A DNA stretch of 64,000 nt from Malacoraja senta. Taxonomy: Eukaryota. The stretch lies in the NCBI GenBank assembly GCA_038087875.1, contig CM075985.1, forward strand, positions 14,198,001 to 14,262,000. The letters are read 5' to 3'. Positions 1-64,000 of this stretch are shown piece by piece. The notes beneath the pieces were generated by a model, which had not been told where the DNA came from, ran no database searches, and saw only the letters and a list, made by a program, of their open reading frames with translations. Position 1 is the first letter of the stretch. The number at the start of each line of letters is the position of its first letter. Made by a program: the position numbers and the translations under genes.

Positions 1-412
1 CCCATTAACTTCAGCTTAATCTCCTTGATGTCACATCATCTAATGGTACATTGGTCAAAGGCTGTCTCTCTCAACCTTATCTTTGGAATTCAGCTTTCTG
101 GTCCTTGGGCTGTGATGAAATCTGGAGCCACGTCGTTCTGGTAAAACACAAACTAGGCATTTTACACTTTGTCGATTGAGTAGAGTGATTGGGTAATTAA
201 TTTGCTGGATTTGATTTATCCTGTTTTGAATGGACATATCTAGGCAATTTCCCCAGTGTTGTATTGATTCTAGAATAGCTTTATTAGGGGCCTATGTGGA
301 GCTCAGTTGGGATTTTGTCTGCAGCTGAGTCCTTTGCTTTACCCAGTGCTCAGTGATTTCCTTAAATCACATGGGCAAATTGAATTGGCTAGAGACTGGC
401 TTCTGAGATTTT

Positions 413-704
413 TTAGTTTAGTTTAGAGATACATTGCGGAAACAGGCCCTTCAGCCTACCGAGTCCACGCCAACCAGTGATCCCCATCGACTGGGGCCAA
501 TTTACTATTTTTACTAGAGCCAATTAACTTACAAACCTGTATGTCTTTGGAATGTGGGTGGAAGCAGGAACCCTCGGGGAAAACCCACGTTGCCACGAGG
601 AGAACGTACAAACTCTATTCAGACAGCAACCGTAGTCAGGATTAAACCCAGGTCTCTGGCGCTGTAAGGCAGCAACTCTACCCTTGTGCCTCTATGCTGC
701 CCCG
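413..704 (-). mobile_element. tRNA-derived SINE (elasmobranch HE1/V-SINE-like) with (CTAAA)n tail
   Basis: (TTTAG)n tail on + strand, body GGAAACAGGCCCTTCAGCC...CAAACTC...GGCAGCAACTCTAC; reverse complement of the copies at 12710 and 59075. Confidence 0.8.
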
Positions 705-1940
705 GTGGGGCTCTTAGGATGAAGTCTAGATGAAGTGACCAAGACACAAAAGACTGCAGATTCTCGACTTTAGAACCAACTACCGGAGAAACTCAGTGGG
801 TCAGGCAGCAGCTACGGAGAGAAAAGGGCAATTGAGTTTCTGGTGAGGTGGGAAAGGGATGATAACAATGGGGGCTGCCATCTGATTCGTGACAGTAACA
901 GAAACTGCAGCATATAATTGCTACAGTAGTCCAGCATGCAAGTCTGTAGCACTTACATGCTGGAGCCTGCCATTATTGAGGATTGGATACTTTTGGAGCC
1001 TCTTTCTTCTCATGTCATTGTTAAATTGTCCATCGTAATAGTTGTGACAGGAATGACTGCAGACCTTTGATCTTATCCATTGATTGTGGGATCACTTGGC
1101 TTTGGCTATTGCCCTACAAAACATTATGCACCATAACATTTTTTAAATATAGTTCTGAGTAGATGTAGCGCAGTAAATGAATACATATGGAAACTATGCT
1201 GGGGTTTTTTTTAAACAAGGGCACGTGCATGTTATGGAATTTGACTCTGGACCTAATTTATGGTTATTACTACTTCATAAATAGCAATTTAAAGCTGTCT
1301 CTGGTTTATGCCTTAAAATAATCTTCTGGATGTCTATAATTTACTCATATTCAATAGGTTGTAATTAGGCAATTTGAACTACATGTGAATATATCGAGGG
1401 TTTATTTTGGGTTGAAACTAAAACGGCAATGTTTACCCTTAATCATAGGCACAAAAAAGTGACAGCAAGCTTTGGAAATTCCAAGAGGCGTATACGAGAA
1501 CATACTGCTGTGTTGCAGATCTGTTTCAGATGAGTGGGCATTGGAAGAGTTACTGCGAAAAAAAGTGTTACATATCATTGCCTTAAATGATTGTCATTAT
1601 GTTTCAATCAGAATTTTGGTGTTTCTTAGCGGGTTTATATAGACAATCAATTTTACTGATGTTCATAGTCTATAAATTAAGTGTTGGCAGTTTCTTGAAC
1701 AGTTACATGTAAGATTATCAATGCTAATTACTTTAGTTTAAAGCCCCTCAGGGTAGCTCCAAGGTCACTCGTGTATGGACAACAGAATGCTACAACTAGT
1801 AGAGGGTTGTTTACAGCTCCAGCTTCACTCCTCTGGTGCTGTTTTAGTGGAGTCTGCATGTTTTCCCTTTGACCACATTTGGTACTATGGTTTCTGCCAT
1901 ATCCCAAAGATGTGGACTAGTAGCTAATTGGCCACTGTAT

Positions 1941-3264
1941 ATAGATACATAGAAAATAGGTGCAGGAGTAGGCCATTCGGCCCTTTGAGCCTGCACCGCC
2001 ATTCAATATGATCATGGCTGATCATCCAACTCAGTATCCCGTACCTGCCTTCTCTCCATACCCCCTGATCCCTTTAGCCACAAGGGCCACATCTAACTCC
2101 CTCTTAAATATAGCCAATGAACTGCCTCAACTACCCTCTGTGGCAGAGAGTTCCAGAGATTCACCACTCTCTGTGTGAAAACGTTTTTCCTCATCTCGGT
2201 CTTAAAGGATTTCCCCCTTATCCTTAAGCTGTGACCCCTTGTCCTGGACATCCCAACATCGGGAACAAACTTCCTGCATCTAGCCTGTCCAACCCCATAA
2301 GAATTTTGTACGTTTCTATATGATCCCCTCTCAATCTCCTAAATTCTAACGAGTATAAGCCAAGTCTATCCAGTCTTTCTTCATATGAAAGTCCTGACAT
2401 CCCAGGAATCAGTCTGGTGAACCTTCTCTGCACTCCCTCTATGGCTATAATATCCTTCCTCAGATTTGGAGACCAAAACTGTACGCAATACTCCAGGTGT
2501 GGTCTCACCAAGACCCTGTACAACTGCAGTAGAACCTCCCTGCTCCTATACTCAAATCCTTTTGCTATGAAAGCTAACATACCATTCGCTTTCTTCACTG
2601 CCTGCTGCACCTGCATGTCTACTTTCAATGACTGGTGTACCATGACACACAGGTCTCGCTGCATCTCCCCTTTCCTAATCGGCCACCATTTAGATAATAG
2701 TCTGCTTTCCTGTTTTTTGCCACCAAAGTGGATAACCTCACATTTATCCACATTATACTGCATCTGCCAAACATTTGCCCACTCACCCAGCCTATCCAAG
2801 TCACCTAGCAGTCTCCTAGCATCCTCCTCACAGCTAACACTGCCCCCCAGCTTAGTGTCATCCGCAAACTTGGAGATGTTGCCTTCAATTCCCTCACCCA
2901 GATCATTAATATAAATTGTAAATAGCTGGGGTCCCAGCACTGAGCCTTGCGGTACCCCACTAGTCACTGCCTGCCATTGTGAAAAGGACCTGTTTACTCC
3001 TACTCTTTGCTTCCTGTTTGCCAGCCAGTTCTCTATCCACATCAATACTGAACCCCCAATACCGTGTGCTTTAAGTTTGTATACTAATCTCTTATGTGGT
3101 ACCTTGTCGAAAGCCTTCTGAAAGTCCAGATACAACACATCCACTGGTTCTCCCCTATCCACTCTACTAGTTACATCCTCGAAAAATTCTATAAGATTCG
3201 TCAGACACGATTTACCTTTCGTAAATCCATGCTGACTTTGTCCAATGATTTCACCACTTTCCAA
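1941..3264 (-). mobile_element. CR1 LINE, 5'-truncated (RT domain and C-terminus, 3' UTR)
   Basis: ORF 2224-3264: QHGF-KGKSCLTNL, YLDFQKAFDKV, SGVPQGSVLGP, FADDTK, RPHLEYCVQFW; CR1 3' UTR and short tandem tail. Confidence 0.95.
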
Positions 3265-3741
3265 ATGGACCTCAAAGTGTAAATAGTAAAATCCGTGAGG
3301 TTGATCAGAATTTGTGGAAAATAAAAGGGATTGGTATAAATGGGTGCTTGGTGTTTGGTAAAGACTTGGTTGGCTGAAGGAGGTGTTTCCATGCTGTTGA
3401 TTCCGTGACGCATAGCATTTTTACCCAGGCACCAGAGTGGTAATCCAGAATTATTTGAAAACCCTCGGGTGAAATTAGTTTTTGACATAAGCAAAATATT
3501 CTCACCTATGCCTTTTAGGACTTTCAAAACCTGCTATTAATTTTCACCTTTTCTTCTTTAAGCTTTTTCTCCTTCTGGACCTTTAACTCATTATTTGATG
3601 TCAATAACATCAACATTTTCCATGTTCTTTTAAAGCATTTGAGTGTCCCTCTGAGTAATTGAAATATGAACCTTTTTAACTAATCAGTAGTGTGTGAATT
3701 AGGTACAAGTACTTCATAGAGCCAACAAAGCAACTATTAGA

Positions 3742-4897
3742 TAGACACAAAAAGCTGGAGTAACTCAGCGGGTCAGATAGCATCTCTGGAGAAAAGGAAT
3801 AGGTGACGTTTCGGGTCGAGACCCTTCTTCAGACTGAGAGTCAGGGGAAATGGAAGCGAGAGATATAGACGGTGATATAGAGAGATTTAGAACAAATGAA
3901 AGATATGCAAAAAAGTAACGATGATAAAGGAAACCGTCCATTGTTAGCTGTGTGCTAGGTGAGAACAAGTACAGACAATGAGATTCAACCAGACAACTTT
4001 GAAGCCGGTACGACTTGGGTGGGGAAGGGATGGAGAGGGGGACGGAATGCAAAGGTTATTTGAAGCTAAAGAAATCAACATTCATACCACTGGGTTGTAA
4101 GCTGCCCAAGCAAAATATGAGGTGGTGTTCCTCTAATTTGCGTTTGGACTCACTCTAACAATGGAGGAGGCCTAGGACAGAAAGGTCAATGTGGGAAGGG
4201 GAATCAAAGTATTTGGCAACCGAGAGTTCAGGTAGGTCCAGATGGACTGAGCGAAGGTGTTCAGCTAAACGATCGCTCAGTCTACATTTGGTTTCACCAA
4301 TGTATAAGAGTCCACACCTTGAACAATGGATACAGTAGATGAGATTGGAGGAGGTGCATTTGAACCTATGCCTGACCAGAAAGGACTGTTGGGGTCCCTG
4401 GACAAGGGTGAGGAGGAAAAGGGACTGGTGTTGCATGTCCAGCAGTTGAGGGGGAAGGTACCTGGGGAGGGGGTGGTTTGGGTGGGAAGGGGTGAGTTAA
4501 CCATGGTGTTGCGGAGGGACGGTCTCTGCGGAAGGCGGAAAGGGGTGGAGATAGGAATATATGACTAGTTGTGGGATCCCGTTGGAGTGGCGAAAATGTT
4601 GGAGGATTATGTGTTGTATGCGACGGCTGATGAAAGGTAAGGACTAAGGGGACTCTGTCCATGTTGTGACTAGAGGGAGGGGGAGCAAGAGTGGACCTGT
4701 GGGGTACCGAGGAGACAGTTGTAAGGGCCTCATCCATGATGGAAGAGGGGAACCTGAGTTCCCTAAAGAATGAGGACATCTTGGATGTCCTGGTATGGAA
4801 CACCTCATCTTGGACGCAGATGCGGATGAGATGCAGGAATTGGGAGTTGGGGATAGAGTCTTTGCAGGAAGCAGGGTGGGAAGAAGTGTAGTCTAGC
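3742..4897 (-). mobile_element. Penelope-like element fragment (RT thumb, GIY-YIG endonuclease, 3' end with hammerhead)
   Basis: SSNLIYCIHCSRCGLLYIGETKCRLSDRLAEH GIY-YIG motif; RVPLVLTFH; frameshifted. Confidence 0.9.
3803..3835 (-). ncRNA. Minimal type I hammerhead ribozyme (Penelope-associated)
   Basis: Minus strand CTGAAGA-AGGGTCTCGACCC-GAAACGTC: CUGAnGA box, stem II, GAAA box, palindromic ACGU stem III, GUC cleavage triplet. Confidence 0.75.
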
Positions 4898-5834
4898 GGG
4901 AGTCAGGTTTATGATAGACATCATAGCATAGCAAACCGTTGCAGGATTTTGTGTATTTCGGATGCAATCGATTGGTGCTGTATTTTGGCCCAATCTGCAA
5001 TTAAGGACCCACAAGCATTGTTAAATATACATATTTAAAACAAAATAAAAATCTCCAAATAACCCTGCCTCCCCCCCCACCCACCTTAAATTATTTTGAT
5101 GCACTAAAATGCAACCTGCCACACTCCCTAGCAGCAACTGCCTATAGAGACTGCAGCAGCTGTGTCTTCAACTACATGGTCCCCAAGTTACATAACTATT
5201 CAATTTCTGAGAACTCTAGGCAAACCAAATTTTTTCCCCACGTCAGTGCCGATCTGCAAGTGCAGAAGTGATTGGCAAGAGAAACATTGGTGCCAATTGG
5301 GATGTGGACAGAAGGGTTTTGGTTTATCTATCCTGTAGCCATGCTGTATTTCGTACTATAATGATGTGAAACACCCCTGGGTGTATGGAGCAACTGAAAA
5401 TTTGTTTTTTAATACATTAAAAGAGGACTTGCTATTAATATTGTGATAGATTTCTACAAGCCCATCAATGATTCACCCACAAAACCAAATTTCAACAAAA
5501 ATCTAATTAAATAGGATTGGTAACTGGAACTATTATCAGAATATAATCATCCCATATTGTTGAATAGTATTCATTTGTTAGACTATAGAGCTACTCACAT
5601 CGTATAGTTCTGTATAAACTTACTATCATTCTTTTACTATCTTTTATGTTCACCCAGGCTAGCACTACACATAATTAAACAAATGGAACATCTTCTGTAT
5701 CAGTAGTTAATGAATACCAGTTTTCATTTCTGTAACTTTCGTATCTTGATAAATTCTTTAAACATATATGGAAGATTTCCATAAGTCGCATCTTCCTTAA
5801 CTCGGGAAGCCCCTGAGTATTGAAGGCCGCTGTG

Positions 5835-6150
5835 TAAAATGCAGGAGATTGTGCAGAGAAGGTTGACCAGAATGCTGCCTGGATTAGAGGGTGTCAGCTA
5901 CAGGGAGAGGTTAGATAGACTTGGAGGAAAGTTTAAAGAAGATGTGCGGGGCAAGTTTTTTGTACAGAGAGTAGTGGAGGCCTGGAATGCATTGCTAGGG
6001 GTGATGGTGGAGGCAGATATGATAGTGGCGTTACGAGGCCGTCCGATAGGCACAGGGAATAGAGAGATATGGATTATGTAAGGCAGATGAGCTGTTTAAC
6101 TTGGCAACATTGTTGGCCGAAGGGCTCGTTCCTGTTGAACTGTTCTGTGT
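5835..6150 (+). mobile_element. Internally deleted CR1 3' fragment
   Basis: VQRRLTRMLPGLEGVSYRERLDRLG joined to FFVQRVVEAWNAL. Confidence 0.8.
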
Positions 6151-6377
6151 CTTAAATCTGATTAATATCATGAATGGAATTTCCAAAGGGACTCTCCCAT
6201 TGTATATTTAGGAGAAAGAGGAGGGCTGTGGCAGCACCGCTTATGGACACTCAATTTTAATACTGCAGATGCTCGAAATGAGAAAAAATGTGACAGGTTG
6301 GAAATGCTCAGCAGATCAGGCAGAATCTTTGGAAAAAAGGAGTTCAATGTTTTGGTTTGATATCTATCATCAGTTTT

Positions 6378-7012
6378 CATAAGATCATGTGATAGGAGCA
6401 GAATTAGGCCATTTGGCCAATCAAGCCTACTCTGCCATTCAATCATAGCTGATCCATCTCCTAACCCCGTTCTCCTGCCTTCTCTCCATAACTTCTGACA
6501 CCTGTACTAATCAAGAATCTATCTGTCTCTGCCTTAAAATATCCACTAACTTTGCCTCCACAGCTTTCTGTGGCAAAGAATTCCACAGATTCACCACCCT
6601 TTGACTAAAGAAATTCCTCATCTCCTTCTTAAAAGAACGTCCTTTAATTCTGAGGCAATGACCTCTAGTCCTAGACTCTCCCACTAGTGGAAACATCCTC
6701 TCCACATCCACTCTATCCAAGCCTTTCTATCTGTACGTTTTAATGAGGTCCCCCCTCATTCTTCTAAACTCCAGTGAGTACAGGCCCAGTGCCATCAAAC
6801 GCTCATCATATGTTAACCTACTCATTCCTGGGATCATTCTTGTAAACCTCCTCTGGACTCTCTCCAGATCCAGCACATCCTTCCTCAGATATGGTGCCCA
6901 AAATTGCTCTCAATATTCCAAATGCAGCCTGACCTGCACCTTATAGAGCCTCAGCATTGCATCTGTTTTTGTATACAAGCCCTCTCGAAATAAATGCTAG
7001 CATTGAGTTTGC
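6378..7012 (-). mobile_element. CR1 LINE 3' fragment
   Basis: ESRTRGHCLRIKG...FFSQRVVNLWNSLPQKAVEA plus CR1 3' UTR. Confidence 0.9.
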
Positions 7013-7637
7013 GTTGTCCTTGTTTGCTCGTCGTTAATCATTCAAGAGAAAGGTAGGTGTTTTTCTTTATTATATTTAAGATGATCAAATGTTGAAAATG
7101 TATTTTCAAGTTCCTGAGGTCTAGCCAGCTAGAAGTTTTGCTACACCGATAGCACTTGTTGCTAAAATTGTGAAATGCTTTGTATTGTGAAAATAGCACT
7201 CGGGTTTGATGGAATATTTTCTTGGAAGTTGCATTTAGTGACTTCAAATAATTCTAACAAAGCAAAAACACAACGTGTAAAACCATAATCATTTATTGCA
7301 CGACCAAAAGCAAAAATTGGTATCAAAGTGTGAAAACTGATTACTTTCTCATCGGGAATAAATCTGTAAGCTAATGTCTCCAGGTACCCTAAGAACATAC
7401 TCTCATTTGTCACAGGAATGCTGCTGCAAATCCTTCAAGGCACACAAATTTGGTAATAAAATGGACCCAATAATGGCAAAAAACAAAATTGTACAGATAT
7501 GCTTGTAACTTTAAATGAGGCTGCCTTGTATTAATGCACTATTTTATTATACTAAAAGGATAAAATATTTATATCTTATTTAATTTTAAAACAGTAATAT
7601 GAATCCTTAAATCCTTAAATAATTGTTTCTATTCCAG

Positions 7638-7763
7638 TACTACTTAGAACCACGAAGAAAACTTGAAGAAGCTCGAGAAAGATATGGATTGAAATCGGAG
7701 GATTTCTTTGTTTTGAATCATGGAGAATCAACAAATTTGAGTGAGAACAAAGGTTTTCAATGA
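7638..7763 (+). CDS. NAPEPLD: N-acyl-phosphatidylethanolamine phospholipase D, last coding exon
   Basis: Acceptor ttctattccag, then [41 protein letters not shown], matching the NAPE-PLD C-terminus (HYLEPPVKLNEALERYGL...DFFVLKHGES); expected neighbour of ARMC10. Confidence 0.93.
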
Positions 7764-9966
7764 TAAACAAACAATGTGTGGTTGTTTCACACAAAGGTTG
7801 TATCTGATACATCTGACGCTCATTGTCTTTAATTTTGGGTTGATCGTTCATTGAACTATTAGTTTATTAAATGTTACATTTTATTTATCCTACTTAATGT
7901 GCTCTAACTATAAACATTGCATACACTTGCTTTCTCCCCACTCGCATTAAACCATCAGTTAAAGCTTTGGACATCAGAAAACTGTTTCTACACGAGTAAA
8001 AACATAATTACATAATTAAAACCATTAATCAATATTTTCAGTTTTATGTTAGTTAATCAAAGCCCATATAATGTTTATTTTATCAAATAGCCATCACGTA
8101 GCATTTTATTGATAGGAGCTTTATGGATTTTCCAAGTGTCAGTTGCCTTAAGGGAATCCGTGGTTGTCCTCTATTCCAGTTTTTACTGCACGTTTGCCAA
8201 AATAACTCAAGATTGCAGTTAAATGTGTATTTTGAGTGTGTTAAAAATACATAAACATTACAGTAATTAAATACTGTATATAAGCAGTTATTTCAATGTA
8301 ACTTGTGTTGTGACCTTGATTTTTAAATGGAAGGTTGACCTTACGCCATGTGCCTTTTGAATCAACACCACGGATGCACTGGTGCCTGGTGGTGCACAAA
8401 GATATCAGTGTTTCTTTCCAGAATGAATGGTCCCATGGGCCTGAACTATGAGATTAGTTTGTATTGTGAAGCTAAAATATGTTACAGAACCAGAGTAGAT
8501 TCCAGGATTGAAGGCAGAAATAACATTACCCAGGTGTTTGTAATCTCCTATGCAACTGTTTCAAATATACTTTGCTGTAATGGTGACTGTCTCATATATT
8601 ATGTCTCTACTTTGCATTCCTGGCTATTTTACAAATAACAGTTCTCCACTCAGGAAATATTTTATTTTAGGAAGCACAAGAGATTGCAGATGCTGGTAAC
8701 TGGAACATAAAATAAACTGATGCAGAGAAACATTGACTATTCCTCACTTCCACAGATACTGCCTCGCCTGCTAAGTTCCTCTAGCAATTTGTTTTTTTGT
8801 TAGGAGATTTTTGAACTGTTTCCAATCAACTCTAGAGGTGGGCAGGTCACTTTAAAAATAGTAGTACCTACACCTTGGATTTATTTTCCTATGTTAAAAT
8901 CTATTGTTTTGTTGATTAAATCTGTGCATCGGTACTCATGTGGAGCCTACTTCAGTTTTCATAAATATTAGATAGAAATGTAAAATGTTAATACATGTAA
9001 ATATATGATAAAATGTAAGATTTCGAAAAATAAGTCAATCTCCCAGATACATTGTTCAGATAAAAATTAAAAGTTATCTCTGATTCTGATTACAATTTAT
9101 TTCTTTACATGAGTACAAAGTGGCTAGATTTCTATTGGAGTTCCTTCTGCTGTCTTCAACAAGAACAACAGGCAACAGGAAGAAAAACTTTACTATTAAT
9201 CAATGCAGAAGAAACATAAATCTACAATAGCAATAATTGCTGCTTGTTCAAATGAAAAAAAGTGTCCACATAATACAAGTTAAGTTTTTAAAACAAAATA
9301 ATCTGCTGTTCCATTGACATTGGTATCCCAATCTAAATGCAGTTGGTCTCTGTTCGTGTATATCCCAGTGGTGAGTACCCTCCCAATGGTATCTAATGTC
9401 AAAATATGTAAATATTTACCATTTCTATTTCCTTCCTCCACTCTTTCCCTGGAGAGAATGATTAAAACTATTATCTATTTTTGGGTAACTATATGGGGAA
9501 GTGTTTTTATCTTGCATATCTTTTCAAGTTACAATTTATCCACTTTTCAAACATTCTATATTAAACAAATAGAAGTATCACAACTTAAGTATTCAAAAAG
9601 AGGCAGCAGTATCACAGCACATCAATTTACAGTGATTTTTCAAAATACTTCAGAAATGTTGACTAGCCACTATACCTTTTTTAGACTGGATTATGTTCTC
9701 AACATTCCTTTTGGACTAATGCCCAAGGTAAGATTGATTTAGAAGATTTAATTACCATCTCTACAGATAGCACAATTACAGCAAAATCAGCATTAGCATA
9801 AAGATATTTAATGAGTGTTGGAATGAGTGCTATATACACAATGCATTTAATTTGACGTTAAATTACTATTATACTTGCATATTTATTCTTAAGTTGATAC
9901 ATTTACATTATATAGTGAACAAAACAGGATTAGTTGGGAATAAAAAATATCAAAGAGCATTTTGTC

Positions 9967-10215
9967 TTAGACTATAATTCTGGCCATGTGTTGTCTCACT
10001 TCAGGATCTTGGTATAACATAAGTGATGCAATTTTCTGAAAAAATTGTGTTGAACACCCAAATATTACAGAATGAAGTGATTCTATTCTATATTCATACT
10101 GAACAGAGTCGTGCAACAAGTTCATATTTTCCTTTAGAATTGCAATGAACACAAGCATTCGTATAAGAAATTCTTTGCTTATGGTGTTGTCAAACAAAAG
10201 GAACAATGGTGGCAC
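9967..10215 (-). CDS. ARMC10: Armadillo repeat-containing protein 10, last coding exon
   Basis: Acceptor tttttgttccag; VPPLFLLFDNTISKEFLIRMLVF...DPEVRQHMARIIV*, ARMC10/ARMCX C-terminus. Confidence 0.88.
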   Translation of the reverse strand: MPPLFLLFDNTISKEFLIRMLVFIAILKENMNLLHDSVQYEYRIESLHSVIFGCSTQFFQKIASLMLYQDPEVRQHMARIIV

Positions 10216-10994
10216 CTGGAACAAAAAAAATAAACATGTTCACAAAGCCTTATAAATCACAGTTTTAAATTGGGTTTTAGATTACACCTAGATTTAACCT
10301 GGGGTATACTCATCCAAGTGTACACTGGACATCTCTGAATATTTCCTCCTACAATTATTTTTATTTATATCTCAATTAAATGGTTATTCCTTTGAACAAA
10401 GAATAATTACAAAATGGCGATATGTTAATCTTTATGTATATTTGAATATTAATATTTTATAGTGCAATCAATGCCTGTAATCACGAGTAAAGTATACAAA
10501 TACAATGTCCAATTAAGGTTCACAAACAAATAAGGGTTGTTAAATTTAAAACACTCAATCATTGTTTTTGACATTTCTATTAGGGATATGTGGTCTTGAG
10601 CAACTGTAGCTGTCCCAAAGTAAAGTTTTTTTCCCCAGCAATTTCTTGTGGACAATAACTGGTAATCTCACTCAAAACAACTGCATAGAATATTTAGTTG
10701 GATTAGTTTAAGGAACCTTCAGCCTACAACCCAATTCAACTAGAACCATGTCATACACATTGGATTCATTTACATAGTTTATATTACAAAATAGTTTATA
10801 TTAACAATTTATTAGAAATTATGTCTTTGGTAAAATATATTGGGAAGATGTCTTTTGAATTATTTTGAATGCTACTCTTATGAGCAAATAAGATGAGAAA
10901 AAACAATACTGCAAGGTTCATGAAATTTGGGCATCTGTTTGTTGTGCCACTGTCTTTTAGTTGACATTAAACCCCAGCAACACTCCATTTAATG

Positions 10995-11482
10995 TTTAAG
11001 AAGGAACTGCAGATGCTGGAAAATCGAAGGTACACAAAAAAGCTGGAGAAGCTCAGCGGGTGCAGCAGCATCTATGGAGCGAAGGAAATAGGCAACATTT
11101 CGGGCCGAAACCCTTCTTCAGACTGATGGGTGGTGGGGGGGGCGGGGAGAAGAAAGGAAAAAGGAGGAGGAGCCTGAGGGCTGAGGGAGAGCTAGGAAGG
11201 GGAGGAGACAGCAAGGGCTAACAGAATTGGGAGAATTCAATGATCATGCCACCAGGATGCAGACTACCCAAGCGGAATATGAGGTGCTGTTCCTCCAATT
11301 TCCCGTGGTGCTCACTCTGGCCATGGAGGAGGCCCAGGACAGAGAGGCCGGATACGGAATGGGAGGGGGAGTTGAAGTGCTTCAACCGGGAGGTCAGGTT
11401 GGTTAATGCGGACCGAGCGGAGGTGTTCGGTGAAACGATCACCAAGCCTACGCTTGGTCTCACCGATGTAGATCAGCTGACA
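10995..11482 (-). mobile_element. Penelope-like element 3' fragment (GIY-YIG plus tail with degenerate hammerhead)
   Basis: CQLIYIGETKRRLGDRFTEH, KLEEQHLIFRLGSLHP; tail CTGAAGAAGGGTTTCGGCCCGAAA. Confidence 0.9.
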
Positions 11483-11495
11483 TTCCGTATCCGTA

Positions 11496-12215
11496 TACTG
11501 GACCATTTGGCCCCAGTCACACAGGAGGCCTGGTCCCCCAACGCAATGTTCCAACCCATAGCCCCTAACTGCACAGGCGTGGCTCATTTCCCCTCATCCC
11601 CCAGCACTCCCTCCCCCTCCTCTTCATTTGTGGGGGGAGGGGGGAAGGGAAGTGTGGGGGGGGGAGGTGTAAGGGGGTGTGTGGGGGAGGGGGTTTTGTG
11701 TGGCGGGGCTGGGGTGGGGGGGTGCGCTGGCAGAGGGGTTGGGGAGGGGTGAGTTTGTGTGGGTACGGGGGGATTGTGGGGGGGAAGGATGTGTGGGTGG
11801 GTTGGTGGGGGGGGGGGGAGAGTGAGCCCGGAGAAAAGATGGGGGAAGAGCCATGGGGGAGAGGGGGCATCACGGGGAGGGGGGAGGAGCCAGCGAGGGG
11901 GGCATCACGGGGAGGGGGAGGAGCCAGCGAGGGGGACCAGAGGAGTAGTGGCTGGAATTGATGGTGCGATGGGGACTCGCAGCGGGCGCTGGTCGCTGGT
12001 CTTTCTCCGCTGGGTTCAGAGTCTCTGCTTTCCATTTGGCGACATCGGCAACACCTCCGACTCCGGGCTGGGTCGGGGCTGCTTGGGCCTGCTGCTGGGG
12101 GTGGGGGGGCATTGTAGAGGAGGGTGGGTGTGGTAGGGGGGTGCGTGGGCTCACCGGTTCCCGGCTCCGACCGCACTCCGCTATCGCGAACCATTTTTGA
12201 GATGTACAGACAGAC
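11496..12215 (-). mobile_element. Non-autonomous Helitron-like element (degenerate 3' end, G-rich interior)
   Basis: Shares the subterminal block GGTCCCCCAACGCAAT...CCCCTAACTGCACAGGCGTGGCTCATT and interior segments with the intact Helitron at 56599-57908. Confidence 0.65.
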
Positions 12216-12563
12216 GCATGCATGCAAAAACCATCATCACTGGAGGGAGTCAGAAATAAATTAGCATAAGACCTGTACTGTCAACAGTATTAAAATTGTA
12301 GCAGTACATTTAAGTCGCAGCTCGAACAGCCTTTGCACCACACAAGAGAGTTTACACTTCAATGTAATCTGTTGTGTTGGCATCTTAGAATGGATATGTA
12401 GATTTATGATCACCTTAAACTTCTTGCCAGCAAAATTTAAAAAATTCAAAACTGGGCAGTACAAGTGAATACTGTTCTGAATAAAGTGTTAGATTGGTAT
12501 CATTGTGTACAAGGGTATTATTAAATATGTGGTCAAAATAAATAGCATCAGCTTATAGCTTAC

Positions 12564-12635
12564 CTGAGCACAGAGAAGGTCATGCGTTAACTCTGGATCT
12601 GTAGACAAATTTACCAGGATTTTCAATGCCTGAAC
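12564..12635 (-). CDS. ARMC10: ARMC10 penultimate coding exon (72 nt)
   Basis: ag|VQALKILVNLSTDPELTHDLLCAQ|gtaag; compare human VQVLKLLLNLSENPAMTEGLLRAQ (also 24 aa). Confidence 0.92.
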
Positions 12636-12707
12636 CTGTTTTTATAAAAAAAGATGGATTAGAGAAACTATTCCTCTTATCTGCCTTCATTGCGCCAGTA
12701 TCTTTTG

Positions 12708-13012
12708 GGTGGCACAGCGGTAGAGCTACTGCTTTACAGCACTAGAGACCCGGATTCGATCCTGACTGTGGGTGCTTGTCTATATGGAGTTTGTATGTTC
12801 TTGCCCGTCACCTGTGTGGAATTTCTCTGAGATCTCCAGTTTCCTCCCACACTTCAAAGACTTAAAAAGTTTGAGGGTTAATTGGCTTGGTATAAATGTA
12901 AATTGTCCCTAGTGTGTGTTGGATAGTGTTAATGCGCAGGGATCACGGGCCGGTGTGGACTCAGTGGGCCGAAGGGCCTGTTTCCACACTATCTCTAAAC
13001 TAAAAACTAAAA
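12708..13012 (+). mobile_element. tRNA-derived SINE (HE1/V-SINE-like)
   Basis: A box GGTGGCACAGCGGTAGAG, B box GGATTCGATCC, central domain, CTAAA tail. Confidence 0.85.
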
Positions 13013-13820
13013 TTTGTTTCAACGGCTGACTTACAATTCAACAGACTGCATTCACCTTGCCGTTCAAGAGACTTTACAGGAACTGCATGCAATCGATTCA
13101 AAGTGGGAGGAATATCATAAACGGTCTGATTACCCCCTTCATATAGCTTCAAATTATCATTGAGATAAACTTATTTCACATCTCGGCAGTAAGTGGATAA
13201 AACACTAACATTTAGAAGATAAAGCTTTGAATAAACAAAATAATATTATATTACAATCCTTATAATTATATTTTTGAGTATGTATCAACGTAGCGCCAAT
13301 TCCAGACCCTCACAATCTTTGCAAGGTTACTTTACTACATGAAGGAAAGCCCTGTCTTATTCCAGTAAGGCAAATTCTTTACGTTAGAACTGCCCTTATT
13401 TCAGATCTGACAAGAACGACAATAGAATGGAACAGATTAAACAATCTGTCATGTGCAATTCAAATCACCATAATTTCTCAGGTACAAGTGCACTCAAAGG
13501 TGTCAAAGCAAAATGTTGGCTCTTCTTCAATGAAGGATCTGCATGGAATAATCAATCGCTTAACACTTGGATGGGAAAACTAAAATGATGAGCATCTTAT
13601 TTTGTAATCCAATACTGGAAAAGAATCTGAAGATAGTAGGAGGACTCAAGCTAAACATACAGCAAGATACCTGGTAAATCACATTTAGGCATTCATCTCC
13701 CTAAATCTCCCATTTAAGTCAAATGTTTTTTCCCCTTAGAATGCATCATCTCTCTCCCCCTCCCTCACTCCCTCCCCCTCTCCCCTCCCTCCCTCCCTCC
13801 CTCTCTCTCTCTCTCCCTCT

Positions 13821-14582
13821 TAGACCAAGTGCAGTCCACGTCGTACGCAGCGTGTTGACGGCGTAGGCAGCGTGCTCCGTCAAGATGCTGCGTACGACGT
13901 CGAGACGCTGCCTAGGCCGCAGGGACGCTGCGTACGCCCTCAATGGGGCTGCGGGCCGACAGGCCGTTGACGCGCCGGCTCTGTCACGCTGGCTGAAGTC
14001 AAAGATGGGTTGTTCCGCCGCTGCTTTTCGGCGTCCTCGGTCAGAGGACGGCGAAAAGCAGCGGGGGAAGAGCCGATGTTTGGCTTGAGCCATCGTGAGA
14101 GAGCCGGCCCGAGGGGGTGGGGGGGGGGTAGTGGAGGAGAGCCGGGCGACAGCAGCGAAAATCGCCAGCGAAATAAGAAAAATTTCGGCGTTTTTGGAGC
14201 AGAGCCGGGCGCTTGAGCCAGCGTGAGAGAGCCGGGAGGGGGGGGGGGGGTAGTGGAGGAGAGGCGGGCGGCAGCAGCGAATATCGCCAGCGAAAGAAGA
14301 AAAATGTCGGTATTTTTGGAGCAGAGCCGGGAGGCAGCAGTCGTTATCGTGGCTGGCCAGCAGGAGGCGACAAAATGAGTGAGGTGGGGGGGGGGGGGGG
14401 GGATGGATTGTATTAAAAAATGTGTACATAAAAATGTCTAAATCTAATGTGGAGTGTATTAGGGTAAAAGTGTAATGTCTAGCGAAATGGGAAAAATCTC
14501 GGAGTTTTCGCGTTTGGTTTTGGCGGACCAAGGAATCAAAGGCCAAATCTGACAACCACACACACAGAGTTTTAAAAGTATA
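13821..14582 (-). mobile_element. Non-autonomous Helitron, unit A of a tandem pair
   Basis: 5' end TATACTTTTAAAACTCTG (minus strand) like other family members; 3' end ...GCACTTGGTCTA; closely duplicated at 14583-15310. Confidence 0.7.
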
Positions 14583-15899
14583 CTAGACCAAGTGCAGACC
14601 CGTTGGGTCTGGTCCCCGAACGTGCTTCAGCCCCGTGGTCTGGTTCACGAAAGTGCTTCAGCGTCTCGACGTCGTACGCAGCGTCTTGACGGCGTACGTA
14701 GCGTGTTGACGGTGTAGGCAGCATACGCCGTCAAGACGCTGCGTATGCCCTCAATGGGGCTGCGGGCCGACAGGCCGTTGACGCGCCGGCTCTGTCACGC
14801 TGGCTGAAGGCAAAGATGGGTTGTTCCGCCGCTGCTTTTCGGCGTCCTCGGACAGAGGACAGCGAAAAGCAGCGGGGGGAGAGCCGATGTTTGGCTTGAG
14901 CCAGCGTGAGAGAGCTGGCCCGGGGGGTAGTGGAGGAGAGCCGGGCGACAGCAGCGAAAATCGCCAGCGAAATAAGAAAAATGTCGACGTTTTTGGAGCA
15001 GAGCCGGGCGCTTGAGCCAGCGTGAGAGCGCCGGCCCAGGGGAGGGCTGGGGGTAGTGGAGGAGAGGCGGGCGGCAGTGGAGGAGAGGCGGGCAGCAGCA
15101 GCAAAAATCGCCCACGAAAGAAGAAAAATGTCGACGTTTTTGGAGCAGAGCCGGGCGGCAGCAGCCGTTATGGTGGCTGGCCAGCAGGTTGCAACAAAAT
15201 GAGTGAGTGGCGGGGGTGGATTTTATTAAAAAATGTACATAAAAATGTCTAAATCTAATAAGGAGTGTATTAGGGTATGTAAAAGTGTAATGTCTAGCGA
15301 AATGGAAAAAAATCTGGGGGATAGAGGGAGAGGACAGTGGGGGAGGTGAGGAGAGTGGGGGTGGGATAGGGGGGAGGTGAGTGGCGAGCAGGGGAATAGA
15401 TGGAGAGAGGGGTAGGGAGGGGAGAGGGGTTATAGAGGGAGAGAGGGAGTGACTGAGGGTAGGGGAAAGGAGAGTGGGGGAGGGGAGGAAGAGAGGAGAA
15501 AAGAGGAAGGGAGGGAGTGCTGGGAAGGAGGAGGATAGGGGTAGGAAGAGGGATGGCGAGATAGTGGAGGAGAGGAGGGGAAAAGGGGAGAGGGGAGGGA
15601 GGGGTAAGGGGAGGAAGCAGAGGGTTGGTGAGAGGCAGGATAATGGAGGAGGGGAATAGGGGACTGAAGAGGGAGAGTGAGATGCGTTCACATTGATCTT
15701 ATATTTTAGAAGCTATTGCCATTTTAAACTTTAAAAACGTCACAGTAGTGCTCCCACTTGCCGGCCACACCTGCGCAGTTGGGGGAGGTTTGCCGTCACA
15801 GCGGGAACCCGTCAGACACACCTGCGCAGTTGGGGGCTATGGGTCAGTGGTGGATTATTGCCTTGGGGGACAGGCCCAACGGGTCCGTACATGGTCTAG
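14583..15899. mobile_element. Chimeric Helitron with two outward-facing 3' ends (hairpin + CTAG at both termini)
   Basis: CTAGACCAAGTGCAGACCCGTTGGGTCTG at 14583 and CAGGCCCAACGGGTCCGTACATGGTCTAG ending at 15899; purine-rich G tract 15317-15680. Confidence 0.7.
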
Positions 15900-15939
15900 T
15901 ACATAATAAAATTCAAGCTGTCCAATCAGCAAGTCTTAC

Positions 15940-16116
15940 CTTTACATTTTCAGTTCCTTCTACTAAGAGCTTAAGAAAGTGAGGAATGTAGTTGATCATC
16001 AAATGGTGATGAGTACTGACAACACTGATATTAGTTAGCATTCTGAGGCCAGCGACTTGCAACTCAGAGTTTAAAGTAGCAGCTTCTTGGATCTTCAAAA
16101 TTCGAGGGATCCAAAT
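15940..16116 (-). CDS. ARMC10: ARMC10 internal exon (177 nt)
   Basis: acag|IWIPRILKIQEAATLNSELQVAGLRMLTNISVVSTHHHLMINYIPHFLKLLVEGTENVK|gtaag; LNS-Q-AGL--LTN motif, 59 aa as in human ARMC10. Confidence 0.93.
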
Positions 16117-16329
16117 CTGTAATAAACATATTTTTAATATATTTAAGACTTTATCTGCTATTTAATTCAATTGAACATAGATCAGTACAAGAGAGAAATA
16201 GTATTTTTGTCCCATTATATCTGTGCCGAACATGATGCTAAGACAATCTCTTATCAGTTTTCCATCCTGGGAAAATGTTTCTGATTGTCTCCCCTAGCCT
16301 GGCACGCCAGTAGTTCTTATTGGTGACAT

Positions 16330-17041
16330 AGTTTACATTCACCTCCACCAACATCATCTACTGCATCTGGTTTTCCCGATGTGTGGTTCCTGTACATTGG
16401 CAAGATCAAGCGTAGACATCGCAACCACTTTGTTCAACACCTGCACTCTGTCTGCCAAGGCTTGCTGGATCTCCCGGTTGCTAACCATTTTACCTTAGTT
16501 TCGTGCTTACCTTCCCATTCCCATACTGACCTTTCTGTCCAGGGCCTCCTCCATTGCCAGAATGAGGCCACACGCAAATATGAGGAACAGCACCTCATAT
16601 TCCACTTGAGTAACTCGGAATCGGAATGGTATGAGCATTGAATTCTCAAATTTCAGTTTCAATAATCTATTAACAATCCCCCTCCCTTTCACCCCATGTT
16701 TTCCCCTTCTCTTTCTGTAACACTAATTTCTCCGCTTCACCCTCCCTGTCACCTTCCACCTATATTCCTTCCTCTGGCCTCACAATATGCAGGTCTTCTA
16801 TCCTTGTCTTACATGTTTTGTATCTTCATCTCTGGCCTCTGTCCAACCATCTACTAATCAAAAATCTCCCTTACATGTATCCGCCTATCAATTGCCAGGC
16901 TTTACCCTGCTCTCACTTGTACGAAGAGGGGTACCAAGCTGAAAAGCACCTATCCATGTTCCCCAGAGATGCTGTCTGACACATTGAGTTACTCTAGCAC
17001 TTTGTGTCTTTAGTAAACCAGCATATACAGTTCCTTGTGTC
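16330..17041 (+). mobile_element. Degenerate Penelope-like 3' fragment
   Basis: FLYIGKIKRR...HSHTDLSVQGLLHC...EEQHLIFHL plus tail. Confidence 0.8.
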
Positions 17042-17239
17042 CCCATGAAACCATATGACATTTTTGCTATTCTCTCTACTTGCATTACCACTTTCAGGGA
17101 GTTATAGACTTGGCCCCCGATCTATCGGTATTCCAATTAAGGCTCTTGCCGTAATTGTATTTTGCCTCTTACATTCGACTTCCCAAAGTCCAATACCTCA
17201 CACTTACTCAAATTGAACTATCAGACTACTGTCAGACTA

Positions 17240-18011
17240 AAATAACAGACTACTGACCGACATCTACTACAAACCCACTGACTCCCATGGCTATCTGGAC
17301 TCCACTTCTTCCCACCCTGCTTCCTGTAAGGACTTTATCCCTGACTCCCAATTCCTCCGTCTACGCCGCATCTGCACCCAGGATGAGGTGTTCCAAACCA
17401 GGGCATAGATGTCCTCATTCTTTAGGGAACGGGGGTTCCCCTCTTCGACTATAGATGAGGCTCTCACCAGGGTCTCCTCTATATCCCGTAGCTCCGCTCT
17501 CACTCCCCATCCCCCCACTCGTAACAAGAACAGAGTCCGCCTTGCCCTCACCTTCCACCCTACCAGCCGTCACATACAACAGATAATCCTCCGACATTTT
17601 CGCCACCTCCAACGGGATCCCACCACTGGCCACATCTTCCCATCTCCTCCCCTTTCAGCTTTCTGCAGAGACTGTTCCCTCAGTAACTCTCTGGTCAATT
17701 CGTCCCTTCCCACCCAAACCACCCCCTCCCCGGGTACTTTCCCTTGCAATCGCAGGAAATGCTACATTTGTCGCTTTACCCCCCCCCCCCTCGACTCCAT
17801 CCAAGGACCCAAGCAGGCTTTCCAGGTGAGCCAGAGGTTCACCTGCACCTCCTCTAACCTCATCTATTGCATCACTGCTGTCGGTGTCAACTGCTCTACA
17901 TCGGTGAGACAAAGCGCAGGCTTGGCAATCGCTTCGCACAACACCTCCGCACAGTTCGCATTAACCAACCTAATCACCCAGTGGCTCAGCACTTCAACTC
18001 CCCCTCCCATT
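17240..18011 (+). mobile_element. Penelope-like element fragment (RT C-terminus and GIY-YIG)
   Basis: TDIYYKPTDSH motif; ORF 17409-18029 FRERGFP...FTCTSSNLIYCI. Confidence 0.9.
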
Positions 18012-19154
18012 ACCTCGGGTAATTCTTAAGAGGGGTTTCTCTCCTTCTGGTGTTACGAATTTGGGTAACATTCAATTGCAAATAGCAGGCAGCAAAACAA
18101 AGTTAGCCTAAGCTATCATGCCTTGAGAAACAGCTACAAACTGGGACATACTGTATCAAAATCTTCCAACTTGGTAAGTAGGCTGCAAATTAAAATATCT
18201 CATACTTGGGTCAATAGCACTCTTGGACTTAAATAACCTAACAACCAATGTGGTATAAGCAAGTGACTTCAACATAAAATAAATTACATCTTGAGAATTG
18301 AAGAGCCAGCCATTATTACACAATGGCAACAAAAATTGAACTTAATTTCACTATTTCACTGTGATTTACTATCACTTTTGAGATTAAAGATGAAAATGGA
18401 TGTTGAAGAAATCGCCTTTAAAATTGTTCCGAATCAGCTCAGAGAGCAAAAACATATTGGTAATACACATAAGCACTTTTAAAATTAATGATTTAGCTAG
18501 GAGCTGGCTCCACTCAACAACTGTAGTTGATAATCACGTTGTCATGGCTCCAAACACAATAACATACAAATTACTTTGTCTAGTTAAGATAAAGTTTTTT
18601 TTGATGACCGAAAGTAAACGCAATTTTATCTTGTGCTGCTTGGTTTTAACAAAGTTAAAACAACTTAACAGTAAATGCTTTTTGTTGTATCATTAGAATT
18701 TCCACATAACATGTCTGACCTATATGTTTAAAGTGATCAATGCCAAGCGGTTCGTGATCAAACAAATCAACTTTTATGATGGTAGAAAAGTGCTTGTGAT
18801 AGAAAATCGCGATAAAAAAGGCAACTATCTGGACTCAGAAAAGCTGGAAATCCAGTTAGACCATGGATTACTGACCTTCCTTTATTGTGTGCTTCCATGT
18901 TTCAGTTTCTTTTTAATTAGGCAATCAAGTTGCTAATAGCAACATTCAGCATAATACTTATGCTGTTATCAACAAGAGTAATTACTTGATTTATATTAAT
19001 ACTAAATGTTGGAAATGTTCAACAGGGCCCACAACCAGATGGACAGAGATACATTTTGTCAGAATTATAAAAAGCACTAAATTAAAACTAGTTTCAGCTG
19101 CCGAGAAGGGGAAGAACTGGAGGTGATGACAATTATTTTGTTAGGGTGAACATC

Positions 19155-19986
19155 AACAGGGATACACACAAAGTGCTGCAGCAACTCAGCAGGATAGGCA
19201 GCATCCTTGAGAAAAGGAACGGGTGACGTTTCAGGTCGAGACCCTTCTCCAGAGATATTGCCTGACCCGCCGAGCTACCGCAGCACCCCGTGTGCATCCC
19301 CACCGATGAGGCACTCGGCCCCCGCCGGAACCGACAGCCACTGGACAAGGAGAGAAGCGCAGCTGACGATCCCCAGCCCGCCGGGGAACGCCCCCCCCCC
19401 CGGAAGCAGAGCAGAACTGGAGCCAGCGCCTCTCCCCCTGTGCAGGTTGCAAGCCCTGCCCGACACCTCTGGACAGGGACGGAATACACGGGAGGGGACC
19501 AGGACGGCCCAGCAGCAATTCAACAGTGCCCGCAGCGCCGTAGGCCCACGCCCGACCCCGGAACCCGGCGAGACAGGCAGAGTTGAGCTGGATTTAACGC
19601 TGCTTCTCCGCGCTGGCTGTGCGCCTGGGCCGTCCTTTTCGTAAGTCTAGGCAGGGCTGGTAGGTTAACCCGGTGAGACAGGCAGAGTTGAGCTGGATTT
19701 AGCGTTGCTTCTCTGCGTTGGCTGTGGGCCTGGGATCGCCGCTCCTGTCTGACTCCCGACGTCTCTGGCTGCCCCCGGACGGGGCTGGGGGGCACTCGGG
19801 AGGGGACGGGGATGGTCCAGTGGCGGTTCGGCAGCGATTGGGGCACCGGAGAACTGGGTTCGGTCCTAGTTGCAGATGAGGCGCAGGTCTGTGTCCATGC
19901 CGAGGCACGGCTGACGAGTTTTTATCACTTGTGACCTTTGACAAATCCCATGATTCCTTGTGTTTTTCGGAATACCTAACTGGCTT
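19155..19986 (+). mobile_element. Non-autonomous TIR element, AT-target family copy 1 (right end only), with captured Penelope-tail hairpin
   Basis: Right terminus GTGACCTTTGACAAATCCCATGATTCCTTGTGTTTTTCGGAATACCTAACTGGCTT|ATT matches 26744-26802. Confidence 0.7.
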
Positions 19987-19994
19987 ATTGATTA

Positions 19995-20910
19995 TTGGAC
20001 AAAAAGCAAAGAATGAGAAATTTATAGGATCATTCTTGGGTTGGCATGGTATGCGGTACTGCATGGATCAGTGCTTGGACCCCCAACTGTCTGTGTCCAC
20101 AATTTGGTTGACAGGTCCAAATGGTATATTTCCAAAACTGGATAGGATTGTGAGTAATGAGGATGGTGTAAAGAGGCTTCAAGGATTAGAGACAAGCTGA
20201 GTCAATGAACAGGAACATGACAAATGCAAATTGAATAGAAAACGTGAAATTATCCTCTTTGGTGGACCAAACAGTATTTTACAGAGTGAGTAATGTTGAT
20301 TTTCAAAAGTACTGTTATGCAATTCACTGAAGGCCTACATTACAGGTGCCTCAGGTCATTAACACTGCCATGTTTGTCTTTATTACAACAGTATTTGAGT
20401 ACAGGAGAAAAACGTCTTATTATAATTGTAAAAATTGATTTATTTGTCATAGTGCAGCGAGGATTCATGTGTCTGGTTCCAGGTATGGCAGATTTGCTGT
20501 ATGAGGTGAGGTTAAATGAGTAGAGTAGTGTTCTTAAGAATTTAGAAGACTGACTGGAGATCTCATTGAATTTTTACAAAATTCTTTTAGGGCTTGACAG
20601 GATGGATGGAGGAAATTTTCCCTAACTGAGTTCTACAATCAGGAGTCACAGTCTCTGAACAAGGGGTAGGATACTGAAATCAGGAAACATTTCTTCTCAC
20701 AGTGACAGATGAATCTTTGGAAATCTCTACCCTAGCGGACTGTAGAGCATCAGACAATTAGTTCAAAATAGAGATCAATAAATAGCTTTCTGGATATTAA
20801 AATAATCATGGCATAAAGAGATAGAGCAGTAAATAGCATAGGTATAGAATATCAGCCATAATCTTAATGAATGGCAGAGCAGGAAATGGCTTACTGTTCC
20901 TATTTCTTAC
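19995..20910 (+). mobile_element. Old, degenerate CR1 fragment
   Basis: Residual GGATCAGTGCTTGGACCCCAACT, VQRGFMCLVPGM, CR1 3' UTR. Confidence 0.7.
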
Positions 20911-21189
20911 ACAGCTGGACTACATTTGCATCATCAACTAGTTTCTCCATTCCAAGTAAAATGTTTACACTCCCATCGAGATTGATATCGCCAATTTTTT
21001 TAAGTTGAACTTGTCCAAAACTCTGCTGCTCGTCACTTTAATTACACAAAAAATATTCACCCAGCACTCCAATGCTGAGTTGATTCATGTCTCCCAGCAC
21101 TCAGTTTAAAATTCTTAAAATCTTATTTTCAAATCTCAAATGGTCTTTCGGCAGTTATTTGGACTACACCCCCCCCCCCCCCCCCCCCC

Positions 21190-22155
21190 CCCCGCCTCTT
21201 GCAAAGACGCCAATTCCTACTCTCAATTTCTCCTCTCTGTTCCATACCTCTGCTCCCACTCCCCCTTAACCCCAGACAGAACAAGGGCCTGGTCATTATC
21301 TTTCACCATACCAGCCTCTGTATCCAACACATCAATCTCTGACATTTCCACCTTTAACGTGATCTTACGACAAATCACATCTTCCCATTCCCACGCCTTT
21401 CCACTTCCTGTTGAGACCACTCTCTCCCCAACTCCTTGGTTCACTCATCCCTTCCCTCCCAAACTGCCCCTTCTGTCCGGTACCTTTCCCAGCAACGGCA
21501 GATGATACACCTGTCCCGATACCTCCTCCTTCACATATATCCAGGGATCTCAGTACCCCTTCCAGGTGAGGCATGCACATGCACCTCCTCTAACCTTATC
21601 TACTCTGCATTCGATGCTCCAAATGTGGCCTCCTTTACATTGATGAGACCAAGCATAGAGTAGGTGACTGTTTTGCCGAACATTCATGCTCAGGGGCTGC
21701 TGGACCTCTCCTTCCCATTCTGATACTGAACTTTCTGTCCTGGGCCTCTTCTAGTGCCAGATGGAGGCCACATGCAAACTGGAGGAACAGTACCTCATAT
21801 TCTGCTTGGGAAGCTTATAACCCAACAGTATGAACATTGAATTCTTCAATTTAGGTAACCCCCTCTTTTCTTACTGCCTTTTTTTCAGTGCCCCACCCTG
21901 GTGCGAACCTATTTCTCCCAATATCCTACCCCTCTTTCCATCTATATTCTCTCCCTCAGTCTTTACATTTCACTTATCTTCTCTCTTATCTAACACCCTT
22001 TCGTCTCCTTTTCATCTCTAGCCTTTGTCCACCCATTTACCAATCAAACCCCCGTCACCTCAATCCACCTATCATTTGCTAGCCTTTGTCCCTCCCCACC
22101 TCTTTTCCAGCTTTCTCCCCTTTGCACGAACAGTCTGAGGAAGGATCCCAACCCG
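21190..22155 (+). mobile_element. Degenerate Penelope-like fragment running into the gap
   Basis: CTSSNLIYS, KLEEQ motif; ends in a hammerhead-like CTGAGGAAGGATCCCAACCCG at the gap edge. Confidence 0.8.
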
Positions 22156-22355
22156 NNNNNNNNNNNNNNNNNNNNNNNNNNNNNNNNNNNNNNNNNNNNN
22201 NNNNNNNNNNNNNNNNNNNNNNNNNNNNNNNNNNNNNNNNNNNNNNNNNNNNNNNNNNNNNNNNNNNNNNNNNNNNNNNNNNNNNNNNNNNNNNNNNNNN
22301 NNNNNNNNNNNNNNNNNNNNNNNNNNNNNNNNNNNNNNNNNNNNNNNNNNNNNNN
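22156..22355. other. Assembly gap (200 N)
   Basis: Run of N. Confidence 1.
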
Positions 22356-22395
22356 TACAAAACTTATTTCTATGCATTTTGCATTGTGACATCAC

Positions 22396-22672
22396 TTAAG
22401 AATAAGGAGTAAGCCATTTAGAACGGAGACGAGGAAACACTTTTTCTCACAGAGAGTGGTGAGTGTGGAATTCTCTGCCTCAGAGGGCGGTGGAGGCAGG
22501 TTCTCTGGATGCTTTCAAGAGAGAGCTAGATAAGGCTCTTAAAAATAGCGGAGTCAGGGGATATGGGGAGAAGGCAGGAACGGGGTACTGATTGGGGATG
22601 ATCAGCCATGATCACATTGCTGGCTCGAAGGGCCGAATGGCCTACTCCTGCACCTATTGTCTATTGTCTATC
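22396..22672 (+). mobile_element. CR1 3' end
   Basis: TTTTTCTCACAGAGAGTGGTG...GGCCGAATGGCCTACTCCTGCACCTATTGTCTATTGTCTA. Confidence 0.85.
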
Positions 22673-23317
22673 AACCCTACTTGTTTTTTTCTATATGGCT
22701 TTTCTATATATAGGATATTATTCAATCTGAATGTCATGTTTTGGTGCCTTAATTCTGGCACCCAGAACAGCCTGCTGCTTTCATTTCCAATCGACCACAA
22801 AAACAATTTACTTTATGTTACTCCTTTTCTGCTATTTTTCAACCCTTCAAAATTCACTTGCATGGTTGAAATGCAAATCTGAAATTAAAAACTGGTATAA
22901 TTTACATAACCATTAATTGTAAAACTATTATAAAACCCTATTGTAAAATCCCATCTAGTTTAATATTGCCCTTCAGCAAAAGAAAATCTGTTGTCTGACC
23001 CATGTGTCTCCAGAGCCCCAACAACGTGGTGAACTCTTAACTGCCCTCCGAGTACCCTAGTGGTCAACTAAGAATAGGCAACATATGCTGCTTTTGCCTC
23101 CATACTAACCTGTAAATTATCTAAAATTAATCTGATTGGGAATGTAATTGTCAAATACAACAAATGTAAATGTGGTTGTGGATGAATTACATTCAGACCG
23201 CCCTTTCTTTAAATGAACTTTAACGGGATGAGATAATGCGTCATTATCCTCCGGAAAAGGCTGTGTTGACAGGAGTAAACGGTCCCTCTCCACTGTCCAT
23301 TCTACAGCTGTATTTAC

Positions 23318-23533
23318 CCTGATGACTGTCCTCAGTTTCTTGACTGTTGACGCCCAAGTCGATCGCTCGTCGGAGTAAATTTGCGTCTGGGACTGACAGC
23401 AACCAACGTCTCGGTCTTCCTGCTGCTGCTGCCACCGCTTTGCCAATCTGTACAGGGCGTACAGGCCACCAAACCCCGCCAACATGCCCATTGCAAACCT
23501 CAGAGGCCATTTTTCCCTGGTCACAGCGCCCAT
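23318..23533 (-). CDS. ARMC10: ARMC10 first coding exon (mitochondrial outer-membrane anchor); donor site uncertain
   Basis: ATG at 23533; MGAVTREKWPLRFAMGMLAGFGGLYALYRLAKR, the typical ARMC10/ARMCX N-terminal TM (G..AG.G..Y..YRL). Best donor AGG|gtaaat at 23318; an alternative near 23191 is possible. Confidence 0.78.
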
Positions 23534-24157
23534 CTACTTCGATCCCTGTAACTGGATTGCGATCGAACGCCAAACAAAAACTGGTCAATGCACTCGAGGA
23601 GCGAATTTCAAAACCATTTCCTCAGTAACACGAAAAGCTGAGGCATCCCGGCTTCCAGCATGCGTGGAAATCCTGGTCCGACTGAAAGCACACCCGAGGT
23701 TTAAGGGTCTTTTAGTCGTATACGAAATGGGAACAATGGCATTTTTACTTGCATCACACGGCAGCTCTATAAACAAAGTACTGTACTCAACATATAATAT
23801 AATAAACACGTAAAATAATAAGTTCAATACATTTTAAAAAGTGCAAAAAACAATTATTTTTCTGGGCCCTCACACATCAAGCTCTTGCCAAAATTTGAGA
23901 ACTTAACCTATGAGCCTGGATATGCCAATATTATCACAATAAACATCTGTGGAGCAAAATGGACAGATGTCTGATGAAAAGTGTGAAGGGACTCGACCCA
24001 AAATGCGGTCCCTCAATTGAATTCCTCCGAAACGTTGTTTTTCCACTGAAAATAGTAAGTCACAGATTTCAAACCAGTATTCCGTTTCTGACCAAACGAT
24101 ATGACCGCCACACAGTATTTGTACATTACGTCCATCTTGATTCATGTTGTTAAAAGA

Positions 24158-24785
24158 GTCATAGTCATACAGGAGGGACATAGGCCCTTTGGTCCAACTT
24201 GCCCTTGCCGACCAAGATGCCCTATCTACACTAGTCCCTCCCGCCGCATGTGGCCCATATCCTTCTGAACCTTTCCTATCCACGTACCTATCCAAAAATC
24301 TTTTAAATGTCATTATAGTACCTGCCTCAAGTATCTCTTCTGGCAAATATAGGCACAAAGTGCTGTTGTAATTCAGCAGGTGAGGCAGTATCTCTAGCTA
24401 TTTTCTCCAGAGATGCTGGCATGACCCACTGTGTTACTCCATCACTTTGTGTCCATCTTTGGTATAAACCAGCATCTGCAGTTCCTTCTTATTACCTCCT
24501 CTGGCAGCTCGTTCCACAATGTTGCCCCTCGGGTTCCTATTACATCGTTTCCCTCTCACCTGAAACCTATGTCCTCTGGTTCTTGATTCACTTACTATGG
24601 CTAAAAGACAGTGCATTCACCCTATCTATTCCCCTCCTGATTTTATACACCTCTACAAGATCACCCCTCTGCCTCCTGCACTTCAAGGAATAAAGTCCTC
24701 GCCTGCCTAGCCTTCTCCCTTCAGCTCAGGGTCTCAAGATTTGGCATCATCCTCGTAAATCTTCCCTGCACTTTTTCCAACTTAA
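24158..24785 (-). mobile_element. CR1 3' fragment(s) in the ARMC10/FBXL13 intergenic promoter region
   Basis: ESRTRGHRFQVRG, EAGTIMTFKRFLDRYVDRKG; (GACTAT)n tail. Confidence 0.8.
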
Positions 24786-25152
24786 CACATGTTTGAGTAC
24801 TTTCCGTTTACTATTTCAGATTTCAATAATTTACAGTATTTTGGCTTTGTAATTCTTATACATTGAAGATAGACAGACATAAAGTGCTGGAGTAACTCAG
24901 CCGGACAGGCAGCATCTCTGGAGAGAAGGAATGGGTGACGTTTCGGGTCGAGACCCTTCTTTTTACATTGCCGCGTTTGTAGATCGATAGTGCGTGCAAT
25001 TAATAATATTCTTATATAATTCATTTCCGAAAGGCAAAGGGAGCAATTACCTGGCTCGCCTATGGGCATTGATGCACACACAGTCCCTGGTGACCGGTTG
25101 GAAATCCTTCGCGGCCTTGCAGTGGCGGTTGGTCCCCTGCCTTTCAAAGCGC

Positions 25153-25166
25153 GTTACCATGGCGAT
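25153..25166 (+). promoter_or_regulatory. Putative RFX X-box upstream of FBXL13
   Basis: GTTACCATGGCGAT versus consensus GTTRCCATGGYAAC, ~50 nt before the ATG of a motile-cilia gene. Confidence 0.45.
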
Positions 25167-25212
25167 AGCAAACACCAGTGAGTTCCCTGGCGGCTTCCAC
25201 ACGACTGCAGCC

Positions 25213-25287
25213 ATGGCCTTCATTCCGCACGCAGATGCTGAGCTGAAACAGTACATCAAATCTCACTCAATCTCACAGATCTATGAG
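25213..25287 (+). CDS. FBXL13: F-box/LRR protein 13 (dynein regulatory complex subunit 6), coding exon 1
   Basis: Kozak GCCATGG; MAFIPHADAELKQYIKSHSISQIYE|gtaatt; compare mouse MASLRSAAPRLRSYFRDKYIPQICE; head-to-head with ARMC10 as in mammals. Confidence 0.85.
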
Positions 25288-25863
25288 GTAATTCAACCCG
25301 CTTTTTGAAAAGAAAAACAATTCTGAACACGGTCTTTCGATACTTGTTTTGAAGATATTGTTTCATTTGGAGTGCAGTATAGGGAAATAAGGGTCAGCAA
25401 ATAACCCAAATCACCGTAGAGCATGTAGAACTCGTTGAACGAAACTTTAAAATCATACCGCGGCAGCAACATGTCATTCCGTTATTGTTTAATAATACAT
25501 TTAATTATAACTTAAATTCGTCGCAGACATAAAGAAGATTTGCTTAGATAGAGCATTTTTCATGTCTTGCATCCTCGTCAGTGCTTAAGGGGGTAGGGAA
25601 AGCAAAATGATTGCATTAAGTAAACTCCAACAGATAGCAAACCGCATGTGACTCGATGCTTAATAAGAAACTGCAGATGCTGGAAAAATCGAAAGTAGAC
25701 AAAAAATGTTGGAGAAACTTAGCGGGTGAGGCAGCATCTATGGAGAAAAGTAGGTGACGTTTCGGGTCTAGATTTGCATTTACACAGGAGGACAAGTCTG
25801 AACGACAGGACCTCTGGCAATGGGCAGCACTATCTCAATAAGTAGATTGAAATGTCCAATAAT

Positions 25864-26799
25864 AAGCGAGTTTGGTATTCCGACTGCGCATGCCCAGGTC
25901 ATAGGTCACTCGCGATAAACACTCTCGGCAGCTGCGCCACTGCATGCATCCGCAACCAGGACACCGCGGAGAAGAGGCGCCAACTCCAGCCCAACTCTGC
26001 CCATCACGCCGGGCCAACCGACAGCCCCGGACCGACGGGACACCGGCCTGTTGCAGCGGCGTCTCAGGCTCACAACCACTGCAGAGAAGAAGCGCCAACT
26101 CCACCTCCACTCTGCCTGTCCCGCCAGGCCAACCGACAGCCCCGGACCGACAGGACACCAGCCCGCCGCAGTGGTGGCCCAGGCACACAGCCAGCGTGGA
26201 GCAGAAGCGACAACTCCAGCCCAACACTGCCTGTCCCGCCAGGCCAACCGACAGCCCTGGACCAACAGGACACCGGCCCGGAGCAGTCGAGTTAGCGCTT
26301 CTTCTCCACACTGGCTGCAAGCCCGGGCCGCCTCTGCAACGGGATGGCACTCCGCCAGCCAGGGCCGCCGGTTTATCCGGCGGGACAGGCAGAGCCGAGC
26401 CAGAGCCAGCGCCTCCCCTCCGTGCTGGCTGGAAGCCCGGGCCGCCGCTGCAACAGGCTGGCGCCCCGCCAGTCCAGGGCCGCCGGTCAACACGGCGGGA
26501 CAGGCAGAGCCGAGCCGGAGCCAGCGCCAACGGGCTGGCGCCCCGCCACTCCAGGGCCACCCCGGACATGTCTGCCCCCCCCCCCCCCCGGACAGGGACG
26601 GGACACCCAGGAGGGGACGGGGACGGCCCAGCAGCAACTCAACAGCGCCTGCAACGCCGGAGACCCGAGCCCGACTCAGACCACGGACGAAATGCAGGTC
26701 TGCACACAAGCAGCAGCATAGTTGCCGGAAATATTTATCGCGAGTGACCCCTGACAAATCCCACTATTCCTTGCGTTTTTCGGAATACCGAACTCGCTT
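25864..26799. mobile_element. Non-autonomous DNA transposon with TIRs and AT target duplication (ISL2EU/Spy-like), copy 2 (complete)
   Basis: aat|AAGCGAGTTTGGTATTCCGA ... TCGGAATACCGAACTCGCTT|att; inner inverted repeat GGTCACTCGCGATAAA / TTTATCGCGAGTGACC; GC-rich ~120-nt internal repeats. Confidence 0.8.
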
Positions 26800-27074
26800 A
26801 TTGGAAGGGTTTACTCAAAATTAAAAGTTTAATTGGCAGCAGTTAAAATTTTGAATAGTATTTTTTTTTAAATGACTTAACAGGGACGATCTGTATATTC
26901 TCTTTGTTCCCTGGACAAAGGGGAACAAAGGGAAAGCATCAGACCGGATGACTATGCACTCTTTCCAGCTGAATGGCATGACTTTTAGATGACTATCACT
27001 GGCCCTTTTGGAGGAGAGCGAGATGATGGTGAATAACAATGGCCTTGCATTCCCTTTTAATTTGAAAGAAGAGC

Positions 27075-27750
27075 TTGGAATATTATATTCCGTTTTTGTC
27101 ACCTTGCTATAGGAAAGATGCCATTAAGGTGAAAAGAGTGCAGGGAAGATTTACAAAAATGTTGACAAGACTCGAGCACCTGAGCTACAATGGAAAGGTT
27201 GGGTTGGAATGCAAAAGGCTGAGGGGAGCCCTTAAACAGGGGTATGAAATAATGAGAATTGATAGAGTGAATACACAGAGTCTTTTTCCCAGGGTAGAAG
27301 GGAAACCTTCACCAGTTTAAGGAGAGAGAGGGGAAAGATTTGCTAGGAACCCGAGGGCCAACTTTTTCCACTGAGAGTTTGGGTATATAGAACGAGCTGT
27401 CAGAGGAAATTGTCAAAGCAGGTACAAAACAACATTTTAAAGACATTCAGACAGGCACATGGGTAGGAAAGATTGAGATTAAATGTAATAGAACTAAGAT
27501 TAGATAATGAGAAATATTGCCAATGGCTGAAGAGCCCAGCATCCAGAGGGTGGTGAATCTGTTGAATTCACTACAGAATCCAGTGGAGGCCATACATTAA
27601 ATATATTCAAGGATCTATGAGGATGTCACCAGGTTTGGAAAGTTTGAGTTATAAGGAGAGGCTGGATAGGCTGGCTCCTTTTTCCCTGGAGTGTATGAGT
27701 TTGAAGGTCAATCTCATAGAAGTGTATAAAATCATGAGGGGCATCAATAA
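27075..27750 (+). mobile_element. CR1 fragments
   Basis: SPCYRKDAIKVKRVQGRFTKML; SYKERLDRL...LIEVYKIMRGI. Confidence 0.8.
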
Positions 27751-27859
27751 GTTTATTCCAAAAGGACTTTTCTCCACTATTCCCTGGCTGACTTCTATCT
27801 CTACATTCTCATATATTCCCATGCAGCTAGGGGTACCCTTTTATATTCAAATGAACTTT

Positions 27860-28622
27860 ATTTTTCCGTTAGGAACTTTAGTTTCTGCAGCCCTACAACA
27901 AAAAGAAACAATTTTACAACTCAATTCACACAGACATCCATCATAGTGAATCTCCTCCTCACTGTGATGGAAGCCAAAGTCTTGTCTCTCCCCTGCTTTC
28001 CATCCTCTCCCGATGTTAAAGCCTCCGGCGGGCGATGGCAAGTCCTGCGGCCATCAAGGCTGCGCCGGCGATGTAAGGCCCTGCTCCGGGTCTTAATGTT
28101 GGAGCCCCCGGCGGGCGATAGTAAGTCCCGCGGCCGTTAAGTCAGTGCCGGGCGATGTCAGGCCCCGCCCCGGGTCGCCTTCAGCCCCGCAACTCGGGCG
28201 GGAGAAGCTGCCGCCGCGGGAGCTCCAAAAAGCAGTCTCCCACCAGGGACCCGCGAGCTCCCGATGTCACCGTCCACAGGCCCGCAGCCGGAGCTTCCGA
28301 AGCCCCGAAGTCCGGTCGCAGCCGCGTGCCACCACAGCTCCCCACGCTCCGAGGCTGGCCAGCCCCACGACAGTAAGTCCGCAGGCTCCGTGACTGGAGC
28401 CCCCAGGTCGTTCCGGCTGGAGGCCGCACCACGGTGCTAGGCCCCAACGACAACGGAGACCCGACAGGGAAAAGGTCGGGTCTCCCGTGCAGGGAAGAGA
28501 TTTAAAAGTTTCCCCCACCCCCCCGCCCCCCATCAAAAACAATATAAAAACACATTAAACGGGACAACAACAAAAAAAAGGACAGATGGACTGCAGGGGC
28601 CGCTGTCGCGAAGCGCCGCCAT
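27860..28622 (-). mobile_element. GC-rich non-autonomous LINE-derived element (family with 37775 and 46768 copies)
   Basis: Shared blocks GTGAATCTCCTCCTCACTGTGATGGAAG and ACGACAACGGAGACCCGAC..GGGAAAAGGTCGGGTCTCCC; 5' end AAAATGGCGGCGC on minus strand. Confidence 0.7.
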
Positions 28623-28764
28623 TTTATATACTATATTCCCACTATCCAGGAACACAACAGTTCTTTCAAACAAAACAACAATTTGCATTACTTCCAATTT
28701 TGTGCACTACAGTACAGAATGTGGTTTCTCCTTCATTGGAAAAACAATTCTCTGTCTCAGCGGG

Positions 28765-29392
28765 TTGTGGTGGCCGGTTCTCCGGATACTTTCAAGAGAG
28801 AGCTTGATAGGGCTCTTAAAGATAGCAGAGTCAGGGGTTATGGGGAGAAGGCAGGAACGGAGTACTGATTGTGGATGATCAGCCATGATCACATTGAATG
28901 GTGGTGCTGCTCGAAGGGCCGAATGGCCTACTCCTGCACCTATTGTCTATTGTCTATTAACGAGCAAGGAAGCCATTGGAGAGCGAGGAGGGCCGTCGGA
29001 AGCTCCCGGCGAGCACCGAGGAGCCGTCCAAGAGAGGATCCTGCGCCGGGCGGCCTACGGTGGGTGCCGGAGGTTGGACGGGCCTGCAGTGGTTGCCAGA
29101 CAGGTCGGTCGAGGATGTGCCATCAAGATCAGAGGGACCCATCGTTAGGGTCGCCTGGAACAGAGGGGGTCTGCCGAAGACAAAGTGGCAGTGGGGGAGG
29201 CACTGAGATTGAAGAGGGATCCCGTGTGGAGGGGGTGGGCACTGTGAACAAAGAGGGACCATTGGGAACTACAGTGAATACTTTGTAACTTTGTCAATGT
29301 CGTATACGTGGCAACTCTGCATACTTTGTGAATGGTATGCAAAACAAAGAATTTCACTGTGACATGTCACATGTTAATAAAGTATCAATCAA
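28765..29392 (+). mobile_element. CR1 3' end followed by a GC-rich element with Rex1-type tail
   Basis: CR1 3' UTR to 28957; tail GCAAAACAAAGAATTTCACTGTGACATGTCACATG..AATAAAG(TCAA)n. Confidence 0.65.
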
Positions 29393-30949
29393 TCATTGGC
29401 CATCGAATCATTTCTGGGAAGAGTTCCATGCTCAACAGGGTAATATTGATTGGGAAATCATCACTGCAGTAAATGGGGGAAGGGTGTGGTAAGTGTGATT
29501 GCTCACTAAGGTAAACTAAATAGAAGTATCTCTTAAAGTCGATATGACCTCTGGCATGTACGCTGGTGACCATCCTTGCCGTACAGCATAACAATACATG
29601 ATTCTCCAATGGTGGTCCAATGGTTTACATATCTGTAAACAGACTTCCTTTTCTTATGCAATATTCAGCATGCGCTGGATAGTAGACAGTGGACTGACCT
29701 GACATTCATCCTCTCTGTGCTGGTTAGCTTTCCCCAGAAATGGATTTCAGTATTTTACATACTGCCCAACATATGTTCGATCAATAAAGCCATTTGAAAA
29801 TTAGCCAAATTTGGACCATATCTTGAGATGTGATTGGTCTGTTAATGATAAATTATTACCCATTGAAAATATAATTGTGTAGCTTTGCAAGAGAAAACTA
29901 ATTTCATGATAAATTATGTTGAAATATGTTAATTCCGAATAGTGCTCATAGAATTATAGTAGCATTAATGGAGGCAGTTGAGTCCAAACTGTATTGAAAA
30001 GCAATTCAGCTGCTTCTGCTCCACATTCACCCACTTCACTTTCAATGAACAACATACATATACTCCAAGTTCTCTCTGCCCTTTCAGAATTATGGATGTC
30101 GGGCCAGTTCTTATTGCTTCTTCTCATTATTCCTATCATAATGTAACTTTAGAAAGTGAATTAAAAGTCTGCTAGAATATTAAATTGAATAATATCTAAT
30201 TGTTCAGAGATTTTCCTATCCAGCATGCTGGATCGACAGACTTGGACATAAAAATATATTACAGAAAATCAGTCTGAGGAAGGGTCTCGACCTGAAGCTT
30301 CACCTATTTCCTTCGCTCCATAGATGCTGCCTCACCCGCTGAGTTTCTCCAGCATTTTTGTCTACCTTGCAGAAAATTAACATCTGTTATCCTGTTGCTG
30401 AGAAATGGTTCTGTTCCTGAGAAGTTGCATCCTTATTATTACCAAAGTACAAGTTTTTTGACCACTAGATGGAACCTTAGTTCTAGAATTTAGCAATACC
30501 AAATAAGCAATCAAAGTGCTGTAACGTTTATCTTTTTATGTGCGTGTTAACTATGATAATCACTGTAAGTTATAATCCTTTGTATAAATTTTGATATTGC
30601 ATAAGTGGGATCTCAGAGGTAATTGCACATTCAAATCCTTAATTATAACTGTTCCACATTGGTGGACCACACAGGACCAGATTACAGTACCATGGGTTAT
30701 GGAATTCTTTCTCTAATTCTCTCTCACCTCCTCTACAGTACTTTTAAAAATCAATTGATTCGATCATTTTTGATTTACCTGTCCTCGAATATCTGCTACA
30801 TTGAATTATGTTTAAATGATCCTGTAAAAGGCTGTGCAATGTTTTTATTATGTCAAAGTGCTGTATAAATGCAAGTTGAAGAATACTAAAATAAACTTAC
30901 AAAAAAAGCTATCATGGTATTCTAAGTATCGAAACAGTTTCGTTGTAAT

Positions 30950-31485
30950 AAGCGAGTTCTGTATTCCGACTGCGCATGCCCAGGTCATAGGTCACGCGCT
31001 ATAAACATTTTCGGCAGCTGTGGTGCTGCGTTGTGTGAAGGCCTGCGTTTCGTCCGCGGTCGGGGTTGGGCCCGCGTCTCCGGCGCTGTTGAGTTGCTGC
31101 TGGGCCATCCCCGTCCACTCCCGGGGGGGAGGCGCTCGGCTCTGCTCTGGCTCCCGGGGAGGATGTTCCCCAGAGGGCCGGGGACCGTCGGCTGCACCTC
31201 TCGCCTTGTCCAGTGGCTGTCGGTTGGCCTCCTCGGTGCTGGCGGGGGCCAAGCGGCAGTCATCGGCGGGGATGCACACAGGGTGCTGCGGTGGCTCGGC
31301 GGGTCAGGCAACATCTCTGGAGATGGGTCTCGACCCGAAACGTCACCCATTTCTTTTCTCCAGGGATGCTGCCTGTCTCGCTGAGTTGTTGCAGCATTTT
31401 GTGTGTGTGTTCGTTGATGGCTGATGCTCAGCTTTTGCCGGCGACGGGGGGGTTGGCAGGCGGCCATTGGGTGGGGCGGGGTGTG
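30950..31485. mobile_element. AT-target TIR family copy 3 (left terminus plus inverted interior, captured hammerhead hairpin)
   Basis: aat|AAGCGAGTTCTGTATTCCGACTGCGCATGCCCAGGTCATAGGTCAC; interior is the reverse complement of parts of 26600-26735 and 19160-19420. Confidence 0.75.
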
Positions 31486-31944
31486 CGGCAAAGTTTGTTT
31501 CTTAAAAGCAGATAGCAATAAAAACTGTTAAAGGTAAAACCATGGCAATCTTTAATTGATTCGTCAGACGGGAGTGGCGATCTACAATGAGCATAAACAT
31601 TGCTCAGTGCTTCTCTGGTTCCCACTCACAGAACAAAGGACAGTTAGCACAATTATACATTTTTCTTATCAGTAAAACACTCCTACCAAGTCTGAATATG
31701 GCATGACTGCAAGATTCTGCAACCTTTCAGAATATAAGAAAAGCTGGGTCCAAATCAAGCTCATCCAATAACAAGTTATTACTTATCTCTGGAGCGTCAG
31801 CTATTTTTTTCAATATTGGCTTCTTTATGGCCTTGAAAAGAAGCACATGTTATTACTGCAGGCTCCCGGGGAGGATGTTCCCCAGAGGGCCGGGGACCGT
31901 ACACCCCGCCCCACCCAATGGCCGCCTGCCAACCCCCCCGTCTT

Positions 31945-32124
31945 AATGTCTTTATTGAAAAGACAACCTGTCCTCCATAATGTGTTCCATATAATTTACA
32001 AAGTCATTCAGACTTGGCACCGAGCCATTCTTTTGTTCTACTAGTCCATGATTTGTAGAAGAACGACTCCATTTTAAATTTGACTATTAGATTTGACTAT
32101 TAGCTCTTTCATTCCCTCCTTTTT
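31945..32124 (-). mobile_element. Retroviral polypurine tract and start of 3' LTR (U3), copy 1
   Basis: Minus strand AAAAAGGAGGGAA (32124-32112) directly followed by TGAAAGAG (LTR TG start at 32111). Confidence 0.75.
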
Positions 32125-32139
32125 ATTAAACGTGATAAC

Positions 32140-32317
32140 ATTCACAGTCCTCGGTAGGTACACACAATGGTCGCGTATTAGAGCAATGATTAGCAGAATG
32201 ATAGAGCCATAATGTATCACAGTACCCCAAAGTCCACCAAACCAAAGGTATGGATACCAGTTCAATAGTACCCCAAAGTCCATCAAACCAATGGCATTGC
32301 AACCAGTTCTCACTTTC
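32140..32317 (-). pseudogene. Retroviral Env-like membrane-proximal and transmembrane tail, copy 1
   Basis: NWYPYLWFGGLWGTVIHYGSIILLIIALI; Trp-rich segment plus hydrophobic TM ending just upstream of the PPT. Confidence 0.7.
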
Positions 32318-33058
32318 TTCATTGACAACCATCCTGATGAAGATTGTATAGGGTCAATTGATCAGGTGCCACCTGTAGGCGGTGTAATCTTTTGAGCCGA
32401 TATTGTGGTTGTGCCATAAAGTTCGTACCTGTCCGAGGGTGTTGCCAGTCTCTTCGTAGATCGTTGCACAGGTCAGGTGCTCCCCCCCTCTCATCCTGTG
32501 GTGGGGTTCATCACCCTGATCTAGACGCTATCGTATCGGTGGGTTTGGACAGCTTCTCCTAGTAGGTTTGGGTGGCCTGCTTCCACATCACCACGTAGAA
32601 GCCAAAGACTGGAAGCCAAAGACTAAGCCAGCATAGATTGCAGTCTGTGTTGATGTAGAAGGTGCCACTGAAGTTGATGCCGTTGAACTCCTCAAATCCG
32701 ACAGTAAGGCCAGGGTCAGAGTTGGCAGGATGCAGTAACTCCCTGCCCTTGTTGCGCACTACCCAGTTAGGAACGATCTGCATCGTCCCCTTTGGAACTT
32801 CCTCAGGTCAGTCTCACTGATGGCGCTGTTCTCGGGGCACATGTCATAGATATCTGAGATGTTGTTGTCAAAGTCCTCCTTGCAGTTGTCTCCTCTGCTG
32901 TCACCATCGTCATCGATCTGGTCAGGGTTGGGAACAAAACGGCAATTGTCCTTCTCATCAGAAACGCCATCATTGCCATCCTCATCAATGTCCTGATTGT
33001 CATCACACTGATTACTGAGCAGGTCTGAGTCATTGTCTTCCTGAATAGGGTTATGAAT
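32318..33058 (-). pseudogene. Intronless, decayed thrombospondin-1/2 fragment (type-3 repeats plus C-terminal domain), closest to THBS2
   Basis: [158 protein letters not shown]; several deletions, frameshifts and stops. Confidence 0.92.
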
Positions 33059-33500
33059 AATCTCTTTCAAAAGGTCCATTTGTTTCAAAATGTTCAGCTT
33101 CTCTCCTTCTAGACCCTTGGTCATACGATAGAGCTCAAAATGCTTCAAGATTGTTGATCAAATGTGGGTTGTCTTTCCGAAGTTGTGACCAAAGGCTTTG
33201 CACTTCCTACTGATCTGTAAAGATGTTCTTTCTTCTGTATGGATCAGCTTTACATGGTGCTGCTGGTAGTGATCAATCAGAAACACCTTGTTACCTCCTG
33301 GGTGGGGCAAGGTCTTTCACGCACCTCTTCATGCTGCTCTTTTATGTTTCTGAAGTTTGTCAACTCCTTATACTAACATCGATACACAGTGGGGAAATCT
33401 TCCCTTTCCAAGTTTGACTTTGGTTTCCAGCCACGTTTTTGTCCAGATTGTTTCTTCACATCCTTAATATTGCACTTCATAACTGGTAACTTACTCTTCT

Positions 33501-33883
33501 GGATGGCTGTCAATGAAGAGAGTGAGAACTGGTTGCCATACCATTGGTTTGATGGACTTTGGGGTACTATTGAACTAGTAGCCATACCTTTGGTTTGGTG
33601 GACTTTGGGGTACTGTGATACATTATGGCTCTATCATTCTGCTAATCATAGCTCTAATACTTGCGACCATTGCGTGTACCTACCGAGGACTGTGAATGTT
33701 ATCACTTTTGATAAAAAGGAGGGAATGAAAGAGTTAATAGTCAAATCTAATAGTCAAAACTAAAATGGAGTCGTTCTTCCACAAAAGCATATACTAGTAG
33801 AACAAAAGAATGGCTCGGTGCCAAGTCTGAATGACATTGTAAATTATATGGAACACAATATGGAGGACAGGTTGTCTTTTCAA
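33501..33883 (+). mobile_element. Inverted second copy of THBS end + Env TM + PPT + U3
   Basis: Reverse complement of 31955-32334 (about 19 substitutions and 2 small indels counted by eye); PPT 33713-33725, TG at 33726; WFGGLWGTVIHYGSIILLIIALILATIACTYRGL*. Confidence 0.85.
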
Positions 33884-33904
33884 AACACTGTCTCCTCAAG
33901 ACAC

Positions 33905-34880
33905 ATTCGTTCCACACCAGGGCATCTGAAATGTCCTCATTCTTCAGGGAACGGGGGTTCCCCTCCTCCACCATAGATGAGGCTCGCACCAGTGTCTCTG
34001 CCATACCACGCAACACTGCTCTCTCTCCCCATCCCCCCACTCACAACAAGGGCAGAGTCCCTCTAGTCCTCACCTTTCACCCCACCAGCCGTCACATACA
34101 ACAAATGTCCTCCGTCAGTTTCGCCACCTCCAACGTGACCCCACCACTCGCCACATCTTCCCATCTCCCCCCATGTCTGCCTTCCGCAAAGACCGCTCCC
34201 TCCGTAACTCCCTTGTCAATTCTTCCCTTCCCTCCCATACCACCCCCTCCCCTGGTACTTTCCCTTGCAACCGCAAGAGATGCAACACTTGTCCCTTCAC
34301 CTCCCCCCTCCACTCCATTCAAGGACCCAAGCAGTCGTTCCAGGTGCGACAGAGGTTCACCTGCATCTCCTCCAACCTCATCTATTGCATTTGCTGCTCT
34401 AGATGCCAGCTGATCTACATCGGTGAGACCAAGCGGAGGCTTGGCGATCGTTTCGCCGAACACCTCCGGTCAGTCCGCAATAACCAACCTGAACTCCCGG
34501 TGGCTCAGCACTTCAACTCCCCCTCCCATTCCGTATCTGACCTCTCTGTCCTGGGTCTCCTCCAGGGCCACAGCGAGCAACACCGTAAATTGGAGGAAAT
34601 GCACCTCATATTCCGCTTGGGCAGTCTACATCCTGGGGGTTTGAACATTGAATTCTCCCAATTCTGCTAGCCCTTGCTGTCCCCTCCCCTTCATCAGCCA
34701 TCTGGTTGTCTCCTCCCCTCCCCCAGCCCTCGGGCTCCTCCTCCGCCTTTTTCCTTTTTTCCTTTCTTCTCCCCACCCCCTATCAGTCTGAAGAAGGGTT
34801 TCGGCCCGAAACGTTACCTATTTCCTTCGCTCCATAGATGCTGCTGCACCCACTGAGTTTCTCCAGCATTTTTGTGTACC
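33905..34880 (+). mobile_element. Young Penelope-like element, 5'-truncated, intact GIY-YIG domain
   Basis: ORF 34173-34670: CNRKRCNTC, FTCISSNLIYCICCSRCQLIYIGETKRRLGDRFAEH, KLEEMHLIFRLGSLHPGGLNIE. Confidence 0.93.
34785..34818 (+). ncRNA. Minimal hammerhead ribozyme in Penelope 3' end
   Basis: CTGAAGA-AGGGTTTCGGCCC-GAAACGTT. Confidence 0.7.
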
Positions 34881-34899
34881 TTGTCTTTTCAATACATTG

Positions 34900-35095
34900 T
34901 TTAAGAAGGAACTGCAGATGCTGGAAAATCGAAGGTAGACAAAAATGCTTGAGAAACTCAGCGGGAAGGCAGCATCTATGGAGCGAAAGAAATAGGCAAC
35001 GTTTCGGGTCGAAACCCTTCTTCAGAAGAAACGTTGCCTATTTCCTTCGCTCCATAGATGCTACCTCACCAGCTGAGTTTCTCCAGCACTTTTGT
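34900..35095. repeat. Fold-back (palindromic) Penelope tail with a hammerhead at the apex
   Basis: AGCATCTATGGAGCGAAAGAAATAGGCAACGTTTC ... GAAACGTTGCCTATTTCCTTCGCTCCATAGATGCT. Confidence 0.8.
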
Positions 35096-35987
35096 TTTTT
35101 CAATACACTTCTTTTCAAGACACCTTGTCTTTCCAATACACATTAATGACAAAAACTTTGTAGTCTGCCGTGTCCAATCCTTTAAATGTGACAAAACCTC
35201 TACCGTGGCCAATCCTTTAATCATTTCCAATACACAAGCCAATCCTTTAGGATCTAAAATATCTGATCTATTACTGTTTGTGAGTGTGAGATATTTGCAA
35301 TGAAAATTTTCACATCCAGTAGGAACAAATGGATACCTTTTATCTGGCTTAAATAATATTTTACTTTAAGAATAGTTTCTAAATACCTAGTGTAATACTT
35401 ATCTGTTAAGTATGCTGGAAAAGACAAGGAAGCAGACCACCTCATTAAGGACAGAGAAACATTAATAGTAATATTTATACTTTTGCATTTAACTATATAT
35501 GTACGAATTCCTGGAGTTGCTTTTAGTTTCATAAAGTAATGAGAGCAGTTGCTAATAGTAAATCCAACATCCTGACTATTAATTTTCTTTCTCTCTCCAC
35601 AAATATTTTCTGACTTGCTGAGCCATTTCAAGTATTTCTGTTACATATATACCTCTGTTTTTTTTCTTTGAACTTTATTAATTTGTTCAAAAGTTTGCAG
35701 CAAAAATGTATTCTGCAGTATGTATGGTACATTTTAACACTAAGATTTCAGAGTGTGATGCTTTATATGCCTTATCTCTCAAACAAAAGTAACCACCTCT
35801 CAATGGTGGGGTTTATATAGCTCTAATGCGCAGCTCAGTCACAGCAGATCAAGAAGTACATTAGTCCCTTTGTTATCTCCATAATGGATAATTCATAAAA
35901 TCCTTATATACATTTACTTGTCAGTGAGTTAGAAATTATGTTTATTTTATGATGTTTGGTATTTGAATATAATGCACAGAAAATTGT

Positions 35988-36061
35988 AACATGATTTTAA
36001 GCATCTATTTCAACATTATTTTAAGCATATATTTCAACATGATTTTAAGCATCTATTTCAA
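35988..36061. repeat. 24-bp tandem repeat x3
   Basis: AACAT(G/T)ATTTTAAGCAT(C/A)TATTTC x3. Confidence 0.9.
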
Positions 36062-36549
36062 GAATACCATTAAAGTAATTATTTATTGTTAGGAGTCTGG
36101 ATAGTTTGGAGATACGTGTAATAAAGCACATTAGCATTTTCTATATTTAGCTAGTTTTATTTCAAATTATGAGTGGCTGTTATACTTGCCTATAATTGTC
36201 ATGGACCTATGCAATTTTAGGTTAGTTTCGTTTATTGCTTCCCCTGAAAACAATGAACATTCTTTATGTCCAGGCGGTCCTATTTTTAAATCAAAATGTA
36301 TCATTCTTTATCAATTCCAAAAGTAACAAATCTTTTCAACATTGTGCTTAAGAACAATGTGAATTATACCAAATTTCATACAGCAATTATACAGTCATTA
36401 AACGTTTAGATTTGTACACATTGCTAAACTTTCTTTGGGTGTGTTATAAGCCATGAGGATTTATTTAACAAATGACATTCCAGATTTGATTACATTGCAG
36501 TACATCAATTTTACAGATCTTGCAATAATCAAGTTTTATTTTCTGATAG

Positions 36550-36653
36550 GCATTGCTTACAGGATTATTTGTTCAGTGTCCTGATGATCCATTAATATTT
36601 TTGGAAGAGAAAATTAAAGAACTACAAAATCAAAAAAATCAAGCTTTGCTATT
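36550..36653 (+). CDS. FBXL13: FBXL13 coding exon 2
   Basis: atag|ALLTGLFVQCPDDPLIFLEEKIKELQNQKNQALL|gtaagt; compare mouse ALLCGLLVTCPEDPLRYLE (RIIa/DPY30-like docking motif). Confidence 0.9.
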
Positions 36654-37041
36654 GTAAGTATAAAATCAAATTTGGAATTCCAGTTTCCTTCAAACATTCA
36701 CATGTTTATTGCTTGGAGCACTGCACCATTCCACTAATTGAAGATATTTGGGGCTTGGATTGTTAACTCAACTATGTCAATTGTTGTGATGTCAGCGATA
36801 ATTCTAGGGAGCCTTTGATCTTAGGGCACTTGAAAGTAACTTTGAAAGTAACTTAGAAAGTAACTTAGAAAGTAATTAGACATTAACTTTTTTGCATGAT
36901 GCCAACAAAATAATGCCCTGGAATGAGTACTTGGAATTTAAAAGATCACAAAATCAAGAAGAAATGGCAGTCACAACTTATTTGGATACATAGTTTACTT
37001 TAAACAATAACATTAAATTTTGCTTCCTATTTTTGTTACAG

Positions 37042-37071
37042 GACGAAGGGAGGTCATATGGATTTGAGCTG
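37042..37071 (+). CDS. FBXL13: FBXL13 30-nt microexon (phase 2-2)
   Basis: ttttgttacag|GACGAAGGGAGGTCATATGGATTTGAGCTG|gtgagt; keeps frame and supplies the conserved W of WD. Confidence 0.7.
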
Positions 37072-37774
37072 GTGAGTTCTTTTATTAAGATTAATAACAT
37101 ATACATTGCAAATCATGGACATTGAAACTAAATAACGTTATGCTTAATTTGACTGCAATCAATGTTTCCTATGTATATTCCAAACCTTTTCAGTTAGAAG
37201 ACTTCATATTGTCTAATTAACTGTGTTTTGTTGACTATAAATATTCAGGTATATGTCAGTTAAATGGTACTAACATGTAGAGAAAGAGACATTTTTCGCA
37301 GATATGATGATGTTAACACCGATTACCATACCGTTACTCGGACCAAAAGTCTGAAAGTCTTAAACGAGGAGGAATAAAATAAATTGTTATCTCGATTACC
37401 ATTATCATCCTCTCTTAGCTGATGAATCAGTGCTCCTCCACATTGAATAAGATTGGGAAGGAGCCTGAAAGTATCACATTTCGCTTGGGAGCAGTTGCCA
37501 GAGGAGCCCGCTGCTGCTCCAATTTTCTTTAGTTCTTAATAGGGATGTTTCATAACCATAAAAACTAAACCCTATCAATTAACCCACAGCATTTCATAAC
37601 TTGTCATGGTGTTTTCCCTAATTTTTCCCCAGTTTTCCCCAAAAAGTTTAGAGAACCTCATTCACTTTCCTCCATTTTCTCCCACATTTCATTTGTATAT
37701 CAAATAACTCGTGTTTTTGAATGTAAGAACATGTGAGAAAGTTATTTGATTCAAGGGGAAAAGATTTCAATGGA

Positions 37775-38358
37775 CTGATTTGATTTGATTTGATTTATTT
37801 CTTGTCATTTGAACCTCAAAGAGGCTCAAACGAAACTCTGTTTCCACAGCCATACAAACAAAACAATTCCTACAAGACACACAAACAATTCAATTTACAG
37901 AAAAACATCCACAGTGAATCTCCTCCTCACTGTGATGGAAGGCAAAGTCTTTTCTCTCCCCTGCCCCATTTTTCTCCCGATGTTGAAGCCCCAGGCGGGC
38001 AATGTTAAGTCCCACGGCCGTTGAGGCCGCGCCGGGCGGTATACAGCCTCGCTCCGGGCCCAAAAGTCACAAAGTTGGAGCCCCCGGCGGGCGCTGGATT
38101 TACGGCCCCGCTCCGGTCGTTCCAACCCCGCGACTCGAGCTGGAGAAGTTGCGTTGCGGGAGCTCCGGAAAGCGGTCTCTCACCCGGACCCGCGAACTCC
38201 CGATATCATAGTCCACAGGTCTGCAGCTGGAGCTCCGGAGTCGGGCCACAGCAACGAGCCACCACCGCTCCCCGCGCTCCGAGGCCGGCCAGCCCCACGA
38301 TGGTGAGTCCGCAGCTCCACAGGCTCCGCGACTGGAGCCCCCAGGTCGTCCCGGTCGG
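37775..38358 (-). mobile_element. GC-rich non-autonomous LINE-derived element with (AAATC)n tail
   Basis: (GATTT)n, stem-loop TTTGAACCTCAAAGAGGCTCAAA; near-identical to 46768-47468. Confidence 0.75.
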
Positions 38359-39673
38359 CCTAGGGATAGTACAAGAAAGTAACTCTGAAGTAAAACATTA
38401 GCTATGATAATATCAAATGATATCAGATGCAAGTGGCCTAATAGTCATTGAAGGCTGAATAGCTGACAAATCAGTAAATTTGCTAAACAATAACTGAAAA
38501 ACAGTTTAGTAGGTCCAGACCATCCACGAAAGATTTGTTATTCAATGCCATTAAGTGAATAAATCTTTCAATAGTTTACCGATTGCATAAGCCCTGGGTT
38601 TCTCGGTGCCACATGTTGTCCTATCATTTTATACTGTATGCAATTAAACGGTTTGATGATCTAAATGACTTTTAAAATATTAAACCAAGCATTTCCTTTC
38701 TACTCACATATGCAAATAATCTGTTTTATGTGTAGATTTTGTATATGATGATGTCAGTCACTGTACAAGTTATCAGAAAAAAATAGGTCATATTGCTCCA
38801 TATTGAATCAGATGTAGGGCAGCCAGAGCAAAACCTACTATTTGTCTATGCGGCAGTGTGAATTAAAGGGCCATTCACACATTTTGCACAAACTTCTGCA
38901 GTCTTCAAACAAAACTTTAACTTGATTCTAAATTCTGCTGACATTAACGACAGATTTAGGTGGATTCTATTGCCATTTTCAAATTTAAAACTCTTTTTTG
39001 TGAGGGTTCCACTGGGTATCCTGCATGAGCTGGTATTTCATGATGGGTGTCAGCGGCAGTGCAGATATGACTGAGAACTCCAAGATGGAGGATGCAGAGG
39101 CTCATGTTTGCTTTTTTAGAGTTTATAGGGAATTGTATTTCTACCTTAAATTTGTTGTTGTTGAAAATTAATAACTCTGGAGACCAAGTCATCCAGGGTA
39201 ATTTGCGACCTTCTACAGATATAGTTCAATCCACATATTTGTTCTTGGTAGATGTACCCATGGAAGCCAAGTTTGTCATTATCACCCTCAACTTCCCACC
39301 CTCCACCATTTGCTCTTCATTTTGACATCAAGAAGTTGATGGTCTGTACTCAAAGAAAAGCGATTTTCTTTACTTTTCCTTCAGCAGAGATTGATCAGGT
39401 GCACTGATTTGACAGCATTATAGGGTTTCCCAAGGCACGCAGGGTCTGAAGTGGTAGGGCTTAGAGAAAATTATGTTTTGGATTGTGATATCCTTATTAG
39501 CCACGAGAGCACGCTAAGCAGAAAAATGTGGATAAAAATATATTTTGCAAATTAATTATTTGAATTTATATCGATCAATTTTACACAGTTTGGCATCTTC
39601 AAGCATCTTTTATTTTTGGTGGTCTATTGTTCTGTTTAGTATATTTTCAATATTTTACTCCTTCCTCATGCAG

Positions 39674-39767
39674 GGACATGTTTATCACAGATGATTTCCG
39701 ACAAAGTATGACAAAAATGATAGGCAGTTATTTAAGCTATCTCTTTGATCTGGAAGCAGGTCAGGTG
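39674..39767 (+). CDS. FBXL13: FBXL13 coding exon 4
   Basis: catgcag|(W)DMFITDDFRQSMTKMIGSYLSYLFDLEAGQV|gtaagt; compare mouse WDTCI...TYLDELFGLDDQLV. Confidence 0.88.
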
Positions 39768-40988
39768 GTAAGTAGATTTCAATTTTCTATTTCCTAAAGT
39801 TAGATAAAGCCCATGGCAGGGTAAATGACAAATGAGTATTTCTAATTTACTCTAAATCTAGCTTTGAATTTATCAGAATTTAAGTTATATGTCATTGTAT
39901 TTCAATATCTCATCTGTGAAAAATTTAGAATGATTCAACACTTGCCAGTTACAATTCTATTTTTGCTTGATCATTTATATGTATTAATTAAACATAAATT
40001 ATGTTACACCCCTGCCGAACCTTTTTGTTCCATCTTTAGCTTCCTCACTGTCCTCCCCTACCCTTTGTGCTGCTGCATTTATATTTTTTGCCCCCCCCCC
40101 ACCATGGTCCGAGGGTTTACTGTAATGTACTCTAATTTAAAGCACAGTGTGATGTGTTGTTAATCTTATGTATCTTATGTAGCTTTTCCTGAGTTGTTTT
40201 ATCTACACACCAAATAAGATTGAAATCAGCGATGGGAGAGGGAAAGTTAATGTCATAGCGATTTGAAATTCCCTTGCTTCCTATTAATCCCATGCCCGAG
40301 TTATTTTAATAAGCATGTTTCAAGCACATCCAAAGCCCTTGTCTCAAGTGTTGAGGACCTTACTGACATGCAAAACCTATTGTATGATAGTAGGGATCGC
40401 AACTTTATTTTACCCTAAGGCTGTAATATACCATTTGACTGTGGTAAGCTAGCTCAAAAAGATAGGCCCTGTCAAGAGATTTTAATTTTTTTTTAAATTG
40501 TGTGTCCCAAAAGGAACATGAGCGGCACTCTAGAACACATAAGGAATCCTTGGGCCTTTCCTTGTTTGGATTTTCCTCAAGTCACCTCATAGACCAGATA
40601 ACTTTCTGATCTTCAAAATTTCAAGTAAAATCATTGTGAAATGTATATTTTTATATCCAGTGTATGGACCCCCCTCTTGAGGAGTTGATTGTTTCCAGTT
40701 GCTAACTAATACCATCTTCATGTCACTTTGATCAAGTTTGGGCTAGTGTTATGTGAATGAGATGCAAGAGTTAAAATGGTTCTTGTTTTCTGTTAGCAAT
40801 TTGTTATGAGCATTCCTCTATTGCTACATGAAGTCAGCAGGCTGGAATTTTAGAAGCGAAGTACAAGACAAAGCTGGCCATTATACTACAATGACCAATG
40901 ATGAATTTCAACATATTGGTCTTATTTTTAATAATTTTTAGACCAGAAGGAAAATATTAATTATTTACCTCTTGTATACTTTTTGCAG

Positions 40989-41056
40989 CTTCCTCCAGAA
41001 ATGCATGAGAAAGCATATCGGTTCCATTTGAACTCTTTATTGAAGAAGTACTTTTC
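40989..41056 (+). CDS. FBXL13: FBXL13 coding exon 5
   Basis: ttttgcag|LPPEMHEKAYRFHLNSLLKKYF(S)|gtgagt; compare TPELMIKACSFYTGHLVKTHF. Confidence 0.88.
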
Positions 41057-41600
41057 GTGAGTACATTTTTCAGAGCTATATTGTAAAAATAAATAAATAA
41101 ATATATTTTTTTAAAGGAAATTGTCAGTTGGTATAATCCCTTAATCACAAAGTTTTACAATAACGAGAATAGACATGGATTAATTTACTGTAAGGCATAT
41201 GTTTGATATTATGGATATGATTCTCTGTTTTAAGTGTCACTTAGTGTGTATCTGCAGACCTAGAGGGAAGCTAGGGAAGAAATTGCAGAGGCCCTTGCTG
41301 ATATATATGCATCATCTTTAGCTAAAGATGAAATATCTGAAGATGGGAGGGTGGTTATTTAAGAAAGGCAGCAAGGACATGCCAGAAACCAATAGGCTGA
41401 TAAGCCTGACATCACTGATGGGAACATCGTTGGAGGGGATTCTGAGGGACAGGATCTATCAGCCTTTGGGTGGGCAAGGACTGATTAGAGATAGCAAGGC
41501 CTTGGGTATGCAAATATGATGGTGTTTTTTGAAGAAGTTACCAAGAAAATTAATGAGGGCAAGAAGTGAACATTGTGAACATTGTCCATATGAACTTTAA

Positions 41601-44600
41601 TAGTAAGATTAAACGAGAACTTACCTAAGTTTGAAGTTTGATCTTTATTTTATGAGGAGTTACGTAGGTGATTACGTGAAGAACCCCGCCAGTGCGCCTG
41701 CGCGTCAATCTTCAAAGCAGCGGTGTGAAATCACAAAAAACAACAACCGAAGTAATATAGTCTCATAATAAAACGAGTAATACAAGAACTTCCATCTGAC
41801 CTTTATGATAGAGGGTAGGGTCGTGGTGGGCACGTAATCACCTACGTAACTCCTCATAAAATAAAGATCAAACTTCAAACTTAGGTAAGTTCTCGTTTAA
41901 TCTTACTATCTTACTTCGGAGTCACGTGAGTGACTACGTGAAGATTTTAAAGCTTTGTGATTTCATGCCGTGGATCAATCCCGGCTTCTCACTGCATAGA
42001 TTGACTCGGAACGAGAATAATCAATCATGCATTCATAATAACATTTGTACCACAAATGCAGTATTTCATTTCAATAATGAAATGAATCAGATCCCCTTTA
42101 AACCAGAGGAATTTACACAGAACTTAAAATAGTTTCTGCAAACAACCCCGCATTAACAATAGGCCGATGGTAAAAATGTTGAAACATCAACTCATTGGAC
42201 CATGGTCGACGGGGCCGTCTTTTGCCCTGGCCGCCGACGTTTCTGCTGCCCTAGCCGAGTGAGACGTAAAAACATAAGTGTTAATACCAGCAGCTGTTAA
42301 GACTTCTTTTATCCATCTGGAAATAGTCTGTATTGAAACTCTCTTGTGTGGTTTCTTGTGTGTGATCAACAACCCAGTTTCCGTATTCTCAAATTCTTTG
42401 TGACCTCAATGTATTGTAATAAATATGTCTTAATACAGAGACATGGATCATTTGGATATGCTGCTAGCATAATTTTAAATCCTGTCACACCTGGCCTAAT
42501 TTACTTTAGTAGGTCATAGATATAGAATGTAACCTTGTCTTCAGTTACTTCCATACTGTCTATTTGTAATTTTCCAAGTGTTTGCACTCGTTGTGCTGTC
42601 ACTCATGCCATAAGCATGAATACTTTCATACTGAGCTTGACCAAAGGTAAAGACACACTTGATGACCATTCACGAAGTAGTTTCAGTACCACACTTACAT
42701 CCCAGATTGTCACGTACCTAGGTTTCGGTGGTTTGGAATTAAAGATTCCTTTCATTAGTCTGGAAACAATTGGGTGTGACCCAATTGAGTTTCTTTCTGA
42801 ATCCAGAACCAAATATGAGGACAATGCACTTCTGGCTGAATTAATTGCACTACAACTCAGACCTTCATCATAATAAAGTTTTGACAGAAATTCTAAACAT
42901 TTGAAATATCTGCAGTACTTTATTGCACATTCTTTTGTACACAGAACTCTTCCCATTTCTTAATATAAGAAAGGTACTGTTTTTGAGTGCTCTTCCTCCC
43001 GGCTGCCGTAAGCATGTCCACAGTATGCTCAGACAGTCCTCGTCCCAGAAAAGGCATTCTTAAAACCTGCAAATCAACAAATCCAAACGATGATATAATG
43101 GATGTTGTTACCCTGTTACAGGGTGCAGCAATAAATTACTCCTTTTTGGGACTTTCATCAACATTTGTGTTGTTAATTCTAATATCAACAGATACCATGG
43201 CTGTATAGGCCAATCTGGTACTACCAATACCCTTGAAGCAGCATCTTGCCTGATTTTAAGCAAACATTGGCTTATGAGGCAGAAAGGTGGAAATATATAT
43301 GAAAACATACCACCCCAATGTAGCGAGAAAGCATAAATCGCCACTGCTCCTGGATCTGGTTTCCATGAGACATATCTCGATAGCTGATGATTCAAGTCGA
43401 TGTCGGTCATTCCAAATCTGATTACTATATCATTGAATACCTCTTGATTCAACATCCATTCTTTATTATCATGGAACTTTTCGTGACCAGGTGTCTGCTA
43501 TCGTGTTCATTCTACCTGGTAGATAGATAGCTGAAAACCAAATGTTCTTTTCAATACACCAAGATCGAAGTTGATTTAACCATTTTGTCACATGACACCG
43601 ACTTAATTCCACCCATATCATTAATATAGGCAACTACTGTTGTGTTTATTAATTTGAACTTGAACCTTCCTTTTAGTTGTGTTAGAACCATAAGCTTGGA
43701 GTCCATAGAAACCTCCTAAAAGCTCCAAATAGGTAATTCCCCATGTCTGCAGTAACACTAACTTTTCCTGATTCCATCTGCCTCCGCAGCTCCATGTTAA
43801 GTCAGTTGCACCCCATCCTAGTGCACTGGCATCAGTTTGTAATATCATGGAAGGTTGTTCAATCAGCACTTTGCCTGAACTGCTTGAGACATGTAAAATC
43901 CACCACTGCAGCTTAGAAACAGCATTTGTTGTTACTTGCATTGTTCTATCAAAATGACCAGCATTTATTCTCAGTGCCTGTTCTTTAATTCTCTGCAGCT
44001 GTTGATAATGTAATGGTCCATACTGGACTGCTGGGAATCTACTAATTTTCCCAGTACTCGAGCCACCTGTCTGATTAGAGGTTTTTGCTCGTTTAACAGA
44101 TTACTGCAATCTTTAATCAACTCCACCCTTTTTTCACTGGGCAAAGTAATTTGCATTTGGGCTAAATCAATTGTGAACCCCAAATAATTAATCGAGGTAC
44201 ATGTTTTTAACCTTGATTTCTTTGGATGAATTTAGAAACCCCCAAACTTTCAAAAGTTTGATTTTATTACTGCAACCGATGCTTCTGTTGACTGTTTTGT
44301 CCTTCCTATAATCAGGACATCATCCAGGTATGCCATTAGTACATGCCCCTGGCTCTCAGCAACCCCAGAATTGATTTTTATAAATATTCTGGAAGGGAAC
44401 GTTAACCCTTTAGGCAGAGCTTTGAACTGCCCTAATTGGTTCATCCATGTAAATTTAAAATACTTCATATCTTGCAAGTGAACAAACACTGAACAAAAGG
44501 ATTCAGACTTGTCAAGTCTATAATAATCCTACATCCTCCATCCTTTTTTGATCGAGGGAATATATTTGACCCAAATTGGTGAATTTGGTAGATTGATTCT

Positions 44601-46316
44601 TTAATAACACCTTTTATATATAGGGTTTTGAAGCGCAACTTGAACCTCCATTACTTCGCAAAGTGGAGAGTTCTGCTAGGAACATGCTGGACAGGCAAAT
44701 CATAATTTGGATTGAAATCCTTGTATATTATTCAGAATTACCACATCTGAAGTAATCTTCTTCCAATGTTTATAGAAGAGACGTAATCTGCCTCCAACTT
44801 CTGGACTTAATCCAGTTAGTATGTTCCCCTGAGAACCAGGTCCACCTACCTCTTGAGTCATTTGAGTGTTTTGAGATCCCTGGATTCTCCCGGAAGCACA
44901 ACCACTTGTCCTTACTCCCGCTGCAGGCCGCCAGCTCCGTCCCTGCGTTGATGAGCGACTTGGTCCTGGTCTAGGATCCGTATGACGTCTGAAAGGATAC
45001 TTCCTCTTTACAGACTTTGCAACCATTGATGTATTTATCAATCCTGTTTTCGCTTCATCTTCCAACTCTTTAATACGTCTCCCGAGATCTCTCCAAAGAG
45101 TAAGTTGGGTAATTGTACATTACTTGGTGTGCAGAGTGCTGCGAATTTCGGATTCATAGTAGACCGTATAGCACTTTCCTCAGATAATTGATCTCGAAGT
45201 GGGTGCTGCATAGCAACCCCAGTGCTTGCTGATGCAACTTCGTCATCTTTTGGTTGTTACCTGCTATTCTGGTAAAAGCAGTTATTCCAGAACCCAGCAG
45301 CTTTAATATTCTCTGCAACTGATTCCAGATAATTTGATTCACTGCTGCTGCTTTCAGCAACCCACAGTTACTTCTTGCAGTCTCATCCATTTCCTGCTGT
45401 TCCAGCTAATGGTAAACCAAGTAATTTATTAAGGAGGCCAGTTCTTCTCCTAATGGCTCTCCTGACCCTGACGGGGCAGCGAAACCTACTGCCAGGGGTG
45501 GAACATCTGGCAGCTGCCGTTCATCGCCTTGTACAGCCTCACCGTCAGAGTCGGGGTCTGAAATCTCATGACCCGTAGCACGCTCCTCATTCCTGAGGGT
45601 GCATTCCATCAGCCCTGAGCCAGGTGCTGTTAAGCTGCTCCTGCAGCTTGGATTACAGTACACTCCTTCCTGAGTGAACTTTGCTCCAACAGCCTATGAA
45701 AAAGGCTTTCTATTTGGGCAATACGCTCGAAAGCAGTATCTAGCCCTGTACCAGGAGCTGTTTGAGCTGTTTCCAGCAGCTTGGCTTTCAGAACACTCCT
45801 CTCTGAGTGAACTTTGCTCCAACAGCCTATGTAAAAGGCTTTCTATTTGGGCAATACGCTCGAAAGCAATATCTAGCCCTGGAGCTACTTCCATTGCCTG
45901 GGACTCCCTCCGTTGGGATTTAAACTTTGTCTTTTGCCCGACAGGCGCTGACTGTGTTTTCACCAGCTCCAGGTCCACAGTCGCTATGCTCACCGCTGGC
46001 GACTGTACCGGGGTTTAGAGGCAGTTGGTCTCTAACCGCGGACTCCCGACTTTCCCGACTTCTGTCGGCTGTGTCGCTCGCCTCTTCTCCCTGTCCGTTT
46101 TTTCCATGGCGTCTGTGGAAAAAATCCCCATAGACCCACAGTAAACGGACCTGGAAACCTGAAAAAAGTTTTTACTTACCTTGTAGTTGAAAAACTACAA
46201 ACCACTCGAGGAGCACTGCTCCTCACGTCCGTTTGCGTCAAGGCGTCTGACGTAATGACGCGCAGGCGCACTGGCGGGGTTCTTCACGTAGTCACTCACG
46301 TGACTCCGAAGTAAAA
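41601..46316 (-). mobile_element. DIRS1-type tyrosine-recombinase retrotransposon, full-length structure with decayed ORFs
   Basis: Gag-like region (45150-46110), RT (AYLDDVLIIG), RNase H (QTDASALGWGA), methyltransferase-like (YVSWKPDPGA..FPPF..VVPDWP), YR (SAINSARSALS, FTSHSARAA); inverted termini and internal complementary region at 41831-41945. Confidence 0.93.
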
Positions 46317-46767
46317 CAAGTCCTTTGATAGTCTGGAAGATAGGGTCACAGGGAATCCCAAGTGAGTTAGCCAAATGGATTTAAATTTGACTTGGTGGAA
46401 GGAGCTGAAGGGTGGTTGCAGAGCATTACTTTCCTGATTGGAGGCTTGTGACCAGTGGTCCACTGCAGTGGTTAATGCTGAGCCCACTTTATTTTTTATC
46501 AATGATTTGGTTGACAATGTAATTAATTTGTAGATGACACCAAAGTTGGTTGAATCGTTGGCAGTGCAGAGGGATATATAAGTTTACAACAGAATTTAGA
46601 TCAGTTTTGAAAGTGAGTCAAGGAATGGGTAATGAACTGTAAAGCTGACAAGTTTGAGATGTTGCATTTTGGTATATTAAGCAAGGGCAGAACTCTCGCT
46701 GTAAATGGTAGAGCCTTGGGAGAGTATTATAGAATGGTCTAGAATTTTAGGTGCATGGTTCCTTGAA

Positions 46768-47468
46768 AGATTAGATTAGATTAGATTAGATTTTATTACT
46801 TGTCATTTGAACCTCAGAGAGGCTCAAACGTAACTCCGTTTCCACAGCCATACAAACAAAACAATTCAATTTACAGAAAAACAACCATCACAGTGAATCT
46901 CCTCCTCACTGTGATGGAAGGCAAAGTCTTTTCTCTCCCCTGCATCATTTTTCTCCCGATATTGAAGCCCCAGGCTGGCGATGTTAAGTCCCACAGCCGT
47001 TGAGGCCACGCCGGGCGATGTACAGCCTCGCTCCGGGCCCAAAAGTCACAAGTTATAGCCCCCGGCGGGCGCTGGAATGTCCCGCGGCCATTAAAGCCGC
47101 ACCGGGCGAAGCACGGCCCTGCTCCGGGTCGTTCCAACCCCGCGACTCGGGCTGGAGAAGTTGCGTTGCGGGAGCTCCGGAAAGCGGTCTCTCACCCGGA
47201 CCCGCGAGCTCCCGACGTCACAGTCCACGGGTCTGCAGCTGGAGCCTCCGAGCTCCGGAGTGAGCAGCAACGAGCCACCACCGCTCCCCACGCCCTGAGG
47301 TCAGCCAGCCCCACGATGGTGAGTCCACAGCTCCGCAGGCTCCGCGACTGGAGCCCTCAGGTCGTTCCAGTTGGAGGCCGCTCCACGGAGCAAGGCCCCA
47401 ACGACAACGGAGACCCGACCGGGAAAAGGTCGGGTCTCCCATGCAGGGAAGAGATTTTTTAAAGTTTT
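46768..47468 (-). mobile_element. GC-rich non-autonomous LINE-derived element with (AATCT)n tail
   Basis: (GATTA)n, TTTGAACCTCAGAGAGGCTCAAA stem-loop; same family as 27860 and 37775. Confidence 0.75.
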
Positions 47469-49250
47469 TTTCTTTGGAGCATAGGAGGCCAAATGGTGAC
47501 TTTATTGAAGTATATAAAATTACGAGGAGCACGGATAAAGAGAATGTTCAGTCTTTTTCCAAGTGTGGTGGATTCTAAAACTAGAGGGTATCTGGTTAAA
47601 GTGAGGATAGAGATTTAACAGGGACCTTAGGTATAGCGTTTTCACTCATTGGGTATTCGATATCTGGTGCAAGCTGCCTGAGGAAGCTATAGAAGCAGAT
47701 ACAGTTATGACTTTCATAAGACATATATGTATATATGGATATATGTATACGGTATATGTATATATGGCTTTGGCAAAATGCTAGCAAATGGGGCTAGCCC
47801 AGAATGCCAACATGGTTTGTATGGACAAGTTGGACTAAAGGGCCTGTTTCTATGACTATGACTTTATGACTTATCTGGTCCTGGAGATTTATCCACCTTA
47901 ATATTTTTTAAGAATGCTAGCACCTCCTCCTTGGTAATTCCGATACTATCCAACACATAATTACACATTTTCCGATATTATTTTGCTTCCATGATTTTCT
48001 CCTCAGTAAATACAGATGGGAAATACTTGTTTAACATCTGGCCTGTCTCCTGATTTTTGCCTCACAGACAACCATATTGGTCCTCTTGTTGCCTGCATAA
48101 TTTCCTTCTTAAGTGTACTTCTACATTTCTTATATTCCTCAAGGAATTTGCTTGATTCCAGCTGCCTATCCCTGACATTTGCCTCCTTCTTTTTCTGGCT
48201 TGAGCCTCCATATCCCTCCTCATTCAGGGTTCCCTAAATCTTCTAGCTTTGCCCTTTTACTCTAACGGGAACATGCTACTTCTGAACACACCCGAACTCA
48301 CCTTTAAAAGCTTCCTATGAGCCAGGCATCTCTTCAATTGATCTTCCAATCTTCTTTTTTAACTTCATGACTAATATCATGAAAATTGTCATTAGCTCAA
48401 TTTAAGAATTTATCTTGTGGACGAATCCTACCTTTTTATTAATATTTAAAAACTACGAGAAATATGATCACTGAAAACAAAGTGTTCCCTTACTGAAACT
48501 TCTGTTACCTGCCTTACCTTGTTCTCTAGTTGGAGGTCTAGCTTTGCATCCTCTCTTGGGCTATCGATATATATGTTTTCATTTCTAAAAACGTTAAGAA
48601 GCCCATTGCATTGTGGGATTTCTACTCAATATGAGGGAAGTTAAAATCACCTATCATTACAATCCTATTATTCTTAGAGATATCTCCAAAGATGTACAGG
48701 TTTGTAGGTTGTGTGTGGGAAGAAACTGCAGATGCTGCTTTAAACCGAAGGTAGACACAAAAAGCTGGAGTAACTCAACGGGTCAGACAGCAACTCTGGA
48801 GAAAAGGAATAGGTGACGTTATCCTTCTTCAGACTGAAGTCTATAATATCCTATGTACCAATCCGCATCCTGAGGTCATCTGACTTACCCGTCAGGTTTC
48901 TTGCTTTAAAACAAGTATTGTTTTATCTATGAGACAATCCTCACTCCTGAACTTGCTTGTCTTCTCTACTGAACTTACTTACATTAACATCTATATCAAG
49001 CACCATTTTTCCCATCTGCCACACAATTGCTTTACAAAAAATGGTTATAGATGTTAATGTAAGGCTACACATGGAGTATTGTTCAGGTTATCATATTATA
49101 AGAAAGACGTATTTGGTGCTGGCAGAGGATATGATATGAAGATGTGATTCAGGCGAGAGATTAGTTAAACTGGTCTTACTTTCTCTGGAGTGATGGAAGC
49201 TGAGGGATGACCAGATAGAAATATATAATAGTATGATTGGCATGGTTAAG

Positions 49251-50442
49251 CAGGGCTCGATATTAACGGTTGCCCGGGTGCCATTGGCCACCTAACGTCC
49301 CGCCGGGCAACCTAAAAGTTGTGTCATTTTGCCCGGCTTGGCAAGCACCCGGGACACCTGCCGTTCAACTCTGAGCGGACCCCGCTCTCTCTCTGTCACT
49401 CTCCGTCTCCGCCCGCCATCCGTATCCGTTTCCAGGCCGCCGTGTCTCCGCTCTCCGTTCTCCGCTCTCCGGCTGCTCCCCATCCGCCGGCATGGGCGGT
49501 CGCCTTGCACATGCGCGCAACCACGGCCAGCACATCATCGGCCGCCCTGCAGATGCGCACTGCCACGGCAACTGGTCGGCGCCGGGCACTTTCTCCCTCC
49601 CTTTGCATTGTGGGAGATCTGGCCTCCATTGCTGTCCGGTCGCCGCCTCACCACGACCGCTGAAAACCAACGCAGAATCACTCCCTGGAGCTGGAGTAAC
49701 TCCCTGGAGTAACTCTTGCTTCTGGTTTCCTGGTCCTCCAAAAATATTCTAAATGGAATTTGAACTGAAGGTGGTGGAGGGTCCATCACAAAATTCCAAA
49801 CTCCAAACTCTGAAAAATAACAGCTTATTGCACTTTATCTGTTTATTTATTGTGTAGATATATGGTCCATGGTATATAAACACACTGAACTTTTTTTTAT
49901 CATGTTCTGTATTATGTTTACATATTCTGTTGTGCTGCAGCAAGCAAGAATTTCATTGTCCTGTCTGGGACAAATGACAATAAAACTCTTGACTCTTGAC
50001 TTGGACTTAAGCAAAAAAGGGTTCTTGGGGAAAAAAGAGCTACCTTGAATTTAGTTGCATCTGGTTGGGTAACTATAGTAGGGTGAAGACTATTCCATGC
50101 TTTAATTGTGCGAGGGATCTCCATGGAGCAGCCAACATCTCTGGATAGAAGAAATTGGGTGACGTTTCGGGTAGAGACCCTTCTTTAGACTCCCTCTGGT
50201 CTTAGTGATTTTAGTTTAATTTAAAGATACAGCATGGAAACAGGCGCTTCAGCCCACCGAGTCCACGCCGACCACCGATCACCACACATTATCCCACAGA
50301 TTAGCGACGTAAGTCAAGAGTCAAGAGTGTTTTATTCTCTCACGTCCCAGTAAGAACAATGAAAAACTGTCATTTGGCAACCTAAAAAGCTGCCAAGGTT
50401 GCCTGGCTGACAACAGATAAAAAAGGTTAAGTGAGAGCCCTG
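49251..50442. mobile_element. hAT-like non-autonomous element with nested repeat fragments
   Basis: TIRs CAGGGCTC / GAGCCCTG, subterminal GGCAACCTAAAA at both ends, flanking TTAAG duplication, inserted in a CR1. Confidence 0.7.
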
Positions 50443-51017
50443 TTAAGGTAGATTGTCAAAGTCTTACCCCTATGGTATTGGTATCATAAACAGAAAAGCA
50501 TAGTTTTAAGTGAAAGAGTTTTAAAGTTCATTTGAGGGCTAAGTTTTTTTATACTGAGCGGTTGATATCTGGAATCCATTGCCTGAGGAGTTGGTAGAAT
50601 CAGATACAATTACTAAGTTTGAAAGGCAATTAGACAGACACTTCAATAGGCAAGGCATAGAAGGAAATGGTCCTAATACAGGCAAATAGGATTATACTGC
50701 AGTGTGGCAAAAGATCAGAACAGATGTGGTGGGCTGAAGGGTTCTTTTATGTGCTGATTGACTCAATGCCTATTATTAAATTAGATTCAAGTGAGTTTAA
50801 AGGAAGAATGGAAATTGGAGCCCCGATGAGTATAAAGAGAATGTGAGGAATGTGGGCCCTGATGAGTTTAATAGGAGCCTTAGAACCAGGACCCCATTGA
50901 GTTAAAAAGAGCATAGGAAACGAACGTTGGTGTGTTTAATGGGAGTGAGGGAACCACACCCAGTGAGCCAGTTGCTGAACCAGTTGGGTTTTGCAAATAA
51001 TCAGATAGTGGTTTAAA

Positions 51018-52007
51018 AGTCAAGTCAAGTCACATTTATTTATATAGCACATTTAAAAAACAACTCTCGTTGGCCAAAGTGCTTTACATTTGTTATAAGA
51101 ATAAACAAACAAACTACATACATATATACATAAAGTCCTCGCTCAGAGGACGTCAAGAAAGGGAGTACAGATAAGTTTTTAGTCTTGACTTAAAGGAGTC
51201 GATGGAGGGGGCAGTTCTGATGGGAAGAGGGATGCTGTTCCACAGTCTAGGAGCTGCAACCACAAAGGCGCGGTCGCCCCTGAGCTTATGTCTAGACCGC
51301 GGGATATTCAGCAACCCCAAGTCGGCCGATCTGAGGGACCTGGAGGTGGAGTGGTGGGTGAGAAGACTTTTAATGTAGGTGGGGGCAAGCCCATTGAGGG
51401 CTTTGTAGACATAGAGGAGGATCTTGAAATTTATACGGAACCGCACAGGGAGCCAGTGGAGAGAGGCCAGGATCGGGGTAATGTGGTCCCTTTTTCGGGT
51501 GCCCGTCAGGAGTCTCGCTGCGGCGTTTTGGACCAGTTGCAGGCAGGACAAGGAAGATTGGCTGAAGCCAGTGTAAAGGGAGTTGCAGTAATCTAGGTGG
51601 GAGGAGATAAATGTGTGGATGATCTTTTCGAGGTCATCAAACTGGAGGAATTGTTTTATTTTAGCTATCGTCCGAAGCTGAAAGAAGCTAGCTTTTACCA
51701 CGGCATTGACTTGTTTGTCAAATTTCAGTGCTGAGTCAAATATCACGCCAAGGTTTTTGATGTGAGGTTTGAGTAGTGGGGTAAGGCTTCCAAGGCTGCC
51801 TGCTATCATTTTGATTGAGTCCGAGGGGCCGAGAAGGATGACCTCAGACTTACTCTCGTTTAGTTGGAGGAAGTTCTGGGCCATCCAACACTTTATATCC
51901 TCGAGGCAGCGGGTAAGGTTAAGCAGATTTGATTGGTTTTTGGGCTTCAGGGGGAGATAGAGTTGTGTATCGTCTGCGTAGCAATGGAAGGAAATGCCGT
52001 GCCTTAA
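51018..52007 (-). mobile_element. L2 LINE, 5'-truncated, uninterrupted RT C-terminal ORF
   Basis: HGISFHCYADDTQLY, FLQLNESKSE, LDYCNSL, LQLVQNAAARLL, HITPILASLHWLP, SFKSRLKTYL; 3' (TGACT)n tail. Confidence 0.93.
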
Positions 52008-52139
52008 TAGAGTTTTACTCTGCTTATACAGTAGGTATAAATGCACTAAAGGAGAAGAGGAATACATTACATCTTTTGTTTCGTGATGCTGTCCATTACA
52101 GAACACAATGATTGTGCTTTAATAGCCATAACTAATAAG

Positions 52140-52603
52140 ATATCACATTGATGCAAACTTCTGCAGATGCACCATAGAAAGTGTACTGTTGGGTTGCATC
52201 ACAGCTTGGTTTGGGAACAGCTCTGCCAAGTCTGCGAGAAATTGGGAGAGTTGTAGATGTAGCCCAGTCCATCAAGCAGAGCCTACAATTACTTCATCTA
52301 CAGCACACTTCACACTGCCTCGGAAAATACTTGTCCAACCCCTGTCATCCCTTCTTCTCCCTGCTCCTGTCTGGCGGAAGGTAAAGCTTGAAAGTACGCA
52401 CCACCAGACTCAGGATCAGCTACTTCCACCCTGTTATCTGGCTTCTGAATGGTCCTTCCATAAGCTAGGGTACTTACCGATTGTGAACATTGGACTTTTT
52501 ATAGAACTGATGCACTGCAATGTTGAGAACTATATTCTGCATTCTGTACTTCCCCCTTTGCTCTATCTATTGTACCTGAGTTTGACTTGATTTTATTTAT
52601 AGA
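52140..52603 (+). mobile_element. Rex1/Babar-type LINE 3' fragment (continues at 55401-55490 after the Helitron)
   Basis: GCITAWFGNSSA, HPFFSLLLSGGR; tail resumes TAGTATATCTGATTTG...AAACCTAAACC. Confidence 0.75.
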
Positions 52604-53517
52604 CTAGACCCATTGGGTCCCATTCTCACATGGGAGGGCTGGTCCCCCAACGCAATATTCCACCTCTCCACCAATTCCAATATTGGTGGGCAGTGGGGCT
52701 TTTTGGAGTACTAGTATGGGTGTTGTGGGCCGAAGGGACTGGTTTCCAGAGGGCTCGTATGGACATTGTGGGTCGAATGGATTCTTGGACACACAGTTCA
52801 GTCACACGACTGGTGAACTCACAGTTCAGTCACTCACGGCTGGTGGACTGACAGTTCACTCATTCACGGCTGGTGGACTGACAGTTCACTCACTCACTGC
52901 TGGTGGACTCACAGTTCACTCACTCACAGCTGGTGGACTCACAGTTCACTCATTCACGGCTGGTGGACTCACAGTTCAATCACACGGCTGGTGTACTCAT
53001 CCATCACACACAACACACGCCCTCCATCATGCACACATCCTCCATCACACACACACACACCCTCCATCACACACACACACACCCTCCATCACACACACAC
53101 ACCCTCCATTACACACACACCCTCCATCATATACACACTCTCCATCACACACACACACACACACACACACCCTCCATCACACACACAAACACCCTCCAGC
53201 ACACATACTCTCCATCACACACACACTCCATCACACACACACCCTCCATCACACACATACACCCTCCATCACACACACCCTCCATCACACACGCACACTC
53301 CATCACATACANNNNNNNNNNNNNNNNNNNNNNNNNNNNNNNNNNNNNNNNNNNNNNNNNNNNNNNNNNNNNNNNNNNNNNNNNNNNNNNNNNNNNNNNN
53401 NNNNNNNNNNNNNNNNNNNNNNNNNNNNNNNNNNNNNNNNNNNNNNNNNNNNNNNNNNNNNNNNNNNNNNNNACTCACCCTCCATCTCACACACACACCC
53501 ACACCCTCACCCTCCAT

Positions 53518-53550
<33 letters not shown>

Positions 53551-53765
53551 ACCCTCCATCACACACACACACACCCACCCTCCATCACACACACACAGAC
53601 AGCCTCCACCACACACACACACACTCTCCATCACACACACACACCCTCCATCACACACACACACACATCCTCCATCGACTCACTCTGGTGGACTCACAGT
53701 TCACTCACTCACGGCTGGTGGACACACAGTTCACTCACTCATGGCTGGTGCTCATTCATCACACA

Positions 53766-53806
<41 letters not shown>

Positions 53807-53851
53807 GCCTCCATCACACACACCCTCCATCACACATACACACACCATCCA

Positions 53852-53895
<44 letters not shown>

Positions 53896-55400
53896 CCTCG
53901 ATCACACACACACACTCAAGCCACACACACCCTACATCACACACACACTCACACCCACACACAGCCTCCATCACACAAACACACACACACTCCATTTCAC
54001 ACACCCTCCATCACACTCACACCCTCCATCACACACACACCCTCCATCTCACACACACCCTCCATCTCACACACATTCCATCTCGCAAACACACACACAC
54101 CCTCCATCTCTCACACACACACACACACACACGCACACCCTCCATCTCACACACACACACACTCTCCCTCGCTCACACACACTCACACACCCTCCATCAC
54201 ACACACACACACCCTCCATCCCACACACACCCACCATCACACACACCCTCCATCTCACATACACTCACACACCCACTCACACATACTCTCACACACACTC
54301 ACCCTCCCTCACACACTCACACCCTTCATCTCACACACAGACACAAACACACACCCTCCATCTCACATAAACACTCACACACACACACACTCACAAACAC
54401 ACAGCTTCCATCTCACATACAAACACTCCCTCCATCTCACATACACACCCTCCATCTCACTCACTCACACACACCCTCCATCTCACACACACACACATGC
54501 TCACACACACACTCACACACTCACACTCACACACACACACACACACTCACACACACACACCCTTCATCACACACACACACCCTCGATCTCTCACACACAC
54601 ATGCACGCACACACACACACTCACACACACACTGTCCATCTCACACACACACACATTCTTACCCACACTCACACACTCACACACACACACACACACACCC
54701 TCCATCTCACACACACACATACCCTCTATCACACACACATATCCGGGACATATATGACAGTAAAACTTTCTTGAATATACTCACGCCCGACTTCTGGATT
54801 GGACGCGGCCTTGGACTCGGGCCCGACTTCTGGACTCAGGTCCGATTTCTGGACTGAGCGCGACCTCCGGACTGAGCGCGACGTCTGGACTGAGCGCGAC
54901 CTCTGGACTGAGCGCGAATTCCAGAATGAGCGCGACCTCTGGACTGAGCGCGACTTCCGGAATGAGTGCGACCTCTGGACTGAGCCACGGCTTGTAGACT
55001 CACAGTTCAGTCAGCACGGCTGGCGGACTCACAGTGCACTCACTAACTGCTTGTAGACGCCTAGTTCACTCACTAATGGCTGGTGAACTCACAGTTCTGG
55101 ACTCAACTGTCACTCACAGCTTCTGGGATGACTGACACACGCGCGGCCACCGGGGCTTTATTTTCCTTGCCCCCAGAAGGGGCGTTACCTTCGTGGTGAC
55201 AGACAGGCGAGAAGACCAATCTGCTGATCTCACGATTTTTTTAACCTTCATAACTTTTCTAATATTTCACCGATTGGAACAAAACTTGGGGTGCTTGGAG
55301 CAGAGGTGAGTAAGATGGCGAAAAAATCCTAGCGATATGGGGCAGCGTTTTTGCCAAATTTATTTACAAAGCAAGATGAGAGTTTTAGTAATAGTATAGA
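52604..55400 (-). mobile_element. Non-autonomous Helitron inflated by mini- and microsatellites
   Basis: 5' TCTATACTATTACTAAAACTCTCATCTTG (minus strand, from 55400); 3' hairpin GGACCCAATGGGTC + CTAG at 52604; no TSD. Confidence 0.8.
52790..54990. repeat. 30-bp minisatellite, (CA)n/CCCTCCATCACA array with a gap (53312-53472), and 18-bp minisatellite
   Basis: GGTGGACTCACAGTTCACTCACTCACGGCT units; GACTGAGCGCGACCTCTG units at 54838-54985. Confidence 0.9.
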
Positions 55401-55669
55401 TAGTATATCTGATTTGTTTGTATAGCATGAAAAACAAAGCTCTTCAGTGTACCTCGGGACACATGACAATAGTAAACCTAAACCTAAATCAAAGCCAGTG
55501 GGAATTTTTGATGGGGCTTGGTTGAAAAGAAAAGAACTACTGTTTTAAAGCAAAGCAATTGATTCTGCATAATATTAATTGAAAAGTATACTGCACCTGA
55601 TGTTGTATTATTTGTTCCTATATAAGAACAATGAGATTATTTTGAAAATTACCACTTCTTTTATTTCAG

Positions 55670-55824
55670 TGAATGGATGACATATATCGGAAATAAAAAA
55701 AGAGATCAGATTGAAATGGCACAAGATGTGATCAAGGCTGATACTCATTATGTACGACATAAATTAACAGTGGGATTTTTTGCATGGATAAAGTGGATAC
55801 AAATAAAAAGAAAACAAGAAACCT
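55670..55824 (+). CDS. FBXL13: FBXL13 coding exon 6
   Basis: ttatttcag|(S)EWMTYIGNKKRDQIEMAQDVIKADTHYVRHKLTVGFFAWIKWIQIKRKQET|gtgagt; phase matches exon 5; W-periodic (Sfi1-like) repeats as in the FBXL13 N-terminus. Confidence 0.85.
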
Positions 55825-56598
55825 GTGAGTTGAATTGTATTTTATATGACAGAGAATTGAAATTAATACACTTCTCTGTATATCGTTGTATTTTTGTTAA
55901 GAGTTTCCTGTGTAGTTAGTTCAACTTTCTAAGTAAGCCCTTAATTGAAAAGTATTTTTGATGCAAATGAAGTATTTAGTTTAAGGAGCTGCAATGTAAG
56001 ATCAGGAAAATCTGAAATACTTTTTTCTAGTTGCAATTCTACTTTTCTTCACTGTCCAACACCAGCTGCAGGTGCCATCCAATACTCTGGTGAATATGAG
56101 AGAATGAAAACAATGAAGTTAAAAATTGTAAAGTAAAACTATAAGTTACCTATAGGAAATATTTAAATACTAGTGAATGTACACAACCCAAATATATTCC
56201 AGGAGAGAAAATGGAAATTCATCAAAACAGAGCTTCCAAGCCTGAAACTGGAGACAACATTTAGTACATACCACAGATTATTAAAAAAAAGACAAACTGA
56301 TAATGATATGTTGATGACAAAAGTCACTTTCATCTATTTGGAGGATTTAATAAAGAAGGGTAGACATTCAAACAAATCAGTACTGACTCAGAGAAAGAAG
56401 AGGAGATCATGGAAGCTAAGGAATTGAGCCATTGGAATAAATATCTTAGATTATATATGGATTACCAAAGAGGCAGTATTGGCAGTTTTAAAGTAAATTA
56501 AGGTGAATGGCTGTATAAGGCCTGATCAATTGCATCCTTGTGTCATGTGCGGAGCTAGCAAGGAAATTGTGGAGGTCCTTGCAGAGATATTTGCAACA

Positions 56599-57908
56599 TC
56601 TATACATAACTAAAACTCTGATCTTGTGCTCTACCGGTTTGCGTGGTTTTACTATTTGCGCAAATACGGTACGCGATAATGCTATGATTGTTCGTCAGCT
56701 CACTCACCGTTCTCCTGTGCTGCGAGTGCAACAAGTTTCGTTCCGATCGGTAGTATATTGTAAAAGTTAGCGAGGTTTAGAAATCGTAAATACTGCTCGT
56801 GCGCAGATCGATTTCCTCTCCTGCCAGTCATCGCTGCGCAGATTGGTCTCTTCTCCTGTCACTCCGTGGGACAGTCCGCCCCTTCCTGCGCCTTCGCGTC
56901 TTTACTGGAGCTGAGGATGGTCGGAGGAGGTCTCCAGAAATTTTTGGAGGGACCGGAAGCGGCTCGGCCTGGCCTGGCCCGGAATCGGAGATGTCGCCAA
57001 ACGGAAAGCAGAGAGTCTCATCCCGGTGGAGGAGAGCGTCCAGCACCATATGTGAGTCCCAAATGCACTGCCATCGCAACGCGTGCTGCTCCAGCCCCTT
57101 ACCCTCTGATCCCCCTTGCTGGTTCCTGCCCCCTTCCCCCGTGATACCCCCCTCTCTCCCATGGCTCTTCCCCCGTCTGTTCTCCAAGCTCTCCCCACAT
57201 CCCCCGCCCACACGCCAGCGCGGCCGTAGCTGCTGGTGCTTCCGGGCCGATCGGAGGCCTGGCTCTGAGGGTGCGGATGGCTGATGCTCCTCTGAGGAAG
57301 GAGCGGCAACCACGAGATCCTGGGGAGGGAGAGTGGGGGAGGAGAGGGGATAGAGGGAGAGGAGGGGAGTAGGGAGGGGAGGAGTTATGGAGTGACTGAG
57401 GGTGGGGGAAAGGAGAGGTGGAGGGATTGGGGAGGGTAGGAGGGAAAAGAAGAGGGAGGAGGTGAGGAGGGAGAGTGGGGAATAGAGGGAGAGGAAGGGG
57501 GAGTAGAGGAGGGATGGCTTGGGGGATGTGGGGAGTAGGGAATAGAGGGAGAGGAGGCCAGTGGGGAAGGTGAGGAGGGATAGTGGGGGGGATAGGGGGA
57601 GGTGAGGAGTGGGGGAGGTGGGGGATAGAGGGATAGGAGGGGGTAGGGAGGGTGGAGTTATGGAGGGAGGGAGGGAGGGAGTGCCTGAGGGTAGGGGAAA
57701 GGAGAGCGAGAGAGACTTGAGGGAGGGATTGGGGAGGGGAGGAGGAGAGGGGAAAGAAGAGGGAGGGTGGAGGAGGGGGAGAGAGTGCTAGGGATGAGGG
57801 GAAATGAGCTGCGCCTGTGCAGTTGGGGACTATGGATGTGGTGGAATATTGCGTTGGGGAACCAAGCCTCCTGTGTGACAGGGACACAAAGGGTCCCACT
57901 TAGTCTAG
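56599..57908 (+). mobile_element. Complete non-autonomous Helitron inserted between A and T of a CR1
   Basis: A|TCTATACATAACTAAAACTCTG ... GGGACACAAAGGGTCCC hairpin ... TAGTCTAG|T; empty site GATATTTGCAACA|TCTTTAACT restores CR1. Confidence 0.9.
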
Positions 57909-58273
57909 TCTTTAACTAACGATGAAGTTTTAGAAGACTGGAAGGTGGCTAATATACTGTTATTTAAGAAGGGCAGCAGGGATAAGTCTGGAATTCACAG
58001 GCCTTCCATCATTGACAAGTTGTTGGAGGGGATTCTGAGGGACAGGATGTACCGTTGTTTATTTGAATAGGCATGGACTGATTAGGGATAGTCTGCCTGG
58101 CTTTGCACATTGGTAATGATGTTTAGAGGCCTGTGCCCAGTGAACTGTTGCAGGGATCGGTGCTGGGTCCACTATTGTTAGTTATTTACGTCTAACACTT
58201 GGAAGACAAGGTAGTTAACATTCTTATTAAATTTGCAGGTGGAAAGGGTGGTGAAGAAGGTATTTGGCAAACA

Positions 58274-58400
58274 CAGTGGCGGACTGGGTCTAAAAATATT
58301 GGTTGCCAGGAGACAAAGGGGGCCCACTTCATCAGGGGCCCACTTCATCAGGGGCCCACTTGCCATCGGGCAAGCTGACACCCTGGCCAGTCCGCCACTG
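58274..58400. mobile_element. 127-bp hAT MITE
   Basis: Perfect 14-bp TIR CAGTGGCGGACTGG; 8-bp TSD GGCAAACA/GGCACACA. Confidence 0.9.
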
Positions 58401-59061
58401 GGCACACACCATTGTTTGGAAGGGTGTTGAGCACAAACGTCGGGACATCCTGATGCAGATGTACAAGTTGTTGCTAAGACATCAGTCGGTGTACTGTGTG
58501 CAGTTCTGGTTGCTCAGCTTTTGGAAGGATGTTATTAGTTTGGAAAAAGTGCAATTTTAAAAAGAAACAATTGGTCAAGATGAGAGTTTTAGTAATAATA
58601 TAGATTATAGCTCCTCTTTTCCTTAACAATGCTAAGTAGACTAGATGGTTGGGTCAATAAATATTCTACAGTGCCACATACATTAGAAGAGCCATATTTC
58701 TTTTTTTCTTTCTTTCTGGTTTTCTAGGTGTATGTGCATGTGGCCAAATGTTGGGATGTGATGTCATAAAACTCGTGAGGCTTCCTTTTCAGAATGGCAG
58801 GCAGTGACTAGTAGGGTGCCGCAAGGCTCGGTGCGGGTCCCCAGTTGTTTACAATATATATTAACGATTTAGACGAGGGAATTAAATGTAACATCTCTAA
58901 GTTTGCGGATGACACAAAGCTGGGTGGTAGTGTGAGCTGCGAGGAGAATGCTAATGTGGCTGCAAGGTGACTTGGATAGATTGGGTGAGACGGCAGAAGC
59001 ATGGCAGATGCAGTATAATGTGGATAAATGTGAGATTATCCACTTTGGTGGCAAGAACAGT

Positions 59062-59401
59062 GGATGGCACGGTGGGTGGCACGGTGGCGCAGCAGTAGAG
59101 TTACTGCCTTACAGTGAATGCAGCGCCGATCCCGACTATGGGTGCTGTATAGAATTTGTACGTTTTCCCTGTGACCTGCATTGGTTTTCTCCAAGATCTG
59201 TTTCCTCCCACACTCCAAAAACGTACAGGTATGTAGGTTAATTGGCTTGGTAAATGTAAAAATTGTCCCAAGAGTGTGTAGGATAGTGTTAATATGCGGG
59301 GATCTATGGTCGGCGCGGACCCGGTGGGACGAAGGGCCTGTTTCCGCGCTGTGTCTCTAAACTAAACTAAACTAAACTAAACTAAACTAAACTAAACTAA
59401 A
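59062..59401 (+). mobile_element. tRNA-derived SINE with long (CTAAA)n tail
   Basis: GGTGGCACGGTGGCGCAG A box, central domain, (CTAAA)n. Confidence 0.85.
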
Positions 59402-59684
59402 CAGGAAGGCAGTTTATTATCTGAATAATGTCAGATTAGAGGGGGAGGTGTAACGAGACCTGGGTGTACTTGTACAGCAATCACTGAAAGTAAGCATTCA
59501 GGTATAGCAGACAATGAAGAAAGCCAATGGCATGTTGGCCTTCATTGCAAAAGGATTTGAGTTTAGGAGCAAGGAGGTCCTTCTGCAGTTGTACAGGGCA
59601 CTGGTGAGAGATAGCTTTAGCTCTTAGGGCCAGGGAATCAAGGGATATGGGGAAAAAGCCGGAACGGAGTACAGATTTTGGATG

Positions 59685-59895
59685 TAGACAAAAATGCTGG
59701 AGAAACTCAGCGGGTGCAGCAGCATCTATGGAGCGAACGAAATAGCAACGTTTTGGGCCGAAACCCTTCTTCAGACAGATCCATAGACCATTGTGCTCCA
59801 CAGACGATGCTCCATAGATGCTGCCGCACCTGCTGAGTTTCTACAGCATTTTTGTCTACCTTTGATTTTCCAGCATCTGCAATTCCTTCTTGAAC
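59685..59895. repeat. Fold-back Penelope tail with hammerhead-like core
   Basis: GTAGACAAAAATGCTGGAGAAACTCAGCGGGTGCAGCAGCATCTATGGAGC ... GCTCCATAGATGCTGCCGCACCTGCTGAGTTTCTACAGCATTTTTGTCTAC. Confidence 0.8.
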
Positions 59896-61215
59896 ACAGA
59901 TTTTGGATGATCAGCCATTGAATGGCAGTGCTGGCTCGAAGGGCCGAATGGCCTACTCCTGCACCTAGTTTCTATGTTTCCATGTTTCTATGTGAGGTAA
60001 CATCAGATGAATGGTGTGCTTATCTTTATTCAAATTCTTAATTGCAAAGATAAAGTTCAAGCACTCACTCGCGTTCACAGTAATATCACTTGTCAGGACA
60101 CAAATTGGATCAGACTTGGATTTGTGGTACACAGCATTCTCTAAATCCCAGGCTTAGGATCTCTTATTGCAAGTGTTGGTCCCAAGTATTCATGCTGTAA
60201 GGTGTTAAATCTTATTTCCAGAACCTGTCTCCCTCTGTTCCTTCTGTTTTCCTCCAATGTGATCGTACCAAATTTTGTAGTCCAGTCCATGTCCGACCAA
60301 TATCCTTCATCTTCATTTCTTTTGGTACTATTGGCTTCCACTTCACCAGTCATGTAGTATCCTAGTTATTGGTACAAACCCAGTAAAATACAAAGGAATT
60401 GTGAACTAATTGCTTCTGGTAGTTTGGATGAGGACCTTGCTCTCTACATGGGACAACTGACTAGCTCTCAGTATTCAGATATTTTTCTGACTTAATCTAT
60501 GCTCTAATTATCTCATATTATCAGTGTAAGGGCTAGCCCCTGTGCCTGCCAATAAGGTCCACATGTTAATAGCAATGTCACAGAATGTACTCTTGTTCCT
60601 TATCCCATTGCAGCCATCTCATAATTTCCTAATTTATTTGACTTATGACATCTTGGGTCTTAGTGATTCACAATTTATGGCTGCTGCCAAGTAACACTGA
60701 GAGGTTGTTACATTGGGGTATTGCCTGGTTTTATGTCACAGTTATGCTTATTTCACAGGGTTTAAATTGGTACCAATGGCTTCTCAAAACAATTCCTTAT
60801 TCAGAATCCTGTGATCAATCAATCTTGGAGATTCACTCTATAATTGAGTTATTATCAATATCCTTGTTTATACTTTCATAACATTCTTGGAGAACTTCAT
60901 TGACCATTATCCATCCTTGTATTAGCAATCTCCAAATGTCTGTTAAGCCCAAACACTAACCTTCTTCTGTGATGGTTGTTTTTACTTTTGGACCACCAGA
61001 AAATGTTACTTTTATGTTTTGAATCATATCTTTTATCTTGCATTAAAATAAAGAGTCAACACATATTCAGCCTCATTTATTCTCATTTTTTTCTAGTGGG
61101 CAATGGAGCATATACGCAAGGTCAACAATCAACGTCAGGCCAGGCTCATTTTAAGAGAGTGGTTGGCTGTGACAAAAGAGGCAAAAACTACCCGAGTGTA
61201 CTTTGAGGTAATAAC

Positions 61216-61672
61216 TAGACTACAGTAAGTGGAACCCGTTGGGTCCCAGTCACACGGGAGGCCTGGTCCCCTAACGCAACCCATTCCCCAACGCAATATT
61301 CCATCACTCACCCGTTCCCTCAATGCAACCCCTTCCCCCATGCAATATTTCACCACTCACCCATAGCCCCTAACTATGCAGGCGTGGCTCATTACCCCTC
61401 ATCCACGATCAGCCACTCCCCCTCCTCTTCATGTGTGAGAGGGGAGGGGGGAGGGAAGTGGGGTGTGTGGTGGGGGGTGTGTGGGGTGGGGAGGGGAGGA
61501 GGGGTGTGTGGACAGGGAGGTGTAGGAGGGGGGGAGAGGGTGGTGTGGGGGAAGGGGTGTGTGGTGGAGGGGGGTTTGTGGCAGGGGGTGTGGGGGAGGG
61601 AGGTTTGTGGCGGGGGTGTGGGGTGGGGGTGAGGTGTGTGTGTGGACGGGAGGGTGTGGGAGGGGGAGGAGA
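61216..61672 (-). mobile_element. Helitron 3' fragment
   Basis: CTAG..AAGTGGAACCCGTTGGGTCCC hairpin and family subterminal block; G-rich interior. Confidence 0.75.
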
Positions 61673-62041
61673 TGTTGAAAATGTCTGAGGACATCCGCCT
61701 GCTGGGTAGCACATTCCTTGAGCACATGACCAGGTGTGTTGTCTGGTCCTGGGGCTTTCTGTGGGTCGATCCTGGTTAGAGCTCCCAACATGTAGGCTGA
61801 ATCCAGGATTATTATCTGCTCCTCGGGGGTAGGAGTGGACTTCCTCCCAGGCGTGGTGTTAAGCGTCCTCAAAGCGCACATAAAAGTCATTTAGCTTGTC
61901 CGGAAGGGAGGCATCGCTGTTGTTGGAATGTGATGCTCCTCTATAGTCCGCGCTGGACCGGATACCTTGCCACATACGTCTGCTGTCCCTGGTGTCACAG
62001 AAGTTGCCTGTGATTTTCTGCGAGTAGGCCCGCTTTGCTCT
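61673..62041 (-). mobile_element. Rex1/Babar-type LINE internal fragment
   Basis: ALTRIDPQKAPGPDNTPGHVLKECATQQADV. Confidence 0.75.
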
Positions 62042-62042
62042 C

Positions 62043-64000
62043 TTTTTATTATATTTTTATTTTTTATTTATTAGAAGTACATTACATTACAACCACATAC
62101 ATTAGTACTCGTCACTTATATCTTCTTACAATTAATGTACTCCATTTGTTTTTTACACTAGTAAAAGGAGAGGATGAAATTGAAAGATGGAAGAAAGTGA
62201 AGGAAAAAGTGAGAGTGTAGAAAATGTGACAACAAGAAAGAATGAAGACCCTATAAGAACAAAATTAAAAACAAAAGAAAAAGAGTTAAGAAATAGACCC
62301 TAGAAAAGAAGGAGAAAGAGAAAGAGGAAAAAGAGAGAAACAAATAGTTTTTATGAGCATTACGCAAATGGGACATACCAACTCTCCAACTATCATCCCC
62401 CATTACCTGACCTCAATTTTTTTTAAGGTACCTTTGCACCCTATATTTGTAATAATTCTATAAATGCAGACCACGTCAGGTGGAAGTGATCTGGTTTACC
62501 TGCCAGGAGGAGTCTTATCTCTTCTAGGTGTAATGTTTCGAACATATTTGAAATCCACATGTTTATAGTTGGTATTGGAGCCTTCTTCCAAAATTTTAGG
62601 ATTAGCTTTTTTCCAGTTATTAACCCATAGTCTATTAGTTTCTTTTGAAACACATTTAGTTCTGCACCATCTTCCGTTATTCCGAAGATAATCCATTCTG
62701 CTTTGGGTATCAGTTTTATTTTAAATAATTTTGTAAAGATTTCGAAAATTTCATTCCAAAATTTTTGAATTTTTGTACAGAAAACAAATGAGTGCGCTAT
62801 AGTAGCTTCTTGGGATTGACATTTATCACAAATGGATGATACATTTGGGAACATTTTATGGATTTTAGTTTTGGAATAATATAATCTATAAAATTTTAAA
62901 TTGTATTAAAGTGTGTCTTACATTAATCGAACATTTATGCACGTTTAATAAGTGTTCGTTCCAACTTTCCTTTGAAATTTTAATAGCTAACTCTTGTTCC
63001 CAGTCTCTTCTGATACCCTCCGTAGATGGTATTTCTACATTTAAGATAATATTATACAAATATGATATTAAGTTTGCTGATTCAGCTTTAATCTGCATTG
63101 CCTCATCCAATACATCTGCTGGGCTATTATAATGATCTTTTGAATATTTTTTCAAATAGTCACATATTTGAAAATATTTAAAATATTGATTATTTCCGAG
63201 TTTATATTTTATTTGTAATTGTTGAAATGAAAGTAATTTTCCAGTTTCATACAAGTCACCGAACGTTTTAATTCCTAGTCTATCCCAATGTGTAAAAGAT
63301 TTATCTATAATAGAGGGATTAAACGAAGGGTTATTAACTATGGGTGATAAAAGTGATAAATTTCTTACTTTTAAATTTTGTTTTATTTGTTTCCAAATTC
63401 GGATTGTGCTATGAATAATTGGGTTCTTATTATAATTTATATTATTCAGTTTCATTGGTGAGAGGAGGATCGCTCCAATGTTTCCAGAGGAGCAATCCTC
63501 TTTCTCCATTACAATCCATTCCACTTGCTGGGCGGAGTTATCCATCAGTTGAATCATATTTTTAATATTTACTGACCAATAATAATACATGAAATTAGGT
63601 AGTGCTAAACCCCCTAATACTTTAGGTTTATTCAAGTGAGTTTTTTGTATTCTATGTGATTTATAGTCCCATATAAAATTAGTGATATCTGAGTCCAGTT
63701 TAAAAAAAAACTTCTTTGGTAAGTATATAGGAATCGATTGAAATAGGTATAAAATTTGTGGTAGAAAGATCATTTTTATTGCATTTATTCGGCCTATTAA
63801 AGACATCGGGAGCGTTTTCCAGAATTTAATTAGTGTGTTTAATTTATTAAGTAGGGAATCAAAATTTGCCTTAAACATACCTTGATATGTTCTAGTAATT
63901 TCGATTCCCAAGTATTTAAATTTTTCTGTAGCTATTTTAAAAGGGAATTTTAAAAGATGTGTTGAATCTTTCGGTTTTATTGACATAATTTCACTTTTAT
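62043..64000 (-). mobile_element. L1 LINE ORF2 C-terminal half and 3' UTR (continues beyond the window)
   Basis: FKYLGI, SLIGRINAIKM, GGLALPNF..YYW, CDKCQ..ATIAHSFVFC zinc knuckle; one frameshift near 62885; A-rich tail. Confidence 0.93.

Follow-up and report, generated by a model that had tools for sequence, protein, structure and literature searches.

A non-autonomous class I endogenous retrovirus of the skate Malacoraja senta with nested, spliced fragments of four host mRNAs in its env region

Acutely transforming retroviruses are characterized by env-oncogene or gag-oncogene fusions, a defective genome, a spliced host insert and a dependence on helper virus. Host mRNAs have also been found in LTR elements of animals and plants. 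A template-switch model accounts for LTR-mediated retrocopies, among which the mouse "Super" retrocopy associates four genes and one SINE at a single locus (Tan et al. 2016, PMC5131818). The maize element Bs1, as described in the same paper, contains pieces of three genes, occurs in 1-5 copies and possesses a hybrid ORF (PMC5131818). In crocodilians, CrocERV31-nectin3 and CrocERV29-KIT-ligand took up one gene each, occur in six and nine copies, respectively, and keep open ORFs under purifying selection (PMC4299795). The accessible part of a further paper contains nothing on host-gene capture (PMC10536682). No description of the element presented below, or of a thrombospondin-env chimera, was encountered in the full-text literature, most subscription papers, repeat databases and supplements lying outside the scope of this search.

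The window, i.e., the whole stretch of 64,000 nucleotides of skate DNA that was analysed, contains a single copy, itself rearranged, of a ~6.3 kb non-autonomous endogenous retrovirus of class I (gamma/epsilon-like). It is highly probable that nested spliced pieces of four host mRNAs took the place of the env ectodomain of this element, likely through serial template switching of the reverse transcriptase, and that the result has been propagated, likely by a helper, as non-coding cargo. It represents retroviral capture of a known kind, LTR-mediated retroposition, which is unusual for its scale, its four nested genes, its amplification and its preserved intermediates. With acutely transforming retroviruses it shares the defective genome, the spliced host insert and, presumably, the helper dependence, but it lacks any intact or selected host-derived ORF. 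As in the animal LTR-mediated retrocopies, partial spliced mRNAs stand in place of internal viral ORFs between LTRs, with microsimilarity at the joints, several parental genes and secondary retroposition (PMC5131818). Unlike the mouse four-gene retrocopy, known from one locus, the skate chimera occurs at ~75 or more loci, is nested, and has left earlier stages in the genome (PMC5131818). Similarly to Bs1, it is an LTR element with fragments of several unlinked host genes and joints identical across copies, but it differs by its retroviral nature, its four genes, its far higher copy number and the lack of an open hybrid frame (PMC5131818). Finally, it resembles the crocodilian elements as a vertebrate ERV that took up the mRNA of an extracellular protein, the insert of CrocERV31 also replacing env (PMC4299795), but differs by a frame disrupted throughout the family and by three additional genes nested within.

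The features of the window copy are collected in Table 1. The original prediction, made from the letters of the window, had described an intronless THBS1/2 segment running in a single frame into an Env membrane anchor. The segment is indeed intronless, matches Pfam TSP_3 (E 1.7e-8) and TSP_C (E 7.2e-17), has a ray thrombospondin-2-like protein (P0122) as its nearest protein, and spans five exon boundaries according to the exon map of a host paralogue, in agreement with the number of about five anticipated. The single frame did not hold, as five frameshifts and three stops occur over residues 902-1132 of this copy (row L013), with one stop 12 codons before the junction, and ~33 residues of the type-3 repeats are deleted. 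The other details of the junction were read correctly: the last thrombospondin codons continue into ESENWLQCHWFDGLWGT, the 46-nt tandem duplication is present, and the polypurine tract precedes an LTR starting with TGAAAGA at 32111. What had been taken for a second copy of the tail does exist, but as a 94% identical inverted duplicate absent from all 20 other copies fetched, which rules out an inverted-repeat element of the DNA transposon or DIRS type. The inversion-duplication is private to the window copy, which later lost through it the 5' LTR and ~3.4 kb of the element middle; the joints of the inverted tail overlap by 10 nt and 6 nt. The RASEF-like and ZNF276 cDNA lying directly upstream of the thrombospondin segment (33500-33061) had been overlooked, and the thrombospondin-Env observation is thus a small part of the whole feature.

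Table 1. Features of the retroviral copy in the window (minus-strand element; positions are those of the window)
Feature	Positions	Strand	Basis
5' leader remnant (no 5' LTR or PBS left)	35092..35249	-	89% identity to the leader in L026, a full copy
Later insertions splitting the leader: GIY-YIG-bearing retroelement fragment and SINE-like repeats	33908..35091	.	Pfam GIY-YIG E 2.9e-4, just under cut-off; many matches within the window
Leader, continued; overlaps inverted segment by 10 nt	33874..33907	-	34 nt, 100% identical to L026
Inverted duplicate of env tail, PPT and LTR start; replaces ~3.4 kb of element middle	33495..33883	+	389 nt, 93.8%
ZNF276 cDNA, spliced: exons 7-9 and first bases of exon 10	33226..33500	-	Family segment vs skate ZNF276 E 1.3e-75; host exons mapped
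RASEF-like (Rab45-type) cDNA, two non-adjacent pieces	33061..33231	-	P0165; host gene G000:C3 72.20-72.22 Mb; 88-94% nt identity to host exons in copies L037, L080
Thrombospondin-2-like cDNA, broken; residues ~843-1132 of P0122 (type-3 repeats, most of C-terminal domain)	32317..33060	-	Pfam, protein alignment
env membrane-proximal region, TM, short tail; 46-nt tandem duplication at 32221-32309	32142..32316	-	Homology to related class I env
Polypurine tract	32112..32124	-	Sequence; equivalent position upstream of the 3' LTR in other copies
3' LTR, ~550 nt, with 70-nt insert 31868-31937	31489..32111	-	Other copies carry it as a direct repeat at either end

The 70-nt insert of the LTR consists of two pieces copied from the nearby flank (31443-31488, inverted, and 31149-31188) and looks like a templated repair insert. 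The GIY-YIG fragment that splits the leader, which we take to be Penelope-like and accompanied by SINE-like repeats, occupies 33909-34656, and similar fragments occur elsewhere in the window, at 4070-4801, 17390-18011 and 21250-21845. The two N stretches of the window (22156-22355 and 53312-53472) lie outside the feature.

A search of the 1.94 Gb genome with the THBS/tail junction yielded 255 first-look candidates, and all 39 other loci that were scored match over most of its length at 88-93%; other segments of the element used as queries gave 142 and 102 candidates. With a type-3-repeat query, for which all 146 candidates were scored, 84 matches were obtained, 8 of them in two host gene loci and 76 elsewhere, so that ~75 or more loci can be taken as a rough floor for the copy number, rough because some are segmental or assembly duplicates. 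Uninterrupted copies measure 6.2-6.5 kb, and LINE and SINE insertions are common among the copies. The start of the 5' LTR is present in 11 of the 20 fetched copies and is directly followed in 10 by a TGG-led motif of putative PBS type, which may correspond to tRNA-Ser. The core 15-mer of this motif occurs 137 times in the genome, vs 0 for a control, and, in the 12 loci read, follows LTR-like ends; ARAGORN detected a tRNA in 0/12 of these loci. The LTR ends are TG...CA in 8/9 copies with both ends called; among the 12 copies tried for target-site duplications, three lacked a 3' end call, and the 4-bp duplication was perfect in 5/9, 3/4 in three and 0/4 in one. Internal joints are shared between dispersed loci, each with its own target duplications. 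The junction search advocated by the original prediction has thus recovered relatives with LTRs and target duplications, although no open chimeric ORF was found among them. Given these LTR-flanked relatives, and the matches of the element's env signal peptide and TM tail to env-bearing relatives, the junction is neither a unique one devoid of ERV relatives nor the result of an ERV inserted independently beside a thrombospondin retropseudogene.

The distance between the two LTRs of a copy ranges from 0.017 to 0.075 (nine copies; L035 is omitted, its second LTR being a local duplication), which, at an assumed rate of 0.5-1 x 10^-9 substitutions per site per year, would correspond to roughly 9-75 million years. 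Sequencing runs from nine organisms and 11 studies contain part of the stretch, two DNA runs covering 30/30 bins. None of the runs containing it is on record as RNA; contigs over it occur in two runs guessed to be RNA, in which DNA is possible and which cannot show transcription of the element.

With respect to the viral backbone, a related provirus of the same genome comprises gag, pol in frame behind the gag stop, and env, and its domains include MLVIN_C and TLV_coat. Compared with this provirus, copy L036 has retained the N-terminus of gag (E 3e-22) and the C-terminus of integrase (E 3e-8), and the tail of the element aligns with the C-terminus of a related proviral env with a score of 103, reached by 0/2000 shuffles, in support of the retroviral nature predicted for the tail; Pfam gave no meaningful match with the gag, integrase and tail remnants alone. 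Reverse transcriptase is missing from the main-clade copies examined, and an RT remnant is kept in an early copy on C6. Sister elements with the same deleted backbone keep env remnants between the signal peptide and the TM, and therefore the host pieces replace the env ectodomain. The idea that a retrovirus took up a spliced thrombospondin mRNA in place of this ectodomain accordingly stands, with LTR-flanked relatives and matches to both env ends. Two sister non-autonomous elements, L283 (G000:C1 143.54 Mb) and L282 (G000:C1 53.15 Mb), share the deleted gag-pol backbone and the env remnants and carry no host pieces. No direct helper could be found, and the closest proviruses match at only ~70-85% of nucleotides: by DNA, 0/30 TLV_coat loci match, a few of 30 MLVIN_C loci give a related family only, and 6/12 PBS loci give distant relatives. 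Many families of class I proviruses occur in the genome, and long open frames of env or pol are retained in several (L165-L194, L195-L224).

The captured thrombospondin likely derives from the host's own gene, as suggested by a 2,747-nt contig from a guessed-RNA run that matches the thrombospondin piece of the early C6 copy over 84 nt with 4 differences and 1 gap, and continues as thrombospondin sequence across an exon boundary. Both ends of the captured piece are marked by contigs that continue in this way. The likely source gene, at G000:C2 108.124 Mb (L121, L131-L144), shows only N-terminal exons, 91% identical to P0122, in 140 kb, its 3' half not being found in the assembly as searched. 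The missing part may correspond to an assembly gap or a rearrangement; one sequencing run contains a long contig that matches. Another thrombospondin gene, at G000:C2 44.75 Mb, was ruled out as source with ~70-86% nucleotide identity over short blocks.

In full copies, the cargo consists, in order, of the env signal, a short thrombospondin piece (from ~811), a RASEF-like piece with Bicaudal-D inside, a second RASEF-like piece, ZNF276, a third RASEF-like piece, thrombospondin 843-1132 and the env TM. The pieces are accordingly nested, with env enclosing thrombospondin-2-like, which encloses RASEF-like, which encloses both Bicaudal-D and ZNF276. The host ZNF276 and RASEF-like genes were located and contain introns, and the corresponding pieces of the element are spliced. 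The three RASEF-like pieces, which share 88-100% identity with the host exons, are out of order; an 8-nt overlap joins one pair, and no long overlap was evident by eye at the thrombospondin-RASEF joints. The Bicaudal-D piece matches BicD (E 7.6e-12), as do all nine relatives scanned, and is placed inside RASEF by a 33-nt DNA match at one end and a short match at the protein level at the other; the ESM Atlas returned only unnamed clusters for this coiled-coil piece, and its host gene was not located. A predicted protein of 74 aa from public run assemblies (P0166) is 97% identical to the Bicaudal-D-containing frame, so frames of the element are entering protein databases.

The ZNF276 insert, whose host exons are 89-100% identical to the skate protein, is circularly permuted: it reads from exon 10 to the 3' UTR and resumes in exon 2, up to the first bases of exon 10. 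Its point of insertion is a short shared motif within a RASEF exon, with overlaps of ~6 nt at entry and exit, and shorter deletion forms of it exist as a series; like the 8-nt and 7-nt overlaps of the RASEF and ZNF276 joints, these lengths are observed values. A provirus inserted in intron 9 of ZNF276 does not account for the permutation, since the breakpoint falls within exon 10, a few bases from its start; it is also disfavoured by the 0 matches to the 3' LTR in the 120 kb around the host gene. The permutation might alternatively result from a single round of copying on a circular RNA template. This explanation, which concerns the ZNF276 step only, would fit a full permutation that enters and leaves at one site, and LTR-flanked pseudogenes derived from circRFWD2, with non-colinear exons and dozens of copies, are known from mouse (PMC4897178). 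It is nevertheless unlikely: unlike the back-splice of these pseudogenes, located at exon ends, the closing joint of the skate insert connects the mid-3' UTR to mid-exon 2 by a 7-nt overlap rather than a donor to an acceptor, and reverse transcription through an open, folded RNA can yield such joints (PMC4897178).

To our knowledge, ZNF276 is the only vertebrate zf-AD gene. Two other loci, L045 (G000:C2457:191730-191945) and L046 (G000:C2682:247783-247992), give zf-AD matches above the Pfam cut-off that do not correspond to skate ZNF276, one of them within a 416-aa open frame; they may be new or contaminant.

The order of the captures can be approached from a tree of 35 copies, rooted by means of 278 outgroup letters and without resolution in its crown. 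A five-copy cluster on one contig splits first, followed by the two ZNF276-free copies (support 100 and 96), ahead of the ZNF276-bearing clade (92). These two copies correspond to 1 of 30 loci, in which the RASEF splice junction is intact, and to a second one found separately. On the evidence of this branching order, capture was likely serial, since the ZNF276-free copies branch before the ZNF276-bearing ones. The ZNF276 status of the earliest cluster is unreadable in this comparison because a LINE replaced that region. The early-branching cluster at G000:C385 (110-400 kb), in which a LINE piece replaces part of the RASEF region, has likely spread by segmental duplication. The diverged C6 copy combines its RT remnants with a longer first thrombospondin piece and then breaks off; apart from this truncated early copy, a complete thrombospondin-only stage was not found among the 146/146 scored candidates.

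According to the mechanism favoured here, host mRNAs would have been packaged together with the viral RNA, and the reverse transcriptase would have switched template to a co-packaged mRNA, one gene after another. The nesting suggests that thrombospondin was taken up first, then RASEF, then Bicaudal-D. The permuted ZNF276 insert may reflect three switches, the first into exon 10, the second from exon 2 across to the 3' UTR and the third back out at the entry site. A helper virus would have mobilised the product in trans, as broken cargo, and the window copy would afterwards have lost its 5' LTR and middle by its private inversion-duplication.

The coding state of the cargo bears on the most ambitious part of the original prediction, a membrane-tethered thrombospondin acquired in the manner of oncogene capture. 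The thrombospondin frame contains at least 6 lesions in 36/36 copies (one duplicated piece within L025 being left out of the counts). Lesions are shared across the family: frameshifts near residues 962-975, 1023-1027 and 1057-1060 occur in 33/34, 33/36 and 34/36 copies, respectively, and stops at 1107 and 1122 in 32/36 and 30/36. Of the 32 copies scored for the phase between signal peptide and thrombospondin, 30 have the two in different frames (11 further rows being unscored), and this also holds for the early C6 copy. At the other end, thrombospondin and TM are out of phase in 23/30 copies and in phase in 7/30 (6 unscored), the TM being reached stop-free from the last thrombospondin codons in 2/30. 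Over 244 codons, the pairwise pN/pS of thrombospondin is 0.65 within the main clade, 0.58 (0.44-0.82) between the earliest cluster and the main clade, which is like the within-clade value, and 0.53 (5-95%: 0.39-0.63) between ZNF276-free and main copies, at the edge of the neutral range, for an expectation of 0.63-0.72 under neutral simulation; within the five early copies it reaches 2.15, with few changes. The substitutions of thrombospondin among copies fit neutral decay, and the selection check proposed earlier, with values of 0.53-0.65 among copies, revealed no purifying selection on the captured piece. For ZNF276, the ratio is 0.93 for private changes, 1.07 for minority-shared changes and 0.22 for changes shared by most copies, the latter value likely reflecting the constrained evolution of the host gene itself. 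The family-shared lesions, the phase counts and the substitution ratios therefore indicate that the amplified template was already broken. With three more captures splitting it as well, the membrane-tethered thrombospondin could not be retained, and a functional thrombospondin-Env chimera is unlikely.

A founder could still have encoded an in-frame surface protein, made of the Env signal, the calcium-binding domain of thrombospondin and the Env TM, whose descendants trapped further mRNAs, one of them possibly circular, while spreading through skates; such a founder, which would have exchanged the receptor-binding ectodomain for a host adhesion module, appears rather unlikely. A stronger version, in which the first capture was a working and selected membrane-anchored protein (env signal, type-3 repeats plus C-terminal domain, env TM) that helped the virus until later captures destroyed it, appears very unlikely. 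The location of the insert between the env signal peptide and the membrane-proximal region, the copies in phase with the TM and the alignment with env-bearing sisters, compatible with a 5' joint originally in phase, agree with it, as does the precedent of CrocERV31, where nectin3 under purifying selection replaces env (PMC4299795). Against it stand the dephased signal peptide, early C6 copy included, the minimum of six lesions in each copy, the early-vs-main ratio similar to that within the clade, the loss of the last ~40 residues of the C-terminal domain from the captured piece, and the identity of the copies to the ray thrombospondin-2-like protein, which amounts to 73-79% vs 95% and 92% for the shark and chimaera proteins. 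An entry of the host pieces as DNA, whereby processed pseudogenes generated by LINEs would have integrated into a provirus or recombined with it before amplification, is extremely improbable and already largely refuted by the joints, as, despite the frequent LINE and SINE insertions in the copies, the pieces are internal mRNA fragments in scrambled order with short-overlap joints and no poly(A) run at their ends in the copies read, and env sequence is replaced rather than interrupted.

On present evidence, the retroviral element with its captured mRNA fragments does not constitute a new working system. Its interest resides in the fact that multi-gene capture by LTR elements has so far been described from single loci or few copies, whereas a staged series is available here within one lineage, from env-bearing sisters to a truncated thrombospondin-only copy, ZNF276-free copies and ZNF276-bearing copies with their deletion series. 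The order and the joints of retroviral transduction can thus be read from genomic sequence, with implications for oncogene capture and exon shuffling. At the level of the skate genome, scores of intronless look-alikes of THBS2, ZNF276, RASEF and BICD may mislead gene annotation, and the captured set suggests which mRNAs got packaged in germ-line or early embryo cells.
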